Assembly: GCA_902624495.1 (NCBI GenBank)
Contig: CACNYH010000002.1
Coordinates: forward strand, 8,349 to 72,348
Reading direction: 5' to 3'
Origin: an uncultured Pelagibacteraceae bacterium
GTDB lineage: Bacteria > Pseudomonadota > Alphaproteobacteria > Pelagibacterales > Pelagibacteraceae
DNA: 64,000 bases
Part shown: positions 1 through 64,000 of the stretch, in pieces
How the letters are laid out: each line of letters begins with the position of its first letter
Numbering within the stretch: position 1 is the stretch's first letter
Position numbers and translations under genes: made by a program
Notes under the pieces: generated by a model
Seen by the model: the letters and a program-made list of their open reading frames with translations, nothing else
The model's database searches: none
Told to the model about the DNA's origin: nothing

Positions 1-347
1 GAGATGTACAGGCTGCTAGAGCAGATAGAGAAAGATCTAAAAACGAAGCAGAAGCTTATGCTAACGATGTAATTCCAAGAGCACGAGGTGAAGCAGAGCA
101 AGTTTTACAACAGGCAGAAGCTTACAAAAAAGAAGTAGTAGCAAAAGCTGAGGGTGAAGCAAGCAGATTTTTAGCAATCTATAATGAGTATAAAAATGCA
201 AAACAAGTTACACAAGAAAGAATGTATTTGGAAACAATGGAAAAAGTTTTAGCTGATATTGATAAAGTAATTATTGATAAAGAATCAGGTTCAGGTGTAG
301 TTCCTTACTTACCTTTGCCGGAATTAAAAAAAGGGAGTAACAATTAA
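1..347 (+). CDS. hflK: FtsH protease regulator HflK, 3' part (truncated by window start)
   Basis: Frame from nt 3 reads DVQAARADRERSKNEAEAYANDVIPRARGEA...RMYLETMEKV...GVVPYLPLPEL; stop TAA 345-347 overlaps the hflC ATG. Confidence 0.93.
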   Translation, partial: DVQAARADRERSKNEAEAYANDVIPRARGEAEQVLQQAEAYKKEVVAKAEGEASRFLAIYNEYKNAKQVTQERMYLETMEKVLADIDKVIIDKESGSGVVPYLPLPELKKGSNN

Positions 348-1222
348 TGAGAGGCGTTAAATTTATAGTTCCAGCAATATTATTGGTTGGAGTAGTTATT
401 TTTCAATCATTATTTATTGTACAAGAAATTAGTCAGGCAATAGTTCTGCAATTTGGTGATCCAAAGAAAATCGTTACAAAAGCTGGATTGAATTTTAAAT
501 TACCTTTCATTCAAAACGTAGTTTACTTAGATAAAAGGATTTTAAACTTAGATAACGATCCAGAGGAAGTAATTGCAGCTGACCAAAAAAGATTAATTGT
601 TGACGCTTTTGCAAGATTTAAAATTGTAGATCCATTAAAGTTTTATATTTCAGTCGGAAACGAGAGAGTTGCAAGATCAAGATTATCTACGATAATCAAT
701 TCTAGGATTAGAGGTGTGCTAGGTACACAAGAATTAGCAACTTTACTATCAACTGATAGAGCAAGACAGATGCAAATTATACAGTCACAAGTAAATGAAG
801 AGGCAAAGAATTTTGGAATAAATATTGTAGACGTAAGAATTAAAAGAGCTGACTTACCACCTGCCAATAGTGAAGCAATTTATAAACGAATGCAGACCGA
901 AAGGGAAAGAGAAGCAAAAGAATTTAGAGCACAAGGAGCAGAGATTGCACAAAAAATCAGATCGACAGCGGACAAAGATGTTACTGTAATTTTGGCTCAA
1001 GCAAATAAAAAGTCTGAGATAATGAAAGGTGAAGGAGACGGTCAGAGGAATAAAATATTCGCAAATGCCTTTGGTAGAGATCCACAATTTTTTGCATTCT
1101 ACAGAGCTATGCAAGCATATGAGAAAGCTTTAATAGGTGGAGAAACTTCACTAGTTTTATCACCAGACAGTGATTTCTTTAAGTTTTTTGGTAAATCAAT
1201 AAAGCCAAATATTAAAAGATAA
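347..1222 (+). CDS. hflC: FtsH protease modulator HflC (SPFH domain)
   Basis: N-terminal TM, SPFH motifs, RMQTEREREA, FFAFYRAMQAY; follows hflK. Confidence 0.96.
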   Translation: MRGVKFIVPAILLVGVVIFQSLFIVQEISQAIVLQFGDPKKIVTKAGLNFKLPFIQNVVYLDKRILNLDNDPEEVIAADQKRLIVDAFARFKIVDPLKFYISVGNERVARSRLSTIINSRIRGVLGTQELATLLSTDRARQMQIIQSQVNEEAKNFGINIVDVRIKRADLPPANSEAIYKRMQTEREREAKEFRAQGAEIAQKIRSTADKDVTVILAQANKKSEIMKGEGDGQRNKIFANAFGRDPQFFAFYRAMQAYEKALIGGETSLVLSPDSDFFKFFGKSIKPNIKR

Positions 1223-1236
1223 TTATAATTAAAATT

Positions 1237-1422
1237 GTGAGCGAGTTTATTATTGCAATTGGCCTAATTTTTTTTGTGGAGGGTCTGTTTTTGGCCATTT
1301 TCCCGTCAAGAATTAAAAGCATATTTGAATTAATTAAGAATACTCCTGAAAATAAACTAAGGTTTTTAGGTGTAGTATTTTTAATTACAGGTTTTTTAAT
1401 AATTTGGTATATAAAAAATTAA
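1237..1422 (+). CDS. DUF2065 (YjeT-like) small membrane protein
   Basis: 61 aa, GLIFFVEGL...LRFLG pattern; usual position after hflKC. Confidence 0.85.
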   Translation: MSEFIIAIGLIFFVEGLFLAIFPSRIKSIFELIKNTPENKLRFLGVVFLITGFLIIWYIKN

Positions 1423-2826
1423 ATGAAATTACTTAATAAAATATTAATCCTTTTTATTATTTTTAATTTTTCTTTTGCAAACTCAAAGCCTGTGCCAGAG
1501 TCTTTTGCAGATTTAGCAGATCAATTAATGCCTTCAGTTGTTAATATTTCAACAACACAAACAGTTAGAACAACTACTAATCAATTTCCTTTTCAGTTTC
1601 CTCCTGGATCACCATTTGGTGAAATGTTTAAAGATTTTGAGAGACCAACAGAGAGAAAAGCATCATCTTTAGGATCTGGGTTTATAATTGATAGGAAAGG
1701 AACAGTTGTTACAAATAATCATGTAATTTCTGGAGCAGATGATATTTTAGTAAGAGTTGGAGATAAAGAATACAAAGCTAAAGTGATAGGCGCTGATCCA
1801 TATATGGACATTGCGGTTTTAAAAATGGAAACTAAAGATCAATTTAAACCAGTCAGTTTTGGAGACTCTGATAAAGCAAGAGTTGGAGATTGGGCAGTTG
1901 CAATTGGAAACCCTTTTGGTCTTGGCGGAACAGTAACAGCAGGAATTATTTCAGCAAGAAACAGAGACATTAATCTGACAAGATATGACGACTTCATACA
2001 AACAGACGCATCTATAAATCAAGGTAATTCTGGTGGACCTTTATTTAATCTTAAAGGCGAGGTAATTGGAATTAACACTGCAATTATTGCACCAGGTCAA
2101 TCAGGTTCTATAGGAATTGGGTTTGCAATTCCAGCTAATGCGGCTTCGAATGTTATCAATCAATTAATAAAATTTGGAGAAACAAAAAGGGGTTGGTTAG
2201 GTGTAAGAATTCAAGAAGTAACAAAAGAAATAGCTGAAGTAGAAAAATTAAAAAAACCTCAAGGCGCTTTAGTTGCAAGCGTTGGAGAGAATAGTCCAGC
2301 CGATAAAGCTGGGATAAAAGCAGGTGACATAATTTTAAATTTTGATGGAAAAAAAATCGATACGATGAGAACGCTTCCAAAAGTAGTTGCCTCAACTGAA
2401 GTTGGTAAAAGCGTGGAGTTAAAAATCTGGAGAAATAAAAGATTAATTTCAAAAAGATTAATTTTAGGAAGACTTGAGTCATCTGAAGAGTTTAAAGAAA
2501 AACAAACTAAAGTTGTAAAAAAAGTTGAAGATATTGAGAAATTAAAAATAGCTGTTAGAGATATTACCAATGAAGATATATCTTCAAGAAATTTAAATAA
2601 AAAGACCTCAGGAGTTGTCATAACAGAGATCTCTAATAGAAGTCCGCTAACTAATCTTTTAAGCGTAAACGATATTATAATCGAAGTCCAAAAGTCACCC
2701 GTAAAGTCATCATCTGATTTAAAAAGATTAGTCGATAATTTTTTTCAAAAAGGAGAAAAAACATTACTTTTGACTGTAATTAATAAAAATAATCAAAGAC
2801 GTTACCTTGGCGTTAAAATTAATTAG
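1423..2826 (+). CDS. degP: Do/DegP/DegQ family periplasmic serine endoprotease with two PDZ domains
   Basis: Signal peptide, TNNHV, DIAVLK, GNSGGPL catalytic motifs, PDZ domains. Confidence 0.93.
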   Translation: MKLLNKILILFIIFNFSFANSKPVPESFADLADQLMPSVVNISTTQTVRTTTNQFPFQFPPGSPFGEMFKDFERPTERKASSLGSGFIIDRKGTVVTNNHVISGADDILVRVGDKEYKAKVIGADPYMDIAVLKMETKDQFKPVSFGDSDKARVGDWAVAIGNPFGLGGTVTAGIISARNRDINLTRYDDFIQTDASINQGNSGGPLFNLKGEVIGINTAIIAPGQSGSIGIGFAIPANAASNVINQLIKFGETKRGWLGVRIQEVTKEIAEVEKLKKPQGALVASVGENSPADKAGIKAGDIILNFDGKKIDTMRTLPKVVASTEVGKSVELKIWRNKRLISKRLILGRLESSEEFKEKQTKVVKKVEDIEKLKIAVRDITNEDISSRNLNKKTSGVVITEISNRSPLTNLLSVNDIIIEVQKSPVKSSSDLKRLVDNFFQKGEKTLLLTVINKNNQRRYLGVKIN

Positions 2827-2828
2827 TC

Positions 2829-3746
2829 TTGTCTAAAAAGTTATTACTCTTAGCAGGTCCCACAGCTTCAGGTAAATCAAATTTAGCAATCAAATTAGCA
2901 AAAAAATTAAACGGTGAGATTATCAATGCAGACAGTATGCAAGTTTTTAAAGAATTTAAAATTTTGTCTTCTAGACCAACGCTAAGTCAAACTAAAAAAG
3001 TAAAACACCACCTATATGGCATTATCTCTGTAAAAAAACATTTTTCAGCAGGTGATTGGCTTAAACAAGCAAAAAAAAAAATTGATAGTTGTGTTAAAAG
3101 AAAAAAAATTCCAATAGTTGTAGGAGGAACTGGTCTTTATTTTAATACAATCATTAAAGGCATAAGTAAAATTCCTGATATCGATTTAAAGACAAGAAAT
3201 ACCGTAAGAAACCTTTACCGAAAACTTGGTTCTAAAGAATTTTATAGCCATCTGCTTGAACTTGATCCTAAAATAAAGGGAAGAATACTTCCGACTGATG
3301 CACAAAGATTACAAAGAGCTTATGAAGTAAAGCTTAAAACAAATAAATCATTATTTGATTGGTTTGCAAATACAAAATCTGAATTTAAAGATTTTGAAAT
3401 AATGAAAATTTTTATTAATACCCCAAGAGAGGTGTTGCTTAAAAAAATTTCTTTAAGAACTCAGCAAATGTTTAGTAATAGATGTATTAATGAGGTAAAA
3501 AAATTCAATAATCTGAAGGTAAAGAAAAGTTTATCTGCAAATAAATTAATCGGCGTCCAAGAAATTAATGATTTTTTAAAGAAATCAATATCACTTGAGC
3601 ATTGCAAAGAACTTATTAATATAAAGACTAGACAATACGCAAAAAGACAAAATACATGGGCTAGAGGCCATATGAAGAATTGGAATAAGCTTTATTCCAA
3701 AAATTTCTCAAATCTTTTAAAAAAATCATTAAAAGTCGTAAGCTAA
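2829..3746 (+). CDS. miaA: tRNA dimethylallyltransferase
   Basis: GPTASGKS P-loop, DSMQV, VGGTGLY, TRQYAKRQ; TTG start. Confidence 0.96.
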   Translation: MSKKLLLLAGPTASGKSNLAIKLAKKLNGEIINADSMQVFKEFKILSSRPTLSQTKKVKHHLYGIISVKKHFSAGDWLKQAKKKIDSCVKRKKIPIVVGGTGLYFNTIIKGISKIPDIDLKTRNTVRNLYRKLGSKEFYSHLLELDPKIKGRILPTDAQRLQRAYEVKLKTNKSLFDWFANTKSEFKDFEIMKIFINTPREVLLKKISLRTQQMFSNRCINEVKKFNNLKVKKSLSANKLIGVQEINDFLKKSISLEHCKELINIKTRQYAKRQNTWARGHMKNWNKLYSKNFSNLLKKSLKVVS

Positions 3747-3749
3747 AAC

Positions 3750-3777
3750 TTGACGCAATTCATTTCTAGGCTAGATT
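3750..3777 (+). promoter_or_regulatory. Putative sigma70 promoter of ilvB (likely leaderless transcript)
   Basis: TTGACG-16 nt-TAGATT, 6 nt before the ATG at 3784. Confidence 0.55.
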
Positions 3778-3783
3778 GTATGT

Positions 3784-5549
3784 ATGCCGAAATTATTGAG
3801 CGGAGCAGAGATTGTATTTAAAGCACTTGAGGATCAAAAAGTAGAATATATTTTTGGTTATCCAGGAGGCGCAGTATTACCAATTTATGATGAGTTAAAA
3901 AATCATAAATCAATTAAACATATTTTAGCAAGACATGAGCAAGGAGCGGGACATTCAGCCGAGGGTTATGCACGATCAAGCGGGAAGCCAGGAGTTTTAT
4001 TAGTAACATCTGGACCCGGAGCTACTAATGCAGTAACTGCTCTTACAGATGCTTACATGGACTCAATTCCTCTTGTTTGTATCTCAGGACAAGTTCCCAC
4101 TCATTTGATCGGAACAGACGCCTTTCAAGAATGTGATACAACTGGAATAACTCGACCATGTACTAAACATAATTGGTTGGTTAAAGATGTAAACGATCTT
4201 TCAAGAATTTTACATTTAGCTTTCGAAGTAGCTACTACAGGAAGACCTGGTCCAGTCTTAGTTGATATTCCAAAAGACATTCAATTTAAAAAAGGTAAAT
4301 ATAAATTTTTTAAGAATACACTTAAAAAAAAACTTAATGGCAAAGCAACTCACAAAATATCTAATTCAGAATTAGATAAATTTATTGATCTTATTAAAAA
4401 ATCATCAAAACCTATTTTTTACACAGGTGGAGGAGTAATAAATTCTGGACCGGAAGCAAGTAAATATTTAAGAGAATTAGTTTCATTAACTGGATTTCCA
4501 ATAACTTCAACCTTACAAGGACTTGGAGCATATCCAGGAGATGATCCACAATTTTTAGGGATGCTAGGCATGCATGGAACTTATGAAGCTAATAATGCTA
4601 TGCATGATTGTGATTTAATGATTAATATAGGTGCGCGGTTTGACGACAGAATCACGGGTAAAGTAGATGAATTTTCACCAGGTTCAAAAAAAATTCACGT
4701 TGATATTGACCCATCTTCAATTGGGAAGAATATAAAAGTTGATTTAGCGATTGTAAGCGATGTGACTACACTTTTGAAATCTTTAATTAAAAGATTTAAA
4801 GAAAAAAATAAAAACTTTGTAAATTCTAATAAACAAAAAACATCTAAATGGTGGGAACAAATTGGAAAATGGAGAGAAAAAAGGTCTCTAAACTTTATCA
4901 ATAGCGATAAGATTATTAAACCCCAACATGCAGTTCAAAGACTATATGAACTAACAAAAAATCAAGACACGTTTATTACTACTGAGGTGGGCCAGCATCA
5001 AATGTGGGCAGCTCAACATTACAAATTTAATAAACCAAATAGATGGATGACGTCTGGAGGTCTTGGAACAATGGGATATGGACTCCCAGCAGCAATCGGT
5101 GTTCAAATTGCAAACCCAGGAAAATTAGTTGTTGATATTGCTGGAGAAGCATCAGTTTTAATGACAATGCAAGAAATGTCTACAGCGGTACAATATAGAT
5201 TACCTATAAAAATATTCATATTGAATAATGAATACATGGGAATGGTAAGACAGTGGCAAGAACTTTTGCACGAAAAAAATTATTCTGAAAGTTACACAGC
5301 TGCATTACCAGATTTTGTAAAGTTAGCAGAGTCATATGGCTGTATTGGTATAAGAGCTAAAACACCAAATGAGCTAGACGAAAAAATTAATGAAATGATT
5401 AGTGTTGATAAACCAGTAATTTTTGACTGTGTTGTAGACAAAGCAGAAAACTGTTTTCCAATGATACCTTCAGGCAAGCCTCATAATCAAATGATTTTAG
5501 GACCTGAGGAAGAAGAAGAAATTTCTGACGAAGGGAAAGTTTTAGTTTA

Positions 5550-5550
<1 letters not shown>
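3784..5550 (+). CDS. ilvB: Acetolactate synthase large subunit (IlvB/IlvI type)
   Basis: FGYPGGAVLP, RHEQGA, TSGPGATN, VGQHQMW, SGGLGTMGYG, MGMVRQWQ. Confidence 0.96.
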
Positions 5551-7120
<1,570 letters not shown>

Positions 7121-7222
7121 CCCAATCTGAGTCCTTATTACTAAGTTAACTAGATAATTATTTGCAAATTCTAGCTTTGATTGTAATATGAGATGCTTTA
7201 AATTTTTAAAAATTATTAAGCT

Positions 7223-9830
<2,608 letters not shown>

Positions 9831-9847
9831 TTTGTTTAAATGAATAG

Positions 9848-10693
9848 ATGTCAGTTAGTAGAGATGATTTTAGTATAGCTTTCCGTTCTGCTCTTCTTCA
9901 AAGAGGAGGGGCTCAGAAATTTTCAGTTCTCTCTTTAATCTTTTTAGCCTTAATCATATTTTTTTTGGATGTTTATGGAGTTAAATTTACTAAACCAGTC
10001 AGAAGTTTTCTAAATGACGTAGTTTATCGTGTAACTTTTTTAGCCTCTACCCCAACAAGATTTTTACCTCAAGTTGGCAAAGACATCTCAAGCTTTTTTA
10101 ATGTAAAAGAGGAAAATGAGAGGTTAAAGTTAGAATTAGAAAAATACAAGTCACTTGAATTAAACGTTGAATTTTTAACAGATGAAAACAAAAACCTACA
10201 AAAAATTTTAGAAACTGAATATTTTAACAAGAATTTAAGTAATATTGTACTAGCAAAAGTCTTAGTCGATAAGAATAGTCCTTTTTTAAAATCTATAATC
10301 ATAAATAAAGGGACTCGCGCGGGTATCTTGAAGGGTATGCCAGTAACTAAAGATAATTATTTAGTCGGAAGAGTTGTCGAAACAAACTATTTATCTTCAA
10401 GAGTTTTACTTTTAAATGATCTGAATAGTAGAATACCCGTAACTTTAAATGAGGGAGCGCAAGCTATATTATCTGGTAGCGGCAAAAATAATCCAATTTT
10501 AGAATACTTGCCTGAGGATTACGAAACTATTGAAGATATAAATGTTTTTGCATCAGGAAAAGATGGGATATTTACATCTGGTACACCCATTGGAATTACA
10601 AACATTGATGGCACAGTTGATCTTTTCATCGATCCAAATCAGCTATCTTTTGTAACGGTTAATTTAAATGTTCAAAATAAAGGAAAATTATAA
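9848..10693 (+). CDS. mreC: Rod shape-determining protein MreC
   Basis: TM, coiled coil, IINKG...GMPV...LVGRV; position after mreB. Confidence 0.93.
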   Translation: MSVSRDDFSIAFRSALLQRGGAQKFSVLSLIFLALIIFFLDVYGVKFTKPVRSFLNDVVYRVTFLASTPTRFLPQVGKDISSFFNVKEENERLKLELEKYKSLELNVEFLTDENKNLQKILETEYFNKNLSNIVLAKVLVDKNSPFLKSIIINKGTRAGILKGMPVTKDNYLVGRVVETNYLSSRVLLLNDLNSRIPVTLNEGAQAILSGSGKNNPILEYLPEDYETIEDINVFASGKDGIFTSGTPIGITNIDGTVDLFIDPNQLSFVTVNLNVQNKGKL

Positions 10694-11205
10694 TGGTTAA
10701 GAGTTCTTTTATAAATAAAATATTTAATGCTGGCCCATTAATTCTTTTATATTATCTATGTATCAGCGAAGTTGACACAAATCTTGAAAAAATGTTTGAA
10801 ATTTTTACGTTAAACTTCCAGATCATCCTCATTTATTTTTGGGTAATAAAAAGACCAGATATTATGGCTAACGGGCATATATTTTTGGCTGGATTAATTA
10901 ATGATGTGGTTATGGGATTCCCTTTAGGTATAAGCTCATTGTCATATTTAATTATAATTTTTGTTGGAACCTATGTAAGAAATAAAAGTGTTAATACTAC
11001 AATTGCCTCAGATTGGTTCACATTCTTTATGGCTATGATTTTTTCTAACATACTTTTCTTTTCACTATTAAATAATTTTTCTGATCTTTCTTTCACTTAT
11101 TCAAAAATAGGATACAATATGTTTTTTACTTTATTTATGTTTCCAATATTTTGGTTGTTGTTTAATATTTACCACATAACTTTTATAGGTAATCGAGATG
11201 CTTAG
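10693..11205 (+). CDS. mreD: Rod shape-determining protein MreD
   Basis: Hydrophobic 170 aa, YFWVIKRPD, GLINDVVMGFPLG; between mreC and mrdA. Confidence 0.88.
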   Translation: MVKSSFINKIFNAGPLILLYYLCISEVDTNLEKMFEIFTLNFQIILIYFWVIKRPDIMANGHIFLAGLINDVVMGFPLGISSLSYLIIIFVGTYVRNKSVNTTIASDWFTFFMAMIFSNILFFSLLNNFSDLSFTYSKIGYNMFFTLFMFPIFWLLFNIYHITFIGNRDA

Positions 11206-13132
11206 CCCAAGTTCTGGAAACACTGTAATCAAGTCAAAACTAATTGGCAGAAGAATGTTTTTACTTACTGCCGCAAAAGCAATAGTAACTTTTGGAATTA
11301 TAGGTAGATTAGTATCTTTACAAATAAATGAGAGATCAAAATATAAAACTTTATCTGACAAAAATAGATTCAGAGAATGGAAATTAGCACCTGAGAGAGG
11401 AGTTATCCGAGATTTTTTTGATAAAGAAATAGCATCCAACCAGCAGGTTTATCAAGTTCATTTAATTCCAGAGAATTCAAAAGATATTGAAAAATTATTT
11501 GTTAGACTTAAAACAATTTTAAATATTACAGAAAAAAAATTATTTTATCTTAGAAGAGTCATTGCTAAGCAAAAACCATGGGAACCAATTATAGTTTCAG
11601 ACAATATAACATGGTCAGAATTTTCCAGATTAAATTTATTCTTACACGAACTCGAGGGGGTAAAACCTATTGTATCGGTAGCAAGAATGTATCCTGATAA
11701 TTCATCCGCTCATATTTTAGGTTATGTTTCTCAGGTAAGCTCTAAAGATCTTCAAACAAAGAAATATTTAAAAGATTTACATGTTCCAGGAATGAGCATT
11801 GGTAAAACCGGTCTTGAGAGAAAATTAGATGAGGAAATTATAGGTAAAATTGGTTTCCAAAGATATGAAGTAAATGCCTATGGAAAAAGAATTAAACAAA
11901 TCTTAATTAATGAAGGCCAGGCAGGAAAAAGTTTCAAAACCACGTTAGACTTTGAGGTTCAAAAATTCACAAGTGAGCTTCTTAAAGACAAAGCGGCTGC
12001 TGTTTGTGTTATGGATGTTTATAATGGAGATATTGTATCTCTTGTTTCTTCTCCAACTTTTGAACCCAACGAGTTCGTTCATGGCTTGGATAAAACTTAT
12101 TGGAACAGTTTAATAAAAAATGAAATGAAACCACTCACAAACAAAACTATTGCTGGATTATATCCGCCTGGATCAACAATAAAGACTCTTGTTGCTTTAA
12201 GTGCTTTAGAGAATGGAGTTATAAAACCACTAGACACTTTTAAATGTGAGGGAAAAATTGAACTTTATGGAGAAAAATTTCACTGTTGGGAAAAAGATGG
12301 CCACGGTTTTGTGAATTTAAGAAAAGGCATTCAAAGATCTTGCGACGTATACTTTTATGAAGTTGCAAGAAAATTAGGTGTAGATAGATTATCTGAGACA
12401 GCAAAAAAATTTGGTCTTGGAAAAAAAGTTCTCAACGGCTTTATTGAAGAGAGGGCAGGTGTTGTACCTAATACCAAGTGGAAGAAAAAATTTATAGGTC
12501 AAAATTGGTATTTAGGTGAAACTTTGCACTCCGGTATCGGTCAAGGATATTTTCAGAGCACTCCTTTACAACTCTGTTTAATGACAGCGCAAATTGCTAA
12601 CGGTGGATTTGAAATAAAACCAAGAATAATCTTTGATAAAAAGAATAACAATTTAAGAGAGTACATCAAATATAAAAATGAAAATCCAAATGACCCACTT
12701 CCAACAGATTTATTAGTATCGAATTTTGAACTTAAACCTCTTTTTAAAAATCAAGAACATATTAATTTAATTAAAGATGCAATGTTTTCTTCATCTAATG
12801 AACCAGGTGGCACATCTTATAGGCATCGATGGGAAGATAAAAAATTTACTTTTGCTGGAAAAACAGGATCATCACAAATAAAAAGATTTACTGAAGCTCA
12901 GCGTGAGGCTGAAGTAAAACAAGAGAGTTTACCTTACAAAGACAGAGATCATGCATTATTTGTTGCTTATGCTCCTTACAATGATCCTAAATACGCAATA
13001 AGTGTTTTAGTAGAGCATGGAGGCTCAGGAGGAAAAACAGCTGCTCCCATTGCTAAAAAAGTAATTAAAAAAGTTCTAGAGCGACACGAGTTAAGAAAGA
13101 GAATTGATAGTTTACTAGGAGAGCAAGTATAA
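11198..13132 (+). CDS. mrdA: Penicillin-binding protein 2
   Basis: YPPGSTIK (SxxK), SCD (SxD), KTG motifs. Confidence 0.96.
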   Translation: MLSPSSGNTVIKSKLIGRRMFLLTAAKAIVTFGIIGRLVSLQINERSKYKTLSDKNRFREWKLAPERGVIRDFFDKEIASNQQVYQVHLIPENSKDIEKLFVRLKTILNITEKKLFYLRRVIAKQKPWEPIIVSDNITWSEFSRLNLFLHELEGVKPIVSVARMYPDNSSAHILGYVSQVSSKDLQTKKYLKDLHVPGMSIGKTGLERKLDEEIIGKIGFQRYEVNAYGKRIKQILINEGQAGKSFKTTLDFEVQKFTSELLKDKAAAVCVMDVYNGDIVSLVSSPTFEPNEFVHGLDKTYWNSLIKNEMKPLTNKTIAGLYPPGSTIKTLVALSALENGVIKPLDTFKCEGKIELYGEKFHCWEKDGHGFVNLRKGIQRSCDVYFYEVARKLGVDRLSETAKKFGLGKKVLNGFIEERAGVVPNTKWKKKFIGQNWYLGETLHSGIGQGYFQSTPLQLCLMTAQIANGGFEIKPRIIFDKKNNNLREYIKYKNENPNDPLPTDLLVSNFELKPLFKNQEHINLIKDAMFSSSNEPGGTSYRHRWEDKKFTFAGKTGSSQIKRFTEAQREAEVKQESLPYKDRDHALFVAYAPYNDPKYAISVLVEHGGSGGKTAAPIAKKVIKKVLERHELRKRIDSLLGEQV

Positions 13133-14256
13133 TGTTTAGAGCTAGATCTATTCAATCGTCATTGAGTATAAAAGATAAAATTCTTTCAATAGATTATATT
13201 TTAGTAATTTCTATATTTATACTTGGACTCACAAGTATATTAGCTATGTACTCCACAGATGGTGGGGAATTAAAATACCATACAAAAAGCCATATTCTTC
13301 GTTTTTTTGTTTTTTTCAGTATGTTTTTAACTCTTTCATTTATTCAAATAAGATTTTGGCATAGCCAAAGTTATTTTATTTATATTTTGTTCTTTATATT
13401 ATTATTAGGAGTTAAATATTTTGGATTAACGTCTTCTGGCTCTAAGAGATGGCTAGACCTTTACTTTATGAATTTACAGCCCTCTGAATTAATGAAAATA
13501 GGTCTTATTTTATTTTTAGCAAAATATTACCACCGTACTTCAATTGAAAATTTAAATCGTGTCAGATATTTATTCTTACCAGTTGTTGTTTTAATTGCTC
13601 CAATAATATTAGTTGCAACTCAGCCAGATTTAGGTACTGCATTACTTATTGCCGCGGGCGGTCTTACTGTTGCGTGGCTTGCTGGTGTAAGAGTAAAATT
13701 TTTTGCTATTTCAGGTCTAGCTTTTTTAGCATTATTACCGATAGCTATTTCTTTTTTAAAACCATATCAAAAATCGAGAATTTTAACTTTTTTAAATCCT
13801 GAAAGAGATCCTTTAGGTGCTGGATATCAAATCATCCAATCCAAAATAGCTATTGGTTCAGGTGGATTGTTTGGAAAAGGTTTTTTACAAGGCTCCCAAA
13901 GTTATTTAGATTATTTACCTGAGAAACATACTGATTTCATATTCACTCTATTTTCTGAGGAATTCGGTTTTTTTGGCTCACTATTTATCCTTTTTTTGTA
14001 TGCGATTATTGTTTGGAGGATCATAAAAATCGGCAATATTACAAGAAGCAATTTTGGTAAACTTTTTTGTTATGGTTTTGGAACTGCTTTTTTTATATAT
14101 GTGGTTGTAAATATGATGATGGTGCTTGGGCTTTTACCGATAGTTGGATCCCCTTTACCGATTATGTCTTACGGAGGTTCTTCAATGATGGCAATAATGC
14201 TCGGATTAGGTATAGTTATGTCATGTAAAGTCTATAAAGACACACCCGTTAATTAG
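13132..14256 (+). CDS. rodA: SEDS glycosyltransferase RodA
   Basis: LQPSELMK, QPDLGT, PEKHTDFIF, SYGGSS. Confidence 0.96.
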   Translation: MFRARSIQSSLSIKDKILSIDYILVISIFILGLTSILAMYSTDGGELKYHTKSHILRFFVFFSMFLTLSFIQIRFWHSQSYFIYILFFILLLGVKYFGLTSSGSKRWLDLYFMNLQPSELMKIGLILFLAKYYHRTSIENLNRVRYLFLPVVVLIAPIILVATQPDLGTALLIAAGGLTVAWLAGVRVKFFAISGLAFLALLPIAISFLKPYQKSRILTFLNPERDPLGAGYQIIQSKIAIGSGGLFGKGFLQGSQSYLDYLPEKHTDFIFTLFSEEFGFFGSLFILFLYAIIVWRIIKIGNITRSNFGKLFCYGFGTAFFIYVVVNMMMVLGLLPIVGSPLPIMSYGGSSMMAIMLGLGIVMSCKVYKDTPVN

Positions 14257-14329
14257 AGAATTTAAACCTAATATGGTCAAATTTGATTTTATTAGGTACT
14301 TGTATATTATATGAATAGGTGGTTAATTT

Positions 14330-14794
14330 ATGAAAAATATTATGTTTGGTGATAAGAAAAAAAAACTAACTGACTCAGAGAGATCGTTAATCAGCGAAAC
14401 AGTAAGTATAGAAGGAACAATCAATAGCTCAGGTGCAATTGATGTTGCCGGTTTAATTAAAGGACCAGTTTTTTCAAAAGAGATAATCATAAGAGAAACA
14501 GGTTCTATCACAGGATCCGTTGAAGGAGATCATGTTGAAATTCATGGTCACTTAGATGGCAAGGTTTCTGGTCAAGACGTGGTAATTGGTTCAACAGGCA
14601 CTGTGAAAGGTGATATAGAATTTGGAAACAATTTAAAAACTGAAAATGGTGCTGACATTGACGGTTACATTAAAAAAACAAATAAATCTAAGTCAACATT
14701 AACTGGTGATTTCTTGTTCAAGAAAAAAGATAAAAAAGAGACTTTAGAAACTGAAGAAAGACCTGAAGTTGTTAATAAAGAAGCCCTAGTCTAA
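14330..14794 (+). CDS. Bactofilin (polymer-forming cytoskeletal protein)
   Basis: Beta-helix repeats ISETVSIEGTI...GSITGSVEG...GTVKGDI...ENGADIDG. Confidence 0.88.
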   Translation: MKNIMFGDKKKKLTDSERSLISETVSIEGTINSSGAIDVAGLIKGPVFSKEIIIRETGSITGSVEGDHVEIHGHLDGKVSGQDVVIGSTGTVKGDIEFGNNLKTENGADIDGYIKKTNKSKSTLTGDFLFKKKDKKETLETEERPEVVNKEALV

Positions 14795-14838
14795 TCTAAC
14801 GCACTTTAATTTCTGTAAGATTTAATTATAATTTCGTA

Positions 14839-16098
14839 ATGGAAAATTATAAGTGTAAATCTGTTGGGATAGTAGGTTCAGGTATTCAAGGAGTGTGTAC
14901 AGGTCTTCAACTTATAAAAAAAGGCATACCAGTTACAATTTTTGATCGACAAGATCCTTTATCGTCAGAATATAAACCAGCATCTTATGGTAACGCTGGT
15001 CATTTTTCTCCTTACGCAGTATTACAATTTAATCGTCCAGATATTTTATATGATGTTCCAAAAATGCTCTTTAGTTCTTATGGACCTCTTGCTTTAAAAT
15101 GGAATTATATTCCAAAAATGTTTAATTGGTTTTTATATTACTTAAAAAACTGTAATAAAAAATCTATGTTACATACTGCTAAGTACATGCATCAAATTTT
15201 AAGTTTATCGAATGACGCTTATGAAGAAATATTTCAGGAAATAAATGTAGATGGTCTAGTTGAAAAAAAAGGAATTATTTATGTTTGGACTAATAAAAAC
15301 TTAAAAAGCAGAAAACTAGAAATAAAAGTTAGAGATGAACTAGGAGTGAGACAAAAATTATTAACGCGTGAAGAGATACTAAAATTAGAGCCAAATTTAA
15401 ACCCAGTATTTGATGCTGGTGTTATATATGAGAACGCTATGCATGCCAGAGATCCTCACGGAATTCTCAAAGAAATTTTTAAATTATATATAAAAAGAGG
15501 TGGTAAATTTATTCAATCAGATATTACAAGCATAGAACAGAAAACGGCAAACGAAACAATTATAAAATCGGCTAATGATGTATATAAGTTTGAAAAGTCA
15601 GTGATTGCATCAGGAGCATTTTCAAAAAAATTGACTGATCAACTTGGTGAAAATATTCCTTTAGATACCGAGAGAGGATATCACGTGCATTTTAAAGACA
15701 AAGATAAATTAATTTCTAGACCTGTAATTTTCTTAGACAGAGGATTTGGCATGACGCCAATGAACCAAGGTTTACGAGCTGTAGGAACAGTTGAATTAGG
15801 TGGATTAAAAAACCCTCCTTCAAAAAAAAGAATTGAATATATTATAAATTGTGCAAAAGAATTACTACCACAACTCGGCGAACATGATGATGAATGGCTT
15901 GGGTTTAGACCTACTTTACCTGATTTTTTACCTATTCTTGGCCCTTCACTAAAAAATAAAAATATAATCTATGCATTTGGTCATCAGCATTTAGGCTGGA
16001 CTTTAGGGGCTGTGACAGGCAAAATTATCTCTGGTGTAGTTGCAGGTGAAAAAACAAATTTAGATTTAGCACCCTACAGCTCTAAAAGATTTAATTAG
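14839..16098 (+). CDS. FAD-dependent D-amino acid dehydrogenase-like (DadA/DAO family) oxidoreductase
   Basis: GSGIQG Rossmann motif, ASYGNAG, ERGYH, WLGFRPTLPD, GHQHLGWTLG. Confidence 0.85.
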   Translation: MENYKCKSVGIVGSGIQGVCTGLQLIKKGIPVTIFDRQDPLSSEYKPASYGNAGHFSPYAVLQFNRPDILYDVPKMLFSSYGPLALKWNYIPKMFNWFLYYLKNCNKKSMLHTAKYMHQILSLSNDAYEEIFQEINVDGLVEKKGIIYVWTNKNLKSRKLEIKVRDELGVRQKLLTREEILKLEPNLNPVFDAGVIYENAMHARDPHGILKEIFKLYIKRGGKFIQSDITSIEQKTANETIIKSANDVYKFEKSVIASGAFSKKLTDQLGENIPLDTERGYHVHFKDKDKLISRPVIFLDRGFGMTPMNQGLRAVGTVELGGLKNPPSKKRIEYIINCAKELLPQLGEHDDEWLGFRPTLPDFLPILGPSLKNKNIIYAFGHQHLGWTLGAVTGKIISGVVAGEKTNLDLAPYSSKRFN

Positions 16099-16105
16099 GA
16101 TTTTT

Positions 16106-16996
16106 TTGTCAAAAAATTATTTAGCTTATACTTTTCTTACATTAGCGGCTTTATTCTGGTCAGGAAATTTTATAATTGGTAAATTCGCAACTTTATTTGA
16201 AGTTCCGCCACTAACACTTAACTTTTTAAGATGGGTTATGGTGTGGTTTATTTTAATTCCTTTTACAATTAAAGAAATTTTAGCAAAAAAAAACTATATT
16301 AAAGAAAACTTTTTTGCAATTGGAATAATGGGAATATTATCAATTAGCACTTTTAATTCTGTAGTGTACTTTGCTTTAAACTTTACTCAAGTTATTAATG
16401 CAGTTTTAATGTTAGCTGCTATTCCACCAATGATAATAATTTTTTCGTCACTTATGAAAATTGAAAAAACAAATATATTTCAATTATCTGGATTATTCTT
16501 ATCAATATTTGGAGTTGCAACAATTATTTCAAATGCAGATATTCAAAAAATAATATCTTTAAGTTTTAACAAAGGAGATATATGGATGCTAGTTTGTGTT
16601 TTAAGTTGGTCATTATACTCAACCTTACTCAAAAAAAATAAATTTCAAATATCTCAATTTACTTTAATCCAAATTATGGTAACTGTAGGATTAATATTTT
16701 TAGTGCCACAATTTTTATATGAAAAATCAATTGGATTAGATATAAAAATTAATAAAGCTTTTATCTTAATATTATTTTACGTAGTTATCTTTCCTGCTAT
16801 CGCAGCTTATTATTGTTGGCAAAAAGCTATAGAATTAATAGGCCCCAACAGATCGTCTATGTTTATTCAGCTAATGCCACTTTTCAGTGCGATCATGGCA
16901 ATTATAATTTTCAAAGAAAAATTTCAATTATTTCATTTTATTGGAGCATCTTTTATTATATCTGGTATTTATTTATCAAATAGGAAATCTCAATGA
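16106..16996 (+). CDS. DMT/EamA family transporter
   Basis: About 10 TM segments, LFWSGNF motif, two EamA repeats. Confidence 0.88.
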   Translation: MSKNYLAYTFLTLAALFWSGNFIIGKFATLFEVPPLTLNFLRWVMVWFILIPFTIKEILAKKNYIKENFFAIGIMGILSISTFNSVVYFALNFTQVINAVLMLAAIPPMIIIFSSLMKIEKTNIFQLSGLFLSIFGVATIISNADIQKIISLSFNKGDIWMLVCVLSWSLYSTLLKKNKFQISQFTLIQIMVTVGLIFLVPQFLYEKSIGLDIKINKAFILILFYVVIFPAIAAYYCWQKAIELIGPNRSSMFIQLMPLFSAIMAIIIFKEKFQLFHFIGASFIISGIYLSNRKSQ

Positions 16997-17943
16997 TTAA
17001 AGTTGCAGTGTTGGATGATTATCAAAATGCCTTTGAAGAGGTTATTGATACAGAAAAATTAAAAAATAAATTTGATTTTAAAATTTTTAATGAGGCCTTT
17101 AATGATGAAGATGATGCTATCGAGGCTTTAGAGGAATTTGAAGCATTATTTATAATGCGAGAAAGAACCCCTATCACAAAAAATTTATTAGAAAATTTAC
17201 CAAATCTTAAGTACATAATGACTTCAGGCATGCGAAATAATTCCATTAATATAGAAGTAACCAAAAAAAAAGGCATTTTAGTGTGTGGAACTGAAATAAA
17301 TTCAAATCCTGCAGCTGAGATAACTTGGACTTTGATCTTAGGCCTTCTAAGAAACGTTAAACAAGAAATTGATAATATGTTTCAAGGATATTGGCAGACT
17401 ACTATTGGTACAGAATTAAAAGGTAAAATGTTGGGGGTAATAGGCTTGGGAAAAATTGGAACACAAGTTGCAAAGGTAGGCAAAGCTTTTGGAATGGAAG
17501 TTTGCGCTTGGAGTGAAAATCTAAATTTATCTCACGCGAATGAACTTGGAGTTTTACCTATGAGTAAAGAGGATTTACTTAAAAATTCAGATATAATTTC
17601 TATTCATTTAGTTTTAGGTGAAAGATATAAAAATTTAATTACAAAAAAAGAGATTGAAATGATGAAAAAAACTAGTTTTCTAATTAATACTTCTAGAGGC
17701 CCGATTATTAACGAAAATGATTTAGTTGAGGCTTTAAAGGATGAAAAAATTGCCGGAGTTGGTTTAGACGTTTATGATAAAGAACCTCTTCCACAAGACC
17801 ATAAACTTCGATTTCTTCCAAATGCTTTATTATTACCCCATATCGGTTACGTGACTGCTGAAAATTACTCAAAATTCTACTCGCAAATGATTGAAAATTT
17901 AGAAAGTTGCTTAGAAAACAAGCCTTTACGGATAATCTCATAG
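16993..17943 (+). CDS. D-2-hydroxyacid dehydrogenase family protein (PGDH-like)
   Basis: VAVLDDYQ, MRERTP, GLGKIG, INTSRG, DVYDKEP, PHIGY. Confidence 0.9.
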   Translation: MIKVAVLDDYQNAFEEVIDTEKLKNKFDFKIFNEAFNDEDDAIEALEEFEALFIMRERTPITKNLLENLPNLKYIMTSGMRNNSINIEVTKKKGILVCGTEINSNPAAEITWTLILGLLRNVKQEIDNMFQGYWQTTIGTELKGKMLGVIGLGKIGTQVAKVGKAFGMEVCAWSENLNLSHANELGVLPMSKEDLLKNSDIISIHLVLGERYKNLITKKEIEMMKKTSFLINTSRGPIINENDLVEALKDEKIAGVGLDVYDKEPLPQDHKLRFLPNALLLPHIGYVTAENYSKFYSQMIENLESCLENKPLRIIS

Positions 17944-18052
17944 AAAAGCACTTCCCTTACAGGTTGTATTATATATAAACTCATTTTGAGTGATTCGTTT
18001 GTTTTATGACAAACAAATCTCTGCTTAAATTAGGAAAATATAAAAAGGGAGT

Positions 18053-18454
18053 ATGAAAAAAATTTTTGGTTTTTTGCTTGGACTCACTTTATTAACAGGT
18101 TGTGCTGAGTCTTTAGCTCTATTAGGACCTACCTCTACCGCAGTAACTGGTGGAAACATTGCCCAGTCAGCTCTTTCTTCAGCAGTAAATTATGGTGTAA
18201 AAAAACAAACTGGAAAAAGTCCAATGGAACATGCAATGACATATGCCGAGGAAATGAATCCGCAGAAAAAGAAAGAGCCTTGCTTATCATTTGCTGAAAA
18301 AACTAACTCAGAAATTTGCGCTATTGTGAAAAAACAATTGAAAATAACTAAATCGAAGATATTAAAGAAATCAAAGGAAAGTTCTATAAAAGACCTTACT
18401 TCATCTCTTCAACCTAGTATTAATAAAAAATCTAAAATTAAGTATTTAGATTAA
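18053..18454 (+). CDS. Hypothetical lipoprotein (paralog 1 of tandem pair)
   Basis: Lipobox LLTG-C, SD AGGGAG; clear similarity to 18594..19001. Confidence 0.8.
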   Translation: MKKIFGFLLGLTLLTGCAESLALLGPTSTAVTGGNIAQSALSSAVNYGVKKQTGKSPMEHAMTYAEEMNPQKKKEPCLSFAEKTNSEICAIVKKQLKITKSKILKKSKESSIKDLTSSLQPSINKKSKIKYLD

Positions 18455-18593
18455 TTTATTCAAAAACAAATTAGCATTTTAAATTTAAGATTTTAACCAC
18501 CTTGGGTTGTGTTGATAAAAATTAAACTTTTATAATTAACTTTCATTTAAAGATGAAGCAGATATATGGGAGCAATTAAAACAGGTTTTTATC

Positions 18594-19001
18594 ATGAAAA
18601 AGATATTGATATTATTATCAACTATTTTCTTACTGAACGGTTGCGCTGAATCTTTAGCATTACTTGGCCCAGGTGCCTCGAACGGAAGATTTGTTCAATC
18701 CAGTTTAAATTCAGCGATAAGTTATGGGGTTAAAAAACAAACAGGAAAAACTCCTTTCGAACACGCTATTGCTTACGTAGAAGAAAAAAATCCAGATAGA
18801 AAAAAAGAAACCTGTATTTCTTCTTTTGAAATAACAAGGTCTGAATTTTGCACTATTGTTAAAAAACAAATTAAGTCTAAAAGTACTGCTATGGTAGAAA
18901 AGTCTACAGACTTTGTAAAAGAATTTCCAAAAAGTAAAATTAAAGAAATATCTAAGATTGAAAAGATAGCAAAGAAATCAATTATTTATAATAGAAGGTA
19001 A
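18594..19001 (+). CDS. Hypothetical lipoprotein (paralog 2 of tandem pair)
   Basis: Lipobox LLNG-C; shares CAESLALLGP, YGVKKQTGK.P.EHA, KKE.C, SE.C.IVKKQ with paralog 1. Confidence 0.8.
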   Translation: MKKILILLSTIFLLNGCAESLALLGPGASNGRFVQSSLNSAISYGVKKQTGKTPFEHAIAYVEEKNPDRKKETCISSFEITRSEFCTIVKKQIKSKSTAMVEKSTDFVKEFPKSKIKEISKIEKIAKKSIIYNRR

Positions 19002-19019
19002 TTCCGATTTCTTTTAAAC

Positions 19020-19046
19020 GATGGCCCCAATAAATTTGGGACCACC
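19020..19046 (-). terminator. Hairpin after metY, between convergent genes
   Basis: Minus strand GGTGGTCCCAA-ATTTA-TTGGGGCCATC, 11 bp including G-U pairs; weak U-tract. Confidence 0.55.
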
Positions 19047-19056
19047 TTATTAATAT

Positions 19057-20349
19057 TTAAGCAGCTAAAGCTTGCTTGATATCCGCAACAATATCGTCTG
19101 GATGTTCAATACCAATCGATAATCTGACATAACCTGGTGTAACACCAGCAGCTAACATTTCTTTCTCTGTAAGCTGACTATGCGTTGTTGTTGCTGGGTG
19201 AATTGCTAAACTTCTAGCATCACCAATATTCGCTACGTGGTAAAGCATTTTTAAGTTGTCAATGAACTTAGCTCCTGCTTCTTTTGTTCCTAGATCCATA
19301 CCTATTAAAGATCCATAACCACCTTGCATATATTTTTTAGCTCTATCTCTAATTTCACCTTGATAATTAGTTGGATAGATAACCTTTTTAACTTTTTTGT
19401 GACCATCTAAGAAATTCACAACTTTCTCTGCATTGTTACAATGTTGTTTCATTCTTAAAGCTACAGTTTCCAAACCTTGAATGATTTGAAAAGCATTAAA
19501 TGGACTTAATGGAGCCCCTAAGTCTCTCAATAAAACTACTCTTGCTCTGATAACAAATGGAATATTAGCACCAGTTAATTGTGGAACTGCATCTGCCCAA
19601 ACTGCACCATGATAACTTTGATCTGGTTCATTTAATAGAGGCTGTCTTTTTCTATCTTTTATCCAATCAAAATTTCCTCCATCTACAATTATTCCTCCAA
19701 TTGAAGTGCCATGACCACCAATATATTTTGTCAAAGAGTGCATTACAATTGCAGCTCCATGAGCTAAAGGCTTACATATCACTGGTGAAGCTGTGTTATC
19801 GATAATTAAAGGAATACCTTTTTTTCTACCGATATCAGAAACTTCTTTAATTGGAAAAACACGAAGATATGGATTTGGAAGAGTCTCACCATAGTAAGCT
19901 CTTGTTTTATCATCAGTCACTTTTTCAAAGTTTTTAGGATCTGCAGGATCTGCAAATCTAACTTCAATACCTTGTTGCCTTAAAGTATTTTTGAATAAGT
20001 TAACTGTACCTCCGTATAAATCAGTTGAAGCAACAATGTTATCTCCAGCTTGTGCTAAGTTTTGAATACACATTGCTGAGGCTGCTTGGCCTGATCCCAC
20101 TGCACATGCTGCTACACCGCCCTCAAGCGCTGCAACTCTTTTTTCTAGCACATCTACAGTTGGATTCATTATACGTGTATAAATATTACCAAACTCTTTT
20201 AGACCAAATAAATTTGCAGCATGTTCTGCATTTTTAAATTGGTAAGAAGTTGTTTGGTAAATAGGAACTGCTACAGCTGTTGTAGTAGGATCAGCTCTAT
20301 AATCACTACCATGTAAGCCTATAGTTTCCGGATGTTTAAAATCAGACAT
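19057..20349 (-). CDS. metY: O-acetylhomoserine sulfhydrylase / aminocarboxypropyltransferase
   Basis: AVPIYQTTSY, YTRIMNPT, HSLTKYIGGHG (PLP lysine), ANIGDARSL, HPATTTHSQL. Confidence 0.96.
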   Translation of the reverse strand: MSDFKHPETIGLHGSDYRADPTTTAVAVPIYQTTSYQFKNAEHAANLFGLKEFGNIYTRIMNPTVDVLEKRVAALEGGVAACAVGSGQAASAMCIQNLAQAGDNIVASTDLYGGTVNLFKNTLRQQGIEVRFADPADPKNFEKVTDDKTRAYYGETLPNPYLRVFPIKEVSDIGRKKGIPLIIDNTASPVICKPLAHGAAIVMHSLTKYIGGHGTSIGGIIVDGGNFDWIKDRKRQPLLNEPDQSYHGAVWADAVPQLTGANIPFVIRARVVLLRDLGAPLSPFNAFQIIQGLETVALRMKQHCNNAEKVVNFLDGHKKVKKVIYPTNYQGEIRDRAKKYMQGGYGSLIGMDLGTKEAGAKFIDNLKMLYHVANIGDARSLAIHPATTTHSQLTEKEMLAAGVTPGYVRLSIGIEHPDDIVADIKQALAA

Positions 20350-20389
20350 TGATTTTCCCCCTTACTGTTTCTCTTATCGTTTCGTTCAT
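20342..20389 (-). CDS. Putative leader mini-ORF 2 (MNETIRETVRGKINV, 15 aa), overlaps metY start by 8 nt
   Basis: GGAG 5 nt before the ATG; ATG overlaps the uORF1 stop (ATGA); stop TGA lies within the first metY codons. Confidence 0.45.
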   Translation of the reverse strand: MNETIRETVRGKINV

Positions 20390-20439
20390 TTTTTCTCCGT
20401 CTTTCTGGAGAAGAATGAACGAAATTTAATTCTGTTCAT
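20386..20439 (-). CDS. Putative leader mini-ORF 1 (MNRIKFRSFFSRKTEKK, 17 aa) directly behind the SAM-V Shine-Dalgarno
   Basis: AAGGAG-AAG-ATG at the 3' end of the SAM-V aptamer; open for 17 codons to TGA. Confidence 0.5.
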   Translation of the reverse strand: MNRIKFRSFFSRKTEKK

Positions 20440-20442
20440 CTT

Positions 20443-20496
20443 CTCCTTTTTAGTACTTCGGCAAATGCCAGGTGTACAATATGGTTCAAATACCCG
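20443..20496 (-). ncRNA. SAM-V riboswitch aptamer
   Basis: Minus strand CGGGTATTTGAACCATATTGTACACCTGGCATTTGCCGAAGTACTAAAAAGGAG: P1 CGGGT/ACCTG, UUUGAAC..UAUUGUAC loop, small hairpin, AGUACUAAAAAGGAG pseudoknot tail; upstream of metY. Confidence 0.9.
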
Positions 20497-20516
20497 ATTT
20501 AATTTTAGATTATTCC

Positions 20517-20546
20517 AAAAAAAAACCACCGGCTAAAGCGGTGGCC
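20517..20546 (-). terminator. Intrinsic terminator of the SAM-II expression platform
   Basis: Minus strand GGCCACCG-CTTTAGC-CGGTGG followed by T9; CGCTTTAGC is complementary to the aptamer tail GCTAAAGCG. Confidence 0.88.
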
Positions 20547-20558
20547 AAAATGACTTTG

Positions 20559-20608
20559 CGCTTTAGCTGGATTTGTATAGCGCCCGCAAGTTGCCTTAAC
20601 TCAGCGCT
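20559..20608 (-). ncRNA. SAM-II riboswitch aptamer
   Basis: Minus strand AGCGCTGAGTTAAGGCAACTTGCGGGCGCTATACAAATCCAGCTAAAGCG fits the SAM-II pattern GCGCUGA.UUAA...UUGC..GCGC...AAAU..AGCUAAA. Confidence 0.85.
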
Positions 20609-20615
20609 TAACAAA

Positions 20616-20645
20616 AATATAGCAATTATTTAATATCCTTGTCAA
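20616..20645 (-). promoter_or_regulatory. Putative sigma70 promoter of the metY leader
   Basis: TTGACA-18 nt-TATATT with extended -10 TG; ends about 7 nt before SAM-II P1. Confidence 0.7.
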
Positions 20646-20652
20646 TCAATAA

Positions 20653-21570
20653 TTAAATATTATTCCAGAACAATTTGGCAAGGTTTATTCCAGATAAATC
20701 TTTATATGCGGCTAATCCAGTAGGGCTAGTAACGTTAATATCGCCAATTAATTTCCCTTGTACGAAATCTACTCCCGCAAAATATATATTATTTTTTACT
20801 AATAGTTTCCCAATTGCTTTGCTTGCTTTAACTTCTTTGCTTGTGAGCTTTGTTAACTTCGCTTTAGCTCCTTTACTCATATTGGATAAAATACTGCCTT
20901 TTTTAGGAACTCTAGAAATAGCACCTATAATCTTTCCCTTAATAATAAATACTCTTTTATCACCTTTTGAAACTCCAGGTAAAAACTTTTGAAAAAATAA
21001 ATGATTATGAGTTTTCAATAATTTTCTAATTTTGCTTGTGTTAAAGTTTTTCAATAAAATTACGTTATTACCACTGAAACCATTAATAGGTTTTGCCACA
21101 ACAGTTTTATATCTTCTAAAAAAACTTCTAATTTCTGAAAGGTTTTCACTAATTAAAGTTGGAGGCATATACCTCATTAAATTTATAGAAAATAATTTTT
21201 CAGATATGTTTCTTACAGCAAAAGGGTGATTTATAATCTTAACCTTCTTAGAGATATGGTTTAGTAAGAATGTTGTATATAAATAACGATTATTAAAAGG
21301 GGGATCATTTCTAATTAATATAACTTTAGATCTTTCTAAATTAAAATTAAGATTTTTAAGCAGTGAATAGAATTTCTTTTTATTTTCATTAATTCTTATA
21401 TGCTTACAAGAAGCAATAACTTTACCATTTAAAAAACTTAGATTTTCTGGTTCAAAATAATATATTTTGTAACCTCTTTTTTGTGCTTCAGATGCTAAAA
21501 GAATAGTCGTATCAGTTTTGATATTTACTTTTTTTAGATCAGAACCCTGAATAGCTAAAATTTTCGTCAT
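20653..21570 (-). CDS. gshB: Glutathione synthetase
   Basis: LIRNDPPF, EKLF, KPINGFSG, GDKRVF, INVTSPTG. Confidence 0.92.
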   Translation of the reverse strand: MTKILAIQGSDLKKVNIKTDTTILLASEAQKRGYKIYYFEPENLSFLNGKVIASCKHIRINENKKKFYSLLKNLNFNLERSKVILIRNDPPFNNRYLYTTFLLNHISKKVKIINHPFAVRNISEKLFSINLMRYMPPTLISENLSEIRSFFRRYKTVVAKPINGFSGNNVILLKNFNTSKIRKLLKTHNHLFFQKFLPGVSKGDKRVFIIKGKIIGAISRVPKKGSILSNMSKGAKAKLTKLTSKEVKASKAIGKLLVKNNIYFAGVDFVQGKLIGDINVTSPTGLAAYKDLSGINLAKLFWNNI

Positions 21571-22882
21571 GATTTATTAAAAAGTTCAAGTCTTGGGATT
21601 TATTATATTGATCAATTAGCATTTCTGCTCTTGTTTTTTTATTATTAATTATTTGCTCAATATGTTTTAGGTAAATTGTTTCATTTTTTCCGTTTTTATT
21701 AGTTTCATTTCTCCTTTCCAAACCTTTTTTTGAAAGATCTAGAAATATTTTAGCCCAGTCAATTAATTTTTTGTTTCCAAGAGTAGTATTAAGCCCTAAT
21801 TTAGGTGAATTAAAATAAGCATCTAGAACTTCTTCTTTTTTCCAATTTTTAATAGTTTCAAATGTTTCATCTAATGATCCATAAATTAAACCAGTGAAGA
21901 AAGATGGTCCATTACAGATGCAACCAAAATTACAAGTATCTAAGGATCTAAACTCTAAAACTTGTTTTAATCTAACTTCAGTAAAAATAGTTCCTAAATG
22001 ATTTTCAAAATCCTTAACTGTGGGCTTCTCCCCTTTTAAATAATTTAAATTTCCACTTAAGTAATCATTAAAAGTTTGACCATTCGGAGTGTAATATCTG
22101 TCATTTTTTTTTAGAAATAATATTGGATATTTAAGAACATGATCAATATATTTTTCAAAACTAATACTCTCAAAACTAATTGGCATAATTCCCCCTCTAT
22201 TAGTTTCTTGCCAAACCTTACCTCTGTAAGATAAAAAACCTGATAATTTATTTTCATTGAAGGGGGAATTAGCAAACAAAGCAATAGTTAATGGCGTTAA
22301 ATAATTTCCAATCTTAAATTTTTTTTCAAAATCTTTCTCTGACGTATAATCATAGTTTATTTGAATGCCTGCTGTTTTATACATCATATCTAAACTTAGT
22401 TTTCCTTTCTTGGGCATTTCGTTCGTCATAATTTTATAACGTTCTTTTGGACTCTTGGGTATCTCCAGTAATTTATTAAAAGGATCGTATGCTATTGACG
22501 AGGTTGTAATTTTAGCTGTTTCGAAAATTTCTTTTAATTCATTAAAGTGCGAACTATTTTCTGAGCAGACTAGATGAATATTTTTAAATGGAGCGCCTGA
22601 AAGTTCATATTGAAACCCAGGCTCAGTTGTAATTTTTTGATTATTTCTTTTTAGCCCAACTACTTTATCTTTTTCAAATTGAAGCTGCCATCCTCTTACT
22701 GTAAGTATTTCAAATAATTTTTTTATTTGAGAATAGTTTATTCTTTTGAGATCATCTTTATTAAAAAGAAATTTCTCGTGCTCTACACCAACTCTAAGTT
22801 GATTTTTATTTTTAATCCCATCTTTGAAATATTGAATTAATTGATCTTTGTTTTGAACTACTTCGTTTAAAGATTTATTCAA
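21539..22882 (-). CDS. gshA: Glutamate--cysteine ligase (plant/alphaproteobacterial type)
   Basis: GVEHEKF, TEPGFQYELSGAP, PKERYKIM, ALFANSPF, HLGTIFTEVRLK. Confidence 0.93.
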   Translation of the reverse strand: MNKSLNEVVQNKDQLIQYFKDGIKNKNQLRVGVEHEKFLFNKDDLKRINYSQIKKLFEILTVRGWQLQFEKDKVVGLKRNNQKITTEPGFQYELSGAPFKNIHLVCSENSSHFNELKEIFETAKITTSSIAYDPFNKLLEIPKSPKERYKIMTNEMPKKGKLSLDMMYKTAGIQINYDYTSEKDFEKKFKIGNYLTPLTIALFANSPFNENKLSGFLSYRGKVWQETNRGGIMPISFESISFEKYIDHVLKYPILFLKKNDRYYTPNGQTFNDYLSGNLNYLKGEKPTVKDFENHLGTIFTEVRLKQVLEFRSLDTCNFGCICNGPSFFTGLIYGSLDETFETIKNWKKEEVLDAYFNSPKLGLNTTLGNKKLIDWAKIFLDLSKKGLERRNETNKNGKNETIYLKHIEQIINNKKTRAEMLIDQYNKSQDLNFLINHDENFSYSGF

Positions 22883-23798
22883 GGTTTTTTAATTCTGTTT
22901 TTAAGAACTTAGCTATTTCTAACATTCCATCTTTATTTACTTTTTTTTCTGCAACCGTATTATAGTTAGTGTTAGTATTTACATCGTATGTGTATCTCTG
23001 ACCGGTTTTATCTGTGATGTACTCAATACCAGCTATCTCAATATTATTTTTTTTTAAAAAATTCTCATATTTTTCAATATCTGGATTTGTATAATTTTTT
23101 AGAATCATAAATTTATTACCATCTGGATTGTTAGATTTATTTTCAGAAATATTATTTTTACTATCACAAGGGCATAATTCAAAAGAATTTCCAGCATCAA
23201 CTTGAACCGCATATAAAAATTTAGAGTTAACAAATTCAAGTCGATGAATTACTTTTGGATCAGCATCAATATAATCTTGTAAAATTGTTATACCATCTAT
23301 TGAATTTTCAAAAAGAGATCCATTAACATACTCTTCTAATTCTTCTTTATTATTAAAAAGTTGCACACCTAATCCTCTACCGGCCCTGTTATGTTTAGTT
23401 ATAAAAGGCTTGCTAAAATTTTTTGCAGCTTGGATAATTTGCGATTTACTTGAACAAAAAATTGAGTTCGGAGTTTTAATACCTGCCTCATTCAATTTCA
23501 AATATTGCAAAGATTTGCTTACTTCCAGAGCGAGTGCGTTATTATCATTAATCACTCTTTTTTTATGATTTTGTAACCAATTAAGTATCACCGAAGTATA
23601 TTCTGGGGCAAATCTATGTCCTCTAACGTGAGAACTTGCACTCATTCGATTATAAAAAACTCCCTCAGGTGGATTTTTGCTTAAATCAATTTTAGCGTTT
23701 TCTACATGCCAATCCTCAAAATCTACTTTTAAATCTTTTAAATGAGATTCAAGAGGTTTAGTCCAAGCTTCATTTTCGTGAATAATATATGCTTTCAT
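22875..23798 (-). CDS. RimK-like ATP-grasp ligase (alpha-L-glutamate ligase-like)
   Basis: HENEAW, NRMSASSHVRGH, KHNRAGRGLGV, YDVNTNTNYN. Confidence 0.8.
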   Translation of the reverse strand: MKAYIIHENEAWTKPLESHLKDLKVDFEDWHVENAKIDLSKNPPEGVFYNRMSASSHVRGHRFAPEYTSVILNWLQNHKKRVINDNNALALEVSKSLQYLKLNEAGIKTPNSIFCSSKSQIIQAAKNFSKPFITKHNRAGRGLGVQLFNNKEELEEYVNGSLFENSIDGITILQDYIDADPKVIHRLEFVNSKFLYAVQVDAGNSFELCPCDSKNNISENKSNNPDGNKFMILKNYTNPDIEKYENFLKKNNIEIAGIEYITDKTGQRYTYDVNTNTNYNTVAEKKVNKDGMLEIAKFLKTELKNLE

Positions 23799-23856
23799 TA
23801 GACCAGGCGTTATATATTCTCCTTTAAATTTTTCAAGTAGTCATTATATATGATTA

Positions 23857-24432
23857 ATGAATAATTTTTTAGAGACAATAAAAAAAAGAGATCCAGCAGC
23901 AAAATCAATATTGAGTATTGTTCTCACATACCCTGGTGTTAAAGCTGTTTTTTTTCATAAGATATCTAACTTTTTTTACAAAGCTGGTTTTGAACTATTA
24001 GCTAGAATTATATCTCAAACAATACGATTTTTTACAGGCATTGAAATTCATCCAGGTGCAAAAATTGGAAAAAATTTATTTATTGATCATGGGATGGGAG
24101 TAGTAATAGGTGAAACCTCTGAAATAGGAGATAACGTTACAATCTATCATGCTGTTACATTGGGAGGTAGCTCGCCATCTATAGATAGTGAAAGGCAACG
24201 TCATGAAAAAAGACACCCAACTATTGGCGACGATGTTGTAATCGGTTCAGGTGCACAAATAATCGGACCAATAAAAGTTGGTAATAACGCAAGAATTGCG
24301 GCTAACGCAGTTGTTGTAAAAGATGTCCCAGAAAACGCGACTATGGTCGGTATTCCAGCTAAAGCAGTAAAATTAGAAAACAAAGGTAGCTTTAGACCTT
24401 ATGGCGTTGATGATAAAGTTAAAGATGAGTAA
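23857..24432 (+). CDS. cysE: Serine O-acetyltransferase
   Basis: [39 protein letters not shown]. Confidence 0.92.
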
Positions 24433-24802
24433 AGACTGGGATCCAAATTTAACTCCAGAACAAAATTATGTTTTAAGACAAGAGGGAACAGAGTCTCCAG
24501 GTAGCAGTCCTTTAAATAAAGAGAAAAGAGAAGGTTCTTATCATTGTGTTGGATGTGGCACAAAATTATTTGATTCTTCTACTAAATATGAAAGTGGAAC
24601 AGGCTGGCCATCTTTTTTCGAATCTATACCAGGGGTATTTGAGGAAAAAACAGATATGCACATTGGTTATCCAAGAACTGAATATCATTGTAAAAAATGT
24701 GGAGGTCATCACGGTCATGTTTTTGATGACGGTCCAAAACCCACGGGAAAACGATATTGTAACAACGGTATCTGTTTAGTCTTTAAACCCAAAGGCGAAT
24801 AG
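24425..24802 (+). CDS. msrB: Peptide-methionine (R)-S-oxide reductase, cytoplasmic
   Basis: GTE, CVGC/CKKC Zn ligands, [21 protein letters not shown]; probable start is the ATG at 24425 (MSKDW). Confidence 0.93.
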
Positions 24803-24917
24803 TTATACACAAACCAATTAAGTGTTTTAATACAACTTATCAAAAAATTATAATCTTTCCTGTCATGTCCTCTAGACCAAGGCGACACAAGTTTGTAAGA
24901 TTATCATTTCATCCACC

Positions 24918-25475
24918 ATGAAGAAGCAAATTATTTCCCTACTTACAATTATATTCTCGTTAATTTCATTTCATACCCACGCATCCGAACAAAATTGGAA
25001 ACAAGCTCAGGATGGAGATAAAATTATTTTAATAAGACACGCTAAAGCTCCTGGGGGCGGAGATCCAGAAGGATTTAAAATTAAAGATTGTAAAACACAA
25101 AGAAATCTCGACATGATGGGCATTAATCAAGCAAAAAAAATTGGAAAACTCTTTAGAGAAAAAAAAGTTAAAATTGATCGAGTTTTATCAAGCCAGTGGT
25201 GTAGATGCAAAGATACTGCAAAATATGCTTTTGGCGATTTCAAAGAATTTTCTGCATTAAATTCTACTTATACTCCACCATATGACCAAAATGAAAAACA
25301 GCAAATTGAGGAATTAAAAAAATATGTAAGTAGCTGGAATGGCAAAGGAGGAAATCTAGTTTTAGTTACGCATTATGTAATTATCTTAGCAATAACTGGA
25401 GAAACAACACGATCAGGAGAACTAGTTGTCACTGATAAAAATTTTAAAGTTTTATCTACAATTAATACTTTTTAA
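24918..25475 (+). CDS. Secreted histidine phosphatase superfamily protein
   Basis: Signal peptide, LIRHA, QRNL, SSQWCRCKDTA, LVTH. Confidence 0.85.
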   Translation: MKKQIISLLTIIFSLISFHTHASEQNWKQAQDGDKIILIRHAKAPGGGDPEGFKIKDCKTQRNLDMMGINQAKKIGKLFREKKVKIDRVLSSQWCRCKDTAKYAFGDFKEFSALNSTYTPPYDQNEKQQIEELKKYVSSWNGKGGNLVLVTHYVIILAITGETTRSGELVVTDKNFKVLSTINTF

Positions 25476-25816
25476 AAAAATATAAAATATCCAACCGCTA
25501 TTAAGATTAAATATTCAATAAATGTTTTAATCTTTAAAAGAGTGTTTTTATCCTGAAATTTATTATTGATGAATAAAGTTAATCGAGAAAAAGCCAAGTG
25601 AACTAAAACGATACTCAGAGCAATACCAAGTAATGAATTGTAAAAGCTAAAATTTTTAAGACCATAAAAGCAAGCTGCGATAAATGTGAACCAGGATATA
25701 TTAGTTACAAATAAAGTAATTAAAATACCTGATCCTTTTTTAAAAATACTTTGAGACTTAATGAAAGTATATGACCACAAAAGAGTGAATATAAAACCTG
25801 CGTATTTAATTATCAT
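25472..25816 (-). CDS. Hypothetical membrane protein
   Basis: 114 aa, about 4 hydrophobic segments, fills the gap between genes; no family recognised. Confidence 0.65.
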   Translation of the reverse strand: MIIKYAGFIFTLLWSYTFIKSQSIFKKGSGILITLFVTNISWFTFIAACFYGLKNFSFYNSLLGIALSIVLVHLAFSRLTLFINNKFQDKNTLLKIKTFIEYLILIAVGYFIFF

Positions 25817-25866
25817 GAGCCAATATTGTAATTGCGGTAAAGTTCAAAGGCAAATATAAAGTAAAT

Positions 25867-26583
25867 ATGATAATCAAACTTGCATTTGCTTTTGGGGCTG
25901 GATTTATTAGTTTTCTTACACCATGTGTGCTTCCAATTATCCCAGGTTATATTTCTTATATTACTGGAAAAAATTTAGGAGAAATAGATAAAGATAAATC
26001 AATAGTTCTTACAAAAACTATTCTTTTTTCATTAGGTTTCTCATTCGTTTTTATTATACTTGGAGCAGCAGCCTCTGCAATTGGAAATGTACTTCTATTT
26101 TTCTCCAATGAATTAAGAATAGTTGCGGGGTTGATAATTATTATCTTTTCATTACAGATGTTAGGTTTTCTAAATTTTTCTTTTTTAAACACTGAAAAAA
26201 GAATCCAAACTGCTTCAAGTTATAAAGATAATTATGCATTTCCATTTATAGTTGGCGCAGCTTTTGCATTTGGTTGGACACCCTGTATTGGCCCAGTTTT
26301 GGGATCTATAATTGCTCTATCTGCTACTGAAGCCACAATTAGTAAAGGGATTTTATTATTATCATTTTACTCTTTAGGATTAGCTATCCCATTTATATTG
26401 TCCGGATATTACATGAGTAGATTTTTAAATACTAAAAAAGGTTTTGGAAAATATTACGGAACTATTACAAAATCTGGAGGAACTATTCTTTTAATAACTG
26501 GTATTTTGATTACAACAAATTATATTCAAGTAATAAGTTATTATATTTTGACGACCTTCCCAATTCTCGCTAAGCTTGGTTAA
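25867..26583 (+). CDS. ccdA: Cytochrome c biogenesis / thiol-disulfide transmembrane protein CcdA
   Basis: SFLTPCVLP and GWTPCIGP cysteine motifs, about 6 TM. Confidence 0.92.
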   Translation: MIIKLAFAFGAGFISFLTPCVLPIIPGYISYITGKNLGEIDKDKSIVLTKTILFSLGFSFVFIILGAAASAIGNVLLFFSNELRIVAGLIIIIFSLQMLGFLNFSFLNTEKRIQTASSYKDNYAFPFIVGAAFAFGWTPCIGPVLGSIIALSATEATISKGILLLSFYSLGLAIPFILSGYYMSRFLNTKKGFGKYYGTITKSGGTILLITGILITTNYIQVISYYILTTFPILAKLG

Positions 26584-27485
26584 TGAGCGAAATAACAGTC
26601 TTAGGAATTTTTGTAGCAGATATAAGTTTTTCTGGTCCTAAAATCCCTTCAATAGGTGAAACTATTTTAGGAAAAAAATATAATGTTGGTCCAGGTGGAA
26701 AAGGTTGCAATCAAGCCATAGCGATTGCAAGACTTGGTGGAACTATAAATTTTATAAGTAAAATTGGTAAAGACGCTTATGGAGAGTTAGCTCTTAAAAC
26801 TCTTGAAAAAAATAAAATTTCTACAGAAAATATAATTCAAGATGCTAGTCAACAAACTGGCGTAGCTGGAATTTTAGTTGATCAAAACACTGGCAAAAAT
26901 GCAATAAATGTAATCGTAGGTGCACCAAATTCTTTAAAAATAAGTGAAATCGAAAAAAAAATTAGTTTAATAAAAAGTTCAAAAATTTTTTTAACTCAAT
27001 TGGAGGTTCCAAAAGACGTTACCTTACATTGTTTGAAAACTGCTAAAGAAAGTGGATGTATTACTATTTTAAATCCCGCGCCAGCATCTGAAATTTCAAA
27101 AGAGTTTTATAATAATATTGATTTTTTTACACCCAATGAAACAGAGGCTGAATTTTATACTGGCATCAAAATAACAAATGAACAACAAGCAAAACAGGCA
27201 GCAAATAAACTGATAAGCTTAGGGATTAAAAAAGTAATAATTACACTTGGAGAAAAAGGACTACTTTATTCGGATGGAAAAGAAGAAATTTATTTAAAAG
27301 CTAGTTCGGTAAAAGCAATTGACACTACTGGAGCTGGAGATGCTTTTAATGGAGGTTTGGCATATGGTATCTCTGAGGCAAAATCTATTAAAGAATGTTT
27401 AGAACTTGCTAATAAAGTTGCAGGACTTTCTACCACAAAGTTAGGAGCTGGAGACTCAATGCCATATTTAGAAGATTTAAAATAA
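26583..27485 (+). CDS. rbsK: Ribokinase (PfkB family)
   Basis: GGKGCNQA, LNPAPA, PNETEA, DTTGAGDAF. Confidence 0.88.
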   Translation: MSEITVLGIFVADISFSGPKIPSIGETILGKKYNVGPGGKGCNQAIAIARLGGTINFISKIGKDAYGELALKTLEKNKISTENIIQDASQQTGVAGILVDQNTGKNAINVIVGAPNSLKISEIEKKISLIKSSKIFLTQLEVPKDVTLHCLKTAKESGCITILNPAPASEISKEFYNNIDFFTPNETEAEFYTGIKITNEQQAKQAANKLISLGIKKVIITLGEKGLLYSDGKEEIYLKASSVKAIDTTGAGDAFNGGLAYGISEAKSIKECLELANKVAGLSTTKLGAGDSMPYLEDLK

Positions 27486-27487
27486 AT

Positions 27488-27940
27488 TTACTCTGGTTTG
27501 AATATCAAGCAAAGACCATTATTACAAAATCTTTTTCCATTTTTACCTGGACCATCATTAAAAACATGACCATGATGTGCACCACACTTAGCACAATGGT
27601 ATTCAGTTCTAACCATTCCAAATTTGTAATCAGTCTTAGTTTTAAATGCACCCGGTAGAGCCTCTGAAAAAGATGGCCATCCTGTACCACTGTCGAACTT
27701 ACTAGTAGAGGCAAAAAGTTTATTATTGCAATTAGCACAATGATAAAAACCTTTTCTTTTCTCTTTATTTAAATCACTTGAGAATGGTCTTTCAGTTCCC
27801 TCATTAAACATAATGTCTCGTTGCTCTTTTGAGAGATTTTTGTTTATAATTTTTTTAGTTACTGCTAATAACGAGTTTATAGGTACTAATAGTGAGTAAA
27901 ATAATGATAAACTAACTAGTTTAAGAAATTCACGTCTCAT
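27488..27940 (-). CDS. msrB: Peptide-methionine (R)-S-oxide reductase with Tat-like signal peptide
   Basis: N-terminus MRREFLK plus hydrophobic stretch; GTERPF, CANC/CAKC, GTGWPSF, RFCNNG. Confidence 0.9.
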   Translation of the reverse strand: MRREFLKLVSLSLFYSLLVPINSLLAVTKKIINKNLSKEQRDIMFNEGTERPFSSDLNKEKRKGFYHCANCNNKLFASTSKFDSGTGWPSFSEALPGAFKTKTDYKFGMVRTEYHCAKCGAHHGHVFNDGPGKNGKRFCNNGLCLIFKPE

Positions 27941-28196
27941 TATCTTTTAAAATTTTATCTAATTCACCACTTCTGTTAGCATTTTGCAGCTGCTCATTAC
28001 CACCAACATAATGGTCTCCAACAAAAATTTGAGGAATTGTTCTTGCACCATTTGTTCTTTGCAACATTTCTTTAGCTTTAGCTGGATCTTTCCAAATATC
28101 GAATTCCTCAATTTCAACATTTTTACTTTTCAATAAAGCTTTTGCAGCTCTACAGTAAGGGCAAGGATCTCCGGAATACATTGTAACTTTTTTCAT
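27930..28196 (-). CDS. grxC: Glutaredoxin 3
   Basis: CPYC, TIPQIF, GG motifs; 88 aa. Confidence 0.93.
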   Translation of the reverse strand: MKKVTMYSGDPCPYCRAAKALLKSKNVEIEEFDIWKDPAKAKEMLQRTNGARTIPQIFVGDHYVGGNEQLQNANRSGELDKILKDNET

Positions 28197-28198
28197 AG

Positions 28199-28495
28199 TT
28201 AGTATATATCAGATATTTTTATTTTTTCCCTGAGCTTTTTGCGCCCAAGTTGAAACTTTTTTCTGTGTTTAATGCTAGTATTATGAACTCTTTTTCTCCA
28301 TAGTCTAAAGGAACTAGGTTTTAAATTTTTTCTCATTATCTTAATTACTTGAGACTCATTTTTTCCAGTTTTTTCTTTAATTTCTTCAAAAGTAATTCTA
28401 TCTGCCCATGCAGCCCAAATAATCCAATTATCATCCTTTTTTTTTGGCTCAGCATTTTTAACTCTTGTTTGAGGGATAAAACTTTTTTTCTTCAT
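28199..28495 (-). CDS. TIGR03643 / DUF2805 family protein
   Basis: AWADRITFEEI...ESQVIKIMRKNLKPSSFRLWRKRV signature. Confidence 0.85.
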   Translation of the reverse strand: MKKKSFIPQTRVKNAEPKKKDDNWIIWAAWADRITFEEIKEKTGKNESQVIKIMRKNLKPSSFRLWRKRVHNTSIKHRKKFQLGRKKLREKIKISDIY

Positions 28496-28508
28496 AAATT
28501 TATATATA

Positions 28509-29135
28509 GTGATTAATCAAATGTTTCCTACAGACTATATAATATTTTTACAAATCATTTTATTTTTATTTATTTCACCAGGTCCGCCTAGGGTTGTTAT
28601 AGTTTCACACACATTGAATTATGGATTAAATAGATCTGTTTGGACTGCTTTGGGAGATATATCTGCAAATACTATCCAAGCTATTTTAGTAGTTTTTTTA
28701 ATTGGTTCTTTTTTAAGCGATAACCCACAAGTCCTTTACTATTTAAAATGGGCAGGGATATTTTATATAATTTATCTAGCCTATGACACCTTTACTTCAA
28801 AAATTCGAAGTTTTAATTCTAAAAATCAAAATTTAAAATCACCACTATCATTTTATAAAGATGGATTATTAGTTGCTGGCTTAAGTCCTAAAGCTCTTTT
28901 ATTTTTTGGAACAATTTTTCCCACTTTTATTAATTTCGGATCAAATATTATTTCACAGTTTTTAATATTATTAATTACATACGTGGTTTTAGATTTTTTA
29001 ACGTTAATGATTTACGGTTTAGCAGCTGAAAAAATTTCTGTATGGTTGAGAAGCAAACCAAAGCTATTAAATACAATTTCTGCGTGTGTTCTTTTAATTT
29101 TAGCAGTTTACATTGCTGCGACACAGAATTTTTAA
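28509..29135 (+). CDS. LysE/RhtB family amino acid exporter
   Basis: SPGP near N-terminus, LKWAG..Y..YLA, SPKA; start could be GTG 28509 or a nearby ATG. Confidence 0.87.
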   Translation: MINQMFPTDYIIFLQIILFLFISPGPPRVVIVSHTLNYGLNRSVWTALGDISANTIQAILVVFLIGSFLSDNPQVLYYLKWAGIFYIIYLAYDTFTSKIRSFNSKNQNLKSPLSFYKDGLLVAGLSPKALLFFGTIFPTFINFGSNIISQFLILLITYVVLDFLTLMIYGLAAEKISVWLRSKPKLLNTISACVLLILAVYIAATQNF

Positions 29136-29219
29136 TCAATTCTAACTGTTGTCAAAATCTCTATTTCTTGTTTTAATTATTTAATTTTAATTAATTAATT
29201 AATAACAAGAAGGGAAATA

Positions 29220-30461
29220 ATGAATAAAATAGCAAAACTATTTGTTACATTTATTTCAGCAATAACTTTAGCACTTGTTTCTTTTACTTCTTCTTTTGCA
29301 AAAGTAGAAGGCGAGTACATTGTGTTAGGTTCTGCAATATCTCTTACAGGTAAATACTCTTCAAATGGTGTTCATACTCAAAATGGTTATAACATGGCCG
29401 TTGACAGAATTAACAAAATGGGTGGAGTAGAAGTACAAGGTAAGAAATATAAGTTTGAGATCATTTACTATGATGATGAGTCAAACCCAAAAAGAGCCGC
29501 TCAGTTAGCTGAAAGACTAATTAAACAAGATGGCGTTCATTACATGCTTGGACCATACAGTTCAGGTTTAACGAAAGCCATTGCACCAGTAACCGAGAAA
29601 TATAAAATTCCTATGGTTGAAGCGAATGGTGCATCTAGATCTTTATTTACTAAAGGATACAAATATTTGTTCGCGGTGTTATCACCAGCTAACCAATACC
29701 TTGAAGTAGCTATCGATTTAGCGGTAGAAAAAAACGGTGGTAAAGGAGTAAAAATTGCTCAAGCATTTGAACAAGATGCTTTCTCACAAGACGTGAGACT
29801 TGGTATTTTAGATGCAGCGAAAAGAACTGGATCTGAGATCATCATCGATGACAAACTACCAAAAGAACTTAACGATATGGCAGCTACATTGGCTAAAGTA
29901 AAAGCTGTTAAGCCAGATGTACTTGTTGTATCAGGTCACACAAAAGGCGCATTAACTGCAATCAGACAAATTTCTGAAATGAAAGTTGATGTTCCTATGT
30001 TAGCGATGACACACTGTGATGCTGCAAAACTTTCTAAACAACACGGAAAGAAATCAGAATTCGCATTGTGTGCTTCTCAGTGGCACAAAAATTTATCTTA
30101 CAAAGATAAATTCTTTGGCTCTGGTAAGAAATACGCTAAAGACTTCCAAAAAGAATTTGGATATGACCCGCCATATCAATCAGCAGAGTCTTCTGCAGCA
30201 TTGTTAGTGTTTAAAGATGCGTTCGAAAGAGCAAATTCTTTTGACAGAGATGCAGTTAGAGATGCGCTAGTTGATACAGAAATGCAAACTTTCTATGGAA
30301 ACATTAAATTTGGACCTGGTGGCCAAAACGTTGCTAAGCCAATGATCTTGTTCCAAGTAAGATGTAAAGGCGATGATTGTGAGAATAGAGTAGTAGCTCC
30401 TACAAAATGGGCTTCTGATAAGTTCTATCATCCAATCCCGAAATGGTCTGAAAGAAGCTAA
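29220..30461 (+). CDS. Branched-chain-amino-acid-type ABC substrate-binding protein
   Basis: Signal peptide, SLTGKY, YDDESNP, LGPYSSG; heads a livHMGF-like operon. Confidence 0.9.
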   Translation: MNKIAKLFVTFISAITLALVSFTSSFAKVEGEYIVLGSAISLTGKYSSNGVHTQNGYNMAVDRINKMGGVEVQGKKYKFEIIYYDDESNPKRAAQLAERLIKQDGVHYMLGPYSSGLTKAIAPVTEKYKIPMVEANGASRSLFTKGYKYLFAVLSPANQYLEVAIDLAVEKNGGKGVKIAQAFEQDAFSQDVRLGILDAAKRTGSEIIIDDKLPKELNDMAATLAKVKAVKPDVLVVSGHTKGALTAIRQISEMKVDVPMLAMTHCDAAKLSKQHGKKSEFALCASQWHKNLSYKDKFFGSGKKYAKDFQKEFGYDPPYQSAESSAALLVFKDAFERANSFDRDAVRDALVDTEMQTFYGNIKFGPGGQNVAKPMILFQVRCKGDDCENRVVAPTKWASDKFYHPIPKWSERS

Positions 30462-30480
30462 TAACTTCTGAATAATTTGA

Positions 30481-30512
30481 AAAGCCCCTAGTTTTCTAGG
30501 GGCTTTTCTTTT
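30481..30512 (+). terminator. Intra-operon hairpin/terminator after the SBP gene
   Basis: AAAGCCCCTAG-TTTT-CTAGGGGCTTT followed by TCTTTT. Confidence 0.85.
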
Positions 30513-30529
30513 ATAAGTTTTAAAATTTT

Positions 30530-31423
30530 ATGGACTTTCTTATTTTTAAAGCTCCAATGTTAATGGTCCAAGCATCATTGGACGGAATTCTTTTAGGTAT
30601 TTTATTTGCACTGATCGCCTATGGAATGGCTCTTCAATGGGGTGTGATGAATATAATTAACATTGCACAAGGTGATTTGGTAATCCTTGGAGGTTATATT
30701 GCATACACTATATACCTTTGGGGAATTCATCCTGCATGGGGAGTTATTATTTCTCCAATTATAATGTTTTTTGTTGGATGGGCACTCTACAAGTTAGTAA
30801 TTAATAAAGTTGTGGATCGAGATTTATTTATTTCTATTTTAGCCACTTTTGGTATTGCAATTGTATTTCAGCAACTAATGAATTTTATTTTCGGTGCAGA
30901 CGTGGTTGTGGCACAATCTGAATATGGAACAACAATGTTATTTGATAATTCAGTAACTCTGCCAAATTCAAAAATATTCTCTGCTTTTATAAGCGTTTTA
31001 TATGCAATAGCTCTAGTTATTTACATGAGAAAATCTAAACTTGGAAGAGCTATAAGAGCTACGGCACAAAATGCAAGGGCTGCAAAAATTTTAGGTGTAG
31101 ATACAGAAAAAGTTTATGCAGCAACATTTGGTATTAACGCTGCGTTATGTGGAATTGCTGGAGCTTTAATTTCAATAACTCTAACACTTCACCCTTATGT
31201 AGGACTTCCATATACAGTAAGATCCTTCATGATAGTTATCGTTGCAGGTCTTGGAAATTTACCCGCGGTAGCAGTTTCGGGGATGGGGCTAGGTCTTTTC
31301 GAAGAATTTGCTGATTATATTTTAGGAACAGAATTTAGAATAGGTGCAGTATTTTTACTCTTAGTTTTAATATTAGTTTACAGAAGATTTAAACTGTCAA
31401 AAAAAAGGGAGTATCTAAAATAA
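30530..31423 (+). CDS. BCAA-type ABC permease (LivH-like)
   Basis: GVMNIINIAQG, GRAIRATAQN. Confidence 0.9.
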   Translation: MDFLIFKAPMLMVQASLDGILLGILFALIAYGMALQWGVMNIINIAQGDLVILGGYIAYTIYLWGIHPAWGVIISPIIMFFVGWALYKLVINKVVDRDLFISILATFGIAIVFQQLMNFIFGADVVVAQSEYGTTMLFDNSVTLPNSKIFSAFISVLYAIALVIYMRKSKLGRAIRATAQNARAAKILGVDTEKVYAATFGINAALCGIAGALISITLTLHPYVGLPYTVRSFMIVIVAGLGNLPAVAVSGMGLGLFEEFADYILGTEFRIGAVFLLLVLILVYRRFKLSKKREYLK

Positions 31424-32488
31424 ATGGAAAAAGTAAAACAAAAAGACTTAATACTATACTCTGGTTTAATCATTTTAGGTTTAGCCGCCCCTTACTTATT
31501 CTCTGCTTTTAAAGTTCAGCTTACTTATCTTTGCGTCTTGATTGTTCTAGCAATGACTTGGAACTTACAAGGTGGTGAAATGGGCTATAACACATTTGGA
31601 AATATTCTTTTCTATGGTCTCGGAATGTATTTAACCGCCTCAGTTCAAGTAGGTATGTTTTTCCCGTTAGCTGAGTGGACTGAAAGTGGTGGAGAAAAAA
31701 CATTCGTACATACTACAGCGCAATATTTTCAAGGAATAGGAGTAGGATTATTAGTTTCAGCAATTATTCCTGCAATTATTGCAGGAGCTATAGGTTATGC
31801 TATTTTAGGATTGAGAGGTCATTACTTTGCGATTTGTACTTTAGGTTTAGGTATCGCAGCAGGTGAAATAGCCGGCGGAATAGAAATAATTGGGGCTGGT
31901 CAAGGTTTCACCACACCACCTTTTCCTGCTGAAATAGTTGATACTGAAGCTAGAGGAAAATTTTTCTACTTTTTAAGTTTTGCATTATTAGTTGGAACAT
32001 TTATTTTTGTTAAATACATTTACGGTTCTAGATTTAGATTAATTTTAAATGCGATAAGAGACAATGAGGATAAAGCAGAAGCTATGGGCATCCAAACCAT
32101 GAAATATAAAATTGTAGGTTGGATGTGTTCAGCTTTCTTCTGTGGTCTTGCAGGTGGAATTATGGGTGGACTAATTGGGTATATAGACTCAACAGATGTT
32201 GCATTTGATGGAAGAGAGATGGGAGTATTCATGGTTCTTATGGCAATTCTTGGTGGAAAAGGAACTTTATGGGGCCCGGTAATTGGAGCAACGTTATTCC
32301 ATTTCTTCAAAGAAGGTCTTTGGACGTTAATATTAGGCTGGCAATATGTTGCGCTGGGAGTTTTGATCGTTGTAATCGTAGTTTATTTCCCAGAAGGATT
32401 AATGGGTTGGTTGCGAGAAAAATATCCTGAAAGATTTGGTGAAGTGATAGATGAAAAAGATCGTAAAGCACAGGTGGAATTAAAATGA
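31424..32488 (+). CDS. BCAA-type ABC permease (LivM-like)
   Basis: LRGHYFAICTL, AIRDNEDKAEAMG, LGGKGTLWGP. Confidence 0.9.
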   Translation: MEKVKQKDLILYSGLIILGLAAPYLFSAFKVQLTYLCVLIVLAMTWNLQGGEMGYNTFGNILFYGLGMYLTASVQVGMFFPLAEWTESGGEKTFVHTTAQYFQGIGVGLLVSAIIPAIIAGAIGYAILGLRGHYFAICTLGLGIAAGEIAGGIEIIGAGQGFTTPPFPAEIVDTEARGKFFYFLSFALLVGTFIFVKYIYGSRFRLILNAIRDNEDKAEAMGIQTMKYKIVGWMCSAFFCGLAGGIMGGLIGYIDSTDVAFDGREMGVFMVLMAILGGKGTLWGPVIGATLFHFFKEGLWTLILGWQYVALGVLIVVIVVYFPEGLMGWLREKYPERFGEVIDEKDRKAQVELK

Positions 32489-33219
32489 GTATTTTACAAG
32501 TTAAAAATGTAAGTAAATCTTTTGGCGGTGTTCAAGCTAACGTAGATATTTCTGTTTCGGTAGATCAGGGATCTATAGTTGGTTTAATAGGACCTAATGG
32601 TTCAGGTAAAACTACTTTATTTAATTCTATTGTTGGAACTCATCCGATTGATAAAGGATCAATTGTTTTTGATAATACAGAAGTTTCAGAAATGCCTGTG
32701 CCAGCCGTCGCCAAACTAGGTTTGTTAAGAACCTTTCAACAAACAAGAATTTATTCAAAACTTAATTGTGTAGAAAACATGCTTATAAGTCATAAAGCAA
32801 GTGACTCAGGATTTATTTTTGCAAAAGTGCCAACTGAACTTACTGAGAAGGCAGAAAATATTTTAAACTTTGTGGGTCTTTATCAAAAAAGAAATTTGAG
32901 AGCAGGTGATTTATCATTTGGACAACAAAAATTACTAGAATTAGCAATGGCTTTGATGAATGAACCTAAAATGCTTTTATTAGATGAGCCTACAGCTGGA
33001 ATTAATCCAACTTTAATTAATGGAATTATCGATAGACTGATTAAAATAAATAAAGATTATGGAATTACTTTATTAGTTATAGAGCACAATATGAAAGTAA
33101 TTATGAGTTTAGCCCAAAAAATTTTCTGTTTAGCCCACGGTAAAATGCTAGCAGAAGGTTCACCAGATCAAATTAAGAATGATAAGCGAGTTGTTGATGC
33201 TTATTTAGGAGCACAGTAA
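32485..33219 (+). CDS. BCAA-type ABC ATPase (LivG-like)
   Basis: GPNGSGKTT, LSFGQQK, LLDEP, AYLG. Confidence 0.9.
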   Translation: MSILQVKNVSKSFGGVQANVDISVSVDQGSIVGLIGPNGSGKTTLFNSIVGTHPIDKGSIVFDNTEVSEMPVPAVAKLGLLRTFQQTRIYSKLNCVENMLISHKASDSGFIFAKVPTELTEKAENILNFVGLYQKRNLRAGDLSFGQQKLLELAMALMNEPKMLLLDEPTAGINPTLINGIIDRLIKINKDYGITLLVIEHNMKVIMSLAQKIFCLAHGKMLAEGSPDQIKNDKRVVDAYLGAQ

Positions 33220-34004
33220 TGGTAAATCAATACGATGTTTTAGGTAAAGCACCTGGTTTAGAAGATTTAAATAAATTATCTCCTAACGACGTTCACCTAA
33301 CTATAAGAGGCTTAAATGCCGGCTATGGAAAAATGGAGATACTACATAATTTTGACTTAACAGTCAGTAAGGCTCAATCGTTATGTTTAATAGGGCCTAA
33401 CGGTGCAGGAAAATCTACAATTCTTCATTCCATATATGGATTTACAAATATTTTTGACGGAAAAATTGAATTAGAAGGAAATGAAATTACAACATTAACT
33501 CCTGCTCAGAAACTAAGTAAAGTAGGTATAGCTTATATCTTACAAGATAATTCAGTATTTCCTGATATGACAGTTGAGGAAAATCTTTTAATGGGTGGGT
33601 ACATTAAAGATAAACAGGACGAAGCTTATGAGGAAGCCGAGAGAATTTTTCAAAAATATGAGAGATTAAGAAATAGAAGAAATCAACCTGCAAAAGTTTT
33701 ATCAGGCGGTGAAAGAAGATTATTAGAAATTTCAAGAGCATTAGTTATGAAGCCATCAGTTTTATTAGTCGATGAACCATCAATTGGTTTGGAACCAAAA
33801 TATATAAATATGGTTTTTGAAATTTTAGAGGATCTTCAAAAAGCAGAGAAGAAAACAATAATACTTGTTGAACAAAACGCAAAAAAGGGATTAGAGTTTG
33901 CAGATATAGGTTACGTTTTAGTGTCTGGCCAAACAGCTATTGCGGGCAAAGGGGATGATCTTTTAAAAAATCCAGACGTAGGAAGATTATTCCTTGGTGG
34001 ATGA
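33219..34004 (+). CDS. BCAA-type ABC ATPase (LivF-like)
   Basis: GPNGAGKST, LSGGE, VDEPSIGL, VEQNA. Confidence 0.9.
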   Translation: MVNQYDVLGKAPGLEDLNKLSPNDVHLTIRGLNAGYGKMEILHNFDLTVSKAQSLCLIGPNGAGKSTILHSIYGFTNIFDGKIELEGNEITTLTPAQKLSKVGIAYILQDNSVFPDMTVEENLLMGGYIKDKQDEAYEEAERIFQKYERLRNRRNQPAKVLSGGERRLLEISRALVMKPSVLLVDEPSIGLEPKYINMVFEILEDLQKAEKKTIILVEQNAKKGLEFADIGYVLVSGQTAIAGKGDDLLKNPDVGRLFLGG

Positions 34005-34705
34005 TTAACTCACAAGCTTTCTTTACAGGTTTAAAATCTTTAAAAGGCGCAAGAAGTCCAGCGTTACCTTTGGCGGCTTGTTTTGTCGCTTTAGGAGCTT
34101 TACTGAAAGATGCTGGATTTAACCTTCAACAAAGTGCAGCATCAAGTTTTTTTACATATGCATTACCAGGACAACTAGTAATGGCGGAGTCATTATTATT
34201 AGGTGCATCTATCGTAAATATTTTTTTAGCAGTTTGGTTAGTTAACTTTAGACTTTATCCAATGACGGTTTCTTTATTTCCATTACTTGAACATAAGTCT
34301 CAACCTAAATGGAAATATTACTTATCTTGTCATTTTCTTGCAGTTACATCTTGGTTAATTGCTAAAGACGCTTATAAAAAGATTAATGCAAAATATCGAA
34401 TAGATTTTTGGATAGGCATTGGCACTGGAACTTGGTTAACAGCTGTACTGATGACAGTTATTGGGTACTTAGCAGCCGATCTTTTAAATAAAGAAATGTT
34501 AATTGGATTAGCAATTGTAAATCCAATTTACTTTTTTTGCATGATGATAGGCGCTATGAAAAACATAGCCATATCTATTTCGGTAATTTTAGGAACAACT
34601 TTAGGACCAGTAATTTATTTATTTTCTACTGAGTGGTCATTATTATTCGCTGGATTGATAGCTGGGACAGTCGCTTATTTATTTGGAGAAAAAGATGGCA
34701 AGTAG
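34001..34705 (+). CDS. azlC: AzlC family branched-chain amino acid exporter, large subunit
   Basis: YALPGQL, LVNFR, hydrophobic; paired with an AzlD-like gene. Confidence 0.8.
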   Translation: MINSQAFFTGLKSLKGARSPALPLAACFVALGALLKDAGFNLQQSAASSFFTYALPGQLVMAESLLLGASIVNIFLAVWLVNFRLYPMTVSLFPLLEHKSQPKWKYYLSCHFLAVTSWLIAKDAYKKINAKYRIDFWIGIGTGTWLTAVLMTVIGYLAADLLNKEMLIGLAIVNPIYFFCMMIGAMKNIAISISVILGTTLGPVIYLFSTEWSLLFAGLIAGTVAYLFGEKDGK

Positions 34706-35021
34706 TCAAATTATAATTATTGCAATTATAGCAACTTCAATTGCTACATATATATCTAGATTCATGGGAGCACTTACCTCAGAAAAAGTTAGTGTTAAAT
34801 CAAAAATTTTTAAATGGTTTAATTGTGTTGCCTATTCAACTTTGGCTGCACTACTTGGTCGAATGATAATATTTCCTGCTGGAGTTTTAGCGGACTCAGA
34901 ACTAACAGTAAGATTAATAGTATTTCTCACTTGCATTGCTATATTTATAATATCTAAAAAGAATTTAGTAATTCCTACCATTGCTTCAGCAATTTTATTA
35001 AGTTTTTTGACTAACATTTGA
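34695..35021 (+). CDS. azlD: AzlD domain-containing protein
   Basis: ATYISRF motif, small hydrophobic protein; start probably ATG 34695. Confidence 0.75.
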   Translation: MASSQIIIIAIIATSIATYISRFMGALTSEKVSVKSKIFKWFNCVAYSTLAALLGRMIIFPAGVLADSELTVRLIVFLTCIAIFIISKKNLVIPTIASAILLSFLTNI

Positions 35022-35039
35022 TTTGTGGTAAAATTAAAG

Positions 35040-35096
35040 ATGGAACCAATTTTAGCAATTTTTATTGTTTTATGGATCATGGGCACTATTGATTAA
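35040..35096 (+). CDS. Putative 18-aa hydrophobic microprotein MEPILAIFIVLWIMGTID
   Basis: ATG 35040 to TAA 35096, immediately followed by the glaH ATG; composition of one TM helix. Confidence 0.45.
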   Translation: MEPILAIFIVLWIMGTID

Positions 35097-35993
35097 ATGA
35101 GCTTTTCAATTTCAGATCATAATAACTCTAAAAGAGTTCGTGTAATAAAGTTAAATGAAAGCGACCTAGATAGGCTGATTTTTCCTTTTAAAAAACATTC
35201 AATTTTATCTCTAGAATACAAACCATTTTCGAGATTTAGCCTTGCCAAAAGCTTGGATGAAGTATTTCAAAATAAGTTAAGTAAGACTTTAAATGATATT
35301 CTTAATGATCGAAAAACCGGAACTGCTATCGTTGAGCCTGATATAAAAAATAAGAAGTTTGATAAAGATTTTTTAGTGAAGCTCTCAACAGGTCTTGCTT
35401 ATCTAGTTGGTAATCCAAACTTTGACTCAATGACCGGAAAATATTACGCAAGATTTTATGTCAAACACCAAGATAGCAGCGACTCTTATTTAAGAAAGGC
35501 TTATACAAATTTAGATCTTCACACAGATGGAACGTATGTAAAAGAGAAAACTGATTGGATTATAATGACGAAAATGGAAGAGCAGAATGTCGGTGGAGGA
35601 GAAAGTGTAATTTTACATTTAGATGATTGGGAACATTTGGAAGATTTAAGTAATGATCCTATTGGACAAGAAGATTTTGTCTGGGGGTCACCTAAAAGTA
35701 AAAATGTTGATTATAAAGTAGAACACCCCGTATTTTCAAAAGATAAAAATGGCAAACCTACTATCTCCTATATTGATCAATTTCCTGAGCCAAGAAATAT
35801 GAAACAAGGTTTATTTTTACAGAAACTCTCAGATGCTTTAGAGCAAAGTAAAAATAAAATAAGCTTTCCTTTGCCTGTTGGATCGACAATTTTCTCTAAC
35901 AACTATTTTTGGTTGCATGGAAGAAAAGCTTTTAAAGAGCATTCTGGGTTATCAAGAGAATTATTGAGAATTCGAGGAACTTTTTTCAATTAA
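35097..35993 (+). CDS. glaH: Glutarate 2-hydroxylase (CsiD/GlaH), Fe(II)/2-oxoglutarate dioxygenase
   Basis: LEYKPFSRF, FDSMTGKYYARF, DSYLR, LHTDGT (HxD), WLHGR, RELLRIRG. Confidence 0.9.
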   Translation: MSFSISDHNNSKRVRVIKLNESDLDRLIFPFKKHSILSLEYKPFSRFSLAKSLDEVFQNKLSKTLNDILNDRKTGTAIVEPDIKNKKFDKDFLVKLSTGLAYLVGNPNFDSMTGKYYARFYVKHQDSSDSYLRKAYTNLDLHTDGTYVKEKTDWIIMTKMEEQNVGGGESVILHLDDWEHLEDLSNDPIGQEDFVWGSPKSKNVDYKVEHPVFSKDKNGKPTISYIDQFPEPRNMKQGLFLQKLSDALEQSKNKISFPLPVGSTIFSNNYFWLHGRKAFKEHSGLSRELLRIRGTFFN

Positions 35994-36059
35994 TACATAG
36001 TTGACTCTAGATAAGATATTTATTTTAATAAGTATAATTAATAAACACAGGGGGAAATA

Positions 36060-37052
36060 ATGTTAAATAAGTTCAAAAAACTTATCAGCCTAGTTTTCGC
36101 GACTGTTCTTTTAACTTCAGTTTCAAACACATCTTTTGCTGCTGACAAATTACACTTTGTAATTGGCGGTGGTGCTGGTGGTGGTTGGGATGGAACTGCT
36201 AGAGGAACTGGTGAAGCTTTAACTAAAGCTGGTTTTTTAAATAGTGCATCATTTGAAAATATGTCAGGTGGTGGTGGAGGAAAAGCTTTATCATACATGA
36301 TAAATACTAAACCTTCAGATACGATATTAGTTCAATCTACTCCATTAGTTCTAAGATCAATAACTAGACACTCTGGTTATGTAGATAAAAAAAACGCAGC
36401 CAAGGTTACATCTTATAAAGATGTTGTGCCAATAGCTGGCGTTATTGGTGATTACGGTGCGATCGTTGCTGCAAAAAATTCACCTTATAACTCTTGGAAA
36501 GATGTAGTTGCTGCTTACAAAGCTAATCCAAAATCAGTTAAAATGGCCGGTGGATCTGTTAGAGGTAGTATGGATCATTTAATTGGTGCTTTAGCATTCA
36601 AAGAAGCTGGTGCTAACCCAAATGATGTTGTTTACATTCCTTACGATGCAGGTGGTAAAGCTTTGGCAGGACTCCTATCAGGTGAAACTCAAATTCTTTC
36701 AACTGGTTTAGGTGAAGTAATGGGCGCTAGAGATCAAGTGAAAATTCTTGGTATTACAGCTCCTAAAAGAGTTGCTGACGCTCCAGATGTTCCAACGTTA
36801 AAAGAGCAAGGTACAAATGCAATCTTCGTAAATTGGAGAGGTTTCTTTGGCCCTCCAGGTATGAGTGATGGCGATAGAAAAAAAATTGCCAAAATGTTGG
36901 GTGATGTTCAAAAAACACCTGAATGGGAAGCAGTAAGAAAAAGAAATGCTTGGGTAAATATTTATAATCCAGACAAAAAATTCGTTAAATTTTTAGAAAA
37001 ACAAACAGTTGAAATGACTGGGTTGTTAAAAAATTTAGGCGTAATTAAATAA
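36060..37052 (+). CDS. tctC: Tripartite tricarboxylate transporter substrate-binding protein (TctC/Bug)
   Basis: GAGGGWDGTAR, ENMSGGGG, GSMDH, PTLKEQG, NWRG. Confidence 0.92.
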   Translation: MLNKFKKLISLVFATVLLTSVSNTSFAADKLHFVIGGGAGGGWDGTARGTGEALTKAGFLNSASFENMSGGGGGKALSYMINTKPSDTILVQSTPLVLRSITRHSGYVDKKNAAKVTSYKDVVPIAGVIGDYGAIVAAKNSPYNSWKDVVAAYKANPKSVKMAGGSVRGSMDHLIGALAFKEAGANPNDVVYIPYDAGGKALAGLLSGETQILSTGLGEVMGARDQVKILGITAPKRVADAPDVPTLKEQGTNAIFVNWRGFFGPPGMSDGDRKKIAKMLGDVQKTPEWEAVRKRNAWVNIYNPDKKFVKFLEKQTVEMTGLLKNLGVIK

Positions 37053-37070
37053 ATAATTAAGGAAAGAGCA

Positions 37071-37541
37071 GTGAAAATAAGTCCCTCAAAGATTATTTCA
37101 CTGCTCTTTTTTATTTTTTCAGGTTTCTATCTTTATACAGCGCATCAAATTCATGTTTTTACTTTTGATGAAAATGCAGCATTTAATGCAAAAACGTTTC
37201 CAATTTATTTGGGCTATGCAGGCTTAATATTTTCTGCACTTTATGTTGTTTTGCCAGAAACAAGACCTTCAAATGTAGATTTAACAGTTTTAGATTATAA
37301 AAAAACAATCACGTTGGTTATACTTATGATTTTGTATGGACTAACAATTTTAAGAGTAGGATATTTTCTGTCAACTTCAATTTTTTTAGTTTTATCTTAT
37401 ATTGTTTTAGGTGAGAGAAAATGGTTATGGATATTTCTTTTATCATTTCCTTTCGTAGCAATGTTTATGTATCTCCTTCACGGACTATTAAATATTTATC
37501 TTCGTGATCCATTTTTGCAATACATTGGAGTTATGGGATGA
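37071..37541 (+). CDS. tctB: TTT small membrane subunit
   Basis: About 4 TM, AKTFP; between tctC and tctA. Confidence 0.87.
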   Translation: MKISPSKIISLLFFIFSGFYLYTAHQIHVFTFDENAAFNAKTFPIYLGYAGLIFSALYVVLPETRPSNVDLTVLDYKKTITLVILMILYGLTILRVGYFLSTSIFLVLSYIVLGERKWLWIFLLSFPFVAMFMYLLHGLLNIYLRDPFLQYIGVMG

Positions 37542-39037
37542 TCGAAGGAATACTCATTGGGTTAGAAACCGCTTTTTCATTAAAAAATTTAATGATGGTG
37601 ATGATCGGTTGTTTTGCTGGAACCATAATCGGAATGCTTCCAGGTTTAGGACCCATGACTGCAATAGCATTAATGATACCAATCACTTATGGTTTTGAAC
37701 CATCAACAGGTTTAATTTTAATGGCAGGCGTTTATTATGGAGCAGTTTTTGGCGGATCTACATCGTCAATTTTAATAAATGCACCAGGAATACCAGGGAC
37801 AGTAGCAACTTCATTTGACGGTTATCCAATGGCACAACAAGGAAAAGCTGGCAAGGCACTAGCTATTGCGGCTTATAGTTCTTTTGCGGGAGGAACAATA
37901 GCTGCAATTTTTCTTTTAATTGCTGCACCAAGTTTATCAAAAGTAAGTTTGGCTTTTAGATCCCCAGATTACTTTGGATTAATGATACTTGGTTTGACTG
38001 CTGTTTCGGCTTTTTCTGCAAAAGGACATTTTCTTAAAGCAATGATGATGGTTGTATTAGGTTTAATGTTGGCAAGTGTCGGTCAAGATACACTTTCGGA
38101 TATACCAAGATTTACCTTTCAAAATATGAATCTATCTGACGGCATAAGCTTTGTTTTAGTTGTCATGGCAACCTTTGCTATGAGTGAAGCCTTAACTATA
38201 ATTTTTAAAGCAAATGACCCAACGCGGGTTGCAAAACAAATTTCTTTGTCACAACTTGGCTCAATTAAACTAGACAAAAATGAGACAAAAAAAATGGTAA
38301 CAACTATTCCAAGATCGTCTGTATTAGGTTTTATTATAGGAGTTCTACCAGGTGCAGGTTCAACAATAGCGTCTTTTTTAGCTTATGGAATGGAAAGAAA
38401 TTTTGTTAATGATGAAGAAAAACAAAAATTTGGAAAAGGAAGTGTTAATGGATTAGCCGCTCCTGAAACTGCTAATAATGCGGCTTGCTCAGGATCTTTC
38501 GTACCATTACTAACTTTAGGAATACCTGGTAGCGGAACTACAGCGGTAATGTTAGGAGCGCTGTTAGGTTTCGGCATACAACCAGGTCCAAGACTATATC
38601 AAACAAATCCTGAAATTTTCTGGTCAGTTATAATGTCTATGTATATTGGAATGGTAATTTTATTAATTTTAAATCTACCTTTAATTCCATATATTGCCAG
38701 AGTATTGGCAACGCCAAGATCATTTTTGATACCTTTAATTTTGTTTTTTTCAGTGACTGGTATTTATTTAATGTCTTTTAATAATTTCGATATTTATATG
38801 ATGATAGGTATTGCTGTAGTAGCCACTGTCCTTCGATTATATGATTTTCCAATGCCACCATTAATCTTAGCTTTTGTATTAGGAGGGCTAATGGAAGAAA
38901 ATTTGAGAAGATCCTTGTTAATCAGCGATGGTTCATGGTCTTTTTTATGGGATAGACCATTGACTATCGTGATAATGTTAACAATTTTTTTTATTGTGGG
39001 ATGGCAGATTTATAAGAGTTTTTTCAAAAAAAACTGA
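37538..39037 (+). CDS. tctA: TTT large membrane subunit
   Basis: GMLPGLG, YYGAVFGGS, PETANNA, LTLGIPG. Confidence 0.94.
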   Translation: MIEGILIGLETAFSLKNLMMVMIGCFAGTIIGMLPGLGPMTAIALMIPITYGFEPSTGLILMAGVYYGAVFGGSTSSILINAPGIPGTVATSFDGYPMAQQGKAGKALAIAAYSSFAGGTIAAIFLLIAAPSLSKVSLAFRSPDYFGLMILGLTAVSAFSAKGHFLKAMMMVVLGLMLASVGQDTLSDIPRFTFQNMNLSDGISFVLVVMATFAMSEALTIIFKANDPTRVAKQISLSQLGSIKLDKNETKKMVTTIPRSSVLGFIIGVLPGAGSTIASFLAYGMERNFVNDEEKQKFGKGSVNGLAAPETANNAACSGSFVPLLTLGIPGSGTTAVMLGALLGFGIQPGPRLYQTNPEIFWSVIMSMYIGMVILLILNLPLIPYIARVLATPRSFLIPLILFFSVTGIYLMSFNNFDIYMMIGIAVVATVLRLYDFPMPPLILAFVLGGLMEENLRRSLLISDGSWSFLWDRPLTIVIMLTIFFIVGWQIYKSFFKKN

Positions 39038-39187
39038 CAATATAAAGGTTAATTGTTGCTATTTTGTCACACAAAAACTTAAATTTTTCAACAATTCGAG
39101 CATAAATGTAAGATTTTAAATATTTGACCACAACAAATACTATGTGTAAGAAAAGCTTAACGTTAATTTATAAATTAAGGACTAAGT

Positions 39188-39847
39188 ATGAAAAAAATAC
39201 ATCAAATGTTCATCTTTATAATTATGCTTGCGTTCTCGAGCGCATCATATGCGGAGATGAAATATGGTGTGTCAGGTGCTCTAACTTTTATTGATGCAAC
39301 GGGTACTGAGACAGAGGGTGGCGAAAAAAATAACGGCGACGCTGACAACATAGTTGTTATACCGTCAGTTTTCGCAGAATATGCTTTCTCAGATACGGTA
39401 TCAATTGGTTTAGATTACATTCCATTTAAAGCTGATGTTAGTGATAAAACTGAAAAAAGATCTGATACTGAAACATCAGTGACTGGAACAGCGACTACAA
39501 CGTCGACTTCTAGAACTCAGTCAGCTCAAGCGGAATTAGAGAACCACGTAACCCTATATGCAAACTATTATCTTGGTAATGGTGCGTATTTTAAAGGTGG
39601 AGTTGCGAATGTTACTCTTAACACAGACGAGTCTTTAGGAACTGGATCAAAATACGGAAACGTAGACATTATGGGTTATGTTGTTGGTTTTGGTGTTGAG
39701 TCAGGAAACTGGAGAACTGAAGTTGCTTACACGGATTACGAAGATATTAGTTTAACTTCTACTGTTGCAAGAACTGGTGTTACGACAAACAACAAAATCG
39801 AAGCAGATTTAGACACACTAGCATTAAGAGTATCTTACGCTTTTTAG
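39188..39847 (+). CDS. Outer-membrane beta-barrel protein
   Basis: Signal peptide, alternating beta strands, C-terminal RVSYAF motif, Thr-rich loops. Confidence 0.8.
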   Translation: MKKIHQMFIFIIMLAFSSASYAEMKYGVSGALTFIDATGTETEGGEKNNGDADNIVVIPSVFAEYAFSDTVSIGLDYIPFKADVSDKTEKRSDTETSVTGTATTTSTSRTQSAQAELENHVTLYANYYLGNGAYFKGGVANVTLNTDESLGTGSKYGNVDIMGYVVGFGVESGNWRTEVAYTDYEDISLTSTVARTGVTTNNKIEADLDTLALRVSYAF

Positions 39848-39874
39848 TTTAGGATATTTTTAATATAGAAATTT

Positions 39875-39903
39875 AAAACCCACCGTTAAACGGTGGGTTT
39901 TTT
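39875..39903. terminator. Bidirectional intrinsic terminator
   Basis: AAAACCCACCGTT...AACGGTGGGTTTTTT between the convergent OMP and doxX genes. Confidence 0.88.
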
Positions 39904-39905
39904 AT

Positions 39906-40292
39906 TTATAGCCTAACGTATTTTTTTTCTTTATCCACTGACCATTCTTTTGTTCCATTAGCCACGATAAATAAAAATCCTCCAGCTAAACCTATATTTT
40001 TTAAAAATAAAATAAATTGTGTTTGATTTGTAAAATCAAAGTGAAAAATAAAAGCTGTTAAGATACAAAAAATTGCTAAAAGACCAGCTGAAATTCTTGC
40101 TTGGTAACCTATTATTATAAATAAAGGCAAAATAATTTCTAATGCGATCGTAGGATAAAGCAAAAATCCAGGTACCCCAAATCCTTCCATCCACCCCATA
40201 GTTCCATCAATACTAAAAATTTTGTTATAAGCTGAAATAAGAAATAAAGCCGAAATCAAAATTCTACCAATTAAGTCCAAAAGATTAGCCAT
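39906..40292 (-). CDS. DoxX family membrane protein
   Basis: GRILISALF, LTAFIFH, FLKNIGLAGG. Confidence 0.88.
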   Translation of the reverse strand: MANLLDLIGRILISALFLISAYNKIFSIDGTMGWMEGFGVPGFLLYPTIALEIILPLFIIIGYQARISAGLLAIFCILTAFIFHFDFTNQTQFILFLKNIGLAGGFLFIVANGTKEWSVDKEKKYVRL

Positions 40293-40298
40293 TAAAAA

Positions 40299-40327
40299 AA
40301 ATTAGAATGATTTTTGATTAATGTCAA
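40299..40327 (-). promoter_or_regulatory. Putative sigma70 promoter of doxX (likely leaderless)
   Basis: Minus strand TTGACA-17 nt-TAATTT-6 nt-ATG. Confidence 0.6.
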
Positions 40328-40343
40328 AAAAAGATTGTTTAAT

Positions 40344-41420
40344 TCAGGTTTTTTTTAAAAGTCTCAGTATTACAGGCACTATAAACAATATCATTAATAA
40401 GCGGATGATATGGTGAAAAGAAACAAATTCTGGATCAAGGTCGAAAAAGATTGCAATGACAGCTACCTCATAAATTCCTCCAGGGCAGTACGATAGCAAC
40501 AATGTAAAGAAGTTTTTATCAATTATTAATCCCGCAAAGACTGCTGCAGCAACACCTAATGCTACTAATAAGAAAGTTGCTACAAAACTATGTAATGCGT
40601 TTCTTCCTATTTCACTTAAAGTTTTACCGGCAAATCTACATCCCACTGAGGAACCTAAAATTAATAAACAATAATCGATAATGTTAGGAGATATTTGATA
40701 ACTTGCAACCTCTGTGATTTGCAGTAAACCACTTGCTACTAAAGTTCCTGTTAATAAAGCAGCTGGAACTTTTAATTTGTCAAAGAACAAAATCAAAATT
40801 ACCGACAATAAAATTAAAATTATTAAGTGATATAAATTTTGATTTGTGATTACTTTTTCAGAAATATTTACGCTATCTACATCGTAAAAACTATTCACAA
40901 TGAAAGGAAAAACTGTAATTATAATAATTAATCTTATTAGATGAGATGTAGCTACTTGACTTAGATCAGTCTTTGCATCTTCAGCCAATATCATTAATGG
41001 ACCTAATGCACCTGGTGCAGCTGAAAAAATAGAAGTTTTTTTCTCATATTTAGAAAACTTTTCTAAATATTTTGAAACGATTAGAACACTTAAAATTATG
41101 TAAATTAACATTATAAAAGAGGTCCAGATCCAATCTTGCATTTGACTAAATAAATCTTTGTCTATGTAGTTACCAATATAAAGACCAAGAATAATTAATA
41201 TCGAGGATAATACTAATCTTGGCATTTTAGTTTTAAGACCCATCAATGAAGCCAAAGAAGTTATTAGCATTGGCCCTAAGAACCATGCTAAAGGAATCTT
41301 AAAATATTCAGCAATTACAGCACTTGGTATTGATATTATGATTACAGATATAAACGGTATTGAAAATATCTGTTTAAAATTTTCTTTATTAAAAGGAATA
41401 GCTTGGTTATTCTGCATCAT
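40344..41420 (-). CDS. AbrB family membrane protein (annotated elsewhere as putative ammonia monooxygenase)
   Basis: PLAWFLGPM, APGAL, HLIRL, duplicated in PAALLTG...PGG..E...HIIRL. Confidence 0.85.
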   Translation of the reverse strand: MMQNNQAIPFNKENFKQIFSIPFISVIIISIPSAVIAEYFKIPLAWFLGPMLITSLASLMGLKTKMPRLVLSSILIILGLYIGNYIDKDLFSQMQDWIWTSFIMLIYIILSVLIVSKYLEKFSKYEKKTSIFSAAPGALGPLMILAEDAKTDLSQVATSHLIRLIIIITVFPFIVNSFYDVDSVNISEKVITNQNLYHLIILILLSVILILFFDKLKVPAALLTGTLVASGLLQITEVASYQISPNIIDYCLLILGSSVGCRFAGKTLSEIGRNALHSFVATFLLVALGVAAAVFAGLIIDKNFFTLLLSYCPGGIYEVAVIAIFFDLDPEFVSFHHIIRLLMILFIVPVILRLLKKT

Positions 41421-41422
41421 TC

Positions 41423-42187
41423 ATGATTTTAGGATTTATAGGAACTGGTAAAATTTCATCATCAATTATCTTTGGTATTTTTAAATCAAAGCTCAAAATT
41501 AAGAGAATTTATATATCTTCAAGAAATAGAAACCTAGCTAAAAAACTATCTAAAAGTTATGGAAAAGTAAAAGTATTAAACAATAATCAAGAAATAATAG
41601 ATAAATCCTCAGTAATATTATTAGGTGTAACACCTAATGTTGGTAATAAAATATTACCTAAATTAAAATTTTCGAAAAATAAAAAAATAATAAGTCTTAT
41701 TTCAACAATTAATTTGGATAAACTTAAAAGAATTACTAAAAATAAAAATATTGCTAGAGCCACACCCTTACCTCCAATCGAAATTAAAAAAGGGCCAATT
41801 ATTATTTGTCCACCAAGTAAATTTGCTAAAAATATTTTCAAACATTTAGGGCAAGTTTTAGAAGTAAGAAATGAAAAACTAAGCTATAAGTTTTGGTCTA
41901 CCGCTTCTTTAATGGCGACATACTATGAGGTACTTAATACGAGTTCTAAATGGTTGAGCAAGAAAGGTATTAACAAAAAATTAGCTGATACATATATAGC
42001 TGAATTATTTTTAGCATTGAGTCAGGATGCACTAAATAAATCATCTCAAGGGTTTAAAAAACTCGTAGCGGACTCACAAACACCAAAAGGCCTTAATATG
42101 CAGGTTCTTAATGAATTGAAAAAAGGAAAATTCTTTACTAAATTTAGTAAAGCTCTTGATAATGTTTATAAAAGAGTAAGTAAGTAA
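41423..42187 (+). CDS. proC: Pyrroline-5-carboxylate reductase family protein
   Basis: GFIGTGKI Rossmann motif, RATPLPP, TPKGLN. Confidence 0.75.
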   Translation: MILGFIGTGKISSSIIFGIFKSKLKIKRIYISSRNRNLAKKLSKSYGKVKVLNNNQEIIDKSSVILLGVTPNVGNKILPKLKFSKNKKIISLISTINLDKLKRITKNKNIARATPLPPIEIKKGPIIICPPSKFAKNIFKHLGQVLEVRNEKLSYKFWSTASLMATYYEVLNTSSKWLSKKGINKKLADTYIAELFLALSQDALNKSSQGFKKLVADSQTPKGLNMQVLNELKKGKFFTKFSKALDNVYKRVSK

Positions 42188-42190
42188 ATC

Positions 42191-43102
42191 ATGGAATATT
42201 TTATACAACAATTGGTTAACGGGATTACTTTAGGTTCGATTTACGGACTTATCGCAATTGGTTACACCATGGTCTATGGAATTATTGGAATGATTAATTT
42301 TGCTCATGGTGATATTTTTATGATCGGAGCTTTTGTTGCTTTAATATCATTTATTATCTTCGGTTTAACCGGGGTGGCATTACCAATTATTTTACTTTTG
42401 GTTTTACTAATAGCTATGCTTTTTACAGCTTGCTATGGGTGGACAGTTGAAAAATTAGCCTACAAGCCTTTAAGAGGATCTTTTAGATTAGCTCCGCTTA
42501 TATCTGCTTTAGGTATGTCGATTGTATTACAAAATTATGTCCAAGTTTCTCAAGGTGCAAGAGTAAAACCAATGCAGCCGTTATTTTCAGGAGGATTAGA
42601 GTTTTTTAAGAATTCGGAATTTATTGTTACGGTTAGTTATCTCCAAATTTTTATAGTTGTATTGACAATTATTTTAATGGGAATTTTTACATATTTAATC
42701 ACTAAAACTGATTTAGGAAGAGCACAAAGAGCCTGCGAACAAGATAGAACAATGACCGCTTTACTTGGAATTAATGTTGATAGAACAATTTCAATTACAT
42801 TTATAATCGGATCTTCTTTAGCATCAGTAGCAGGAATGATGTTTGTACTTTATTACGGCGTAATTGATTTTTACATAGGATTTTTAGCTGGCATAAAAGC
42901 TTTTACTGCAGCAGTTTTAGGCGGAATAGGATCGTTGCCTGGAGCAATGTTAGGCGGCTTGTTAATCGGACTTATAGAAACCTTCTGGGCTGGATATGTT
43001 TCTCTTGAATACAAAGATGTTGCAGCTTTCAGTGTTTTAATTGTAGTTTTAATTTTCTTTCCAACTGGATTTCTTGGAAAGCCAGATATCGAGAAAGTTT
43101 AA
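42191..43102 (+). CDS. livH: Branched-chain amino acid ABC permease
   Basis: GYTMVYGIIGMINFAHG, KAFTAAVLGGIGS. Confidence 0.95.
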   Translation: MEYFIQQLVNGITLGSIYGLIAIGYTMVYGIIGMINFAHGDIFMIGAFVALISFIIFGLTGVALPIILLLVLLIAMLFTACYGWTVEKLAYKPLRGSFRLAPLISALGMSIVLQNYVQVSQGARVKPMQPLFSGGLEFFKNSEFIVTVSYLQIFIVVLTIILMGIFTYLITKTDLGRAQRACEQDRTMTALLGINVDRTISITFIIGSSLASVAGMMFVLYYGVIDFYIGFLAGIKAFTAAVLGGIGSLPGAMLGGLLIGLIETFWAGYVSLEYKDVAAFSVLIVVLIFFPTGFLGKPDIEKV

Positions 43103-44370
43103 TGGAAAAACAAGATATAATTAAATCATTTAAAGACAGTTTGTTTACTGGCTTGATAGCCTTAGCTTTATTTGGCCCTATTGTTGGACTTAGAACTGCA
43201 TCAAAAGGTGAAGGGCTATTCATAACACCGCAATGGGGTGTAGTTTTTTTACTTGTTGGATTATGTATTTTAGGAAGATTTTTAATTAATATCAATTCTG
43301 CAAGAAGAACAGAATTTAAAATTTTTTCAACTCTGTCATCTAAGTTTTCAAGTATTACCGAGGATAAAGCAAAACATTTTGCAATTACAGGCATTTTGTT
43401 TGCAGTGGTATTTCCGTTTCTTCCATTTACCGACAGATACTTTATGGATGTAGCAATAATGATTTTAACTTATATCATGTTAGGTTGGGGTTTAAACATT
43501 GTAGTTGGTTTAGCCGGTCTTCTTGATTTAGGTTATGTAGCCTTTTATGCTGTTGGAGCTTATTCGTATGCACTTATTGCAACGACTTTTGGTTGGTCTT
43601 TTTGGATTTGTTTGCCATTAGCCGGCCTTTTCGCTGCGTTCTTTGGAATTTTGCTAGGCTTTCCAGTTTTAAGATTGAGAGGAGATTATCTAGCTATTGT
43701 AACATTAGGTTTTGGGGAAATTATTAGAATTATTTTAATCAATTGGTATGAAGTTACAAATGGCCCAGACGGTATAACAGGAATTCCTAGACCATCATTC
43801 TTTGGTTTACCTTTTAAAAGATCGCCAGATGAAGGTGAAATGAGTTTTCATACTTTTTTTGGATTAGAGTACTCCACTATGCATAGAATAATTTTCTTGT
43901 ATTATTTAATTTTAGTTTTAGCTCTAATCACTAATTACTTTACATTGAAGATCAGAAAGTTACCTGTTGGAAGGGCTTGGGAGGCTCTACGAGAAGATGA
44001 AATTGCTTGCAAGTCTTTAGGTGTTAATCCCACAAATACTAAGTTGACAGCATTTGCAATTGGAGCAATGTTTGGAGGGTTTGCAGGATCTTTTTTTGCT
44101 ACAAGACAAGCTTTTATAAGTCCAGAAAGTTTTACTTTTATAGAGTCAGCAATCATAGTTGCCATTGTAGTTCTTGGAGGCATGGGTTCTCAGACTGGAG
44201 TAGTCTTAGCTTCAATTTTTTTAATAGGAATAACAGAAATATTTAGAGATTTAGAACAATACAGAATGATCGCTTTTGGAGGAGCTATGGTTCTTATTAT
44301 GGTTTTTAAACCTAAAGGTATTTTAGCTAATAGAAAGCCAACTATCTTAATGCACGGAGATAAAAAATGA
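43102..44370 (+). CDS. livM: Branched-chain amino acid ABC permease
   Basis: GLNIVVGLAGLLDLGYVAFY, LRGDYLAIVTLGFGE. Confidence 0.95.
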   Translation: MEKQDIIKSFKDSLFTGLIALALFGPIVGLRTASKGEGLFITPQWGVVFLLVGLCILGRFLININSARRTEFKIFSTLSSKFSSITEDKAKHFAITGILFAVVFPFLPFTDRYFMDVAIMILTYIMLGWGLNIVVGLAGLLDLGYVAFYAVGAYSYALIATTFGWSFWICLPLAGLFAAFFGILLGFPVLRLRGDYLAIVTLGFGEIIRIILINWYEVTNGPDGITGIPRPSFFGLPFKRSPDEGEMSFHTFFGLEYSTMHRIIFLYYLILVLALITNYFTLKIRKLPVGRAWEALREDEIACKSLGVNPTNTKLTAFAIGAMFGGFAGSFFATRQAFISPESFTFIESAIIVAIVVLGGMGSQTGVVLASIFLIGITEIFRDLEQYRMIAFGGAMVLIMVFKPKGILANRKPTILMHGDKK

Positions 44371-45158
44371 GCAATTTATTATCAGTTGAAAAATTGACAA
44401 TGAAATTTGGCGGTCTAGTAGCCATAGATGATTTAAGTTTTGATGCAAAAAACAATCAAATCACTTCTATTATCGGTCCTAATGGAGCTGGAAAAACTAC
44501 AGTCTTTAATTGCTTAACAGGCTTTTATAAACCGACTACTGGCCAGATGTATTTACATCAGGCTGACAATAAAGTTTCCTTAAGAAAGTACACTGATTTT
44601 AAGATAGCTCATGTAGCAAAAGTAGCTAGAACTTTTCAAAATATAAGATTGTTTCCAGCGATGTCCGTGTTAGAAAATCTTTTAGTTGCTCAACACAATG
44701 AGTTAATGATTGCTTCAGGATACTCACTTTATGGCTTACTTAATTTAAAATCTTATAGAGATAAAGAACAATTAGCGGTGAATAAAGCAAAGTATTGGTT
44801 AGATATTATAGGATTGACACATAGGGCAGACGACAATGCAGGAGATCTACCATATGGAGATCAACGAAAATTAGAAATTGTGAGAGCGATGTGTATTGAA
44901 CCTAAACTCTTATGTTTAGATGAACCGGCAGCTGGACTTAACCCAAAAGAATCCGCAGAGTTAAATAAACTTTTGAAATTTATTAAAACTGAAAAAAAAA
45001 CAGGAATTTTATTAATTGAGCATGACATGAGCGTTGTGATGGGTATTTCCGATCACGTTGTAGTATTGAATTATGGAAAAAAAATATTTGAAGGAACTGC
45101 TGAGCAAACAAAAAAAAGTAAAGAAGTAATTGAGGCATATCTAGGAGTGGATGAATAA
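44367..45158 (+). CDS. livG: Branched-chain amino acid ABC ATPase
   Basis: GPNGAGKTTVFN, RTFQNIRLF, LDEPAAGLN. Confidence 0.95.
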   Translation: MSNLLSVEKLTMKFGGLVAIDDLSFDAKNNQITSIIGPNGAGKTTVFNCLTGFYKPTTGQMYLHQADNKVSLRKYTDFKIAHVAKVARTFQNIRLFPAMSVLENLLVAQHNELMIASGYSLYGLLNLKSYRDKEQLAVNKAKYWLDIIGLTHRADDNAGDLPYGDQRKLEIVRAMCIEPKLLCLDEPAAGLNPKESAELNKLLKFIKTEKKTGILLIEHDMSVVMGISDHVVVLNYGKKIFEGTAEQTKKSKEVIEAYLGVDE

Positions 45159-45877
45159 TGCTTAAAATTTCAAACGTCGAAACATTCTATGGAAAAATAC
45201 AAGCCCTTAGAGGAGTTGACATAGACGTTAACGATGGGGAAATAGTTTCTCTAATAGGTTCAAATGGCGCCGGTAAGTCTACTTTATTAATGACCATAAG
45301 CGGTGTTAACAAAGCCAGAAATGGAAATATAACTTTTAATGGTGAGAGAATTGAAAACAGAGATCCACATAAAATAGTTGATCTAGGGATATGCCAAGTC
45401 CCTGAAGGAAGAAGAATATTTTCAAGATTAACTGTTGAAGAAAATTTAAGATTAGGTGCTTACACAAATGAACTAGGTAAACATTTTGAGACAGATATCA
45501 AAGAAGTGTATGACTTATTTCCAGTATTGAGTGACAGAAAAACACAAAGAGGGGGAACATTATCTGGAGGAGAGCAACAAATGCTGGCAATAGGTAGAGC
45601 GCTAATGAGCAAACCAAAAGTATTACTCTTAGATGAACCTTCTTTAGGGATAGCCCCAAAACTGGTAAATCAAATATTTGCCTCAATAAAAAATATTAAT
45701 AAAGAAAAAAATGTTACTATTTTTCTAGTTGAGCAAAATGCAAAAAAAGCACTAGAGCTAGCAGATCGTGCCTATGTTTTAGTTAATGGCAAAGTTACCA
45801 TTATGGGTTCTGGTCAAGACCTACTTAAAAACAAAGATATTCAAGCAGCCTACCTCGAGGGTGGGACAAAAAATTAA
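45158..45877 (+). CDS. livF: Branched-chain amino acid ABC ATPase
   Basis: GSNGAGKST, PEGRRIF, LSGGEQQML. Confidence 0.95.
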   Translation: MLKISNVETFYGKIQALRGVDIDVNDGEIVSLIGSNGAGKSTLLMTISGVNKARNGNITFNGERIENRDPHKIVDLGICQVPEGRRIFSRLTVEENLRLGAYTNELGKHFETDIKEVYDLFPVLSDRKTQRGGTLSGGEQQMLAIGRALMSKPKVLLLDEPSLGIAPKLVNQIFASIKNINKEKNVTIFLVEQNAKKALELADRAYVLVNGKVTIMGSGQDLLKNKDIQAAYLEGGTKN

Positions 45878-45955
45878 GTTTTTTTCATATTTACAAGTTC
45901 ATATTTAAGGTGTTCAATATCAATAATTAATTAATTAATAACAAAGGGAAATAAT

Positions 45956-47059
45956 ATGTTTAGAACGTTTAATAAACTTCTTTCATTAATTGCCGGAACA
46001 TTAATGCTTGCAACAGTATCTGCTAAAGCTGACGTTGTTGTTGCTTCTGCTGGACCTATGTCTGGTCAGTACGCTTCATTTGGTTCTCAGTTAAAAGCTG
46101 GAGCTGAAATGTGGTTAAAGCACGTTAATAAAAAAGGCGGAATTAATGGTGAGAAAGTTAAATTAGAAATTGGAGACGATGCTTGTGATCCTAAACAAGC
46201 TGTAGCTGTAGCCAACAAATTTGCTGGTCAAGGTGTAGCTTATGTTGCAGGTCACTTCTGCTCTGGTTCTTCAATTCCAGCTTCTGCGGTTTACAATGAA
46301 GAAGGAATTATTCAAGTTTCACCAGCTTCAACAAATCCAGCGTTAACGGATAAAGGTGGTAAATATACTTTTAGAGTTTGTGGTCGAGATGATCAGCAAG
46401 GTGAAGTAGCTGGTAAATTCTTAGCTGATAACTATAAAGGTAAAAAAGTAGCTATCCTTCATGACAAAACTGCTTACGGAAAAGGTTTAGCAGATGCGAC
46501 GAGAAAAAATATGAAGAAAGCTGGCCTTAAAGAAGCTATGTACGAAGCTTATACAGCAGGTGAAAAAGATTACTCTGCTTTAGTTTCGAAACTAAAATCT
46601 AATAACATCGATGCAGTTTATCTTGGTGGTTACCACACAGAAGGTGGTTTGATCGTAAGACAAATGAGAGACCAAGGTATGAAAACTAAATTAATCAGTG
46701 GTGACGCTTTAGTTACAGCTGAATATTGGGATATTACAGGTGATGCAGGTGAAGGTACGTTAATGACTTTCTCTCCAGATCCAAGAAATAACCCTGCAGC
46801 TGCAGATGTTGTAAAAGAATTTAAAGCTGCTGGTATTGAGCCAGAAGGTTATGTTCTTTACTCATACGCTGCGTTACAAGTATTTGAACAAGCTGCTAAC
46901 CAAGCTGGATCAAACGACCCTGCTAAGGTTCTTAAAGTAATGAGAAAAGGTAAGTTTGATACTGTAATCGGTTCACTAAGCTTTGATAAAAAAGGTGACG
47001 TGAGCTTACCAGGTTACGTATTTTATGAGTGGAGCAAAGGTAATTACAAAGAACTGTAA
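45956..47059 (+). CDS. livK: Branched-chain amino acid substrate-binding protein (LivJ/LivK)
   Basis: DDACDPKQAVAVANK, GHFCSGSSIPAS, GRDDQQG, HDKTAYGKGLA. Confidence 0.93.
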   Translation: MFRTFNKLLSLIAGTLMLATVSAKADVVVASAGPMSGQYASFGSQLKAGAEMWLKHVNKKGGINGEKVKLEIGDDACDPKQAVAVANKFAGQGVAYVAGHFCSGSSIPASAVYNEEGIIQVSPASTNPALTDKGGKYTFRVCGRDDQQGEVAGKFLADNYKGKKVAILHDKTAYGKGLADATRKNMKKAGLKEAMYEAYTAGEKDYSALVSKLKSNNIDAVYLGGYHTEGGLIVRQMRDQGMKTKLISGDALVTAEYWDITGDAGEGTLMTFSPDPRNNPAAADVVKEFKAAGIEPEGYVLYSYAALQVFEQAANQAGSNDPAKVLKVMRKGKFDTVIGSLSFDKKGDVSLPGYVFYEWSKGNYKEL

Positions 47060-47079
47060 TTCAATCGCTTAACTAATTT

Positions 47080-47105
47080 AAAAGGGGGCTTAGGCCCCCT
47101 TTTTT
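47080..47105 (+). terminator. Intrinsic terminator after livK
   Basis: AAAAGGGGGC-TTAG-GCCCCC-TTTTTT. Confidence 0.88.
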
Positions 47106-47123
47106 ATTTATAGAAAGGAATTT

Positions 47124-47459
47124 ATGGAAATAACTTATGATGATTTTAAGAAAGTGCAGATTAAAGTCGGCACTATTTTAGAAGCAAAAGTAAATGAGAA
47201 AGCAAGAAAACCTTCATTAGTAGTTAAGGTAGATTTTGGGAAAGAGATAGGTATAAAACAATCTTCAGCGCAGATTACTCACTATTACACTCCTGAAAAT
47301 TTAGTAGGAAAACAAGTTATTGGAGTTTGTAATTTTCCGACAAAAAATATAGCTGGCGTTACATCAGAAGTTTTAGTTCTTGGCGCAATTGAAAAGGACG
47401 GAAAAGTTGTCCTAGTGCACCCGTCTCAGAAAACTGATAATGGTCTAGACATTGCTTAA
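47124..47459 (+). CDS. csaA: tRNA-binding / export chaperone CsaA
   Basis: DDFKKV, VDFG, SSAQIT, NFP, SEVLVLG. Confidence 0.88.
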   Translation: MEITYDDFKKVQIKVGTILEAKVNEKARKPSLVVKVDFGKEIGIKQSSAQITHYYTPENLVGKQVIGVCNFPTKNIAGVTSEVLVLGAIEKDGKVVLVHPSQKTDNGLDIA

Positions 47460-47897
47460 ATGAGTTCTGAAACATTTAATTGGAGCTGTAGACATACATG
47501 GTCAAGAAGTGCCAAAAATACATTTTGGTGTTTACTTGGTTGCTCTATTGGTGATTTTGGAACTATTTTATTTTTTCAATTAACAAAAATTCCTTTTCCT
47601 GTTTTAGCAATCATGGTTTTAGCGATAATCAATGGGATTATTACCAGCATTATTTTAGAAACAATTATTTTATTAAGACAAAATTTTTCTTTAAAGTTAG
47701 CTTTTAAAACAGCTGTTGGAATGAGTTTAATCTCAATGGTTAGCATGGAAATTGCTATGAATGCTACAGACTATTTTCTTACAGGAGGAGCTATTTTAAC
47801 TTGGTGGGTTGTGCCAATAATGTTAGCTGTTGGTTTTGTTACGCCTTGGCCATATAATTATTGGAGACTCAAAAAATTTAACGAAGCTTGCCATTAA
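47460..47897 (+). CDS. DUF4396 membrane protein
   Basis: WCLLGCSIGD, SMVSMEIAMN, PYNYW, C-terminal ACH. Confidence 0.8.
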   Translation: MSSETFNWSCRHTWSRSAKNTFWCLLGCSIGDFGTILFFQLTKIPFPVLAIMVLAIINGIITSIILETIILLRQNFSLKLAFKTAVGMSLISMVSMEIAMNATDYFLTGGAILTWWVVPIMLAVGFVTPWPYNYWRLKKFNEACH

Positions 47898-48424
47898 GTA
47901 ATTTTGTTTAAGATTTTATCCTTAAAAACAAAATGATGAACAATCACTGCAAGTATATGCAGACTTACAAGTGCTAATAATAAGTAATTAGCGTAAATGT
48001 GAACTTGGTAATAAGCATCAGCTAAAACAAAATTATCTTTTTCAAATCCATATTTAAAAAATATAAAATTAAGTATTTCCCCCATATAAAGTTTTTTAAG
48101 AATTCCAGAAATAGTTATGGAAAAAATAGTTACATAAAGCAAAAAATGGTTAGCCTTTCCAATCAAGACCTGTCCTTTGAAAAAACTTTTGCTTTCAGTT
48201 GGGCTAGGGTTAAAGAATTTCCAAATTAGTCTAAATAAAGTTAAGTAAAAAACAGTAATTCCGATTAATATATGAATATTTTCTAATTCAATTCTCTGAT
48301 CAGAAAATTCCAATCCTACTAAATAAAAACCAAAGGGAACTTGCACCAAAAGGACAATAAAGGTAATCCAATGAAACAATTTAGCTAGTAGACCATATTT
48401 GTCAAAACTGTTAAAAAATTGCAT
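47894..48424 (-). CDS. Cytochrome b561 (CybB-like, di-heme)
   Basis: LFHW, NIHILIG, LFRLIW, LHILAVIVHH...KD. Confidence 0.88.
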   Translation of the reverse strand: MQFFNSFDKYGLLAKLFHWITFIVLLVQVPFGFYLVGLEFSDQRIELENIHILIGITVFYLTLFRLIWKFFNPSPTESKSFFKGQVLIGKANHFLLYVTIFSITISGILKKLYMGEILNFIFFKYGFEKDNFVLADAYYQVHIYANYLLLALVSLHILAVIVHHFVFKDKILNKIT

Positions 48425-48443
48425 ACTAAATTATTAATTATAT

Positions 48444-48884
48444 ATGTTTAAAATCAAAACGATAGTTGTCGCAACATTTATATTAATTTCACAGCAATTA
48501 TATGCCGCACAGTCTGTTGAAGAAATAATAAAAGGTAGAAAAGCAATGTTTAGTGAAAACTACCAAAATGCAAAAAAAATATCAATTCTATTGAAATCTA
48601 AAAAAATTGAAGAAGCAAAACCTTTAATGAAAAAAATTTCAGATAACTACAAAAAACTTTTAGATTATTTTCCTGAAAATACAAAAGAAGGTTTTAAAAC
48701 AGAAGCACTACCAAGCATTTGGGAAAATAAAGATGAGTTCAACGCTTTAATGCAAAAAGCTTCAGATGATATGTTAAAGCTAGCTAAAGCAATAGATACT
48801 GCGGATGACCTTCGAGCAGTTCAAAAAGAACTTATGTGGAGTAATTGTTCGGCTTGTCATAGTAGATTTAGAGCACCACATTAA
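48444..48884 (+). CDS. Class II cytochrome c (c'/c556)
   Basis: Signal peptide, FPENT, TEALPSIW, C-terminal CSACH. Confidence 0.9.
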   Translation: MFKIKTIVVATFILISQQLYAAQSVEEIIKGRKAMFSENYQNAKKISILLKSKKIEEAKPLMKKISDNYKKLLDYFPENTKEGFKTEALPSIWENKDEFNALMQKASDDMLKLAKAIDTADDLRAVQKELMWSNCSACHSRFRAPH

Positions 48885-48890
48885 ATTTAA

Positions 48891-49478
48891 ATGCAACTTC
48901 TACCCCTAATATTATTCGGTATAGCTACAGCTTTCTCTCCTGGACCAAATAATATTATGACATCTTATACAGCTTTTAATTTTGGATTTAGAAAAGCCAT
49001 TCCTACAATGCTTGGAGTAATTATCGGATGGACGCTTTTAATTATTCTTTTGCAACTTACATCTGGAGCTATTTTTCAAAAGTATGCATTTATTCAAACT
49101 ACAATAAAAATATTAGGATCAATCTACTTATTATACATGGCATACAAATTATCTTTTGCAGGACAAACAAAAGATAAAAAAATTGATCCAAAACCAGTTA
49201 CTTTTTTAAATACTTTTTGGTTTCAATTCGTAAATCCTAAAAGCATTATAGTTGGCTTAACATCAATTTCTTTATTTATTGATACGCAAAATAATTACTT
49301 AAGGGACTCGATTGTTTTAACATTTGTATGGTTTTTGATGGCTGTTGGAAGCCAAACAGCTTGGTGTCTAATGGGTAAATATATGAGAAAATTCGCCACA
49401 AGTGATAAATTTATTAAGAATTTTAATTACACAATGTCTTTTTTACTTATCGTTTGTGTAATTTTGTTCTATGTATAG
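48891..49478 (+). CDS. LysE family exporter
   Basis: SPGPNN, YLLYMAYK, FQFVNPK. Confidence 0.88.
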   Translation: MQLLPLILFGIATAFSPGPNNIMTSYTAFNFGFRKAIPTMLGVIIGWTLLIILLQLTSGAIFQKYAFIQTTIKILGSIYLLYMAYKLSFAGQTKDKKIDPKPVTFLNTFWFQFVNPKSIIVGLTSISLFIDTQNNYLRDSIVLTFVWFLMAVGSQTAWCLMGKYMRKFATSDKFIKNFNYTMSFLLIVCVILFYV

Positions 49479-49481
49479 CGC

Positions 49482-52157
49482 ATGAAATTTAATAGTAAAA
49501 ATTCCTTTAAATCATTAGATAATATTTCATCATCAGGTAAAGATTATAAAATCTTCAATTTAAAAAAAGCCGAAAAAAATGGTTTAGACGGAATTTCAAA
49601 ACTACCAAAATCTCTCAAAGTTTTATTAGAAAATCTACTTAGATATGAGGATGATTTAACAGTGGATAAAAAACAGATTTTAGCAATAAAAGAATGGTTA
49701 AAAAATAAAAAGTCTAACACTGAGATAGCTTACAGACCAGCACGTACTTTATTACAAGATTATACAGGAATTCCTGCAATCGCTGACCTAGCAGCTATGA
49801 GAGATGCAGTAAAAGATAAAAATAAAAATCCAGATAAAATTAATCCATTATCCACTGTTGATTTAGTTATAGATCATTCTGTGATGGTCGACGAGTATGC
49901 ATCAGGAAAATCATTCAATCAAAATGTTGAGAGAGAATTTTCAAGAAATGGTGAACGATACTCCTTTTTAAAATGGGGACAAAAAGCATTTGACAATTTT
50001 AGAGTTGTTCCTCCCGGTACAGGAATTTGTCATCAAGTAAATTTAGAATATTTGTCTAAAGTTGTTTGGTCATCAAAAAGCGGAAATGATTTATACGCTT
50101 ATCCAGATACTCTAGTTGGAACTGATAGTCATACAACAATGGTGAATGGTTTATCAGTCTTAGGTTGGGGTGTTGGAGGAATAGAGGCCGAGGCAGCAAT
50201 GTTAGGCCAGCCTATTTCAATGTTAATTCCAGAAGTCATTGGCGTAGAGCTAAAAGGAAAATTAAAAGAAGGAACAACTGCTACAGACTTAGTTTTAATT
50301 ATTGTTGAAAAGCTAAGAAAAAAAGGTGTAGTTGGGAAATTTGTAGAGTTTTATGGTGAGGGTTTAAAAAATTTAACCTTAGCTGATAGAGCAACAATTG
50401 CAAATATGGCTCCTGAATATGGAGCTACATGTGGTTTCTTTCCAATTGATGATGAAACTCTAAAATATTTAAAATTATCTGGAAGAGATCAAGAAACAAT
50501 AGCTTTAGTAGAGAAATATTCAAAAGAGCAAGGTCTTTGGGCAAGCAATGATGTTGTGTTTACGGATACTCTCTCATTAGATGTTAGCAGTGTAGTAACA
50601 AGCATTTCTGGACCTAAACGACCTCAGGATAAAGTTTTACTTACTGAGGCTTCAACTGCATTTGCAAAAGTTTATAAAGAAAATGCAAAAAGAGATAAGG
50701 CTATTGAGTCTAAAGTTGAAGGCACTGACTTTAATATAAAAGATGGTGATATTGTAATTGCTGCGATAACATCTTGCACAAACACCTCAAATCCAAGCGT
50801 AATGATTGGTGCAGGTCTTTTAGCGAAAAAAGCACATGAAAAAGGACTAAAAATTAAACCTTGGGTAAAAACTTCACTTGCACCAGGATCACAAGTTGTA
50901 ACTGACTATTTAGAAAAAGCAGGTTTAAATAAATATTTAGACGAACTTGGTTTTAATTTAGTTGGTTATGGCTGTACGACTTGTATTGGCAACTCTGGAC
51001 CTTTAAATCAAAATATATCAGATGCCATAAATAAAAATGATCTTTACGCTGTTTCAGTTTTATCTGGAAACAGGAACTTTGAAGGGAGAATTAATCCAGA
51101 TGTAAAAGCTAATTACTTAGCCTCACCTCCACTTGTAGTTGCCTATGCCCTGGCAGGTAATATGAATTTTGATATGTACAAGTCACCACTTGGTAAAGAT
51201 AAAAATGGCAAAGATGTTTTCTTAAAAGATATTTGGCCAAGTAATAAAGAAATTGAAGATTTGATGTTAAGTTCCTTAAACGCAGATATGTTTAAGCAAA
51301 GATATTCAAATGTATCAAAAGGACCTAAAGAATGGCAAGCTATCAATACAACAGATAGTGATATTTATAACTGGGAAGCTAATTCTACATATGTAAAAAG
51401 ACCACCATTTTTTGATGATTTACCTGATCAACCAGAGGGTTTTAAACCGATCAATGACGCAAGAATTCTTTTATTATTAGCAGACACAGTAACTACGGAT
51501 CATATTTCACCAGCAGGAAGTATTAAAAAAGAAAGTCCAACTGGCGATTATTTTATGAAACATCAAATACAACAAAAGGATTTTAATTCCTATGGCGCGA
51601 GAAGAGGAAATCATGAAGTAATGATGAGAGGAACTTTTGGAAATATAAAAATTAGAAATGAAATGGCTCCTGGTACTGAAGGTGGATTTACAACTTTGCA
51701 GCCAGACGGAAAAGTAATGAGTGTTTACGAAGCTGCGATGGAGTACAAAAAAAGAAAAAATGATTTAGTTGTAATTGCCGGCAAAGAATATGGAACAGGT
51801 TCGTCTAGGGACTGGGCAGCAAAAGGAACTAAACTTCTAGGAATTAAAGCTGTTTTAGCGGAAAGCTTTGAGAGAATTCATAGATCTAATTTAATTGGAA
51901 TGGGTGTTTTGCCCTTACAGTTTAAAGAGGGTTTTGATCGAAAAAAATTGAACATTACAGGAGCTGAGTTAGTTTCAGTTGTAAATATTGAAAAAGGTGT
52001 AAAGCCAAGACAAGAGGTGACTTGTGAAATCAAATATCAAGACGGAACTAGCAAAAAAATTCCAATGCTTTGTAGAATTGATACTGCTAATGAAGTGGAG
52101 TATTACAAAAACGGAGGAATTTTACAGTATGTTTTAAGAAATATGCTTGCTAATTAA
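49482..52157 (+). CDS. acnA: Aconitate hydratase A
   Basis: LENLLR, GICHQVNLE, GTDSHT, TSCTNTSNP, GCTTCIGNSG, GSSRDWAAKG. Confidence 0.97.
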   Translation: MKFNSKNSFKSLDNISSSGKDYKIFNLKKAEKNGLDGISKLPKSLKVLLENLLRYEDDLTVDKKQILAIKEWLKNKKSNTEIAYRPARTLLQDYTGIPAIADLAAMRDAVKDKNKNPDKINPLSTVDLVIDHSVMVDEYASGKSFNQNVEREFSRNGERYSFLKWGQKAFDNFRVVPPGTGICHQVNLEYLSKVVWSSKSGNDLYAYPDTLVGTDSHTTMVNGLSVLGWGVGGIEAEAAMLGQPISMLIPEVIGVELKGKLKEGTTATDLVLIIVEKLRKKGVVGKFVEFYGEGLKNLTLADRATIANMAPEYGATCGFFPIDDETLKYLKLSGRDQETIALVEKYSKEQGLWASNDVVFTDTLSLDVSSVVTSISGPKRPQDKVLLTEASTAFAKVYKENAKRDKAIESKVEGTDFNIKDGDIVIAAITSCTNTSNPSVMIGAGLLAKKAHEKGLKIKPWVKTSLAPGSQVVTDYLEKAGLNKYLDELGFNLVGYGCTTCIGNSGPLNQNISDAINKNDLYAVSVLSGNRNFEGRINPDVKANYLASPPLVVAYALAGNMNFDMYKSPLGKDKNGKDVFLKDIWPSNKEIEDLMLSSLNADMFKQRYSNVSKGPKEWQAINTTDSDIYNWEANSTYVKRPPFFDDLPDQPEGFKPINDARILLLLADTVTTDHISPAGSIKKESPTGDYFMKHQIQQKDFNSYGARRGNHEVMMRGTFGNIKIRNEMAPGTEGGFTTLQPDGKVMSVYEAAMEYKKRKNDLVVIAGKEYGTGSSRDWAAKGTKLLGIKAVLAESFERIHRSNLIGMGVLPLQFKEGFDRKKLNITGAELVSVVNIEKGVKPRQEVTCEIKYQDGTSKKIPMLCRIDTANEVEYYKNGGILQYVLRNMLAN

Positions 52158-53663
52158 ATGAGAGATATAAAAGTAAAAGTTCATCCGTCAAAATCAAATC
52201 TAAAAAAAGAAGATCAATTAGCTTGGAAAATTGCTGAGATTGCATCAGATAAAGCGAAATTAGATAAAGATGCAGTTGATATGGTAATTAATAGAATTAT
52301 TGACAATGCATCAGTAGCTATTGCCTCTTTTAATAGATCACCAGTTACATCAGCAAGAGCAATGGCTCTAGCACATTCTAGAAAAAAAGGTGCTACAGTT
52401 TTTGGTTTAAATCCAAAAATTAAAGTAGATTGTGAGTGGGCTGCATGGGCAAATGGAACAGCTGTGAGAGAATTAGATTATCATGATACTTTTTTAGCAG
52501 CGGATTACAGTCATCCAGGCGATAATATTCCTGCAATCTTAGCAGTTGCACAACAAAAAGGATGTAATGGTAAAGATTTAATAAGAGGAATACTTACAGG
52601 TTATGAGGTGCAAGTAAACTTAGTAAAAGGCATTTGCTTACATGAACATAAAATTGATCATATAGCTCATCTAGGTCCAAGTGTTGCAGCTGGTTTAGGA
52701 AGTTTATTAAACTTAAAAACAGATGTGATTTATCAATCTATTCAACAAGCATTACATACTACTGTCTCTACAAGACAATCTCGAAAAGGAGAAATATCTA
52801 GTTGGAAAGCTTTTGCACCAGCACATGCTGGCAAGCTTGCAGTGGAGGCAGTCGATAGATGTATGCGAGGCGAGGGCGCTCCTTCACCGATTTATGAGGG
52901 AGAAGATAGCGTCATAGCTTATGTTTTGTCTGGACCAGATAAAGAATATTCCGTTCCATTACCAAATGTAAATGAGCCTAAGCGAGCGATACTTGAAACT
53001 TACACCAAAGAGCATTCAGCAGAATATCAATCCCAAGCTTTGATTGATTTAGCTAGAAGCTTAAATAAAAAAATTTCTAATATTGGTGATATTGAAAATA
53101 TTTTAATTGAAACAAGTCACCACACTCATTACGTAATTGGTACCGGAGCAAATGATCCTCAAAAAATGGATCCAAAAGCAAGTAGGGAAACTTTAGATCA
53201 TTCTATAATGTATATTTTTGCAGTAGCGCTAGAAGATGGTGCTTGGCATCATGTAAAATCCTACACTCCTAAAAGAGCGCAAAGAAAAAGCACTGTTGAA
53301 CTTTGGCAAAAAATTTCAACTAAAGAGGATCCAAAATGGACTGAAAAATATCATGATCCTAACCCTAAAAATAAATGTTTTGGGGGAAAAGTAGTTATTA
53401 CAATGAAAGATGGATCTACAATATCAGAAGAAATTAACGTTGCAGATGCACATCCAGCTGGCAAAAAACCTTTTTTGCGTAAAGAATATATAAATAAATT
53501 CAAAAGTTTAACTGAAGGCATTATTTCAAAAAAAGAGTCGGATAGATTTTTAAAATGTGTGCAAAATCTCTCAAAATTAAAAGCAAAAGATTTAACAGGT
53601 TTAAATGTAGAGGTTACCTCATCAGTGAAAAATAAATCCAAAAGTAGTAAGGGTATCTTTTAA
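52158..53663 (+). CDS. prpD: 2-methylcitrate dehydratase (MmgE/PrpD)
   Basis: [33 protein letters not shown]. Confidence 0.9.
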
Positions 53664-54626
53664 TTATTTGATTTTCTTTGCTAAGTCATTAGCACTTAAC
53701 CAAGCATTTTCAACTTTAGGACCGATAAACCAATCAGCGCACAATCCTAACCTCAATTTTTTGTTCCAATAACTTTTTAAAGGTGAACCATTTAAATTAT
53801 ATGAATATTTCCATCCGTGTGTTTTTTTGAAAATAATTTTATTTTTTTTATACCCTGTAAAGTTTAAAAATTTTGAAATCAAAGTATTTTCTGCTTTATT
53901 ACTTTTTTTATAATGATTTATATTTTTTTTAGCCCACTCAACCGAGGACTGCAATGTCCAAAGAGAATTTGAAGAGTTAAATCTACTTTTACTATTTTCA
54001 TGAGCTGCCCAAGTTAAAATATCATCATTAAATTTTATACTACTCACAGGAACAGCTTTTTGATTTTTAAAAGCTAACATTGTTGTAATGTTTGGCTCCA
54101 TATTTATCTTTAAATTCGATATTTTTTTTTCTAAATATTTTCCTGCTATTTTTTTTGATTGAGGGAATGGACAAGTTAATATTATTGACTTAGCTTGAAT
54201 ATATTCACCATTATCTAGTTTTATTTCCCAGAAGAATTTATTATTAAAAATTGATTTGACTGAAGATTGAAAATTTTTTTTTATTTTTTTGGTATAAAAT
54301 TTAGAAATAAAATTGTTGCCTTTCATGCCAATAAATTTTTCTGAAATTTCTTTTTTTTCAAAGGTAAAATCTAAATGATTTCCAGTCCAAATTTGTGCTT
54401 CTTTTTTTTTACAAAGAGTTTTTATAAACTTTAAAAATTCTTTCGATTTTGGAGAAATATATTGAACCCCATGGTCAAAACTTAAATTTTGTTTAAATCT
54501 TTTATTTGATGCGCGTCCTCCTGGGCCTCTAGCTTTTTCAAGAATATGCACAGAGTACTTTTTTGAGAGAAGGTAAGCTATTGTAGAGCCAGATACACCT
54601 GACCCTATAACACAAAAGTCCAACAT
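53664..54626 (-). CDS. NAD(P)/FAD-dependent oxidoreductase (renalase-like)
   Basis: GSGVSG, EKARGPGGR, FDHGVQY, CADW...VENAWLS. Confidence 0.85.
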   Translation of the reverse strand: MLDFCVIGSGVSGSTIAYLLSKKYSVHILEKARGPGGRASNKRFKQNLSFDHGVQYISPKSKEFLKFIKTLCKKKEAQIWTGNHLDFTFEKKEISEKFIGMKGNNFISKFYTKKIKKNFQSSVKSIFNNKFFWEIKLDNGEYIQAKSIILTCPFPQSKKIAGKYLEKKISNLKINMEPNITTMLAFKNQKAVPVSSIKFNDDILTWAAHENSKSRFNSSNSLWTLQSSVEWAKKNINHYKKSNKAENTLISKFLNFTGYKKNKIIFKKTHGWKYSYNLNGSPLKSYWNKKLRLGLCADWFIGPKVENAWLSANDLAKKIK

Positions 54627-55243
54627 TATAAGAACAAAAATTTATATTTTTCATTAATTGAAAGAACTTCATAACTTACAAGCCCTCCAATTATCAATTG
54701 TATTGAAATTACTAAAATTACAAATAAACCTAAATATCCAAGCCAAATATGTTTTTTGATATATTCAGCAAAAAAACTTGCAAGGGTAGCTATTAAAAAC
54801 ACTGATAATAGCAAACCTATCACCATTAAATGAAAATTACCCTTAGAAGCTGCAACAACAGCAATAGTATTATCAAAACTTAATGTAAGATCTGCAATTA
54901 AGACTTGATAAACTCCCATGCTAAAACTTTTAGTTTCAGAGGACTTAAGTTGTGGTGTTTTAATTTTATTTTTTCCAAAAAAGTCTTGTCTTAAATTGTT
55001 AATAACCCATAGAAGCAAAACACCGCCAAGGATTTTAATCCAAGCAAATTCAAACAGATAATTAGCTCCGGATGCAAAAACAATTCTAAACAAGAATGCT
55101 GCAGCAACACCCCATGCTATAATTTTTCTTCTATTTTCTGTTGCAAATCCCGCAGCGATTAAACCTATTATGATCGCGTTATCCGCAGCCATAACTATAT
55201 CTATGAGGATTATTTGTACTGAGATAATTACTTGCTCTAACAT
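54626..55243 (-). CDS. TerC/YjbE family integral membrane protein
   Basis: IDIVMAADNA, ADLTLSFDN; start placed at MLEQV (55243) to avoid overlap with the MATE gene. Confidence 0.87.
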   Translation of the reverse strand: MLEQVIISVQIILIDIVMAADNAIIIGLIAAGFATENRRKIIAWGVAAAFLFRIVFASGANYLFEFAWIKILGGVLLLWVINNLRQDFFGKNKIKTPQLKSSETKSFSMGVYQVLIADLTLSFDNTIAVVAASKGNFHLMVIGLLLSVFLIATLASFFAEYIKKHIWLGYLGLFVILVISIQLIIGGLVSYEVLSINEKYKFLFL

Positions 55244-55290
55244 TCGAGAATCAATGTATATAAGGTTATTAAGATATATTAAAGAATAAA

Positions 55291-56616
55291 ATGGAACTGT
55301 TAAAAAGCTCATCAAAATTTTCAAAAAAACAAATAATTTTGTTGTCCATACCGGTTTTTTTTTCAAACATGGCTATTCCATTAGTAGGAATGGTTGATAC
55401 AGGTTTGATGGGTAATTTAAGCGAATCTAAGTATTTGGCAGCAACCAGTATAGCTACATCAGTTATGACTATGATTGTTTGGAGTTTTGGTTTTTTAAGA
55501 ATGGGGACTGTGGGAATAGTTGCACAGGCTTATGGAAGAAGCGATTATAGGGAGATAGTAAAAACGATTTTAAGAAATTTAGTCCTTGCTTTAATTGCAG
55601 CATTTATAATAATTATTTTCTTTCCAGCCTTAAAAATTGCAATTAGTTATTTTTTCTCTCCCTCTGATGAAACAGAGGTATTGATAAAAGATTATTTAAA
55701 TGTGAGAATTTTTTCAATACCTGCAGAATTAATTATTTATGTTCTAGTGGGTTTTTATTTAGGTATACAAAAAACTAAAATTTCAAGTTTTTTGATTATT
55801 GTTCTATCAAGTTTGAATATCATTTTTAGTTCTTTGCTGGTACTAACATATAATTTAGACGTTTTTGGTGTTGCTCTAGGAACATTAATTTCAAGTTATA
55901 TAACCTTAATTATTTTCCTGTTATTTACCTATAATTATATTATTCAAAAATTTAAAGTTATTCCTAAATTTGAAAATTTAGTAGTAAAGTCCAAATTACT
56001 GAAACTTTTTAATATAAATTTAGATATTTTTATAAGAACTTTATTTATAACATTTGCTTTTCTATGGGTAACTTATCTTGGTTCAAAAATTGGAGAAGAC
56101 TATTTAGCAGTCAATACAATATTAATGCAATTTATAATTTTATCATCATTCTTCTTAGATGCTTATGCATTTTCGACTGAGGGATTAGTAGGTTTTACTT
56201 TAGGGAGGAGAAACCTAAAATCTTTTTTAGAGGTTGTAAAAAATTCTCTTTATGTAAGTTTTATCACTGCTATAATTATTTCAATAATCTATTTAATATT
56301 TTTTAAAGAAATAATTTATATCATTACTGATATTGAGATTTTAAGATTTATTTCTTTCCAACATATTTTATGGGTAATTATAATTCCACCGATTGCTTGT
56401 TTTTGTTATCAATTAGATGGAATATTTATTGGAGCGTCCCAAACAAAAGAAATTAGGAATGCAATGATTATATCTGTTTTGAGTTATATTGGGATATCAA
56501 TCCTCTTAACAAAATATCTAGACAATCATGGTATTTGGTTATCTCTTTTGTTATTCATGATATTTAGGTCCCTAACTTTACAATATTATTTTAAAAATAT
56601 TTTGAAAAGATTTTAG
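55291..56616 (+). CDS. MATE family efflux transporter (DinF-like)
   Basis: PLVGMVDT, FGFLRMGT, LDAYA, LDGIFIG. Confidence 0.9.
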   Translation: MELLKSSSKFSKKQIILLSIPVFFSNMAIPLVGMVDTGLMGNLSESKYLAATSIATSVMTMIVWSFGFLRMGTVGIVAQAYGRSDYREIVKTILRNLVLALIAAFIIIIFFPALKIAISYFFSPSDETEVLIKDYLNVRIFSIPAELIIYVLVGFYLGIQKTKISSFLIIVLSSLNIIFSSLLVLTYNLDVFGVALGTLISSYITLIIFLLFTYNYIIQKFKVIPKFENLVVKSKLLKLFNINLDIFIRTLFITFAFLWVTYLGSKIGEDYLAVNTILMQFIILSSFFLDAYAFSTEGLVGFTLGRRNLKSFLEVVKNSLYVSFITAIIISIIYLIFFKEIIYIITDIEILRFISFQHILWVIIIPPIACFCYQLDGIFIGASQTKEIRNAMIISVLSYIGISILLTKYLDNHGIWLSLLLFMIFRSLTLQYYFKNILKRF

Positions 56617-57480
56617 ATGCAATTTTTATATAAAATACCAGGTTATATTTTACTATTATTTGGTGGATTTTGTTTAAGCTGGGGAGGGTTCATAATTAGA
56701 TCTTTTGAAGAAGCAAGTATCTGGCAAATATTATTTCTTAGATCATTTTTTTTTGTTTTAGCTCTAACAGCTTTTCTTTTGGTAACTTATAAAAAAAACA
56801 CCTTTAATATTATAAAGGAGTCTGGCCTCCCGGGATTATTAGGTGGTTTTGTTTTATCATTTAGCTTTGTTGCCTTTGTAGTCTCGATGAGCAACACAAC
56901 AGTAGCAAATGTCGTGTTTATTATAAGCACTCAAACTATGTTTCTGGCAATATTTGGCTACTTTTATCTAAAAGAAAAAGTTTCTTTAATCGGTTTAATA
57001 TCAATCTTTCTTGCTATGAGTGGCATTGTTATAATGGTTGGAGACTCTATTTCAGGCGGATCATTATTTGGAAATGTGGTTGCATTAGCAATCCCAATAA
57101 ATTTTGCGATTTTAGTAATGATAATTAGAAAAAACAATAATGTTGATATGGTTCCGGCAATTTTTTATTCTGGAATATTTAGTTTGATTTACGGTTTTTT
57201 CTTAGCAGAGTCCTTTGAATTCACTAAACATGATCTATGGATGGGTTTTCTTCTTGGTGTTCCGCAATTAGCAGTTAGCTTTATTTGTATTACAATTGGA
57301 TCAAGAAAAGTTGAGTCAGCAACAGTTGGAATTTTAATGTTGATGGAAACTTTATGTGCGCCTATTTGGGTATGGGTATTTTTGAATGAAATTCCTCCAA
57401 TAAGTGTATTCATAGGTGGTACAGTCATTATTTCTGCAATAATATTGAAGAGTTTTGATAAAAAACAAAGCAAGACTTGA
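56617..57480 (+). CDS. DMT/EamA family transporter
   Basis: About 10 TM, TTVANV, LKEKV, ETLCAPIWVW. Confidence 0.88.
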   Translation: MQFLYKIPGYILLLFGGFCLSWGGFIIRSFEEASIWQILFLRSFFFVLALTAFLLVTYKKNTFNIIKESGLPGLLGGFVLSFSFVAFVVSMSNTTVANVVFIISTQTMFLAIFGYFYLKEKVSLIGLISIFLAMSGIVIMVGDSISGGSLFGNVVALAIPINFAILVMIIRKNNNVDMVPAIFYSGIFSLIYGFFLAESFEFTKHDLWMGFLLGVPQLAVSFICITIGSRKVESATVGILMLMETLCAPIWVWVFLNEIPPISVFIGGTVIISAIILKSFDKKQSKT

Positions 57481-57527
57481 ATAATTTGCATTTGACTTTT
57501 TACAGTATTTAGAGGAGAGTCCTTTTC

Positions 57528-57672
57528 GTAACGGGAGAGACCATTTAGGCGCCGAAGGAGCAACCACCCCGGAAACTCTCAGGCAAAAGGACCGTTACCG
57601 TAATAACTCTGGAAAGCAGGCGAAAGCCTCACCGAAGGATTAAATCTCTCAGGTACATAGACAGATGGGGTT
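57528..57672 (+). ncRNA. Tandem glycine riboswitch
   Basis: Aptamer 1 GGGAGAG...CCGAAGGAGCAA...AAACTCTCAGGCAAAAGGAC with P1 GTAACGG/CCGTTAC; aptamer 2 CTCTGGAAAG...CACCGAAGG...TCTCTCAGGT...GACAGA; upstream of gcvT. Confidence 0.96.
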
Positions 57673-57691
57673 AGATTAGAAAAGAGTTATT

Positions 57692-58786
57692 ATGGAAGTA
57701 CAAAAAACAGCTTTATATAATTACCACAAAAACTTAGGAGCAAAATTTGTTCCGTTTGCTGGCTATGAAATGCCTATCCAATACAAAGATGGTATTGTCA
57801 AAGAGCATATTTCTACAAGAACACACGCTGGTTTTTTTGATGTATCACATATGGGACAATTTTTTTTAGAAGGGGATGAATCATTAATTGAATCCTTAGA
57901 AAAAATTATACCTGCAGATTTAAAAAATTTAAAAATCAACCATTCAAAATATTCTTTTTTACTGAATAATGAAGGTGGAATAATTGATGATTTAATCATT
58001 ACGAGAACTGAAAAAGGTTTTTGTATAATTTTGAATGCTGCTTGTAAGGAAAACGATATTAAACAAATTTCACAATTTTTAAAAAAAAATCATAAACATC
58101 TTTTAAACAACGATTTATCTTTAATAGCATTACAAGGACCTAAATCTGTAGAGATTTTAGAAAAATTAATTCCGGGTGTTGCTAATTTAAAATTTATGAC
58201 AGGTAGTAATTTTGAATATGAAGGTGAAAATCTTTATGTAACAAGATCTGGATATACAGGTGAAGACGGTTTTGAAATCTCAATTTCAAACACAAAAGTT
58301 GAAAAGCTCATAGATTACTTAATCTCAAATGAAGTTAAACCGATAGGTTTAGGAGCTAGAGACACATTAAGATTGGAGGCAGGTCTGTGTTTATATGGTC
58401 ATGATTTAAATGAAAAAATAAACCCTGTAGAGGCTAATTTAAAGTGGGCTATAGCAAAAAAAAGGAAAGAAGTTGGCGGCTTTAATGGATGGGAAAAAAT
58501 AAAAAATTTATTAGTAAACGGAAGTGAAAAAATTAGAGTTGGTATAAAGCCAGATGGAAAAGTTATAGCTAGAGAAAATACTAAAATCTTTTCGTCAGAT
58601 AATAATGAAATAGGATTCGTTACAAGTGGCACTTTTGGCCCGAGTGTGAACGCTCCAGTTGCAATGGGATATGTTAAATCAGAATTTTCTAAAATAGGTA
58701 CATCTATTCAGCTTGAAGTAAGAGGAAAAAAATATGGGGGTAAGATTTCTGAACTTCCATTTTATAAAAAAAGTTATGTTAAATAA
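57692..58786 (+). CDS. gcvT: Glycine cleavage aminomethyltransferase T
   Basis: FAGYEMP, FDVSHMG, RSGYTGEDGFE, ARDTLRLEAG. Confidence 0.97.
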   Translation: MEVQKTALYNYHKNLGAKFVPFAGYEMPIQYKDGIVKEHISTRTHAGFFDVSHMGQFFLEGDESLIESLEKIIPADLKNLKINHSKYSFLLNNEGGIIDDLIITRTEKGFCIILNAACKENDIKQISQFLKKNHKHLLNNDLSLIALQGPKSVEILEKLIPGVANLKFMTGSNFEYEGENLYVTRSGYTGEDGFEISISNTKVEKLIDYLISNEVKPIGLGARDTLRLEAGLCLYGHDLNEKINPVEANLKWAIAKKRKEVGGFNGWEKIKNLLVNGSEKIRVGIKPDGKVIARENTKIFSSDNNEIGFVTSGTFGPSVNAPVAMGYVKSEFSKIGTSIQLEVRGKKYGGKISELPFYKKSYVK

Positions 58787-58798
58787 GGGTAAACAAAT

Positions 58799-59179
58799 AT
58801 GAGTGAAAAAAAATTTTCTAAAAAACACGAATGGGTCTCATTGGACGGAGACGTTGCTACAGTAGGAATAACTAAGCATGCAACAGAAATGCTCGGTGAT
58901 ATTGTTTTTGTGGAGGTTCCTGATGCAGGAAAAGCCGTAGAAAAAGAAGGTCAAGCAGCCGTTGTAGAGTCTACCAAAGCTGCGAGTGATGTTTATTCTC
59001 CTATTTCTGGAGAAATTACTGAGGGAAATAAAGCTATTGCTGATGACCCCGGGAGCGTGAATACTGACCCTGAAGGTGCGAGCTGGTTTTTTAAGTTAAA
59101 GATAAAAGATAAAGGTGAGTATGATTCCCTTATGTCAAAAGACGAATATGATAAATTTTGTAAGGAGAACCCAAGTTAA
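58799..59179 (+). CDS. gcvH: Glycine cleavage H protein
   Basis: [23 protein letters not shown] (lipoyl lysine). Confidence 0.97.
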
Positions 59180-62047
59180 ATGATTGACGATAATTCAAAA
59201 GAATTTATTAAAAGACACATTGGCCCTTCTGAGGAAGATCAGTCTAAAATGTTGCAATACGTTGGGTATAAGTCGCTAGAGGATTTAATGAGCAATACTG
59301 TGCCAGAAAAAATCTTATTAAAAGATGATCTTAAAATTGATCAGCCAATGTCAGAAAACGATGCTTTAAAAAAGTTAAAATCTATATCTAAAAAAAATAA
59401 AATCTTTAAAAATTTTATTGGAATGGGATACTATAATTCTATTACACCTAATGTAATTCTTAGAAATATTTTAGAAAATCCAGGATGGTACACTTCTTAT
59501 ACACCATATCAGCCTGAAGTTGCGCAAGGTCGTCTTGAAATGCTTTTAAATTTTCAACAATCAATAATAGACTTGACGGGTATGGATATAGCTAACGCCT
59601 CTTTATTGGATGAAGCAACAGCAACAGCAGAAGCAGTAGGTTTAAGCCAGAGATTAGATAAGACTAATTCAAAAAAAATATTTATCTCAAGCAATTGTAA
59701 CCCTCAAACAATTGATCTCATAAAAACAAGAACAAATCCTTTTGGTTTAGAATTGATCATTGGTGATGAAAAAAAAGAACTTACTAAAATTAAAGAGGAT
59801 ATTATTTGTGGAGTTTTATCATATCCTGGCACTTTAGGAGAGATAAACGATCCTAGTGAAAGTATTAGTCAAATACACAAAAAAAACGGTAAAGCTATTT
59901 TGATTTGTGATCTATTGGCTTTAGCTAGATTAAAAACTCCAGCTGAACTTGGAGCTGACATTGCTGTCGGAAGCGCTCAAAGATTTGGTATTCCAATGGG
60001 ATACGGTGGACCTCACGCAGCATTTTTTGCAACTAAAGAGGAATTTAAAAGATCAATGCCGGGAAGAATTATAGGCGTTTCAAAAGATAGACACGGAAAA
60101 AAAGCTTACAGGCTCTCTTTACAAACTAGGGAGCAACACATTAGAAGAGATAAAGCAACAAGCAATATTTGCACTGCTCAAGCATTATTAGCTATCATTT
60201 CTGCTGCCTTTGCAATTTATCATGGACCTGAAGGAATACTTAAAATAGCGAATAGAACTTCTAAATTAGCTAAAATTTTTGCTGATAACATTAAAACAGG
60301 TGGTTACAAAATTTTATCAGATCATTTTTTCGATACCGTTACAATTAAGACCAATGAAAAAACAAATCCTATTTATGAAGCTGCATTAAAAGAGAATATA
60401 AACCTTAGAAAAGTTGATAAAGATCATTTATCAGTTGCTTTTGATGAAGCAAAAAAACTTGATGATGTAAACTTATTATTAAAGATATTTGGAATATCGA
60501 ATGTAATTAAACAAGATGTTAAGGTTGAACTAGATAATCTTCCAAAAAATCTTTTAAGAACTTCAAAATATTTAACTCATCCAGTTTTTAACAAATATCA
60601 TTCTGAAACTGAGATGCTAAGGTATCTAAAGAAACTAGAAGATTGTGATATTGCACTAAATAGGTCAATGATTGCTTTAGGATCTTGCACAATGAAACTC
60701 AATGCAACAGCAGAATTAATTCCTATTACCTGGAAAGAGTTTTCACTTCCACATCCTTTTGTTCCTACAAATCAAATGGAGGGTTATAAGATTCTTTTTA
60801 ACGATCTAATAAACGACCTGAAAGAAATTACTGGATATGATGCAGTTTCTTTACAGCCTAACTCTGGGGCTCAAGGAGAGTATGCAGGTCTAATGACTAT
60901 AAGAAAATTCCACAAAAATAATAAACAAGAAAATCGTAACGTTTGTCTAATTCCGGATTCAGCTCATGGAACTAATCCAGCAAGTGCACAAATGTGTGGG
61001 ATGAAAGTGGTTGTAGTTAATTGTGATGATGATGGAAACGTAGATATAGACGATCTTAAAAATAAAGCTGAAAAACACTCAAAAGATTTAGCTGCTTTAA
61101 TGGTAACTTACCCTTCTACTCATGGAGTGTTTGAGGAAAAAATCATGGATATTTGTGAAGTTATTCATAAGCACGGCGGACAAGTTTATATGGATGGAGC
61201 AAATCTAAACGCACTTGTAGGTGTCGCAAAACCAGGGAAATTCGGACCAGATGTTTGTCATATTAATTTACATAAAACATTTTGTATACCTCACGGTGGA
61301 GGCGGACCAGGAATGGGTCCAATTGCTTGTGCTAAACACTTAGCTGAATTTTTACCAACACATGAAATTATTAAAGAAGCCGGCCCTAAGAATGGAATGG
61401 GAGCTGTATCAGCTGCTCCTTGGGGTAGTTCAAGTATACTTCCAATATCTTGGATGTATATAAAGATGATGGGTGCTGAAGGATTGAAAAAAGCCTCACA
61501 AGTTTCAATTTTAAATGCAAATTACATTTCAAAAAAATTATCCAAAGATTATAAAGTTCTTTACACTGGTAAAAATGGAAATGTTGCACATGAATGTATA
61601 ATTGATATCCGACCAATTAAAGCAAGTTCAGGTATCTCTGAAGAGGACTTAGCAAAAAGACTAATTGACTTTGGCTACCATGCTCCAACAATGTCATGGC
61701 CTGTCGCTGGCACAATCATGATTGAGCCAACTGAGAGTGAGAATTTGGAGGAAATCGATAAATTTTGTAATGCACTTATAAAAATTAAAAAAGAGATAAA
61801 TTTAGTGGAGTCATCAAAATTTGACAAAATAGATAACCCGCTAAAAAATGCACCTCATACTTATGTCGAATTAGCTTCTAGCGAGTGGAAGCATGCTTAC
61901 TCAAGAGAGGAAGCAGCTTTTCCAACTGAGTATGTAAAAAATAATAAATATTGGGCACCAGTTGCTAGAGTCGATAATGTTTTTGGAGATAGAAATTTAG
62001 TATGTTCATGTCCTTCAATGGACGAATATAAAGATGAAGCCGCTTAA
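59180..62047 (+). CDS. gcvP: Glycine dehydrogenase (decarboxylating), P protein
   Basis: RHIGP, YTPYQPEVAQGRLE, HGTNPASA, LHKTFCIPHGGGGPG, EPTESE. Confidence 0.98.
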   Translation: MIDDNSKEFIKRHIGPSEEDQSKMLQYVGYKSLEDLMSNTVPEKILLKDDLKIDQPMSENDALKKLKSISKKNKIFKNFIGMGYYNSITPNVILRNILENPGWYTSYTPYQPEVAQGRLEMLLNFQQSIIDLTGMDIANASLLDEATATAEAVGLSQRLDKTNSKKIFISSNCNPQTIDLIKTRTNPFGLELIIGDEKKELTKIKEDIICGVLSYPGTLGEINDPSESISQIHKKNGKAILICDLLALARLKTPAELGADIAVGSAQRFGIPMGYGGPHAAFFATKEEFKRSMPGRIIGVSKDRHGKKAYRLSLQTREQHIRRDKATSNICTAQALLAIISAAFAIYHGPEGILKIANRTSKLAKIFADNIKTGGYKILSDHFFDTVTIKTNEKTNPIYEAALKENINLRKVDKDHLSVAFDEAKKLDDVNLLLKIFGISNVIKQDVKVELDNLPKNLLRTSKYLTHPVFNKYHSETEMLRYLKKLEDCDIALNRSMIALGSCTMKLNATAELIPITWKEFSLPHPFVPTNQMEGYKILFNDLINDLKEITGYDAVSLQPNSGAQGEYAGLMTIRKFHKNNKQENRNVCLIPDSAHGTNPASAQMCGMKVVVVNCDDDGNVDIDDLKNKAEKHSKDLAALMVTYPSTHGVFEEKIMDICEVIHKHGGQVYMDGANLNALVGVAKPGKFGPDVCHINLHKTFCIPHGGGGPGMGPIACAKHLAEFLPTHEIIKEAGPKNGMGAVSAAPWGSSSILPISWMYIKMMGAEGLKKASQVSILNANYISKKLSKDYKVLYTGKNGNVAHECIIDIRPIKASSGISEEDLAKRLIDFGYHAPTMSWPVAGTIMIEPTESENLEEIDKFCNALIKIKKEINLVESSKFDKIDNPLKNAPHTYVELASSEWKHAYSREEAAFPTEYVKNNKYWAPVARVDNVFGDRNLVCSCPSMDEYKDEAA

Positions 62048-62056
62048 TCCTTTTTA

Positions 62057-63283
62057 ATGAAAATTGCTGTTATCGGCTCAGGTATCTCAGGATTATCCTC
62101 CGCATATTTTCTTTCAAAAAAATATAAAGTTGATCTATACGAAAAAGACGATCACTTTGGAGGACATTCTTTTACCTACGAGATTAAAGAGGGTGATAAG
62201 ATTGTTCCAGTAGATTTAGGTTTTATTGTTTTTAATGAGGTCACGTACCCAAATTTAATAAATTTTTTTAATGAATTAAAAGTTCCTTATGAAAAAAGTA
62301 ACATGTCATTTTCTGTATCAATTAAGAATAGTAATGTTGAATATAGCGGAAGTGGTTTAGGAGGTATTTTTGCCAATAAATTAAATTTTTTTAATTTAAA
62401 ATTTTTAAATATGATTAGAGAAATAATTTCATTTTATAAAGCCGCTCCAAAATTACTTGAAAATGAAATTAAAGAGGAAACCCTAGGCAGTTTTCTTAAT
62501 AAAAGAAAGTTATCAAATTATTTTATTGAGTATCACCTAATACCTATGGTTGCAGCTATCTGGTCCATGCCATTTAATAAAGCAAAGGAAATGCCATTAA
62601 AATTTTTTTTAAATTTTTTTACTAATCATGGCTTATTTAAATTTAAAGATAGACCACAATGGTTTACAGTTTCAAATAGAAGTAGAGCTTATGTAAAAAA
62701 AGTAACAGATAAAATTAGCGGGGAAATTTTTAAAAATTATAAAGTGGATAAGTTAATTAGAAGTGATGACAATATCAGAGTAATTATTGGCAATGAATAT
62801 ATTGACTACGATCAAGTAGTTCTAGCCTCCCATGCAGACCAAAGTCTAAGAATGTTAGAAAATCCAACCGAACAAGAAAAAAATATATTGGAAAAATTTA
62901 GTTATGTAAAAAATGAGGCTTATTTACATACTGATGATAGATTAATGCCTCTTAAAAAAAGGGCATGGTCTAGTTGGAACTCTATTTCAGATGGAGAAAA
63001 GACATGTATTACCTATTGGTTAAATAAACTACAAAATTTAGATACAACCAAAGATTATTTTTTAACTTTAAACCCTATTTATAAAATTAATGAAAATTCT
63101 GTTATAAAAAAAATAAATTTTACTCATCCTTATTTGAACTCAAAGAATACTGCGCTTCAAAAAGACCTAAGACTAATACAGGGAAAAAAAAGGACTTGGT
63201 TTTGTGGGAGTTATTTTGGTTACGGTTTTCATGAAGATGGATTAAAATCATCTATAGATTTGATAAATAACTTTAAAATTTGA
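62057..63283 (+). CDS. FAD-dependent oxidoreductase (amine-oxidase-like, typical partner of DUF1365)
   Basis: GSGISGL, GGHS, VDLGFIVFN..TYPN, AWSSWN, GYGFHEDG. Confidence 0.88.
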   Translation: MKIAVIGSGISGLSSAYFLSKKYKVDLYEKDDHFGGHSFTYEIKEGDKIVPVDLGFIVFNEVTYPNLINFFNELKVPYEKSNMSFSVSIKNSNVEYSGSGLGGIFANKLNFFNLKFLNMIREIISFYKAAPKLLENEIKEETLGSFLNKRKLSNYFIEYHLIPMVAAIWSMPFNKAKEMPLKFFLNFFTNHGLFKFKDRPQWFTVSNRSRAYVKKVTDKISGEIFKNYKVDKLIRSDDNIRVIIGNEYIDYDQVVLASHADQSLRMLENPTEQEKNILEKFSYVKNEAYLHTDDRLMPLKKRAWSSWNSISDGEKTCITYWLNKLQNLDTTKDYFLTLNPIYKINENSVIKKINFTHPYLNSKNTALQKDLRLIQGKKRTWFCGSYFGYGFHEDGLKSSIDLINNFKI

Positions 63284-64000
63284 TGAACTCTTGCATTTAC
63301 AATGGTGAAGTAACTCATACAAGATTTAAACCTGTAAGACATTTCTTAAAATATAAAACTTTCTCATTATTAGTTGATTTAGATGAAATCAATCAATTAG
63401 ACAGAACAATAAACATTTTCTCTCATAATAAGTTTAACATTTTTAGCTTTTATGACAAAGATCATGGAGAACGTGACGGAAGTAATCTAAAAGAGTGGGT
63501 TCTTAAAAATATTAGTAATTTTAATATAAAAGAAAAAATTAATAAAGTTAAAATACTTTGTTATCCAAGAATTTTTGGCTATGTGTTCAATCCTTTAAGT
63601 ATTTTTTATTGCTACGAGGATAATAAATTAAAGGTGATTTTTTACGAAGTAAAAAATACTTTTAATGAGCAGCATACATATATTTTTAAGATTAAAGAGA
63701 GTGAGGAAATAGTTCAAAAATGTAAAAAAAAGTTTTACGTATCACCATTTATGGATATGGAAACTTACTATAATTTTAAATTACTCAATCCTAACGATAA
63801 ACTTTCAGTCTTTATAAAACAAACAGACCCTATAGGAACAGTTTTAACAGCCACCCAAACAGGAGAGAGAAAAGAATTCAGTTCAAAACAACTTATAGTT
63901 AACTTTTTTAAGTATCCTCTAATGACAATTAAAATTATTAGTTCGATACATTTTGAAGCATTACTTTTATGGAAAAAAGGGGCAGTATACAGAAAAAGGA
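63283..64000 (+). CDS. DUF1365 family protein (truncated by window end)
   Basis: MNSCIYNGEVTHTRFKP...FGYVFNPLSIFYC...EVKNTFNEQH...KKFYVSPFM...IHFEA. Confidence 0.9.
   Translation, partial: MNSCIYNGEVTHTRFKPVRHFLKYKTFSLLVDLDEINQLDRTINIFSHNKFNIFSFYDKDHGERDGSNLKEWVLKNISNFNIKEKINKVKILCYPRIFGYVFNPLSIFYCYEDNKLKVIFYEVKNTFNEQHTYIFKIKESEEIVQKCKKKFYVSPFMDMETYYNFKLLNPNDKLSVFIKQTDPIGTVLTATQTGERKEFSSKQLIVNFFKYPLMTIKIISSIHFEALLLWKKGAVYRKR

Follow-up and report, generated by a model that had tools for sequence, protein, structure and literature searches.

The SAM-V riboswitch class and its tandem arrangement were reportedly first described by Poiata et al. 2009. A scheme of three strands (anti-anti-SD, anti-SD and SD, the Shine-Dalgarno sequence) and two mutually exclusive helices is known from riboswitches of the E. 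coli thiM TPP type; the ligand-bound aptamer withholds the first strand, and the second masks the SD. For SAM-V, selective binding of SAM has been shown with the aptamers of HTCC1062 metY and bhmT (PMC6061858), and in the SAM-bound state helix P2a pairs the first bases of the SD (Huang and Lilley 2018, PMC6061858). The HTCC1062 metY riboswitch is direct-acting, i.e. SAM masks the SD of the gene (Meyer 2009, PMC2704228; PMC6061858). The SAM-V member of the tandem "bi-mechanism" riboswitch has been described as directly controlling access to the ribosome-binding site (RBS) (Sherlock 2022, PMC9481103; Feng 2024, PMC11508383). The B12 riboswitch of M. tuberculosis ppe2 controls a short uORF, and the main gene depends on its translation, mostly by way of termination-reinitiation (Kipkorir 2024, PMC11260477). 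In the SAM-II riboswitch of S. meliloti metA, an unused AUG1 follows the riboswitch SD; the real start lies 74 nt downstream, is inactive alone and depends on this SD. A standby-site mechanism has been proposed for this case, and a terminator was found to separate AUG1 from the real start (Scheuer et al. 2022, PMC9373788).

We analysed a metY leader on the minus strand of a 64,000-nt stretch of DNA from an uncultured Pelagibacteraceae bacterium, which is called the window below. The features of the locus are:

20616..20645, minus strand: candidate promoter with TTGACA, an 18-nt spacer and TG-TATATT (11/12 consensus matches, extended -10 TG)
20543..20617, minus strand: candidate SAM-II-like aptamer, putative first member of the tandem (RF00521, 16.1 bits, E 0.31, for a gathering score of 36)
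20515..20546, minus strand: intrinsic terminator, a GC-rich 8-bp stem followed by a T run
20440..20504, minus strand: SAM-V aptamer (RF01826, 71.3 bits, E 1e-9, full length, model positions 1-66)
20434..20446, minus strand: segment A (GGAGAAGATGAAC), SD-like aptamer tail plus ATG, proposed RBS decoy or anti-sequestor
20386..20439, minus strand: uORF1 (MNRIKFRSFFSRKTEKK), 17 codons, GGAG-ATG spacing 3 nt
20407..20424, minus strand: segment B, anti-SD or sequestor strand able to pair with A or C
20380..20398, minus strand: segment C, GGAG, 5 nt, ATG and the first codons of the mini-ORF, proposed regulated RBS
20342..20389, minus strand: uORF2, the mini-ORF (MNETIRETVRGKINV), 15 codons, ending 8 nt inside metY
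20357..20363, minus strand: SD of metY itself, AAGGGGG, 7 nt before the ATG and within the mini-ORF
19057..20349, minus strand: metY, O-acetylhomoserine sulfhydrylase, 430 aa (PF01053 394 bits; TIGR01326 575 bits, cut-off 495)

An earlier reading of this DNA, the original prediction, had placed both uORFs, the three segments and the metY start correctly to the base. The SAM-V aptamer it had seen ahead of metY exceeds the Rfam gathering score of 41 bits for RF01826, and the aptamer's SD, said to lie about 90 nt from metY, is not the SD of this gene: the metY start follows the aptamer GGAG after 93 nt, and the metY ORF (19057-20349) has no in-frame start earlier than the ATG at 20349. The uORF1 stop overlaps the uORF2 start as ATGA, and uORF2 and metY overlap by 8 nt, both as claimed; the SD-like GGGGG attributed to metY is part of the AAGGGGG (AAGGAGG in relatives). 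Assembled metatranscriptome contigs bridge the leader and metY and reveal alternative leader variants. Transcript ends, strand, expression levels and translation lie outside what such contigs can show, and the absence of coverage past about 20617 does not count as evidence.

With direct-acting SAM-V of HTCC1062 metY, the locus shares the aptamer, the ligand class, the target gene and the 3' tail AAAAAGGAG. In the 68 loci of direct type the start codon follows GGAG after 3-8 nt, and canonically the SD stands directly before the regulated start (typically at most 10 nt); in the window, metY begins 93 nt later, and the tail is proposed to serve a masking strand as decoy partner. The order of candidate promoter, SAM-II-like stretch, terminator and SAM-V resembles that of the HTCC1062 bhmT tandem, whose leader (L008) was identified by its coordinates, which match Table 1 of Meyer 2009 (PMC2704228). 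The SAM-II-like stretch is homologous to the upstream part of this leader. As the tandem class requires, an intrinsic terminator was found between the SAM-II-like and the SAM-V aptamers; it is conserved in all long leaders and in the g1/g2 direct leaders. In the bhmT leader, too, a spacer of 66 nt follows the A/B/C logic described below, so that the architecture is not peculiar to metY. A B strand or a remote RBS is unmentioned in Sherlock 2022 (PMC9481103) and Feng 2024 (PMC11508383), whereas Poiata et al. 2009 may mention the spacer. The window differs from the bhmT tandem in that the regulated RBS belongs to the mini-ORF and not to the enzyme gene.

In the window, segment B pairs with A by 13 pairs with one bulged base, or with C by 11+6 pairs around a small internal loop, as had been proposed. 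The B:C pairing turned out to be general, but its outermost pair (20424:20380) occurs only in the window and a minority of relatives. The two helices are mutually exclusive, share strand B, and one of them covers an SD and a start codon. Their energies in the window are nearly identical, with -21.2 (A:B) and -21.1 kcal/mol (B:C) for the duplexes and -18.2 and -19.7 kcal/mol for the hairpins; unconstrained RNA folding was bistable, the MFE structure using A:B and the centroid B:C. An inspection of 80 distinct long SAM-V leaders of SAR11 genomes, which sit before metY, bhmT-like and MetE-like genes, showed one B strand that pairs with A or C in all 80, with overlapping use of B bases in every case and mean duplex energies of -20.0 (A:B) and -18.2 kcal/mol (B:C). 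A shuffled middle segment matched both partners equally well in only 0.15% of trials (average over the 80 leaders), and by this measure the arrangement is more than chance. Among 13 leader types, cognate A:B pairs reached -19.1 kcal/mol and non-cognate ones -13.2 kcal/mol (difference 5.9; permutation p<5e-5), and cognate B:C pairs were better by 2.5 kcal/mol (p=0.0007); note that the independence implied by these p-values is overstated, since the comparison involves related leader types and species. Both helices co-vary, and lineage-specific compensatory extensions were found (GAUGAAC/GUUCAU, AGAGAC/GUCUCU, GAGCUAAUU/AAUUAGCUUC). Within the clade (60 distinct sequences), 99.2% of the A:B cells and 91.8% of the B:C cells keep their pairs, and the loops vary freely. 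Judged by this comparison of SAR11 leaders, the alternative pairing of the three segments, conserved and co-varying as predicted, is genuine and general among long SAM-V leaders. A role of A:B as a terminator was ruled out, as no U run follows the helix.

We consider it rather probable that this strand swap passes the SAM state to the mini-ORF, and that the mini-ORF passes it to metY by termination-reinitiation. The leader would be a tandem of a SAM-II (terminator) and a SAM-V riboswitch, the SAM-V aptamer of which does not mask the ribosome site of the gene directly. Segment A (GGAG plus ATGAAC) would act as a decoy copy of C (GGAG, 5 nt, ATGAAC), both competing for B, a masking strand rich in pyrimidines. 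In the absence of SAM, the tail would be free and the local A:B hairpin would form first, so that C would remain accessible and ribosomes could initiate on the mini-ORF of 15 codons. Bound SAM would keep the leading G residues of A in the aptamer pseudoknot (helix P2a), and B would then pair with C, burying the SD and the start codon of the mini-ORF. Ribosomes terminating 8 nt inside metY would hand on the decision by termination-reinitiation or by local unfolding. We infer that SAM binding disfavours A:B, that the mini-ORF is translated, and that metY output depends on this translation. The scheme of three strands and two helices is shared with the thiM type; here, however, the first strand itself resembles an SD with its ATG and derives from a direct-acting aptamer, and it is a mini-ORF that would be controlled. 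A precedent for a riboswitch-controlled uORF is ppe2, which differs in riboswitch class and organism; ppe2 was established by experiment, the case of the window is argued from conservation, and metY keeps a strong SD of its own.

The SAM-bound state was modelled by blocking the aptamer tail in RNA folding. The MFE of the whole leader was -28.8 with the tail free, using A:B, and -28.3 with the tail blocked, using B:C; blocking AAAAAGG alone suffices to flip the predicted fold. The probability of segment C being unpaired was 0.69 with the tail free vs 0.39 with the tail blocked, and the predicted accessibility of the mini-ORF RBS over 51 leaders was 0.60 vs 0.38. For the metY RBS the values were 0.52 and 0.46, i.e. 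nearly independent of state, which indicates that this site is not switched directly. Folding was also used to search for a structure masking the metY SD in the OFF state and gave nothing convincing; a weak A-U hairpin around the metY AUG is not conserved in loci of the TAATG type. Since the metY SD is strong, well spaced and about half accessible in both states, a part of translation may escape the switch. For bhmT-type leaders the equilibrium model predicted little change (0.51 vs 0.44), so that thermodynamics by itself is not sufficient to demonstrate switching in these leaders. As P2a comprises only about 2 bp, SAM would shift the equilibrium modestly, and the switch may need co-transcriptional kinetics.

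The proposed route to metY via uORF2, which the original prediction had included, is supported. All 51 distinct leaders carry an intact mini-ORF, its frame being maintained through 3-nt indels, and among 43 substitution events there was no start-loss or nonsense allele, although random changes would be disruptive in about 10% of cases. In sister genomes, the same mini-ORF with its own SD separates metY from a preceding bhmT-like or MetE-like gene. Throughout these three genomic contexts its stop lies at the metY start, as ATGnnTGA or TAATG in the 51 leaders and in four operon-type loci; it thus overlaps or abuts the main start like the stop of a ppe2-type uORF. All metY genes bearing a mini-ORF fall into one clade (support 0.998). 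Because the purine-rich stretch is open in two of its three frames, openness alone is weak evidence; a test for synonymous excess gave similarly weak values for the mini-ORF (p=0.048) and uORF1 (p=0.06) and does not discriminate between them. ORF integrity and frame were more informative. Programmed frameshifting from the mini-ORF into metY was rejected, as there is no slippery heptamer, and amino-acid-sensing attenuation by a leader peptide was rejected because internal codons for Met or Cys are absent from both uORFs.

The original prediction differs from our reading in its first step, a relay in which, at low SAM, ribosomes load at the SAM-V SD, translate uORF1, melt B:C, reinitiate at the ATGA of uORF2 and then reach metY. 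Indeed, 32 of the 51 distinct leaders keep a 17-codon uORF1 whose stop overlaps the start of the mini-ORF as ATGA. In L162/L163 the stop of a comparable ORF overlaps the main start in the same way, and in the g1 and g8 bhmT leaders such an ORF closes a few nucleotides past the main ATG. However, conservation holds for uORF2 only: in 19/51 leaders uORF1 is truncated, frameshifted, fused or without ATG, the breakages comprising stops after MN or MNRI (codon 3 or 5), changes of ATG to GTG or TTG, six fusions and six frameshifts, which run 79 nt into metY. Disruptive changes of uORF1 occur at about the neutral rate (3/33 events vs 13% expected), and the long leaders L017, L070 and L171 have A/B/C without any uORF1-like ORF. 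In addition, the spacing of 3 nt between GGAG and ATG is short in the window and ranges from 0 to 11 nt among leader types, and in the ON state the start of uORF1 would be hidden within the A:B helix, for which co-variation was found. We therefore regard translation of uORF1 as a quite improbable step. Probably, uORF1, which is not conserved, is a by-product of A mimicking the ribosome site C: it would exist because A must look like C, and would not be a required part of the strand swap. A standby site would dispense with uORF translation altogether, A or C recruiting the 30S subunit for initiation at the metY AUG. The SAM-II riboswitch SD needed for initiation 74 nt downstream in S. meliloti metA (PMC9373788) speaks for such a site, but metY has a strong SD of its own, and a standby site would not account for the conservation of a B strand whose complementarity to A differs by lineage, or for a mini-ORF with a fixed reading frame and stop; we give this possibility hardly any weight.

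It is unlikely, but less so, that A/B/C and the mini-ORF are passengers left from leader capture or cassette loss and of little effect, metY initiating from its own SD and being regulated essentially by the upstream SAM-II terminator. This would agree with the conservation of the metY SD as AAGG(G/A)GG, 7-8 nt from the ATG, and with its almost state-independent accessibility. Moreover, the leader is clearly recombined, with break points at 20440 and 20383 that correspond to loose ends in RNA-library contigs, and the presence of the cassette varies within the clade. A passenger would not be expected to keep the pairs of both helices across 60 distinct sequences with loops free to vary, nor to remain without a frame-changing indel or nonsense change next to the uORF1 region, which accumulates them. 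Two different stop-start geometries, which both put termination at the metY ATG, also argue against it. The integrity of the mini-ORF could alternatively reflect a functional peptide (a micropeptide, or a sensor or arrest peptide acting as nascent chain) and not only a means of coupling. A core resembling T-x-R-E-T-x-R is common to the leader-fused and operon versions; the peptide is, however, a K/R/E/T-rich one of 12-16 residues and variable length, lacks Met and Cys codons for sensing the methionine supply, and is only loosely similar in the L177 version (MTKKTNRQTTRRKK). The embedded metY SD and the pairing with B account for a part of the conservation. Such a function seems very doubtful.

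The strand swap with coupling through the mini-ORF has consequences beyond this locus. In a large share of SAR11 leaders, including the experimentally studied bhmT leader, the "SD" of SAM-V would not be the working one; what has been measured of ligand binding and structure for the aptamer alone hence does not yet explain gene control. SAR11 bacteria are among the most abundant bacteria of the ocean, and the matter thus bears on how a major flux of sulfur and methionine is controlled. The model is concrete and can be tested by mutations in A, B, C and the mini-ORF. More tentatively, the parts may form a portable cassette: the tail of a direct-acting SAM-V would have been re-used as a decoy, so that the aptamer controls a remote site via a single masking strand, and the mini-ORF would be a universal docking point which passes the translational state of whatever lies upstream (a riboswitch leader, a bhmT-like or a MetE-like gene) to metY. 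The locus would then exemplify the re-wiring of a single sensor in a streamlined genome, which connects it to different methionine genes by exchanging cassettes around a small coupling ORF. The same logic may explain the "SD at a distance" of S. meliloti metA, a precedent with an aptamer of the same structural clan for which no masking strand or coupling ORF has been described. The analogy suggests an A/B/C-type scheme as an alternative for metA, and it may show how riboswitches of the SAM-II type could act on translation from a distance. The origin of the mini-ORF was considered as well: the MSTNR common to L077 and the g8 BhmT would fit a remnant of the bhmT N-terminus, but this was rejected, since the mini-ORF is found intact downstream of a complete bhmT-like gene.

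The metY leader lies on the minus strand of the window and encompasses, from 5' to 3', a promoter-like site, a SAM-II-like element, an intrinsic terminator, a SAM-V aptamer, uORF1, uORF2, and metY itself, which encodes an O-acetylhomoserine sulfhydrylase (TIGR01326, 575 bits):

20645-20616, minus strand: strong promoter-like site (TTGACA-18 nt-TG-TATATT)
20617-20543, minus strand: SAM-II-like element, first in the tandem (RF00521, 16.1 bits; gathering score 36), clearly homologous to the published tandem leader
20546-20515, minus strand: intrinsic terminator
20504-20440, minus strand: full-length SAM-V aptamer (71.3 bits vs. a gathering score of 41)
20446-20434, minus strand: segment A, the aptamer tail
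20439-20386, minus strand: uORF1, downstream of the aptamer's GGAG
20424-20407, minus strand: segment B, the masking strand
20398-20380, minus strand: segment C, the regulated ribosome-binding region
20389-20342, minus strand: uORF2, a mini-ORF upstream of and into metY
20349, minus strand: metY start, without an earlier in-frame start

The three segments and both uORFs lie exactly where the original prediction had placed them. The SAM-II member scores as low as 16.1 bits despite its homology to the validated bhmT SAM-II of HTCC1062; Rfam model RF00521 seems to under-detect SAR11 SAM-II aptamers.

A scan with the SAM-V model covered 151 genomes from the family and 151 from the genus, and 170 loci were retrieved. 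At 68 loci, representing the majority arrangement in SAR11 genomes, metY starts 3-8 nt after the aptamer's GGAG (direct type); those in genera g1 and g2 (L020, L034, L072, and others) also possess a GGTGG-T-run terminator upstream. A spacer of 90-112 nt precedes metY at 60 loci of the window's genus (51-60 distinct sequences), and one of 56-137 nt precedes a bhmT-like (PF02574) or MetE-like gene at 32 loci. The coordinates of one bhmT locus (L008 in genome G120) match those tabulated for HTCC1062 by Meyer et al. 2009 (PMC2704228); consequently, its 66-nt spacer is also that of the tandem riboswitch studied by experiment. In the bhmT leaders of genus g9 (L058, L062, L063, L064), the spacer measures 136-137 nt and contains an extra hairpin between A and B, despite which the A/B/C complementarity is retained.

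The comparison confirmed the three-strand switch, in which B can pair with either A or C. Each of the 80 distinct long leaders has a B that pairs strongly with both partners (mean energies of -20.0 kcal/mol for A:B and -18.2 kcal/mol for B:C) and the bases of B used overlap; shuffling the middle region reproduced this dual pairing in 0.15% of trials. Outside the common GGAG/CUCC core, the helices are lineage-specific and show compensatory differences. Among 13 leader types, cognate A:B pairing averaged -19.1 kcal/mol versus -13.2 kcal/mol for non-cognate strands (0 of 20,000 permutations); for B:C, the averages were -14.8 and -12.3 kcal/mol (p=0.0007). Within the window's clade, pairs were retained in 99.2% (A:B) and 91.8% (B:C) of cells, and the loops hold most of the variation. 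A resembles C (SD, a few bases, ATG) because both must fit the same B strand; this constraint gives rise to the direct repeat noted in the original prediction and to the ATG which opens uORF1.

In the window, the individual hairpins have energies of -18.2 (A:B) and -19.7 kcal/mol (B:C), and the unconstrained leader fold is bistable, with A:B in the MFE and B:C in the centroid structure. The whole-leader optimum is A:B (-28.8) if the tail is free and B:C (-28.3) if it is unavailable; in the folding model, masking AAAAAGG alone suffices for this shift. The modelled flip fits the SAM-bound structure of SAM-V, in which the first SD bases are paired in helix P2a (Huang and Lilley 2018, PMC6061858). 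The A-B loop contains a conserved CCCTC or CCTCT (L006, L017, L031, L036, L062, L070, L077, L171) in most long leaders except those of the window's type, the motif having been lost from the window's clade. It is anti-SD-like and could pair with GAGG of A or C.

All long metY leaders have an intact uORF2, which ends on the metY start and has a GGAG 4-7 nt (mostly 5) upstream of its ATG. Its frame is preserved across 3-nt indels, and none of 43 substitution events created a nonsense or start-loss allele. In sister genomes with the long leader before a bhmT-like or MetE-like gene, metY follows 54-62 nt downstream; this gap contains the same mini-ORF, which has its own SD directly after the upstream gene's stop codon and ends 8 nt inside metY (ATGnnTGA) or as TAATG. 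In the metY tree, mini-ORF-bearing genes form a single clade (support 0.998), within which cassette-bearing and cassette-free versions are intermingled. The slot between the leader and the module formed by mini-ORF and metY (L173:386-1500, L177:155-1297, L178:134-1254, L179:175-1289) is either empty or filled by a bhmT-like gene or a MetE-like gene of 362 aa; given this intermingling, it behaves as a site at which cassettes of methionine-synthesis genes are exchanged. Relative to the published systems, the new element is the conserved uORF2, a putative adaptor ahead of metY.

Contigs from seawater RNA libraries (four studies) extend from the aptamer through uORF1 and uORF2 and across the start of metY. 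Loose ends exactly at 20440 and 20383 run on into the bhmT-operon variant; these positions therefore mark recombination boundaries, and both leader versions co-occur in the same samples.

The original prediction also had the SAM state passed on by translation of uORF1. This step was not supported, whereas the switch and the proposed step from uORF2 to metY were. uORF1 is canonical (17 codons, ATGA overlap) in 32 of 51 distinct leaders and broken in 19: it stops at codon 3 or 5 (n=3) or elsewhere (n=2), lacks its ATG (n=2), is frameshifted and extends 79 nt into metY (n=6), or is joined in frame to the mini-ORF (n=6). Disruptive substitutions approximate the neutral expectation, and in three loci with A/B/C (L017, L070, L171) no uORF1-like ORF was found. 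In the window's clade, the ATG follows GGAG by 3 nt; across other leader types, this distance is 0-11 nt. Moreover, the conserved A:B helix is predicted to hide the uORF1 start in the ON state. From these comparisons, uORF1 is deemed dispensable.

Most likely, SAM occupancy would decide between A:B and B:C, this choice would open or shut the ribosome site of the mini-ORF, and ribosomes terminating at the metY start would reinitiate there or hold that site open. In the model, accessibility of the mini-ORF site changed from 0.60 to 0.38; that of the metY site was barely altered (0.52 to 0.46), which argues that the predicted structural effect cannot act directly on metY. This proposal is weakest in one respect: as metY itself carries a good SD, translational control may be partial; the upstream SAM-II terminator may carry much of the regulation. 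Published accounts describe SAM-V as blocking the RBS directly (Meyer 2009, PMC2704228; Huang and Lilley 2018, PMC6061858), also where it is part of the bhmT tandem (Sherlock 2022, PMC9481103; Feng 2024, PMC11508383). Two known systems come closest in function: in S. meliloti, the SD of the metA SAM-II riboswitch is needed for initiation 74 nt downstream (PMC9373788), and in M. tuberculosis, the B12 riboswitch of ppe2 acts via a translated uORF and termination-reinitiation (PMC11260477).

The window additionally contains a glycine riboswitch aptamer (57522-57604, plus strand), matched by RF00504 as a single aptamer with 64.1 bits.
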